A stretch of DNA of 25,140 nt. It comes from Candidatus Caldarchaeales archaeon. GTDB taxonomy: Archaea > Thermoproteota > Nitrososphaeria_A > Caldarchaeales > Calditenuaceae. The stretch lies in assembly GCA_039630085.1 (NCBI GenBank), contig JBCNVM010000014.1, positions 1 to 25,140 on the forward strand. Direction: 5' to 3'. A program made the position numbers and the translations under genes. Below are positions 1 to 25,140 of the stretch, piece by piece (positions within the stretch are counted from its first letter, which is position 1; the number at the start of each line of letters is the position of its first letter). The notes below the pieces were generated by a model, which was not told where the DNA came from, did no database searches, and worked only from the letters and a program-made list of their open reading frames with translations.

Positions 1-48
1 GGCTTCAGGCCGCTCTTCAGCAAGTACGCGAAGGAGCTGAAGAAGTGA
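1..48 (+). CDS. 3' end of an unidentified CDS (partial; ...GFRPLFSKYAKELKK*)
   Basis: Frame-1 codons with host-like GC3 ending in TGA at 46-48, immediately before the convergent tRNA. Too short to identify. Confidence 0.5.
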   Translation, partial: GFRPLFSKYAKELKK

Positions 49-50
49 GC

Positions 51-150
51 TGGTGCGGCCGCCGGGATTTGAACCCGGGATCTGCGGGCGAGCCCACCTA
101 GTTCACCGTACGGGGCCCCGCCGTCCTAGACCAGGCTAGACGACGGCCGC
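51..150 (-). tRNA. tRNA-Gly-like gene (predicted anticodon CCC at 112-114) with a 21-nt intron and encoded CCA; atypical anticodon loop
   Basis: The reverse complement folds as a cloverleaf: acceptor GCGGCCG/CGGCCGC + A + CCA, D arm GTCT-AGCCTGGTCTA-GGAC, anticodon stem GCGGG/CCCGC, variable loop AGATC, T arm CCGGG-TTCAAAT-CCCGG. The body resembles crenarchaeal-type tRNA-Gly. The isotype call is less certain than the tRNA call. Confidence 0.85.
90..110 (-). other. tRNA intron at the canonical 37/38 position (TACGGTGAACTAGGTGGGCTC)
   Basis: BHB motif: 4-bp helix GCCC/GGGC flanked by 3-nt bulges CG^T and TC^G, with a 2-bp inner helix AC/GT. Cutting after the 2nd bulge nucleotide leaves a 7-nt anticodon loop. 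Confidence 0.75.
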
Positions 151-174
151 CGCGTCTGACTGATGCCCGGGGTG

Positions 175-186
175 ATATTAACTTCA
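175..186 (-). promoter_or_regulatory. Putative BRE/TATA promoter of the tRNA gene
   Basis: GAAGTTAATAT on the minus strand about 25-35 nt upstream of tRNA position 1; an AT island in GC-rich DNA. Confidence 0.55.
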
Positions 187-202
187 TGCACCGATTTCCG
201 GC

Positions 203-901
203 TCAGGGCCCTCTACCCTGACAGACCGCGTGGACCTCCAGAAGCCTCACGGTGAGGGACTCGGCGTTGGCCTCGAGAGAGTTGAGTTTGTTATCGACCC
301 AGATCACATCGGTCCCGGCGCTGGAGGAGAACTCCCTGTAGCCCTCCCTCACGAGGTCCTGGAACTCGCTCGCGTCCTCGAGGAAGCCCTTCCTCCTCCC
401 CCTCGAGACCCTGGAGAGCCTCTCGCGCTCCTCGACGTCGACGATCACGTAGACGTCGGGCTTCAGGAGGAACCCGGCCCCGAGCTCCTCGATGAGCCTG
501 ACCAGTCCCGACGGTGACGCTTCGGTCCTCACGCCGCTGTACCTCACGTACGCGAGACCGAAGACGACCGAGCAGAGGTAGTACCTGTCGATCAGCAGGA
601 AGTCCGCGGCCCTCCTCCTCGCGGCCCTCTCCATGACCGCCGAGTCCTCGACCGTGTTGGCCAGGAAGAGGAGCATCCTCGTCAGGGGCGCGACTCCCCT
701 CCTGTTGCCGTAGCTCACCGCGAAGGCCCCGGTCCTGGTCCTGCTAGGGGTCTTGTAGGTCACGACGGTCATCCCCCTCGACCTGAGCAGTCGGGCGGTC
801 GCCCTGAGCAGCGAAGTCTTCCCGGAGCCGTCGGTGCCCTCGAAGACCACGACGAGGCACTTCTTCCCCTCCAGATCGATCAGGTCCCCCCCGACCTCCA
901 T
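203..901 (-). CDS. tmk: Thymidylate (dTMP) kinase family protein
   Basis: P-loop FEGTDGSGKTS, DRY motif (IDRYYLCS) and PD-x-hydrophobic-D (KPDVYVIVDV). The start overlaps the cbf5 3' end. Confidence 0.8.
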   Translation of the reverse strand: MEVGGDLIDLEGKKCLVVVFEGTDGSGKTSLLRATARLLRSRGMTVVTYKTPSRTRTGAFAVSYGNRRGVAPLTRMLLFLANTVEDSAVMERAARRRAADFLLIDRYYLCSVVFGLAYVRYSGVRTEASPSGLVRLIEELGAGFLLKPDVYVIVDVEERERLSRVSRGRRKGFLEDASEFQDLVREGYREFSSSAGTDVIWVDNKLNSLEANAESLTVRLLEVHAVCQGRGP

Positions 902-1915
902 CTTCCCTTCCAGTAGGCGGGATAGGTCCCCTTCTCCATCAGGACCACGTCGGTCCTCACGAAGACCCCGCCCTCGTCGACGTCGAGCGCCGACTTCTCG
1001 GCCCTGCCCAGCGCCACCAGCTCGCCCTTCAGCGTGTGGACCGCGACCAGGTCGCCAGGCTCTATCTCCCTGCTGAGCCTCGCTATCCCCGCCACCGCGA
1101 GAGGCGCACCGTGGCAGACCGCGTCGACCGCCGTGTCGAGGACCTCTACCCTCGGGAGGTGCGCGACCAGCTCTTCAGGGTTCCTGACGAAGTCCTCGAG
1201 CCACCTGCCCTCCCCCTCCCTGTAGGCCTTGGCGGCAGCGTAGAGCTCGAGCAGGCTGACGGATTCCCCCTCGGTGACCGGGCCGCTCCTCGTCCTCCTC
1301 AGCTCCACCATGTGGGCCCCGACCCCCAGCAGGAGCCCGAGGTCGTGGCAGAGCTTCCTCAGGTAGGTCCCTCCGCTCACCAGGGCCCTGAAGAGCAGGT
1401 CCCTCCCCTCGAACTCGAGGACCTCCAGCTCGTAGACCACCCTGACCCTCGGCCTCCTGGCGACCCTCGACCTGATCGGAGGCGTCTGGTAGATCTCCCC
1501 CACGAACTCCCTCAGGGCCCCGAGGAGCTCCTCTCGGCCCACGTCGCCGTGGAACCTCATCAGGCAGACGTACTCCTTCGGCTGGCCCGCGATCGCCTGC
1601 GTCAGCCTCGTAGCCCTACCGAGCAGCACCGGGAGCACGCCCGTCACGGCAGGATCTCCCCGGCCCTCCGAGGGCCCCAAGGGTCCCGCCGTGTCCGGCC
1701 CTCTCGACGCCCAGCACCCTCCTCACCGAGTTGACGACGTCGTGGCTCGTCGGGCCGGCGTGCTTGTCGACCGCGACGTACCCGAAGTTCAGCCTCTCCT
1801 CCAGCGTCCTCGCCTCCGGCGGCCTGCCGTACCTAGGGTCTGTCTCGGCCTCGACCAGCGTCACCGTCTCGCCCGTCCCCTCCGCGAACGGGTCCCTGTA
1901 CCGCAGGACGCTCAT
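880..1915 (-). CDS. cbf5: H/ACA RNA-guided pseudouridine synthase Cbf5 (TruB family + PUA), two exons: join(1915..1678, 1655..880), 337 aa
   Basis: ORF 1616..1999 carries [13 protein letters not shown]...AGHGGTL. ORF 880..1680 carries [48 protein letters not shown] and a PUA domain. Removing 1656..1677 restores [15 protein letters not shown] in frame (1014 nt = 338 codons). ATG at 1915 was chosen over TTG at 1999. Confidence 0.95.
1656..1677 (-). other. 22-nt BHB intron in cbf5 pre-mRNA (GGGCCCTCGGAGGGCCGGGGAG)
   Basis: Outer helix GGGA/TCCT, central helix CCCT/GGGG, bulges TG^G and AG^A, inner helix GGCCCT/AGGGCC. It splits the catalytic Asp codon G^AT. Confidence 0.93.
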
Positions 1916-2086
1916 CCGCTCTCGCGCAGAGCCCTCCTCCCGGCGTGATATCCTTAACCAGTACTCGGGTCCGCGCGTCCGACCTCTCGGTTCCGCCAAG
2001 GGCTGGAGCCCTCAACGCGCTCGACGTGTTCCGTGAGGGTTCCGACCGCGGGCAAGGCTAAATCGGGTGAGGGCAAGCAGCATCAC

Positions 2087-2473
2087 GTGTCGCACGCTAA
2101 GGAGGTCAAGCTGATGAGGGGCAGGGCGAGGGCCTTTCTGGCGAGGGCGGAGGACAGCCTGAGGGCCGGAGATTATGACGTCGCGTGCTTCCTCGCGGAG
2201 CAGGCGGTCCAAATACATCTCAAGTCGCTGCTGCTGGAGGAGGTCGGCGACTTCCCCCGCACCCACTCGATATCGGTCCTGATCGGACTGATGCGGAGGA
2301 TCCCCAAATACGGGGATCTGGTCGAGTTACTGGAGAAGAAAAGGGCTGAGGTGAAGGCGTTGGAAGGCGCCTACATCGCTTCCCGGTACCTCCCGGTTGA
2401 GTACGGCGAGGATGACGCGAAGGCGCTCGTAGGGCTCGCGAGGGAGGTGCTCTCCTTTGGACCGGTACCTTGA
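2087..2473 (+). CDS. HEPN domain protein (HEPN-MNT pair 1)
   Basis: YDVACFLAEQAVQIHLKSLL, FPRTHSI and YIASRY motifs typical of small archaeal HEPN proteins. GTG at 2087 lies about 25 nt after AAGGCTAAAT; the start is uncertain (alternatives 2033 and 2114). Confidence 0.88.
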   Translation: MSHAKEVKLMRGRARAFLARAEDSLRAGDYDVACFLAEQAVQIHLKSLLLEEVGDFPRTHSISVLIGLMRRIPKYGDLVELLEKKRAEVKALEGAYIASRYLPVEYGEDDAKALVGLAREVLSFGPVP

Positions 2474-2828
2474 CGTCCTCGCCCGGAGGGCCGCGATGGT
2501 CAGGGAGTGGAGGAGACACGTCGCGGAGATCGCCAGCGCCGCGCGGTCCGTCCTGCCAGACGCGAGGGTCTACGTCTTCGGGAGCGCCGTGAGGGGGGAG
2601 GCGGTGGGAGGGAGCGACGTCGACGTCCTCGTGGTCTCGCGTCGCGTTCCCTCGAGCGCGATCGAGAGGGGGAGGCTGAGGGCGATGATAGAGGACGCGG
2701 CCGGCCTGCCTGACTTCCATCCTTTCGAGATCCACGTGGTTGACGAGGGGGAGGCCGGGTGGTACTTCGCAAGAGCGAAGGAGATGGTGCCCGTGGACGT
2801 CGAGGACGAGGGGAGCGGAGGGGCCTGA
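2457..2828 (+). CDS. Minimal nucleotidyltransferase (MNT), partner of HEPN
   Basis: GS-x10-DxD motif (FGSAVRGEAVGGSDVDVL) and FEIHVV; overlaps the HEPN stop. Confidence 0.9.
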   Translation: MDRYLDVLARRAAMVREWRRHVAEIASAARSVLPDARVYVFGSAVRGEAVGGSDVDVLVVSRRVPSSAIERGRLRAMIEDAAGLPDFHPFEIHVVDEGEAGWYFARAKEMVPVDVEDEGSGGA

Positions 2829-2842
2829 GTCCAGCCCAGGGC

Positions 2843-3427
2843 TCAGACCTTCCCCTTCGTCGACCTCCCCGCCGCGTACCTCGGGTTCGGGGACCAGGCC
2901 TGTCTCAGCGCGAGGGCGAGAGCCTTGAAGGCAGCCTCGACCTTGTGGTGGTCGTTCGAGCCCCTCAGGACCTCGACGTGAGCGACCGCGGGGACGTTCA
3001 GGACCATCGACTCGAGGAAGTGCGTCAAGTCCTCGGAAGCGACGTCCTCGACCCTCGGGCCCGCGAGCTTCAGGTCGACCGTCGCGTGAGCCCTCCTCAC
3101 TAGGTCCACCGCCGCCAAGGCTAGGCTCTCGTCCATCGGGACGATCGCGTGCCCGAACCTGTTGATCCCCTCCCTCTCGCCCAGCGCCTCGCCCACCGCC
3201 CTACCGAGGGCTATCGCGGCGTCCTCGACGCCGTGGTGAGCTAGGTCCCACCTCGCCGAGACCCTGACGTCCGATAGGCTGTGGAACGCGAGCTGCGCCA
3301 GCATGTGGTCGAGGAACTTCAGGCCGGTGCCGCCCTCAAACCGGCCCTCGCCGTCCAGCAGCACCGAGACCTCCACCTCGGTCTCCAAGGTCCTCCTCGA
3401 GAAGCGGCCTGACCTGGGCGCGGTCAA
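2843..3427 (-). CDS. hisB: Imidazoleglycerol-phosphate dehydratase
   Basis: RRTLETEV, FLDHML, HHGVED, PMDESLA and NDHHKVEAAFKA signatures. A CATAAAT box sits about 25 nt upstream. Confidence 0.96.
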   Translation of the reverse strand: MTAPRSGRFSRRTLETEVEVSVLLDGEGRFEGGTGLKFLDHMLAQLAFHSLSDVRVSARWDLAHHGVEDAAIALGRAVGEALGEREGINRFGHAIVPMDESLALAAVDLVRRAHATVDLKLAGPRVEDVASEDLTHFLESMVLNVPAVAHVEVLRGSNDHHKVEAAFKALALALRQAWSPNPRYAAGRSTKGKV

Positions 3428-3498
3428 CCCGGTCGAGCTCCGACTCGGCGCATTTATGTTCGACGGGGGGTGCGGAGAGAGCGTTCGGACCTGATGGC

Positions 3499-4683
3499 TC
3501 AGGGGGCGAGGCCGAAGGGACGGGCCCTGATCACCTCCATCGCCCTCACCAGCACTTCGACGTCACGGGCGATCACGTCCGCCCCCAGCTCCCTGAACTC
3601 CCTCGCCGCCGACTCGGGGTCCCCGGAGAGCCCGACGACCCCAGCGAAGAGCGGCCTGACGCCGTAGGACTCGGCGTACCTGCACATGTAGAGGTCCTCG
3701 GCGGAGTTCCCGACGTAGAGCACCTCCTTCGGGTCCCCTAGCGCGGCGACGGACTTGATCAGGCCGTAGGGGCTGGGCTTCGAGACGACGTCCCCGAGGC
3801 CGGCCCTAGACTCGTCGGAAAGGAAGACACAGGCCCTCTCCTCGAAGAGGTCGATGATGCCGTCGAGGACCCGGACCGTGGTGTAACGCTCCCTTCCCGT
3901 CACCATCCCGAGCGCCCTCTCCCCGAGCAGCTCCCCGAGCCTGAGGAGCGTCTCCCTCCCGACGAGCGGTGCCTCGTTCCTGAAGAGCCCCTCGCCGAGC
4001 TCGAAGTAGGGGCCCTTCCCGAAGACCGCCCTGACCGCCTCAGGCCCGTAGTAGAGGTCGTCGAAGAGCGTCTCGAGGAGGTCCCTGCCGTAGACTCTCC
4101 CTGTCCCGATGAACCGCTTGAAGAGCTCGTACTCATCGCCGATCCCCCTGTCCCTCGCCGCTTCGCCGATCGCCCTCTCGACCGCGTCCCTGCTGACGTG
4201 TCTCCTCCTGTCGGCAGAGGCAGACCTGATCGCGTCCTCGATGGGCATCGGGCTGAATCTTCCCAGCCTCCTGACGTGGGACCTCCTCCTCATCACCTCC
4301 GACTCGGCCGCCCTCAGCAGCCCGTCGGGCCCCTCGGCCTCCTCCAGCGCCCTCCTGAGGACCTCGCCCAGCTCCCTCGCGAGGGTAAGATCCGACCCCG
4401 AGAAGAGCCAGAGGAGGATCACCCAGGCCGTGTCGACGTCGTTGTTGAAGCCGCCGGTGCTCCTGAGCCTGTATACCGCCGAGAGGTCGAGCGAGGTCTC
4501 GGGGACCTCGACGCCCATCGACCGCTCGAGGATCGTCCTGACGGACTCGACGATCGCCCTGTCGTACGAGCCCCTCACGTCGATCAGGACGCCGTCGCAG
4601 TCGAAGACCACCGCCTCGACCTCCCTCAGCCTCTCCAGAGACCCGAGAGAGACCAGAGCCCCCGAGACCTTCGCGTAGGCCAT
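3499..4683 (-). CDS. HAD-superfamily hydrolase with a large cap (candidate histidinol-phosphate phosphatase)
   Basis: Motif I FDCDGVLID, motif II VTGR, motif III SKPSP, motif IV YVGNSAED; directly upstream of hisB. The substrate is inferred from context only. Confidence 0.8.
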   Translation of the reverse strand: MAYAKVSGALVSLGSLERLREVEAVVFDCDGVLIDVRGSYDRAIVESVRTILERSMGVEVPETSLDLSAVYRLRSTGGFNNDVDTAWVILLWLFSGSDLTLARELGEVLRRALEEAEGPDGLLRAAESEVMRRRSHVRRLGRFSPMPIEDAIRSASADRRRHVSRDAVERAIGEAARDRGIGDEYELFKRFIGTGRVYGRDLLETLFDDLYYGPEAVRAVFGKGPYFELGEGLFRNEAPLVGRETLLRLGELLGERALGMVTGRERYTTVRVLDGIIDLFEERACVFLSDESRAGLGDVVSKPSPYGLIKSVAALGDPKEVLYVGNSAEDLYMCRYAESYGVRPLFAGVVGLSGDPESAAREFRELGADVIARDVEVLVRAMEVIRARPFGLAP

Positions 4684-4722
4684 GACCGCCTCCGGTTTCG
4701 TGCTCAGCTCGTGGTGAAAAAT

Positions 4723-5361
4723 CTACGCGGCGTACCAGAGGTAGACCAGGTAAAGCCCAGCTCCCACCAGGACGGCCCTCGAGAGGTGGCCCGCGTGCCT
4801 CGCGAACGCTCCGAACCTCCTCACGAGGCCCGACCCCAGCAGCGACGACGCGGCCACGAGGGCGGTCAGCGGCACCGCCACTCCGAGGGCATACGCGGCG
4901 ACCAGCGCGAGCGCTCCCTCGGGGCCCGCGGCGAGCGCATAGGTGAGCAGCACGACGAACGTCGGGACCGCACAGCCCGCAGCTCCTAGCGAGTAGGCCG
5001 AGCCCGCCAGCAGGACGGCGACGTCTCCCATCCCCTTCAGCCTGACCATCGGGATCCCGACCCTGGGGGCGACGCCCGCGACGCCGAGGGATACGCAGAG
5101 CGCGCCCGCTGCGAGGTTGAGGTTCGGCATCAGGGCCCTCAGGGCCTCCCGGAAGGAGATCGCGAGGGCCGTAAGGGCCGACAGGGTCAGGAGGGCTCCC
5201 GCGAGCAGCAGCGCCACCCTCCAAGCGATCCTCGAGGGCCTCGGGTCCGAGGTGAGCCCGTAGACCGCGAGGGCCGGGAGCAGGGAGTAGCCGCAGGGCG
5301 AGAGGACCGTCGAGAGGCCCGCCAGGAAGACGAGGACGACCGTCACCGGGTCGAAGCTCAA
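4723..5361 (-). CDS. CcdA/DsbD-transmembrane-domain family protein (thiol-disulfide electron transporter)
   Basis: About six hydrophobic helices with two membrane Cys (LSPCGYSLLP and AAGCAVP). TTGA overlap with the upstream gene. Confidence 0.85.
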   Translation of the reverse strand: MSFDPVTVVLVFLAGLSTVLSPCGYSLLPALAVYGLTSDPRPSRIAWRVALLLAGALLTLSALTALAISFREALRALMPNLNLAAGALCVSLGVAGVAPRVGIPMVRLKGMGDVAVLLAGSAYSLGAAGCAVPTFVVLLTYALAAGPEGALALVAAYALGVAVPLTALVAASSLLGSGLVRRFGAFARHAGHLSRAVLVGAGLYLVYLWYAA

Positions 5362-6368
5362 CCGTGGGACGCCTCGATGATCTTCTTCACCGCGGTCTCG
5401 AGGTCCTGCGGCGGGAAGACGCCGAACCGCTTCTCGTAGACGATCCTGCCCCTCACGTCGAACCCGAAGATCGTCTCCTGTGAGACCACCCTAAGGTCCT
5501 GCATGAACTGCACGTTCGCGAGGATGAAGGTCCACTCGTCGGGGAGCGAGTGCCTGACCTTGAACTGCATGATGTCCTGGTCGCTGTCTCCCGGGTCGAA
5601 GCTCTTCACTAGGACCGTTATCCTGTCCCTGTACTTGGGGTAGACCTGCACGAGGTTCCTGACGTTGGTGCTGCAGGTCGGGCACCAGGTCGCGAAGAAG
5701 AGCATGATGACCGGTTTGCCCTTGGCGAGCACCTCCCCCAGCGTCAACTTCCTGCCATCGATAGTCGTCAGCGTCCTGTTGAGGTACTGGGTCTGCTCGG
5801 CGTGGTGCGCGTGGTCGTGCGGGCCGTGCACGTGGTCGCCGGTCAGGCCCTTGAGCTTCGCGAGGTGGAGGTCCAGCAGCGACTCCCAGGAGACCGCCCT
5901 CCCTCCCCGCTTCACCGCGAAGTCGGAGGCTCTCCCGATCTCCCTGAATGCCAGCAGCCCCGACGCCATCGGGGTCCTGACGGGTGCCTCGACGACGTAC
6001 CACGCGCCCTGCGCGGTCACGAGTTCTCCGGTCTCGAAGTCGTGGACGTAGACGGCCTCGACCCTTCCGAGCCTGAGGGCCTTCAGCACCCCCTCTCCCT
6101 CGATCTTCCCGGTCCCGACGAGGTAGTAGGTCAGCATGCACCCCAGGTCGTCGAACTTCCTCCACCTGCCGTCCGCGAGGATCAGCGCCGCGAACCTGCT
6201 GTCGTTGATCAGCATCCCGCAGTACTCGCACCTGTCCGAGCCCACTCTAAGCTGCGGCCCTCCGGGCTCGAGAAGCTGCCTGCCGATGAGGAGCGCCGCT
6301 CCGACGGCTATCGCGGCTGAGCCGGCGGCGATCAGCAGCCTCCGCCTGCTTGGGTCGTGGGCCCTCAT
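5358..6368 (-). CDS. Tat-signal fusion protein: NosL-like Cu-binding domain + His-rich linker + TlpA/ResA-like thioredoxin domain
   Basis: SRRRLL followed by a hydrophobic helix; NosL motifs DRCEYCGM, FDDLGCM and TPMASG; linker HVHGPHDHAHH; FFATWCPTC. ATG at 6368 overlaps the cupredoxin stop (ATGA). Confidence 0.82.
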   Translation of the reverse strand: MRAHDPSRRRLLIAAGSAAIAVGAALLIGRQLLEPGGPQLRVGSDRCEYCGMLINDSRFAALILADGRWRKFDDLGCMLTYYLVGTGKIEGEGVLKALRLGRVEAVYVHDFETGELVTAQGAWYVVEAPVRTPMASGLLAFREIGRASDFAVKRGGRAVSWESLLDLHLAKLKGLTGDHVHGPHDHAHHAEQTQYLNRTLTTIDGRKLTLGEVLAKGKPVIMLFFATWCPTCSTNVRNLVQVYPKYRDRITVLVKSFDPGDSDQDIMQFKVRHSLPDEWTFILANVQFMQDLRVVSQETIFGFDVRGRIVYEKRFGVFPPQDLETAVKKIIEASHG

Positions 6369-6850
6369 AGCTCGACGATCACGGTCCCGGTCATCCAGGG
6401 ATGCAGGTTGCAATAGTAGTCGTACTTACCGGGCTTGGTGAAGGTGTAGGAGACCGAGGCTCCCGGGTCGATGCGTGGGAAGTTGAAGGAGCCGTCGCGG
6501 GCGACGACCGCGTGGACGACGTCGTCCTCGTTGACCCAGACGACCGTGCTGTTTACGTTGATCTTTACCTTGACCGTCTGCGGCCTGAAGGTGAGGTTCG
6601 GGTTGGTCCCCGATCCCTTCGGGTTGCTGACGATCACCCTGCCTGCTGGTGCCGGAGGAGTCTCCTGCCTCGGGGTCGGAGTCGGAGTGGGCCTCGGCGT
6701 CGGAGTCGGGGTCGGCGTCGGTGTTGGCCTAGGCGTCGGCGCCGGCGTCTGGGTAGGTGCTGCCTCTCGTTGCGTCACCAGCAGGAGGTAAGCTGCAGCG
6801 CCGAGCACTGCCAGAAGTATCAGGACGGAGATCGCGGAGGCCTTGCTCAT
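6365..6850 (-). CDS. Membrane-anchored blue (type-1) copper protein, plastocyanin/amicyanin-like cupredoxin
   Basis: N-terminal hydrophobic anchor, Pro/Thr stalk, WVNEDDVVH and YDYYCNLHPWMTG (His, Cys-x2-His-x2-Met ligand set). Confidence 0.92.
   Translation of the reverse strand: MSKASAISVLILLAVLGAAAYLLLVTQREAAPTQTPAPTPRPTPTPTPTPTPRPTPTPTPRQETPPAPAGRVIVSNPKGSGTNPNLTFRPQTVKVKINVNSTVVWVNEDDVVHAVVARDGSFNFPRIDPGASVSYTFTKPGKYDYYCNLHPWMTGTVIVEL
6671..6757 (-). repeat. Low-complexity hexamer repeat encoding the (Pro-Thr)n stalk of the cupredoxin
   Basis: Imperfect GTCGGN repeats on the + strand; translates as PTQTPAPTPRPTPTPTPTPTPRPTPTPTP. Confidence 0.85.
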
Positions 6851-6864
6851 GCCGAACTAACCCG

Positions 6865-7917
6865 TCACTCCTCTATTATGAGGATGCCGATCATTCCCGC
6901 GTCGGCGTGGGAGACGACGTGGCAGTGGAAGAGAAACACTCCGGGCTTGGTGTACGTCACCTCGATCGTGTCAGCGGCTCCCGGAACGAGCGGCACGACC
7001 TGACCCGGCCAGGACCTACCTCCCAGCACCCACTTCGACTTGAGGTCGCCGACGTGGAGGTGGAAGCTGTGGTAGATGTCGCCGATGTTGATGATGTGGA
7101 ACCTGATCTTCTCCCCGACCTTGGCCCTGAAGACCGGGAACGACTTGTTGAAGAGCTTGACGACTCCCTCCAGGCCCTTCAGCTGCGGGAAGATCTTGCT
7201 CTGTCCCAGAAGGACGAGCTCGAGCTCCGGTTCTCCTCCGGGAAGTCCCATCCCGTTCATGATATAGAAGGGCCTTGCTCCCTCGCCGACTATCGCGCCC
7301 GGAATCGAGGGCAGCTCCGCCATGAAGATCACGAACTCCTTGGCCGGCGGCTCGTCGAAGTCATAGACGATTATGGCCCCGTAGAGGCCCATCAGCATGT
7401 GGTCGACGATCCTGTGACCTCCTCCGACGGCAGGTCCACCCGAGTGGCAGTGGTAGTACCAGATCCCGGCCTTGGTCGCGGGCCACTCGTAGGTCCACTC
7501 TCCTCCCGGAGGTATCATCGAACCCTTTCCGACACCGGTAACGATGTTGATCTGACTGCCGTCGTGTTTGAGCTCGTAGTAGGGCATGTGCGGGTGGAGG
7601 CTGTGCGTCAGGTCGAGCTTGTTGACGGCCCTGACCTTGATCAGGTCTCCGACCCTCGCCACCAGCGTTGGCCCGGGAACGGTGCCGTTGTAGGTCCACG
7701 CCTTCCAGGTCACCCCAGGCGCGATCTCGATGTTCGCGCCCTTGATCTCGATGTAGTACTCCCTCACCTGCCCCGTCTGCGCGACTGCGGGCACTCCCGC
7801 CAGCTGCTGGAGCTGCCTGAAGACCGGCGAGACGTACGGTGCCACCAGCACGCCCAACACTACGCCCAGCGCCACGAAGATCAGGAAGCCGAGCACCAGC
7901 CTGCCTCTTCCATTCAT
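6865..7917 (-). CDS. Membrane-anchored two-domain multicopper oxidase (NirK/small-laccase fold)
   Basis: WTYNGTVPGP; domain 1 HSLHPH and YYHCH...DHMLMGL; domain 2 HSFHLH and FHCHVVSHADAGM; N-terminal transmembrane helix. Confidence 0.92.
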   Translation of the reverse strand: MNGRGRLVLGFLIFVALGVVLGVLVAPYVSPVFRQLQQLAGVPAVAQTGQVREYYIEIKGANIEIAPGVTWKAWTYNGTVPGPTLVARVGDLIKVRAVNKLDLTHSLHPHMPYYELKHDGSQINIVTGVGKGSMIPPGGEWTYEWPATKAGIWYYHCHSGGPAVGGGHRIVDHMLMGLYGAIIVYDFDEPPAKEFVIFMAELPSIPGAIVGEGARPFYIMNGMGLPGGEPELELVLLGQSKIFPQLKGLEGVVKLFNKSFPVFRAKVGEKIRFHIINIGDIYHSFHLHVGDLKSKWVLGGRSWPGQVVPLVPGAADTIEVTYTKPGVFLFHCHVVSHADAGMIGILIIEE

Positions 7918-8080
7918 GCTTGTAGCTTTACCCGCTTACCTAAAATACCTTAACAGCGGAAAGCCGTATGCAATTGTATGTGATTCCATACATCACCAGA
8001 AAACGGCTAGAGAAGCGCATGCGAGGGCGAAATAATACGGCTGTTATCCTTTCTAACGCCGTAAAATGTGAAGGATCGGC
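7918..8080 (-). promoter_or_regulatory. AT-rich promoter/regulatory region of the copper operon with several inverted repeats
   Basis: TTAAGGTATTTTA (minus strand, 7941-7953) about 25-35 nt before ATG 7917. Inverted repeats: TGTATG-N6-CATACA (7975-7992), AGCCGT/ACGGCT (7962-8008), TACGGC...GCCGTA (8036-8063). Confidence 0.6.
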
Positions 8081-9382
8081 TCACGCGTCGCGCCTGCCGA
8101 GCGCCGCCGCGTGGAACTTCAGGCCCTCCGCGACGGGCAGCGCTCCGACAAGCTCGCCGGCCCTCCTAACCACCCGCTCGCTCCCGACCACGACGTTCAC
8201 GACCCTGACGAAGTCCAAGACGGAGAGCGTGCTCCTCGAAGAGGCCCAGCCACCGGTCGGAAGGACGTGGGAGGCGCCCGCGAAGTAGTCCACCGCGACG
8301 CTCACCATCCCCTTCCCGACCGTGACGACTCCCGCGTTGACGACCTTCCCCGCCAGCCCCCTCAGCCCGTTGGACGCGATCGAGACGTGCTCCGGCGAGA
8401 GCGCGTTGACGAACCTTACCGCGGACTCCCAGCTCCCCGCCACCAGCACCGGCCCGGTCCTCTCGAGGCTCGTCCTCGCGGCGCTGTGCTCGGGATGCCT
8501 TTCCGCGAGCTCGCGGATCCTCCCCACCAACTCCTCGGCTGCCCTCCTCTCTGTCGTCACGGCTAGGACCAAAGTGTCGGGCGAATGCTCCGCCTGCGCG
8601 AGCATGTCCAGCGCCACGGACCCGAGGTCCGACTCTGATTCGAAGAGGACGACGAGCTCTGTCGGCCCGGCTACGAAGTCTATTGAGGCCTCGGACTGTA
8701 GAAGAAGCTTCGCGGCAACGACGTACCTGTTCCCCGGGCCGACGACCTTCCTCACGGGTCTCACGGACCTAGTCCCGTAAACGAGCGCCGCGATCGCTTG
8801 GGCGCCGCCGGACCAGAGGACCGCGTCGAACCCCGCGACGCTTGCGGCGGCGAGGACCTCCCTCCGCCTCCTCTCGTCCCGCTGGGGAGGCGTCGCAAGG
8901 ACCTTCCTCTTCACTCCGGCCACGGAAGCGGGCACGCCCATCATCGCGACCGTGCTGAGGTAGACGGCCCTCCCACCAGGAGCGTAGCAGCCGACCGAGT
9001 CGAGCGGCCTCACCTCCGACCTGATCACCGTCCCTTCCGGATACCTCAGGGAGAACCTGACCCTCCTCAGCCTCTCCCGTTCGAGCCTCGCGATCCTCCC
9101 CGAGAGGACCCTGAGCGCCTTCAGGAGCTCGCCGTCGACGGCCTCGGTAGCCTTCTCCATCTCCTCCCTCCCCGAGACGAGCTCGGAAGGCCTGAGCTGG
9201 ACGCCGTCGTACCGCGAGGCCAGCTCTATCAGCGCCTCGTCTCCCCTCGACCTCACCTCCTCGACGATCCCCCTCACCCTCTCGAGGAGCTCCCGGTCGA
9301 CCGCCGGCGCGGCCCTCCTCAGCTCGCCCGCGACCCGCTCCTCCTCGCCCTCCTTCAGCTCCGAGAACCTCAGCCCGCTCAA
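8081..9382 (-). CDS. hisD: Histidinol dehydrogenase
   Basis: VGCYAPGG, GGAQAIAAL, GPGNRYV, AGPTE, QAEH, PEH and DYFAGASHVLPT motifs. Confidence 0.96.
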   Translation of the reverse strand: MSGLRFSELKEGEEERVAGELRRAAPAVDRELLERVRGIVEEVRSRGDEALIELASRYDGVQLRPSELVSGREEMEKATEAVDGELLKALRVLSGRIARLERERLRRVRFSLRYPEGTVIRSEVRPLDSVGCYAPGGRAVYLSTVAMMGVPASVAGVKRKVLATPPQRDERRRREVLAAASVAGFDAVLWSGGAQAIAALVYGTRSVRPVRKVVGPGNRYVVAAKLLLQSEASIDFVAGPTELVVLFESESDLGSVALDMLAQAEHSPDTLVLAVTTERRAAEELVGRIRELAERHPEHSAARTSLERTGPVLVAGSWESAVRFVNALSPEHVSIASNGLRGLAGKVVNAGVVTVGKGMVSVAVDYFAGASHVLPTGGWASSRSTLSVLDFVRVVNVVVGSERVVRRAGELVGALPVAEGLKFHAAALGRRDA

Positions 9383-9471
9383 CCGCCGACTGATCCGGGA
9401 CCCGCGGCCTGGACGTAAACCTTAGCGGAGCCCGCGTCCGGGAGGCGCGTACTTTCATCTAGCGGAGTCGC

Positions 9472-10776
9472 GTGGGGTCGCTCGGCTTGAGGAGGACGGT
9501 CAGGGAGGCGGAGTCGGCGCGGGAAGGCGAGCAGGTCGAGCTCTGGGGCTGGATCTGGAACAAGAGGGAGCACGGGAAGCTGGTCTTCGTCGACCTCAGG
9601 GACGGCACGGGGGTCATCCAGGTCGCCGCCAGGGCCGGCCTCACGGACCCGTCGAGCCTCGAGCTGCTGAAGTCCCTCAACAGGGAGTCCTCGGTCAGGG
9701 TCTTCGGGAGCGTGGCGAGGGACCCGAGGGCCCCGGGGGGCGTCGAGGTCAGGTGCGTCAGGGCCGAGCCGATCTCCCCTTCCCTCGACGACTTCCCGGT
9801 GAGGAGGGGGATGGGCGCAAAGGCCCTCTACGACCACAGGCACCTCCACATCAGGAGCCCGAAGGTCTCGGCGCTGATGAGGGTCAGGTCGAACCTGATC
9901 TGGGCGGTCCACGAGTTCTTCAGGAGCAGGGGGTTCGTCGAGGTCGACTGCCCCACCTTCATCACCGCGGCGGTCGAGGGGGGCGCGACGCTCTTCGAGG
10001 TGAACTACTTCGGGAGGAAGGCCTACCTGACCCAGAGCGTCCAGTTCTACCAGGAGGCAGCGATATTCGGGCTCGAGAAGGTCTACAGCGTCCAGCCGAG
10101 CTTCAGGGCGGAGCTGAGCAGGACGCCGAGGCACCTGACCGAGTTCTGGCACGTCGAGGGCGAGATGGCCTTCTGCGACCTCGAGGGGCTGATGAGGACT
10201 ATCGAGGATTTGGTGAGGTACGTGGTCCTGAGGACCGAGGAGCTCTCGAGGAGGGAGCTGGAGGCGCTCGGGAGGAGGGTCAGGACCGAGGAGGTCGAGG
10301 GCGAGTTCTACAGGATCAGGTACTCCGAGGCCCTCGAGGCCCTCAGGAGGGCCGGGAGGGAGCTCGAGTGGGGCTCGGACTTCGGCGCCGACGAGGAGAG
10401 GGTCATCAGCTCCCAGTTCGACAGGCCCGTCTTCGTCACCCACTACCCGAAGGAGGCGAAGGCCTTCTACCACAAGCCCGACCCCAGCGACCCGAGGGTC
10501 ACCCTCAGCACCGACCTCCTCGCGCCCAGGGGGAACGGCGAGATCGTGGGGGCCGGGGTCCGCACCGACGACTATGAGCAGCTCGTAGGCAGGATCAGGG
10601 AGGCCGGTCTGAACCCCGAGGACTACGCCTGGTACCTCGACCTAAGGAGGTACGGCTCGGTACCCCACGCGGGCTTCGGGATGGGCGTCGAGAGGGTGCT
10701 GAAGTGGATCCTGGACCTCCCCCACGTGAGGACCGCCTCGCTCTTCCCCAGGACGCCGACCAGGCTCTACCCGTGA
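9472..10776 (+). CDS. asnS: Asparagine--tRNA ligase
   Basis: OB-fold N-terminus (FVDLRDGTG), EGGATLF, YLTQS, FRAELSRTPRHLTEFWHVEGE (AsnRS-type rather than AspRS-type) and PHAGFGMGVER. Confidence 0.92.
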   Translation: MGSLGLRRTVREAESAREGEQVELWGWIWNKREHGKLVFVDLRDGTGVIQVAARAGLTDPSSLELLKSLNRESSVRVFGSVARDPRAPGGVEVRCVRAEPISPSLDDFPVRRGMGAKALYDHRHLHIRSPKVSALMRVRSNLIWAVHEFFRSRGFVEVDCPTFITAAVEGGATLFEVNYFGRKAYLTQSVQFYQEAAIFGLEKVYSVQPSFRAELSRTPRHLTEFWHVEGEMAFCDLEGLMRTIEDLVRYVVLRTEELSRRELEALGRRVRTEEVEGEFYRIRYSEALEALRRAGRELEWGSDFGADEERVISSQFDRPVFVTHYPKEAKAFYHKPDPSDPRVTLSTDLLAPRGNGEIVGAGVRTDDYEQLVGRIREAGLNPEDYAWYLDLRRYGSVPHAGFGMGVERVLKWILDLPHVRTASLFPRTPTRLYP

Positions 10777-10891
10777 TGCGCCGCAGACCCGCGTACCTCG
10801 GGACTTCTCGGGTCTGACTCCGACATCGCTCGGACCTTACCCCCTGCGGGAGGCGGGCCACGAAGCCTTAATACTCGTGGAGAAAATCTAG

Positions 10892-12846
<1,955 letters not shown>

Positions 12847-12892
12847 CTCCAGGGGCGACCCGGGAGCCTCCTCAAAACCCTCTGCCCTCAGC

Positions 12893-13465
12893 TCAGGACC
12901 TGCCCCTGATCATCTCCTCGGGCGATCCCTTGGGCTCGAAGCCCTCGATCATCGAGAAGAGCTGCCTGACCCTCCTCGCGAACATCACCCTGCCGTAGGG
13001 GAGCAGCGCGACGAGCCTCCTGACGGGCCCGGTGACGAGGAACGCGCCGTAGACCTTCCTGACACCCCTCTTCAGCTCCGAGATCAGCTCCCTGTCCTCG
13101 ACGGTCCTGCTGAAGGTCCTCTGGTCAGGGGTCACGCCCTCGACGATCGCCGAGGTCGCGGAGAACGTGACGTTCATCACCGTGACCTCGGTGAGCTCGA
13201 TCTCGCCCTGCTCCGAAGACCTCCTCATGCTGTCCACGACGTTCCTCACGCCCCTCGTCGTCACGGCCTCGTGGAACTCGCCCTCGACCGAGACTCCGAC
13301 CTCCAGCCAGTCAGGGGGGTTCAGGACGTGGAACTCGGTCGCCTTGCCCTGCGGGTTCACGACCGATATCTTGACCGCCGGCAGCTCGCCGACCCTTCCG
13401 AGGGAGATGTCGCTGACCATGCCCCTGAAGGTCGCCTGCGCCGTCGACCTCTCCTCCCTCCTCAA
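12893..13465 (-). CDS. Hypothetical protein (beta-rich, possibly OB-fold-like)
   Basis: Host-like codon usage and amino-acid composition, TTTTTAA box about 33 nt upstream, fills the gap between the Rieske gene and etfA. No family recognised. Confidence 0.7.
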   Translation of the reverse strand: MRREERSTAQATFRGMVSDISLGRVGELPAVKISVVNPQGKATEFHVLNPPDWLEVGVSVEGEFHEAVTTRGVRNVVDSMRRSSEQGEIELTEVTVMNVTFSATSAIVEGVTPDQRTFSRTVEDRELISELKRGVRKVYGAFLVTGPVRRLVALLPYGRVMFARRVRQLFSMIEGFEPKGSPEEMIRGRS

Positions 13466-13602
13466 GTTCCGGATCCAATTTCACCCCCTCTAGGGCGTTA
13501 AAAACCGTTCAGCGCGCCTCAGGACGCCGATTCTCCGAGGGGGCCGCTCTGAAGGCACCGTTAATACTCTGGACGTCTCGGTTCTACGCGCAGGGTGGTA
13601 GC

Positions 13603-14532
13603 TTGCCCTTGAAGGTCCTGGCTGTGGCCTTCGGCGCCGACGAGGTCCCGGAGCTCCTCACCGCCGCGAGGCAGTACGGCGACGTGGCAGCGCTGGCGGG
13701 CCCCGACGTCGACGTCGGCCTGATCAAGAGGTACGGAGCCACGGCGGCCTTCGTCGCGAGGGAAGGGCTCGGAGACCCGAGGGTCGCGGCCCACGCGATC
13801 AGAAGGGTCTGCGAGGGTCTCAGGCCGGACCTCGTCCTCGGGATCTCGGCGAAGAACTCCAGGGAGGCGTTCGCCAGGGCCTCCCACTCCCTCGGAGCTC
13901 CGCTCTTCACCGACTGCCTCGACCTCACGGCGGAGGGCGGCGCGGTCAGGGCCAGCAGGCTGGTGCTCGGCGGCGGATACGTCGCGACGCTGGAGGCCTC
14001 GGGCTCGCCGGTCTTCGCGACGCTGATGCCCGGCAGGGTGACGCCCTCCGAGTCGCCTACGCAGGCCGAGCTGAAGGCGGTCGAGGTGGCCGCGGAGGGC
14101 CCCGCGAACGGCGTGGTGAAGGAGGTGAGGCCGGTGGAGAGGAGCGCGGTCGACCTCTCTAAGGCCGAGTTCATCGTCGCCGTCGGGAGGGGCTTCAAGA
14201 GGAGGGAGGACCTGAGGCTCGCGGAGGAGCTCGCGAAGGCCCTCGGGGCCGAGGTCGGGTGCAGCAGGCCGATCGCGGGCGACCTGAAGTGGATGCCGGA
14301 GGACAGGCACATCGGCCTCTCCGGGAAGTGGGTCAGCCCGAAGCTCTACGTCGCGGTCGGGATATCCGGCCAGATGCAGCACGTGGTCGGCATCAGGAGG
14401 TCCAGGGTGATAGTCGCGGTCAACAACGACCCCAGCGCGCCCATCCACAGGGAGGCCGACTACTCGGTCGTCGCGGACCTCTACCAGTTCCTCCCCGTCC
14501 TGACGGAGAAGCTGAAGGAGGCCAAGAGGTGA
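13603..14532 (+). CDS. etfA: Electron transfer flavoprotein subunit alpha (FixB family)
   Basis: DLSKAEFIVAVGRG, VGCSRP, IGLSG, PKLYVAVGISGQMQHVVG and VNNDPSAPI FAD-domain motifs. Confidence 0.93.
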   Translation: MPLKVLAVAFGADEVPELLTAARQYGDVAALAGPDVDVGLIKRYGATAAFVAREGLGDPRVAAHAIRRVCEGLRPDLVLGISAKNSREAFARASHSLGAPLFTDCLDLTAEGGAVRASRLVLGGGYVATLEASGSPVFATLMPGRVTPSESPTQAELKAVEVAAEGPANGVVKEVRPVERSAVDLSKAEFIVAVGRGFKRREDLRLAEELAKALGAEVGCSRPIAGDLKWMPEDRHIGLSGKWVSPKLYVAVGISGQMQHVVGIRRSRVIVAVNNDPSAPIHREADYSVVADLYQFLPVLTEKLKEAKR

Positions 14533-15380
14533 CTGGTCAGGTCGCCCTCCGGAAGAGGGTCGCCTTCCAGGGAGAGCTCGGTTCCTACAGCGACGAGGCC
14601 GCCTCCAGGTTCTTCGGCGAGGAGTTCGATCCCCTGCCCCGGAGGACGCTGCCGGCGGTCTTCAACGCGGTCGAGTCCCACAGGGCCGAAGCAGGTGTCG
14701 TGCCCGTGGAGAACAGCATCGAAGGGAGCGTCGGGGAGGCCTACGACCTCCTCCTCTCCACCGGGCTCAGGGTGGTCGGGGAGGTCTACGTCAGGGTCGT
14801 CCACTGCCTCGTCGGCCTCTCCGAGTCGAACCTCTCGACCGTGAGGAGGGTCTACTCGCACCCGCAGGCCCTCGGCCAGTGCAGGGCGTGGATATCCATG
14901 ATGGGCTACGAGCCGATAGGGTTCTACGACACCGCGGGCGCCGCGAGGTTCGTGAAGGAGTCCGGCGACCCGACGTGCGCGGCGATAGCCAGCGAGAGGG
15001 CCGCGAGGATCTACGGCCTCAGGGTGCTCGCGAGGGGCATCGAGGACTACGGCAGGAACTACACGAGGTTCCTCGTGATAGGCAGGGACACGCCCCAGCC
15101 CTCCGGGAGGATGAAGACGACCGTGATCTTCTCCGTGGCCCACAGGCCGGGGTCGCTCTACAGGGCCCTCGGGCCCCTCGCGGAGAGGGGGATCAACCTG
15201 ACGAAGATCGAGTCGCGCCCAACGAGGGCGAGGCCGTGGCAGTACCACTTCTTCGTCGACTTCGAGGGGAGCGTCGAGGAGGACCGGGTGAGGGAGGCGC
15301 TCTCGGAGCTCTCGAACCACACGCTCTTCCTGAAGGTCCTCGGGAGCTACCCCATGGCCCAGGTGGAGGAGGTCGACTGA
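14529..15380 (+). CDS. pheA: Prephenate dehydratase (PDT + ACT, no chorismate mutase domain)
   Basis: VAFQGELGSYS, PVENSIEG, SHPQALGQC, NYTRF and NLTKIESRP. The true start is GTG 14529 (GTGA overlap with etfA), not 14259. Confidence 0.95.
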   Translation: MTGQVALRKRVAFQGELGSYSDEAASRFFGEEFDPLPRRTLPAVFNAVESHRAEAGVVPVENSIEGSVGEAYDLLLSTGLRVVGEVYVRVVHCLVGLSESNLSTVRRVYSHPQALGQCRAWISMMGYEPIGFYDTAGAARFVKESGDPTCAAIASERAARIYGLRVLARGIEDYGRNYTRFLVIGRDTPQPSGRMKTTVIFSVAHRPGSLYRALGPLAERGINLTKIESRPTRARPWQYHFFVDFEGSVEEDRVREALSELSNHTLFLKVLGSYPMAQVEEVD

Positions 15381-15426
15381 GCCGGCGCGGCCCTCGCGTT
15401 CGAGGGCCCTCGGCCTTCATCAGCCT

Positions 15427-15825
15427 CTATTTCCGGCCGGTTCGTCTGGTCCTCCTCCGCGGCGCTCCGGCCCTCAGGGTCCCCAGTCCGTGGAGCCCTG
15501 CCATCTCCTCGTCCCACGCGAGGAAAGGCCCGCGATCCCCGACGAGTATCGGCCTCTCGAGGGCCTCCGGGTGCTCGGCCAGGAACCTCGCGGCCTCCTG
15601 CGACCCCAGCCTCGAAGCCCTCTCCCTTAGCTCCCTCGGCGTCCTCCTCCTGACGACCCGCTCCAGTCCGTACCTCTCGATCAGGGCCCTGATCAGGTCC
15701 TCCGGGGGTGCGGCCTCCTTCAGCTCCACCGGCTCCAGCTCCACCCCCCTCCGCTCGAGCTGCTCCCTCACCGCCGCGCAGGTCTTGCATCCCTTCCTAT
15801 AGTAGAACTTGAGCGCGGGGCTCAC
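15427..15825 (-). CDS. ArsC/Spx/MgsR-family thioredoxin-fold protein
   Basis: C-terminal part of ORF 15427..16188: FYYRKGCKTC...HPEALERPIL. GTG 15825 overlaps the stop of the upstream LLM gene. Confidence 0.8.
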   Translation of the reverse strand: MSPALKFYYRKGCKTCAAVREQLERRGVELEPVELKEAAPPEDLIRALIERYGLERVVRRRTPRELRERASRLGSQEAARFLAEHPEALERPILVGDRGPFLAWDEEMAGLHGLGTLRAGAPRRRTRRTGRK

Positions 15826-16865
15826 TCGGGAGCTACCCTGAGCGGGACCCTCAGGCTCCTGTAGTACTCCCTCAGCCACGGCAGGATCTCGCGGCCCAGC
15901 ATGTTCAGGAACTTCCCCTCGTCGGGAGAGGAGCTGTGCATGTAGACCCTGTCGAACCCCAGCTTCATGAACTCGCCGAGGGCCTTGTAGATGTCGTCGG
16001 GGTCGCTGGTGATCAGCCAGGTCCTCTTGATCTTCTCCTCCTCTTCCTTCCCCACCATCGACTCGAGCACCCTCGGGTCCCAGATCTTCTCCCTCTTCTC
16101 CCTGGCGATCGCGGTCGGGCCCCAGAACATCGCGGCCCTGAGGGCCCTGTCGTAGTCCAGGTCGAAGGAGACCTTGAACTCCAGGCACTTCGAGAGCGTC
16201 GCCGGATCCCTTCCCGCGGACCTCGCGCCCTCCTCGAGCGCGCTGATGATCGAGTTGAAGTTCTCCATACCCCTGGGGTTCGTGAGGATGCCGTCGCTGA
16301 GCATCCCGGCTATCCTGGCCACGCCCTCGTTCGACGTCGCGACGAAGAGCCTGATCCTCCCCCTCGGCTTCGTGTAAAGCTTCGCAGTGTTGAGCTGGTA
16401 GTACTTGCCCTCGTAGGTGACGAAGTCACCCTCCCAGAGGAGCCTGATCACCTCGATCGCCTCCCTCAGCCTCTCGACCTTCTCCTTGTACCCCGGCCAC
16501 TTGAAGCCCAGCGGGACCTCGTTCATCGCGTGCCCCGTCCCCACGGTCAGGGAGATCCTGTTGGGGTAGAGGTAGTCGAGGGTCGCGAAGGCCTGCGCGA
16601 CTATCGCCGGGTGGTACCTGAAGAGCGGTGTTGTGACCGCGGTCCCGACCTCGACGTCCCTGAAGCGCTCCGCGATCGCGGCCATGACGATCCACGGGTG
16701 CGGCGACTGGCCTCCGGTATCCCTCCAGGGGTGGAAGTGGTCGCTGAGGACCAGGACGTCGAAGCCGGCGATCGTGGCGTGCGTCGCGAGCTCCAGCAGC
16801 TGCCTCGGGTCATACTGCTCGGTCGCGAGCCAGTACCCTAGCTTCAGCGTCCTGTTTTCGGCCAA
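15822..16865 (-). CDS. Luciferase-like (LLM) oxidoreductase, F420-dependent G6PDH-like family
   Basis: EQYDP, SDHFHPW, GTAVTTPLFRYHPAIVAQAFATL, GTGHAMNE and ERLREAIEVIRLLW. Confidence 0.88.
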   Translation of the reverse strand: MAENRTLKLGYWLATEQYDPRQLLELATHATIAGFDVLVLSDHFHPWRDTGGQSPHPWIVMAAIAERFRDVEVGTAVTTPLFRYHPAIVAQAFATLDYLYPNRISLTVGTGHAMNEVPLGFKWPGYKEKVERLREAIEVIRLLWEGDFVTYEGKYYQLNTAKLYTKPRGRIRLFVATSNEGVARIAGMLSDGILTNPRGMENFNSIISALEEGARSAGRDPATLSKCLEFKVSFDLDYDRALRAAMFWGPTAIAREKREKIWDPRVLESMVGKEEEEKIKRTWLITSDPDDIYKALGEFMKLGFDRVYMHSSSPDEGKFLNMLGREILPWLREYYRSLRVPLRVAPE

Positions 16866-17075
16866 AGTCCTCTTCGGCCGGGACTCGCCGCGGGCCTGTA
16901 ATAAGGTTAAACGCAGTCGGATCTCACGTGCAGACCCGGTGAAGTCGGAGGACTCCGTCTGAATGGGCTGCCGGGCCCTTATTGCGGCGATCGGGGCGCG
17001 TGAGGGGGCTCTGCGGGGTCCGGATGAGGGCTTCTGCGTTTATCAGTGGGCCTCGCCGGGATACGTCGCTGAGGG

Positions 17076-17489
17076 TTGGACGACGAGGAGTACGCTAGGT
17101 GGATGGCGAGCTCGAAGGCGACTCTGGACTCCGCGGCCAAGGACCTGGCGGGAGGAGAGTACAACTGGGCCTGCTTCAAGGCCCACCAGGCCGCGGAGAA
17201 GGCGCTGAAGGCCCTCCTCTGGGGGCTCGGGCGTCCGGCGTACGGCCACAGCCTGAAGAGGCTATGCGAGGAGGCCATGAGGCTGGTGGGCGACGACGAA
17301 GAGGTCCTGGAGGACTGCAGGAGGCTCGACAAGTACTACACGGCCACCCGTTACCCCGACGTCTGGCATTCTGGGGTCCCCGAGGAGTACTTCTCCGAGA
17401 GCGAGGGGCGCGAGGGCTTGGAGAGGGCGGAGAGGGTCCTGAGGTGGGTGGAGGAGAGGTGGAGGTCGCTGAGGAGAGGCGCCGGATGA
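17076..17489 (+). CDS. HEPN domain protein (HEPN-MNT pair 2)
   Basis: YNWACFKAHQAAEKALKALL, GHSL and LDKYYTATRYPD. Confidence 0.92.
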   Translation: MDDEEYARWMASSKATLDSAAKDLAGGEYNWACFKAHQAAEKALKALLWGLGRPAYGHSLKRLCEEAMRLVGDDEEVLEDCRRLDKYYTATRYPDVWHSGVPEEYFSESEGREGLERAERVLRWVEERWRSLRRGAG

Positions 17490-17848
17490 GGGCAGCCGCC
17501 CTCGGGTCGGCCCGGAGGTTCGTCGAGCTCGCGGAGGCGATCCTGGGCCCGGTCACTGCGGTGGTCGTTGGGTCCTACGCGAGGGGCGACTTCAACGCCT
17601 GGAGCGACGTGGACCTGCTCGTCGTCTCGCCGAACTTCGACCGGAACCCGCTCAGGAGGTTCGACCAGCTCTCCGAGGCCCTAAAGGCCGGCCCGGCCCT
17701 CGAGGTCATCCCCCTGACGCCCGAGGAGTTCGAGAGGCAGGTGAGGCTGAGGACGCCGCTGGCGGAGGAGGCCCTGACGGTCGGCGTCGTGATCAGGGAC
17801 GGGCTCGGGCTGCTGAAGAGGTCGGAGCGTCCCGAACCGGAGCCCTGA
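17459..17848 (+). CDS. Minimal nucleotidyltransferase (MNT), partner of HEPN
   Basis: GSYARGDFNAWSDVDLLVV (GS-x10-DxD) and LTPEEF. Start is GTG 17459 after GGAGGAG, or alternatively ATG 17486. Confidence 0.9.
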   Translation: MEVAEERRRMRAAALGSARRFVELAEAILGPVTAVVVGSYARGDFNAWSDVDLLVVSPNFDRNPLRRFDQLSEALKAGPALEVIPLTPEEFERQVRLRTPLAEEALTVGVVIRDGLGLLKRSERPEPEP

Positions 17849-17955
17849 CCCGGACCGGGTTCAGCTCCTAGGGCCCATGACACGGGGCCTCAGTCCGAGG
17901 CCCACAGTATTTTTAAACTGAGGGGCGAAGAGAGGCGGCCTGAAGGCTTTTAGCG

Positions 17956-17995
17956 AACTAATGAGGTCATTAGTAATGTAATGGGGTCATTAGTT
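17956..17995. promoter_or_regulatory. Tandem palindromic operator-like boxes overlapping the ATPase start codon
   Basis: ACTAATGA-GG-TCATTAGT (17957-17974, perfect 8-bp inverted repeat) and a second copy TAATGGGGTCATTAGT 20 nt later, directly after the TATA-like GAAGGCTTTTAG. Confidence 0.65.
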
Positions 17996-19123
17996 GACGA
18001 CCCGTTCTCGACGGAGCCGAAGACCTCCCGCAGCTCCTTCTACAACAGGGAGCGCGAGCTGAGCCTGATCGAGGGCGCGGTCCGGGAGGGGCGCAGACTC
18101 GTCCTAGTCCTAGGCGTCAGGAGGGCGGGGAAGACCTCGCTCATCAGGGTGGCGCTCAACGAGCTCGGAGTTCCGCACGTCTTCCTCGACCTGAGGGCGC
18201 TCGGGTCCTACGAGGACCGCGCGCTCTACGGACTCCTCTCGGAGGAGATCAACAGGATCCTCCCTTGGTCGAAGAGGGTCGTCCAATACCTGAAGAGGGT
18301 CAGGGGCGTCTCGGTGGGAGAGGGAGGCGTATCGATCAAGCTTGGCGACGAGAGGCCGAACGTCGTGAGCCTGCTGAGGGCGCTGGACGAGTGGGCCGCC
18401 GACGAGGGGTTCGCGCTGCCCGTGGTCCTGGACGAAGCGCAGGAGCTCCGCTTCTTCAGGGGAGGCAAGCGGCGCACGGACTTCAGGAAGGTCCTTGCGT
18501 ACTGCTACGACAACCTCGAGAGCACCACCTTCATACTTTCGGGCTCCGAAGTCGGGCTGCTCTTCGATTTCATGGGCGTCGAGGACCCGCGTTCGCCCCT
18601 CTTCGGCAGGAGGTACGTCGAGGTCAGGGTCGAGAGGCTGAGCAGGGAGTCGTCCCTGGACTTCTTGGTCAAGGGCTTCGAGCGCCACGGGCTCTCTCTC
18701 CCGGCTGAACTCCTAGAGAGGGCGGTGGAAGCCTTCGACGGGATAATCGGCTGGCTGACGTACTTCGGCGCGGAGGTCGTCGCGCTCCACAGGGAGGCGG
18801 GAGCAGTGGACTACGAGGAGGCCATCATGGCGGCGAGGGGCAAGGCGGTGAGGCTGTGCGCGGAGGAGCTGAGGAAGCTCGCGGCCCGTTCGAGACTCTA
18901 CCTCGGGATACTGGCGGCGCTCGGCGAGGGCGGGAGGACTTGGTCGGAGATCGCCCTAGCGCTGGAGAGGAGGTTCAAGAGGACCGTGAGCTCGCCCCAG
19001 CTCGGCGCGCTCCTCAGGAACCTCATCGAGCTGAGTTACGTCGAGAAGCGCGACGGCCGCTACTGGGCCCTCGACCCGCTGACTCCAGAAGCAGCGGCCC
19101 TCCTGCTCTCGGAGACGCGCTAG
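17981..19123 (+). CDS. Archaeal ATPase (AAA/STAND-like) with C-terminal winged helix
   Basis: FYNREREL, Walker A GVRRAGKTS, Walker B VVLDEAQ, LSGSEVG, PLFGR, GIIGWL and a C-terminal TWSEI...LRNLIELSYVEK wHTH. Confidence 0.9.
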   Translation: MGSLVDDPFSTEPKTSRSSFYNRERELSLIEGAVREGRRLVLVLGVRRAGKTSLIRVALNELGVPHVFLDLRALGSYEDRALYGLLSEEINRILPWSKRVVQYLKRVRGVSVGEGGVSIKLGDERPNVVSLLRALDEWAADEGFALPVVLDEAQELRFFRGGKRRTDFRKVLAYCYDNLESTTFILSGSEVGLLFDFMGVEDPRSPLFGRRYVEVRVERLSRESSLDFLVKGFERHGLSLPAELLERAVEAFDGIIGWLTYFGAEVVALHREAGAVDYEEAIMAARGKAVRLCAEELRKLAARSRLYLGILAALGEGGRTWSEIALALERRFKRTVSSPQLGALLRNLIELSYVEKRDGRYWALDPLTPEAAALLLSETR

Positions 19124-19132
19124 CGGGGCCGC

Positions 19133-19612
19133 TCATCCGCCGTAGTACCAGCCCGTGTCCCACATCACGAGATACCTCGGGACCTCCCTCACGACCTCGC
19201 CGTCGACCGCCTCGGCAAGGTAGGGTATGTGGTCCCCGACGTCGAACTTCTGGACCACCCTGCACTCTAACCACGCCGGAGCCTCCTCGAGCACCGGGTG
19301 GCCGAACCTCCTCGAGGGGCGCGTCCTGTGACCGTTCAGCGTGTCCCCTTCAACCCTCGTGGGCCTGAAGAAGTCCGCGGCGACCTGCTTCTGATCGGAG
19401 GCGAGGACGTTCACCGCGAAGGACCCGGCCCTCTCGACGAGCTGCTGGGCGTGGCCTCCCCTCTTCAGGGCAACCAGGACGAGCGGGGGGTCCATGCTGG
19501 TCTGGGTGAGGAAGTTGATTGCGGCGGCGGAGACATCGGTCCCCGACCTCACCGTCAGCACGTAGAGGCCGTAGGTTATCGTCCTGAGGGCCTTCCTGAA
19601 GGGCTGCGACAT
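19133..19612 (-). CDS. Flavin reductase-like FMN-binding protein
   Basis: ITYGLYVLT, QTSMDPPLV, FAVNVL, AWLECRV and GDH motifs. Confidence 0.92.
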   Translation of the reverse strand: MSQPFRKALRTITYGLYVLTVRSGTDVSAAAINFLTQTSMDPPLVLVALKRGGHAQQLVERAGSFAVNVLASDQKQVAADFFRPTRVEGDTLNGHRTRPSRRFGHPVLEEAPAWLECRVVQKFDVGDHIPYLAEAVDGEVVREVPRYLVMWDTGWYYGG

Positions 19613-19671
19613 CGGCGTGACCGGGGATCCGGAGGACTAAAGGCCTTCCCGGCTACTCGGGCCGCGTCCCG

Positions 19672-20334
19672 TCAGTCCTGCTGCTCGCCCCTCTCAACAT
19701 ACCTCCCCCTGGACCTGATCTCCTCGACCCTCCTGAGGAGCTCGGAGACCGCCGACTCTCCTAGGACCGATCCGTATCCCTCCCTGACCCTCTCCATGAA
19801 CCTCGCGGCCACGGAGGGGAAGCCCGCGGCGACGCTCCTCTCGAGGAGGTGGTAGTCGATCGCGTGCTCCTCGACGTCGTCGGACCTCCCGGCTAGCCCG
19901 AAGTCGATCAGGTACGGCGCGCCCCCTTGGACCAGGACGTTCGCCGGCACGAGGTCGCCGTGGTAGAGGCCCGCCGAGTGCAGGAGGGCCATCGCGGCTC
20001 CGAGCTCCCTCGCGATCTCGGGGAGGCCGTCCGCGCCCGACGCGAGCACAGACCTCAGGCTGGCGCCCTCGACGTACTGCATGTAGATGGTGGAGGACGA
20101 GAGCTCGAGGTGCACCACGGCCGGACACGGTACGCCGGCCCGCTTGGCCCTGATCATCGCCCTCGCCTCCCTCACGGTCCTCTCGGACCTGACCTGGAGG
20201 TCCACCTCGGGCCTCCTGTAGGGCTTCGGGACCCTGACCTTCGCGATCAGCTTCAGGCCCCTCCAGTCTACGAGCTTCACGATCGCCTCCGCGCCGACGT
20301 AAATCACCCTCAGCTCCTCGAAGGGTCCTCCCAA
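19672..20334 (-). CDS. bud32: KEOPS kinase/ATPase Bud32
   Basis: GAEAIV, KVRVPKPYR, RTVREAR, HGDL..N and IDFGL. Likely start TTG 20334 after GAGGTGA. Confidence 0.93.
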   Translation of the reverse strand: MGGPFEELRVIYVGAEAIVKLVDWRGLKLIAKVRVPKPYRRPEVDLQVRSERTVREARAMIRAKRAGVPCPAVVHLELSSSTIYMQYVEGASLRSVLASGADGLPEIARELGAAMALLHSAGLYHGDLVPANVLVQGGAPYLIDFGLAGRSDDVEEHAIDYHLLERSVAAGFPSVAARFMERVREGYGSVLGESAVSELLRRVEEIRSRGRYVERGEQQD

Positions 20335-21314
20335 GTCACCTCGACCTCGTCGATCCTGAACTTCGGCCTCACGCCGCTCTCCTCGACGGTCACCGTCTGC
20401 CCCGACCGGTACATCAGCAGCCCCGTCCACGCGATCATCGCGCCGTTGTCGCCGAGCAGGTCGTCGGGTATCTGCCTGAACTCGGCGCCGTGGAGCCTCA
20501 CCATCTCACCGACCATCTCCGAGAGCCTCCTGCTCCTCGCGAGCCCACCGACCACCATCACCTCCCTCTTCCCTGTCATCGCGACCGCCCTCTCGAGGAC
20601 CTCAGTCAGCATCGAGTAGACCGCCTCGGTCAGCGAGAGCGCGACGTCCTCGACCTTCGCTCCCTCCCTAAGGAGCACGAGGGCCCGCGTCAGGGCACCC
20701 GAGAAAGAGACGTCCATCCCCTTCACTCTGATCGGCATCGGGATGTACCTCTGACCCCTGGAGGCCCAGAGCTCGGGCGCGGGCATCGGACCGATCCCGG
20801 CCTCGATCCCGAAGGCGTCGAGGCAGTTCCCCGCGGCTATGTCGAGCGTCTCGCCCAGTATCCTGTAGCGGCCCTCGCCGAGGGTCGTGACCAGCGTGTT
20901 CCCCCCTGCGACGTAAAGGACGACCGGGTCCCCGAAGCCCGTCGCGAGCTTCCCGATCTCGATGTGCGCGACGCCGTGGTTGACCGCGACCAGCGGCCTC
21001 CCGAGCCTGAGCGATATGGCCCTGGCCAGCGTTGCGCCAGTCCTCAGGCAGGGACCAAGCCCGGGGCCGGACGCGAAAGCCACGACGTCGATCTCGTCGG
21101 CGGAGGAGACGGACCTCTCGAGGGCCCTCCTCAGGACCTCGTGGGCGACCTGGGCGTGGTGCTGCGCCGCCTCCCTCGGGTGGATGCCCGAGTCGGTCGG
21201 CCTGTAGGTCGCCATCTCGTTGGCCAGTATCCTCCCGGAGGAGTCCACCACGCCGATCCCCAGCGTGTGGGCAGTGGACTCGACGCCCAGGCAGACCAGC
21301 CTTCCCTCCCTCAC
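20310..21314 (-). CDS. kae1: KEOPS t6A threonylcarbamoyltransferase Kae1
   Basis: GVESTAHT, GIHPREAAQHH, GPGLGPCL, NHGVAHIE, ETLDIAAGN and DNGAMIAW. Likely start GTG 21314. Confidence 0.95.
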   Translation of the reverse strand: MREGRLVCLGVESTAHTLGIGVVDSSGRILANEMATYRPTDSGIHPREAAQHHAQVAHEVLRRALERSVSSADEIDVVAFASGPGLGPCLRTGATLARAISLRLGRPLVAVNHGVAHIEIGKLATGFGDPVVLYVAGGNTLVTTLGEGRYRILGETLDIAAGNCLDAFGIEAGIGPMPAPELWASRGQRYIPMPIRVKGMDVSFSGALTRALVLLREGAKVEDVALSLTEAVYSMLTEVLERAVAMTGKREVMVVGGLARSRRLSEMVGEMVRLHGAEFRQIPDDLLGDNGAMIAWTGLLMYRSGQTVTVEESGVRPKFRIDEVEVTWEDPSRS

Positions 21315-21406
21315 TCCGGTCGGTAGAAGTCGGCCCGCGTATTTCTCCGGTTCTCCCGCGGAGGACGGGTTGGGGTTATAGCAGACTCCGGGATCCGGGA
21401 GGTGGC

Positions 21407-22861
21407 GTGTCGGGAGGCACCGGGGAGTTCCTGAGGGCCTGCGGCGAGGCCGGGGCAAGGCTCAGGTCACACCTCAGGGAGGGAGCGAACGTCCTGATAG
21501 TGGGGCACAACGACGCCGACGCGCTCTCGGCGCTCGGGATAATCTCCGGGACGGCCGCGAGGATGGACGCGCCCTTCGCCGCGATTAGCGTCCAGAGGAT
21601 CGAGGACTTCCTAGAGGACGGGGCCAGGGACGAGTTCGACGTCGTGGTGCTGGTCGACATGGGGAGCGGGTACCTGAACGCGATCAACGAGCAGGTGAGG
21701 AGGCCGGTCTTCGTGCTGGACCACCACAAGCCCGTCGGCGTGAGGCCCGCGGAGCACGTCGTCCACGTCAATCCCCACGACTTCGGGATCGACGGCTCGA
21801 CGATGGTCAGCGCCTCAGGGGTGGCCTACTTGGTCGCGAAGGGGATCAGCGAGGAGGCCGCGGCGTACGCACCTGTCGCGGTCGTGGGCGCGCTCGGTGA
21901 CCTCCAGGACAAGGACCACGGAAGGAGGCTCGTCGGGGTGAACGAGCTCATAGTCAACGAGGCGGTCTCGATGGGGCTGATGTCGGTCGCGGAGGACCTC
22001 ATCCTCTACGGTAGGAGCTTCAAGCCGGTCCACGAGACTATCTCCAGCACCAACTCGCCCTTCCTCCCGGGCCTCTCCGGAGACGAGACCGCGTCCCTCA
22101 ACCTCGTCCTCTCGGCGGGCATCGAGGTCAGGTCCGGCGACTCCTGGAGGACGCTCGCGGACCTCAGCCCCGACGAGAAGGCCAGGCTCCTCGAGGCCCT
22201 CGCCTCCCACCTGAACAGAGTCGGCGCTCCCGCGAGGCTCCTGGGAGAGCTGACAGGACACGTCTACGAGCTCCTCGGGGAAGAACCGGGCTCGCCGCTG
22301 AGGGACGCGAGGGAGTTCGCGACACTGCTGAACGCCTGCGGAAAGGGAGGGAAGGCGTGGGTAGGGATAAGCGTCGCGATGGGCGCGAGGGGCTCGGTCC
22401 TTGAAGAGGCGGTCGCGGCCCTCGAGGAGTACAGGAGGTCGATCAGCAAAGCGATGTCGCTGGTCCTCTCGGAGAGGCTCATCGACAGGTCCTTCCAGAG
22501 CCTGGTCGTCCTGAGGGGAGGGACGGAGATAGACCCGAGGCAGGTGAGCTCGATCGCCTCGATACTCTCCTCCTCGAACCTCCTCCCCGCCGACAGGCCG
22601 CTGGTCGCGGTGGCTCAGGAGGGGAACAGGGTGAAGGTCTCAGCGAGGGCCTCGGGCGAGCTGGTCGACCTCGGACTGGACCTGGGCGAGGTGATGAGGA
22701 GCGCAGCGGAGAGGGTCGGAGGGAGGGGAGGAGGTCATAAGATGGCAGCGGGGGCGGAGCTGACGGTCGACGCGGCCGAGCAGTTCCTTAGGGAAGTCGA
22801 CAGGATCGTCGGAGAGCGGCTGAAGAGGGTCAGGCAGGGCGGGCAGTTGAGGCTGGTTTGA
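21407..22861 (+). CDS. DHH/DHHA1 phosphoesterase, archaeal RecJ/Cdc45 (GAN-like)
   Basis: HNDADA, VDMGSG, LDHH, GALGDLQD, LNACGK, SAR and GGGHKMAAGA. Start GTG 21407 after GGAGGTGG. Confidence 0.9.
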   Translation: MSGGTGEFLRACGEAGARLRSHLREGANVLIVGHNDADALSALGIISGTAARMDAPFAAISVQRIEDFLEDGARDEFDVVVLVDMGSGYLNAINEQVRRPVFVLDHHKPVGVRPAEHVVHVNPHDFGIDGSTMVSASGVAYLVAKGISEEAAAYAPVAVVGALGDLQDKDHGRRLVGVNELIVNEAVSMGLMSVAEDLILYGRSFKPVHETISSTNSPFLPGLSGDETASLNLVLSAGIEVRSGDSWRTLADLSPDEKARLLEALASHLNRVGAPARLLGELTGHVYELLGEEPGSPLRDAREFATLLNACGKGGKAWVGISVAMGARGSVLEEAVAALEEYRRSISKAMSLVLSERLIDRSFQSLVVLRGGTEIDPRQVSSIASILSSSNLLPADRPLVAVAQEGNRVKVSARASGELVDLGLDLGEVMRSAAERVGGRGGGHKMAAGAELTVDAAEQFLREVDRIVGERLKRVRQGGQLRLV

Positions 22862-23124
22862 GCGGCGGCGTCTCGGTCGCGGAGCTGACCTTCGAGTTCT
22901 GCGACGGGCTCGAGGCCGAGGGCGTGATGAGGGCGGTGGCGCCCGACAACGAGCCCCTGCCGAAGGGCCTCAGAATCGAGATGAAGCTCGAGGGGAGGAG
23001 GCTGAGGGTGCTGGTGGAGTGCTCGAGGGGGACCGACTCGCTGCTCGCGACCGTCGACGACATCCTCTCCGCGGTCCACCTGGCGGAGCGCGTCGTCTGC
23101 CGCAGGTCCCAGCTCAGGTCCTGA
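22858..23124 (+). CDS. pcc1: KEOPS subunit Pcc1
   Basis: 88 aa with AVAPDN and SLLATVDDIL motifs. TTGA overlap with the DHH gene, the usual archaeal neighbour of pcc1. Confidence 0.85.
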   Translation: MSGGVSVAELTFEFCDGLEAEGVMRAVAPDNEPLPKGLRIEMKLEGRRLRVLVECSRGTDSLLATVDDILSAVHLAERVVCRRSQLRS

Positions 23125-24364
23125 ACCTCTCCGGGCTAAGCCTCGAGACGATCGGCCTCTCCTTACCCTCGACGATCTCCGCGACCATCATGCCCATCGA
23201 GGAGCTGAGCGTCGCCCCCAGCCTGCAGCCTCCCGTCGCGATGATGACGTTCCTCAGCCCCTTCACCCTCCCGACTATCGGCGCGCCGTCGGGCGTGCAG
23301 GGCCTCGGGCCGACCCAGGTGTCGACGAACTTCAGGCTCTTGACCAGCGGGACGGCCGAGGAGGCCCACTCCCTGATCCTCTCGAACTTGGAGGCGTCGG
23401 GCCCGGCTTCTGGGGATGCGAGCTCGAAGACGCTCGTGAGCCTCACCTCGCCCGAGACCGTCTGGCCTATGATGACCCTGTTGTCGGCGTAGATGATCGG
23501 CCTCCCGAACCTTTCCTTGATCGCCTCGGTGACCGCGAGGTACCCCCTCCCCGCTACGACCGGCAGCTCTATCCCCACGGCCCTCAGGAGCTCCCTCGTC
23601 CAGGCCCCGGAGCAGACAACGAGGTTCTCGGGGGTCAGGCTGCCCTCGCCGTCGACGACCGAGACCGACCCGTCCGCGGGCTTGAGGGAGGCCCTCTCCT
23701 CCGTGACCTCGACGCCCATCGACCTGAGGGCCCTCAGGAAGGAGGTGATCGTCTTCGAGGGGTTGATGTGAACGTCGTCAGGGTAGAGGAGCCCTCCGAC
23801 GACCTCTCTCGAGAGCTGCGGGACCATCGACCTGCACTCGTCGCCGTCGAGCCTCCTCACCGAGTACCCGAGCTCCCTCGACTCCTTCTCCCTGAACTCG
23901 GACTCGAACTCGAAGTTCTTCTGGACCGTGAAGACCTCGATCGAGCCGCTCTCGTTGAGGTCGGCCTCGAGGTTCAGCTCCCTTATCGTCCCGATCCAGA
24001 GCCTCTTGCTCTCCGCGAGGACCTGCTGGAGGAGCGCCGCGTTCTCCGCGAGCGCACCCCTCCTCACCTCGTTGACGTACCTCCAGAGCCATCCTCCGGG
24101 CATAAGCTCCCTCAGCGCGAAGGAGGGCCTGATCGAGACGTAGGAGCCCCGCTTCAGGGTGAGCGAGAGGAGCTTCCTCAGGCCCATCACCTCGGGGACC
24201 GCGGTTATGCTCCCCTGGTGTATGATCCCGGCGTTCCCCCAGGAAGCGGCCCTCCTCGCCCCGCCTCCCGTGTAGACTTTGACCCTCAGCCCCAGCGACC
24301 TGAGCCTGTAGGCCGCGTGGAGCCCCACGAAGCCGCCTCCGACCACGACGGCCTCCGGCTTCAC
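23114..24364 (-). CDS. FAD-dependent D-amino-acid dehydrogenase/oxidase (DadA-like)
   Basis: VVGGGFVG dinucleotide-binding motif, ASWGNAG, GAW, GRGY, WVGPRPCTPDGAPIVG and ATGGCRLG. Confidence 0.88.
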   Translation of the reverse strand: MKPEAVVVGGGFVGLHAAYRLRSLGLRVKVYTGGGARRAASWGNAGIIHQGSITAVPEVMGLRKLLSLTLKRGSYVSIRPSFALRELMPGGWLWRYVNEVRRGALAENAALLQQVLAESKRLWIGTIRELNLEADLNESGSIEVFTVQKNFEFESEFREKESRELGYSVRRLDGDECRSMVPQLSREVVGGLLYPDDVHINPSKTITSFLRALRSMGVEVTEERASLKPADGSVSVVDGEGSLTPENLVVCSGAWTRELLRAVGIELPVVAGRGYLAVTEAIKERFGRPIIYADNRVIIGQTVSGEVRLTSVFELASPEAGPDASKFERIREWASSAVPLVKSLKFVDTWVGPRPCTPDGAPIVGRVKGLRNVIIATGGCRLGATLSSSMGMMVAEIVEGKERPIVSRLSPERFRT

Positions 24365-24402
24365 GGCCTTTCAGACGATCAGAGCGGGTAATAGGGTTTC
24401 GA

Positions 24403-25140
24403 CTTTCGATCCTCTTAGTGAGGTTCCTATCGCTCCTGCCTGATCGGGGTCGCGGGACACGCCGCCGCTTTCAATCCTCTTCGTGAGGTTCTTATGATTG
24501 GGAAAAGATGATGGTTTGTGAAGACTGCTTTCAATCCTCTTCGTGAGGTTCTTCTTATCGATGAGCATGGGCGGCCCACTGATGATCTCTTTCAATCCTC
24601 TTCGTGAGGTTCGTGCATGCATAATGATCGAGAGCCTCAAAAAAGGTGATCTTTCAATCCTCTTCGTGAGGTTCCGAGACCCAGAGCGGCGATCTCAGAA
24701 GCGCGTATGAGCCTTTCAATCCTCTTCGTGAGGTTCAGATACTAGCGCTGTTGAAGAACTTCAACGCTTTCGTCTTTCAATCCTCTTCGTGAGGTTCCCC
24801 TCCGCACGGATCGTGATCACTTCCGTGTAAGCCGGTCTTTCAATCCTCTTCGTGAGGTTCATCTCACTGAGCCAGAAGTGCGACCTCAAGAGCGAGGGAC
24901 TTTCAATCCTCTTCGTGAGGTTCACCGCGGTTAAGATGGAACACCACTGGAGAGAATACTAGACTTTCAATCCTCTTCGTGAGGTTCGTAAACGTATGCG
25001 TGTAGGCCACGGGGGGCGAGCCATGTGCTTTCAATCCTCTTCGTGAGGTTCTCTCGGACGATGTAAGGTGAAGGTTTGCCGTCTGATCCAGCTTTCAATC
25101 CTCTTCGTGAGGTTCAGCGAGGTGCAGCGATTGAGACGTG
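24403..25140 (-). CRISPR. CRISPR array, trailer end: 12 repeats of 24 bp, 11 complete spacers of 36-41 bp; continues beyond the window
   Basis: Repeat CTTTCAATCCTCTTCGTGAGGTTC starts at 24468, 24528, 24589, 24651, 24713, 24774, 24837, 24900, 24964, 25028 and 25092, with a 2-mismatch copy at 24403. The minus-strand form GAACCTCACGAAGAGGATTGAAAG ends in ATTGAAAG and has a CCTC/GAGG stem. Confidence 0.99.

Follow-up and report, generated by a model that had tools for sequence, protein, structure and literature searches.

A G32-C33 anticodon loop conserved in the tRNA-Gly(CCC) of Caldarchaeales: probably a working reader of GGG codons

Textbooks describe elongator tRNAs as having, almost without exception, a uridine at position 33 and a pyrimidine at position 32. 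Close to one end of the 25,140-nt stretch of Candidatus Caldarchaeales DNA analysed here (the window, from contig JBCNVM010000014.1) lies an intron-containing tRNA-Gly(CCC) gene whose spliced, 7-nt anticodon loop reads G32-C33-CCC-G37-G38 and so has neither. What is such a gene for? Its loop might be damaged, misread through a wrong choice of splice site, restored after transcription or put to some use away from the ribosome, or it might simply be the form in which this lineage decodes GGG. The gene turns out to be ordinary for its order and, judged from its sequence and those of its relatives, almost certainly specifies a functional tRNA. The parts of the gene are listed below by window position, with the basis for each in brackets.

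51..150, minus strand: tRNA-Gly(CCC) gene of 100 nt, the encoded CCA lying at window 51-53 (ARAGORN; cloverleaf counts; orthologues pass Rfam RF00005)
111..150, minus strand: 5' exon, tRNA nt 1-40, with the 3' end G32 C33 C34 C35 C36 G37 at window 116-111 (sequence; 19-sequence alignment)
115..116, minus strand: non-canonical loop residues G32 (window 116) and C33 (window 115) (sequence; 19/19 aligned orthologues; Logan contig of run X1)
112..114, minus strand: anticodon CCC, positions 34-36 (ARAGORN in intron mode; intronless orthologues)
90..110, minus strand: intron of 21 nt at the canonical 37/38 site, tRNA-gene nt 41-61 (cleanly missing in intronless orthologues)
92..95, minus strand: intron GGGC, partner of G32-C35 (window 116-113) in the 4-bp central helix of the BHB (pairing in the alignment)
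51..89, minus strand: 3' exon, tRNA nt 62-100, with first base G38 at window 89 (sequence; alignment)
173..184, minus strand: TATA/BRE-like box AAGTTAATATCA, ~27 nt upstream of tRNA nt 1 (read from the sequence)

The body of the molecule is standard. In tRNA coordinates, the acceptor stem of 7 bp (GCGGCCG/CGGCCGC, 1-7/90-96) is followed by U8, a 4-bp D stem (10-13/25-28) and a D loop containing GG (G18-G19); the anticodon stem pairs GCGGG (30-34) with CCCGC (63-67), the variable loop is 5 nt long, the T arm (CCGGG-TTCAAAT-CCCGG, 73-77/85-89) has five G-C pairs in its stem, and A73 and CCA are both present. The gene therefore has the 7/4/5/5-bp stems, the G18-G19 and the T loop TTCAAAT of an elongator cloverleaf. 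Measured against the canonical loop Y32-U33-NNN-R37, it departs at G32 and at C33 and conforms at position 37. The original prediction had listed all three residues as oddities, and for G32 and C33 this stands; G37, however, is no oddity in this genome, where many tRNAs have it, and C33 is confined to the two Gly tRNAs among the 39 ARAGORN calls.

Annotation tools mishandle the gene. Run without its intron mode, ARAGORN reports one tRNA at 51-150 on the minus strand and labels it Arg(CCG), whereas in intron mode it reports Gly(CCC) with a 21-nt intron. Rfam at gathering gave no match anywhere in the whole window, and in E-value mode the best clan match over 51-150 was to tmRNA, at a sub-threshold 29.4 bits. 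The tRNA model falls below gathering on this gene because the intron breaks the model; intronless orthologues with an identical loop reach 55.2 and 51.2 bits on RF00005 (gathering 29), two of the three orthologue sources scored giving a match. Since default ARAGORN says Arg(CCG) and Rfam misses the gene, such genes are likely to be mis-annotated in MAGs.

Could a different splice site yield a normal loop? Between the two strands of the anticodon stem lie 28 nt, made up of GCCCCG, the 21 nt of the intron and a single G. Four rows of the 19-sequence alignment come from intronless orthologues, and because these carry exactly GCCCCGG between the same stems, the splice register is fixed; in the alignment the intron appears as a clean insertion between G37 and G38. 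Enumeration of the 22 possible 21-nt excisions found none that gives a Y32-U33-R37 loop, in agreement with the earlier claim that no other register would do so. The BHB consists of two 3-nt bulges, C36-G37-U and U-C-G38, that flank a 4-bp helix. Across the 15 intron-bearing sequences the intron motif is GGGY and the bulges take the forms C36-G37-N and N-N-G38; 98.3% of the cells of the central helix are paired, with position 32 forming a G-C pair in 11 sequences and a G-U pair in four, which upholds the predicted pairing of the intron's GGGC with G32-C33-C34-C35. The outer helix of the BHB region is weak (70% paired). For the cloverleaf and the BHB helix together, 96.2% of the cells in the 19-sequence alignment are paired, against 34-51% with slid partners, a level reached by none of 500 shuffles; this pairing is far above chance. 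Both sides have changed in two anticodon-stem pairs and one T-stem pair. Stems, T loop, encoded CCA and BHB are as intact as had been supposed. The minimum free energy fold of the precursor is neither a cloverleaf nor exceptional (z -1.23), and is uninformative because the RNA is so G+C-rich.

Support for the sequence itself comes from run X1, an independent Logan contig of which spans window 55-146 with 0 differences. Nine sequencing runs were listed for the sequence, none of them of RNA. The AAGTTAATATCA box is a candidate promoter, and similar boxes also stand upstream of the genome's other tRNA-Gly genes. Two loci in the genome match the splicing endonuclease family PF01974, at 97.2 and 55.6 bits, and fit the heterotetrameric splicing endonuclease that has been reported for Ca. 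Caldiarchaeum subterraneum (PMC3082918). The genes around the tRNA gene are of the housekeeping kind: the downstream neighbour encodes a GNAT acetyltransferase, whilst upstream are a thymidylate-kinase-like gene and a gene for a Cbf5/TruB-PUA pseudouridine synthase.

The distribution of the loop was surveyed across the order by collecting every tRNA that begins GCGGCCGT in 71 sampled genomes and tallying the Gly(CCC) loops by hand. GCCCCGG (G32-C33) was found in 39 genomes belonging to three of the four sampled families (14 in f4, 17 in f1 and 8 in f3), a 40th, G016, being seen in a separate search of a phylum sample. The gene occurs both with and without its intron, and the survey contains many more intronless copies than the four that were aligned. 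A CCCCCGA loop (C32-C33) is present in 18 genomes, all of them f3, and four genomes have solely U33, namely three of f2 plus G374; ten of the 71 had no Gly(CCC) that fits the GCGGCCGT pattern. With its presence in 39 of 71 genomes, and with the loop invariant in 19/19 orthologues while the stems change on both sides, the description of this loop as maintained rather than decayed is borne out.

In the relatives the odd-loop gene is the sole copy. Searched directly by pattern, G001, G002 and G005 yielded no U33 Gly(CCC), and neither did G024, an assembly of one contig and 99% completeness, in which the odd-loop gene is the only Gly(CCC) gene found. The sole doubtful match was the intron of a tRNA-Tyr. 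At the level of the order, the matches listed for a TCCCR...T-arm pattern were mostly tRNA-Leu variable arms, and the search was redone on five genomes. Within genus g12, a GCCCCGG Gly(CCC) on an f1-like backbone was noted in G362 (G362:C15:8907-8969), other members having CCCCCGA, and this gene hints at horizontal replacement of tRNA genes.

The other glycine tRNAs behave differently from one another. The Gly(GCC) loop is always canonical in the 71-genome survey. That of Gly(UCC) is canonical in most genomes of the order, but not throughout the genus of the window: it is GCUCCGG in the window's own genome (G000) and in G001, G002 and G005, and UUUCCGG is found in G003, G004 and G006. In G001, G002 and G005 the GCUCCGG Gly(UCC) shares its backbone with the CCC gene, from which a C34-to-U34 change sets it apart. 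No U33 Gly(UCC) was found by direct pattern search in G000, G001, G002 or G005, genomes with a completeness of 66-91%. The Gly(UCC) locus of the window's genome (L149, G000:C15:1409-1701) comprises a complete Gly(UCC) gene and, ~190 nt upstream, a 5' stub that has a TATA box to itself; the complete gene differs in backbone from the stub and has the loop GCUCCGG. A 108-nt Logan contig of the same locus type as the window gene, from run X2, has 6 differences from the window tRNA, and one of these, window 114 G>A, turns C34 into U34, so that UCC becomes the anticodon while the intron and the G32-C33 of the backbone are retained.

Named relatives, which place the order as Caldarchaeales (Aigarchaeota), carry the loop as well. 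Among the matches listed (at least 116 stretches) are Ca. Caldarchaeum subterraneum, Ca. Caldarchaeum sp., Ca. Calditenuis fumarioli, Ca. Terraquivivens tikiterensis, Ca. Pelearchaeum maunauluense and records named only Caldarchaeales archaeon or Nitrososphaerota archaeon. The Ca. Calditenuis record matches the window's genus in sequence type, and it is to Ca. Calditenuis that the window is closest. Other listed matches to the odd-loop pattern were mostly chance or bacterial tRNA-Arg(CCG), with stem UGGGG and loop CUCCGGA.

How far beyond the order does the pattern reach? In a phylum sample of 401 genomes, 39 matched the exact G32-C33 pattern and the true matches were all inside Caldarchaeales; two matching genomes outside the order have Arg-type CUCCGAG loops, not Gly. 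A second phylum sample comprised 301 genomes, 258 of them outside the order, and its figures come from the matches listed, many others being false. On that basis, C33 Gly(CCC) occurs in at least 45 of the 258 non-Caldarchaeales Thermoproteota genomes, from some 15 families, in the loop forms CCCCCAA, CCCCCGA, CCCCCGC, UCCCCAA and CCCCCA plus intron. Ten of these C33 loci were extracted (eight from outside the order and two of the order's C32-C33 type); all score 50-62 bits on the Rfam tRNA model, and ARAGORN calls all ten Gly(CCC), with C at 32 and 33. On these sequences the order-specific part is G32 together with G38, and C33 alone is much wider. The near-invariance of U33 on which the original prediction leant thus fails for tRNA-Gly(CCC), and the window gene is less singular than was implied, since many tRNA-Gly(CCC) genes elsewhere in the phylum also have C33. 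A scan of viral contigs for the odd-loop pattern returned 13 stretches, with no Gly-type tRNA among them.

Comparison with known tRNAs helps to define what is peculiar here. The canonical Gly(CCC) of family f2 (CUCCCGA or CUCCCAA) shares with the window gene the acceptor GCGGCCG, the D and T arms, A73, the CCC anticodon and mostly G37, but has C, U and A at positions 32, 33 and 38 where the window gene has G, C and G. The high-scoring C32-C33 Gly(CCC) of other Thermoproteota and of f3 (CCCCCAA, CCCCCGA, CCCCCGC) shares C33 beside CCC, but keeps a pyrimidine at 32 and mostly A38, whereas the window type has both G32 and G38 and in the genus extends its loop to UCC. Frameshift-suppressor tRNA-Gly of the sufD type has a run of four C in which an extra nucleotide makes an 8-nt loop and U33 is kept; the window gene has the four-C run, but in a 7-nt loop and with C in place of U33. 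In the cell-wall tRNA-Gly of Staphylococcus, G18-G19 is lost and the T stem is weakened, whereas the window gene retains GG in its D loop and has a T stem of five G-C pairs. Eukaryotic initiator tRNA-Met likewise has C for the U-turn uridine in a functional tRNA (PMC5041475), but it enters the P site directly, while the window tRNA is an elongator without initiator features. Two further clade-restricted elongators lack U33: Sulfolobales tRNA-Cys(GCA), with C33 (PMC7668247), and Candida tRNA-Ser(CAG), with G33 (PMC5041475). These serve other amino acids and anticodons, and neither is reported with a purine at position 32.

Grosjean and Westhof (2016; PMC5041475) name just two exceptions to U33, the C33 of eukaryotic initiators and the G33 of Candida tRNA-Ser(CAG), and Wolff et al. 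(2020; PMC7668247) describe an 'unusual C33' in Sulfolobales tRNA-Cys. The C. subterraneum genome has 46 tRNAs, 13 of them intron-bearing, and the available part of its report makes no remark on the Gly(CCC) loop (PMC3082918). The topic is not treated by Sugahara et al. (2012), where the term 'Gly' is absent, or by Fujishima and Kanai (2014), where U33 and C33 are absent. In the literature searched, mostly the main texts of open-access papers, C33 or G32 in archaeal tRNA-Gly was nowhere found described; within that literature, G32-C33 across Caldarchaeales, its spread to UCC and C33 in Thermoproteota Gly(CCC) are all undescribed.

The demand for GGG decoding is heavy. Codon counts from 779 long ORFs of the window's genome (335,722 codons) show that GGG makes up 33% of glycine codons and GGA 17% (together 50%), GGG alone amounting to 30 per 1000 codons at a genomic G+C content of 64%. 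Three C33 relatives have 51-62% G+C and use GGG at 14-23 per 1000, and two U33 relatives, at 26-27% G+C, use it at 4-5 per 1000. That C33 tracks high G+C and GGG use is suggestive over these six genomes. In G019 and G025, of f2, the one family of the order in which Gly(CCC) has the canonical U33, the tRNA genes stay G+C-rich even though G+C overall is 26-27%.

Taken together, the structure of the gene and its fixed splice register, the conserved loop, the lack of a second copy in relatives and the frequency of GGG codons point to a working elongator tRNA-Gly(CCC) that reads GGG and whose non-canonical loop is kept by selection, a reading we consider probable. All four glycine identity elements described for Aeropyrum pernix (C35, C36, C2-G71 and G3-C70; PMC9976931) are present in the window gene. 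Transcription would start from the gene's own TATA box, the archaeal splicing endonuclease would cut at the BHB formed by G32-C35 with the intron GGGC, and ligation of the exons would yield a 79-nt tRNA that is charged by GlyRS and reads GGG on the ribosome. The loop G32-C33-CCC-G37-G38 would then be a lineage-specific form under selection, not damage: C33 would belong to a wider habit of Thermoproteota tRNA-Gly(CCC), in which a C32-C36 run is common, and the Caldarchaeales would additionally have exchanged C32/A38 for G32/G38. C33 would presumably stay unedited at the U-turn position. Cross-loop pairing between C33 and G37 would probably be prevented by m1G37, since this modification, made by Trm5, would block a C33-G37 pair; the genome has two Trm5-family loci. 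As to why such a loop should be kept, we offer only tentatively, and as rather less than an even chance, that affinity is being tuned, the all-G:C codon-anticodon helix tolerating or favouring a less pre-organised loop. A counterpoint is that where a canonical Gly(UCC) exists, as in most families, wobble reading of GGG might make the CCC tRNA dispensable.

Should the decoding role hold, a whole archaeal order would carry G32-C33 in its GGG reader, as seen in 39/71 sampled genomes, and in one genus all GGA and GGG codons, ~4.5% of codons, appear dependent on tRNAs of this kind. With C33 common in Thermoproteota tRNA-Gly(CCC), probably in cultured species too, these archaea would offer a natural setting in which to examine what purpose the uridine of the U-turn really serves, and to see whether the make-up of an anticodon loop is adjusted to how strongly codon and anticodon pair.

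The locus is, in addition, polymorphic, with assembly branch points at window 77/78 and 116/117 that are the edges of an alternative, disrupted allele.

1..77, no strand assigned: 77 bases identical to contig C10:14195-14271 (assembly branch points at window 77/78 and 116/117)

In contig C10 (G000:C10:14195-15334) these 77 bases do not follow on from the remainder of the tRNA; before them stand 1,063 bases with 56% G+C, compared with 64% for the genome. Within this stretch begins a gene for a type IIG restriction-methylase (PADLOC, E 1.5e-11), the ORF of which had no Pfam or NCBIfam match. A second contig, C43 (773 bases, G000:C43:1-773), opens with tRNA nt 2-34, continues into A+T-rich DNA and further carries a complete intron-containing tRNA-Gly(CCC) with U32-U33, miscalled Ser(TGA) by ARAGORN, so that the genome does hold another Gly(CCC) gene. 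The X1 Logan contigs break at window 77 and 117, and the internal tRNA piece has a depth of 6.6 against 14-16 in the flanks. From the shared ends in C10 and C43, the X1 breaks at the same points and the drop in depth, two alleles seem to coexist in the source population, one being the intact gene with the odd loop and the other replaced by the insert and accompanied by a canonical-loop copy. The alternative allele retains tRNA nt 1-34 and 74-100 (window 117-150 and 1-77), nt 35-73 being replaced by foreign DNA of lower G+C. We infer that C43 and C10, which are not joined, are the ends of a single insert. Because C43 belongs to the window's genome and holds the U32-U33 Gly(CCC), a canonical copy is available in part of the population.

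This polymorphism bears on an alternative in which the odd loop is kept as an escape from nucleases that recognise the canonical anticodon loop of tRNA-Gly, GGG still being decoded. The nucleases might be those of homing-type cassettes that break and replace the tRNA gene, or anticodon nucleases or toxins that act on the RNA. Consistent with this, the locus itself has an alternative allele with a U32-U33 Gly(CCC) and a type IIG fragment, the Gly(UCC) locus consists of a 5' stub and an imported replacement, and the distribution is patchy, one g12 genome having a GC-type loop on a foreign-looking backbone. The gene that is broken here is, however, the odd-loop one, which is thus not immune to the insert, and either loop type is found on cassettes, the imported Gly(UCC) carrying GCUCCGG. 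Moreover, no nuclease that recognises the site was identified, and the occurrence of C33 over many families of the phylum favours a translational over a defensive cause. We hold nuclease escape to be quite unlikely; that the loop is an escape allele in a tRNA-Gly nuclease arms race, tolerated through the all-G:C GGG:CCC helix, is likewise unlikely, if a shade less so. Were escape the cause, the window population would present a conflict in progress, with the intact odd-loop allele beside one in which a defence-island insert has substituted a canonical-loop tRNA.

Alternatively, C33 might be edited to U33 after transcription, giving a normal U-turn. Where U is otherwise invariant, a C that is encoded and conserved is the classic signature of editing, and among archaea a precedent for C-to-U editing exists at position 8 of tRNA in Methanopyrus. 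Nevertheless, no cytidine/deoxycytidylate deaminase domain (PF00383) was found in the 90%-complete genome, by a search that was positive in 12 of 14 control genomes. Editing would also leave G32 and G38 abnormal, and the related U33 lineage shows that T can be encoded when it is needed. This idea, one of those first put forward for the locus, gained no support and is in our judgement very unlikely. Three THUMP loci are present in the genome.

The remaining proposals meet more direct difficulties. A non-ribosomal or regulatory glycyl-tRNA, for example the donor for a transferase, could dispense with loop rules that matter chiefly for the ribosome, and most families of the order do retain a canonical Gly(UCC) that could decode in its place. 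Against this stand the standard G18-G19, T loop and stems, the status of the gene as the only one for Gly(CCC) in relatives and the 50% share of GGG plus GGA among glycine codons. Four genomes of the genus share the loop in their UCC tRNA, leaving no canonical GGR reader, and because both GGR readers carry the loop in these genomes, a role purely as donor is highly improbable; here too the original suggestion gained nothing.

Equally hard to credit is the suggestion that C33-C36 serve together as a four-base anticodon or promote a +1 slip on GGG-G. GGG followed by G is indeed depleted in the window's genome, with an observed/expected ratio of 0.60 (2486 observed against 4154 expected), and GGG|GGG stands at 0.25. 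But the loop has 7 nt, and the depletion recurs in other frames and for C (NCC|CCN 0.60, CCC|CCC 0.25), GGA|G being enriched at 1.32. In relatives, sampled at 120-180 kb each, the ratio for GGG|G is 0.67 (40 observed, 59 expected) and 0.94 (25/27) in two with U33, both on small counts, and 0.51, 0.68 and 0.75 in three with C33. Because a U33 relative, the other frames and the C runs all show a like depletion, there is no slippage footprint specific to C33, and slippage on GGGG runs, as once envisaged, finds no support.

Drift of a redundant isodecoder towards a pseudogene, for which the two off-consensus loop positions and the failures of ARAGORN and Rfam might be cited, has next to no chance of being right and is refuted because the loop is conserved, staying the same in three families while the stems undergo compensatory changes, and belongs to the only Gly(CCC) gene found in a one-contig, 99%-complete relative, the putative promoter, the BHB and the CCA being intact besides.

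Extra copies of a Caldarchaeum-type tRNA-Gly(CCC) were also noticed on very small contigs (G003:C39, G003:C56, G026:C17 and G249:C56) in MAGs of other genera, with ten bases N in each; they may be mis-binned or mobile.
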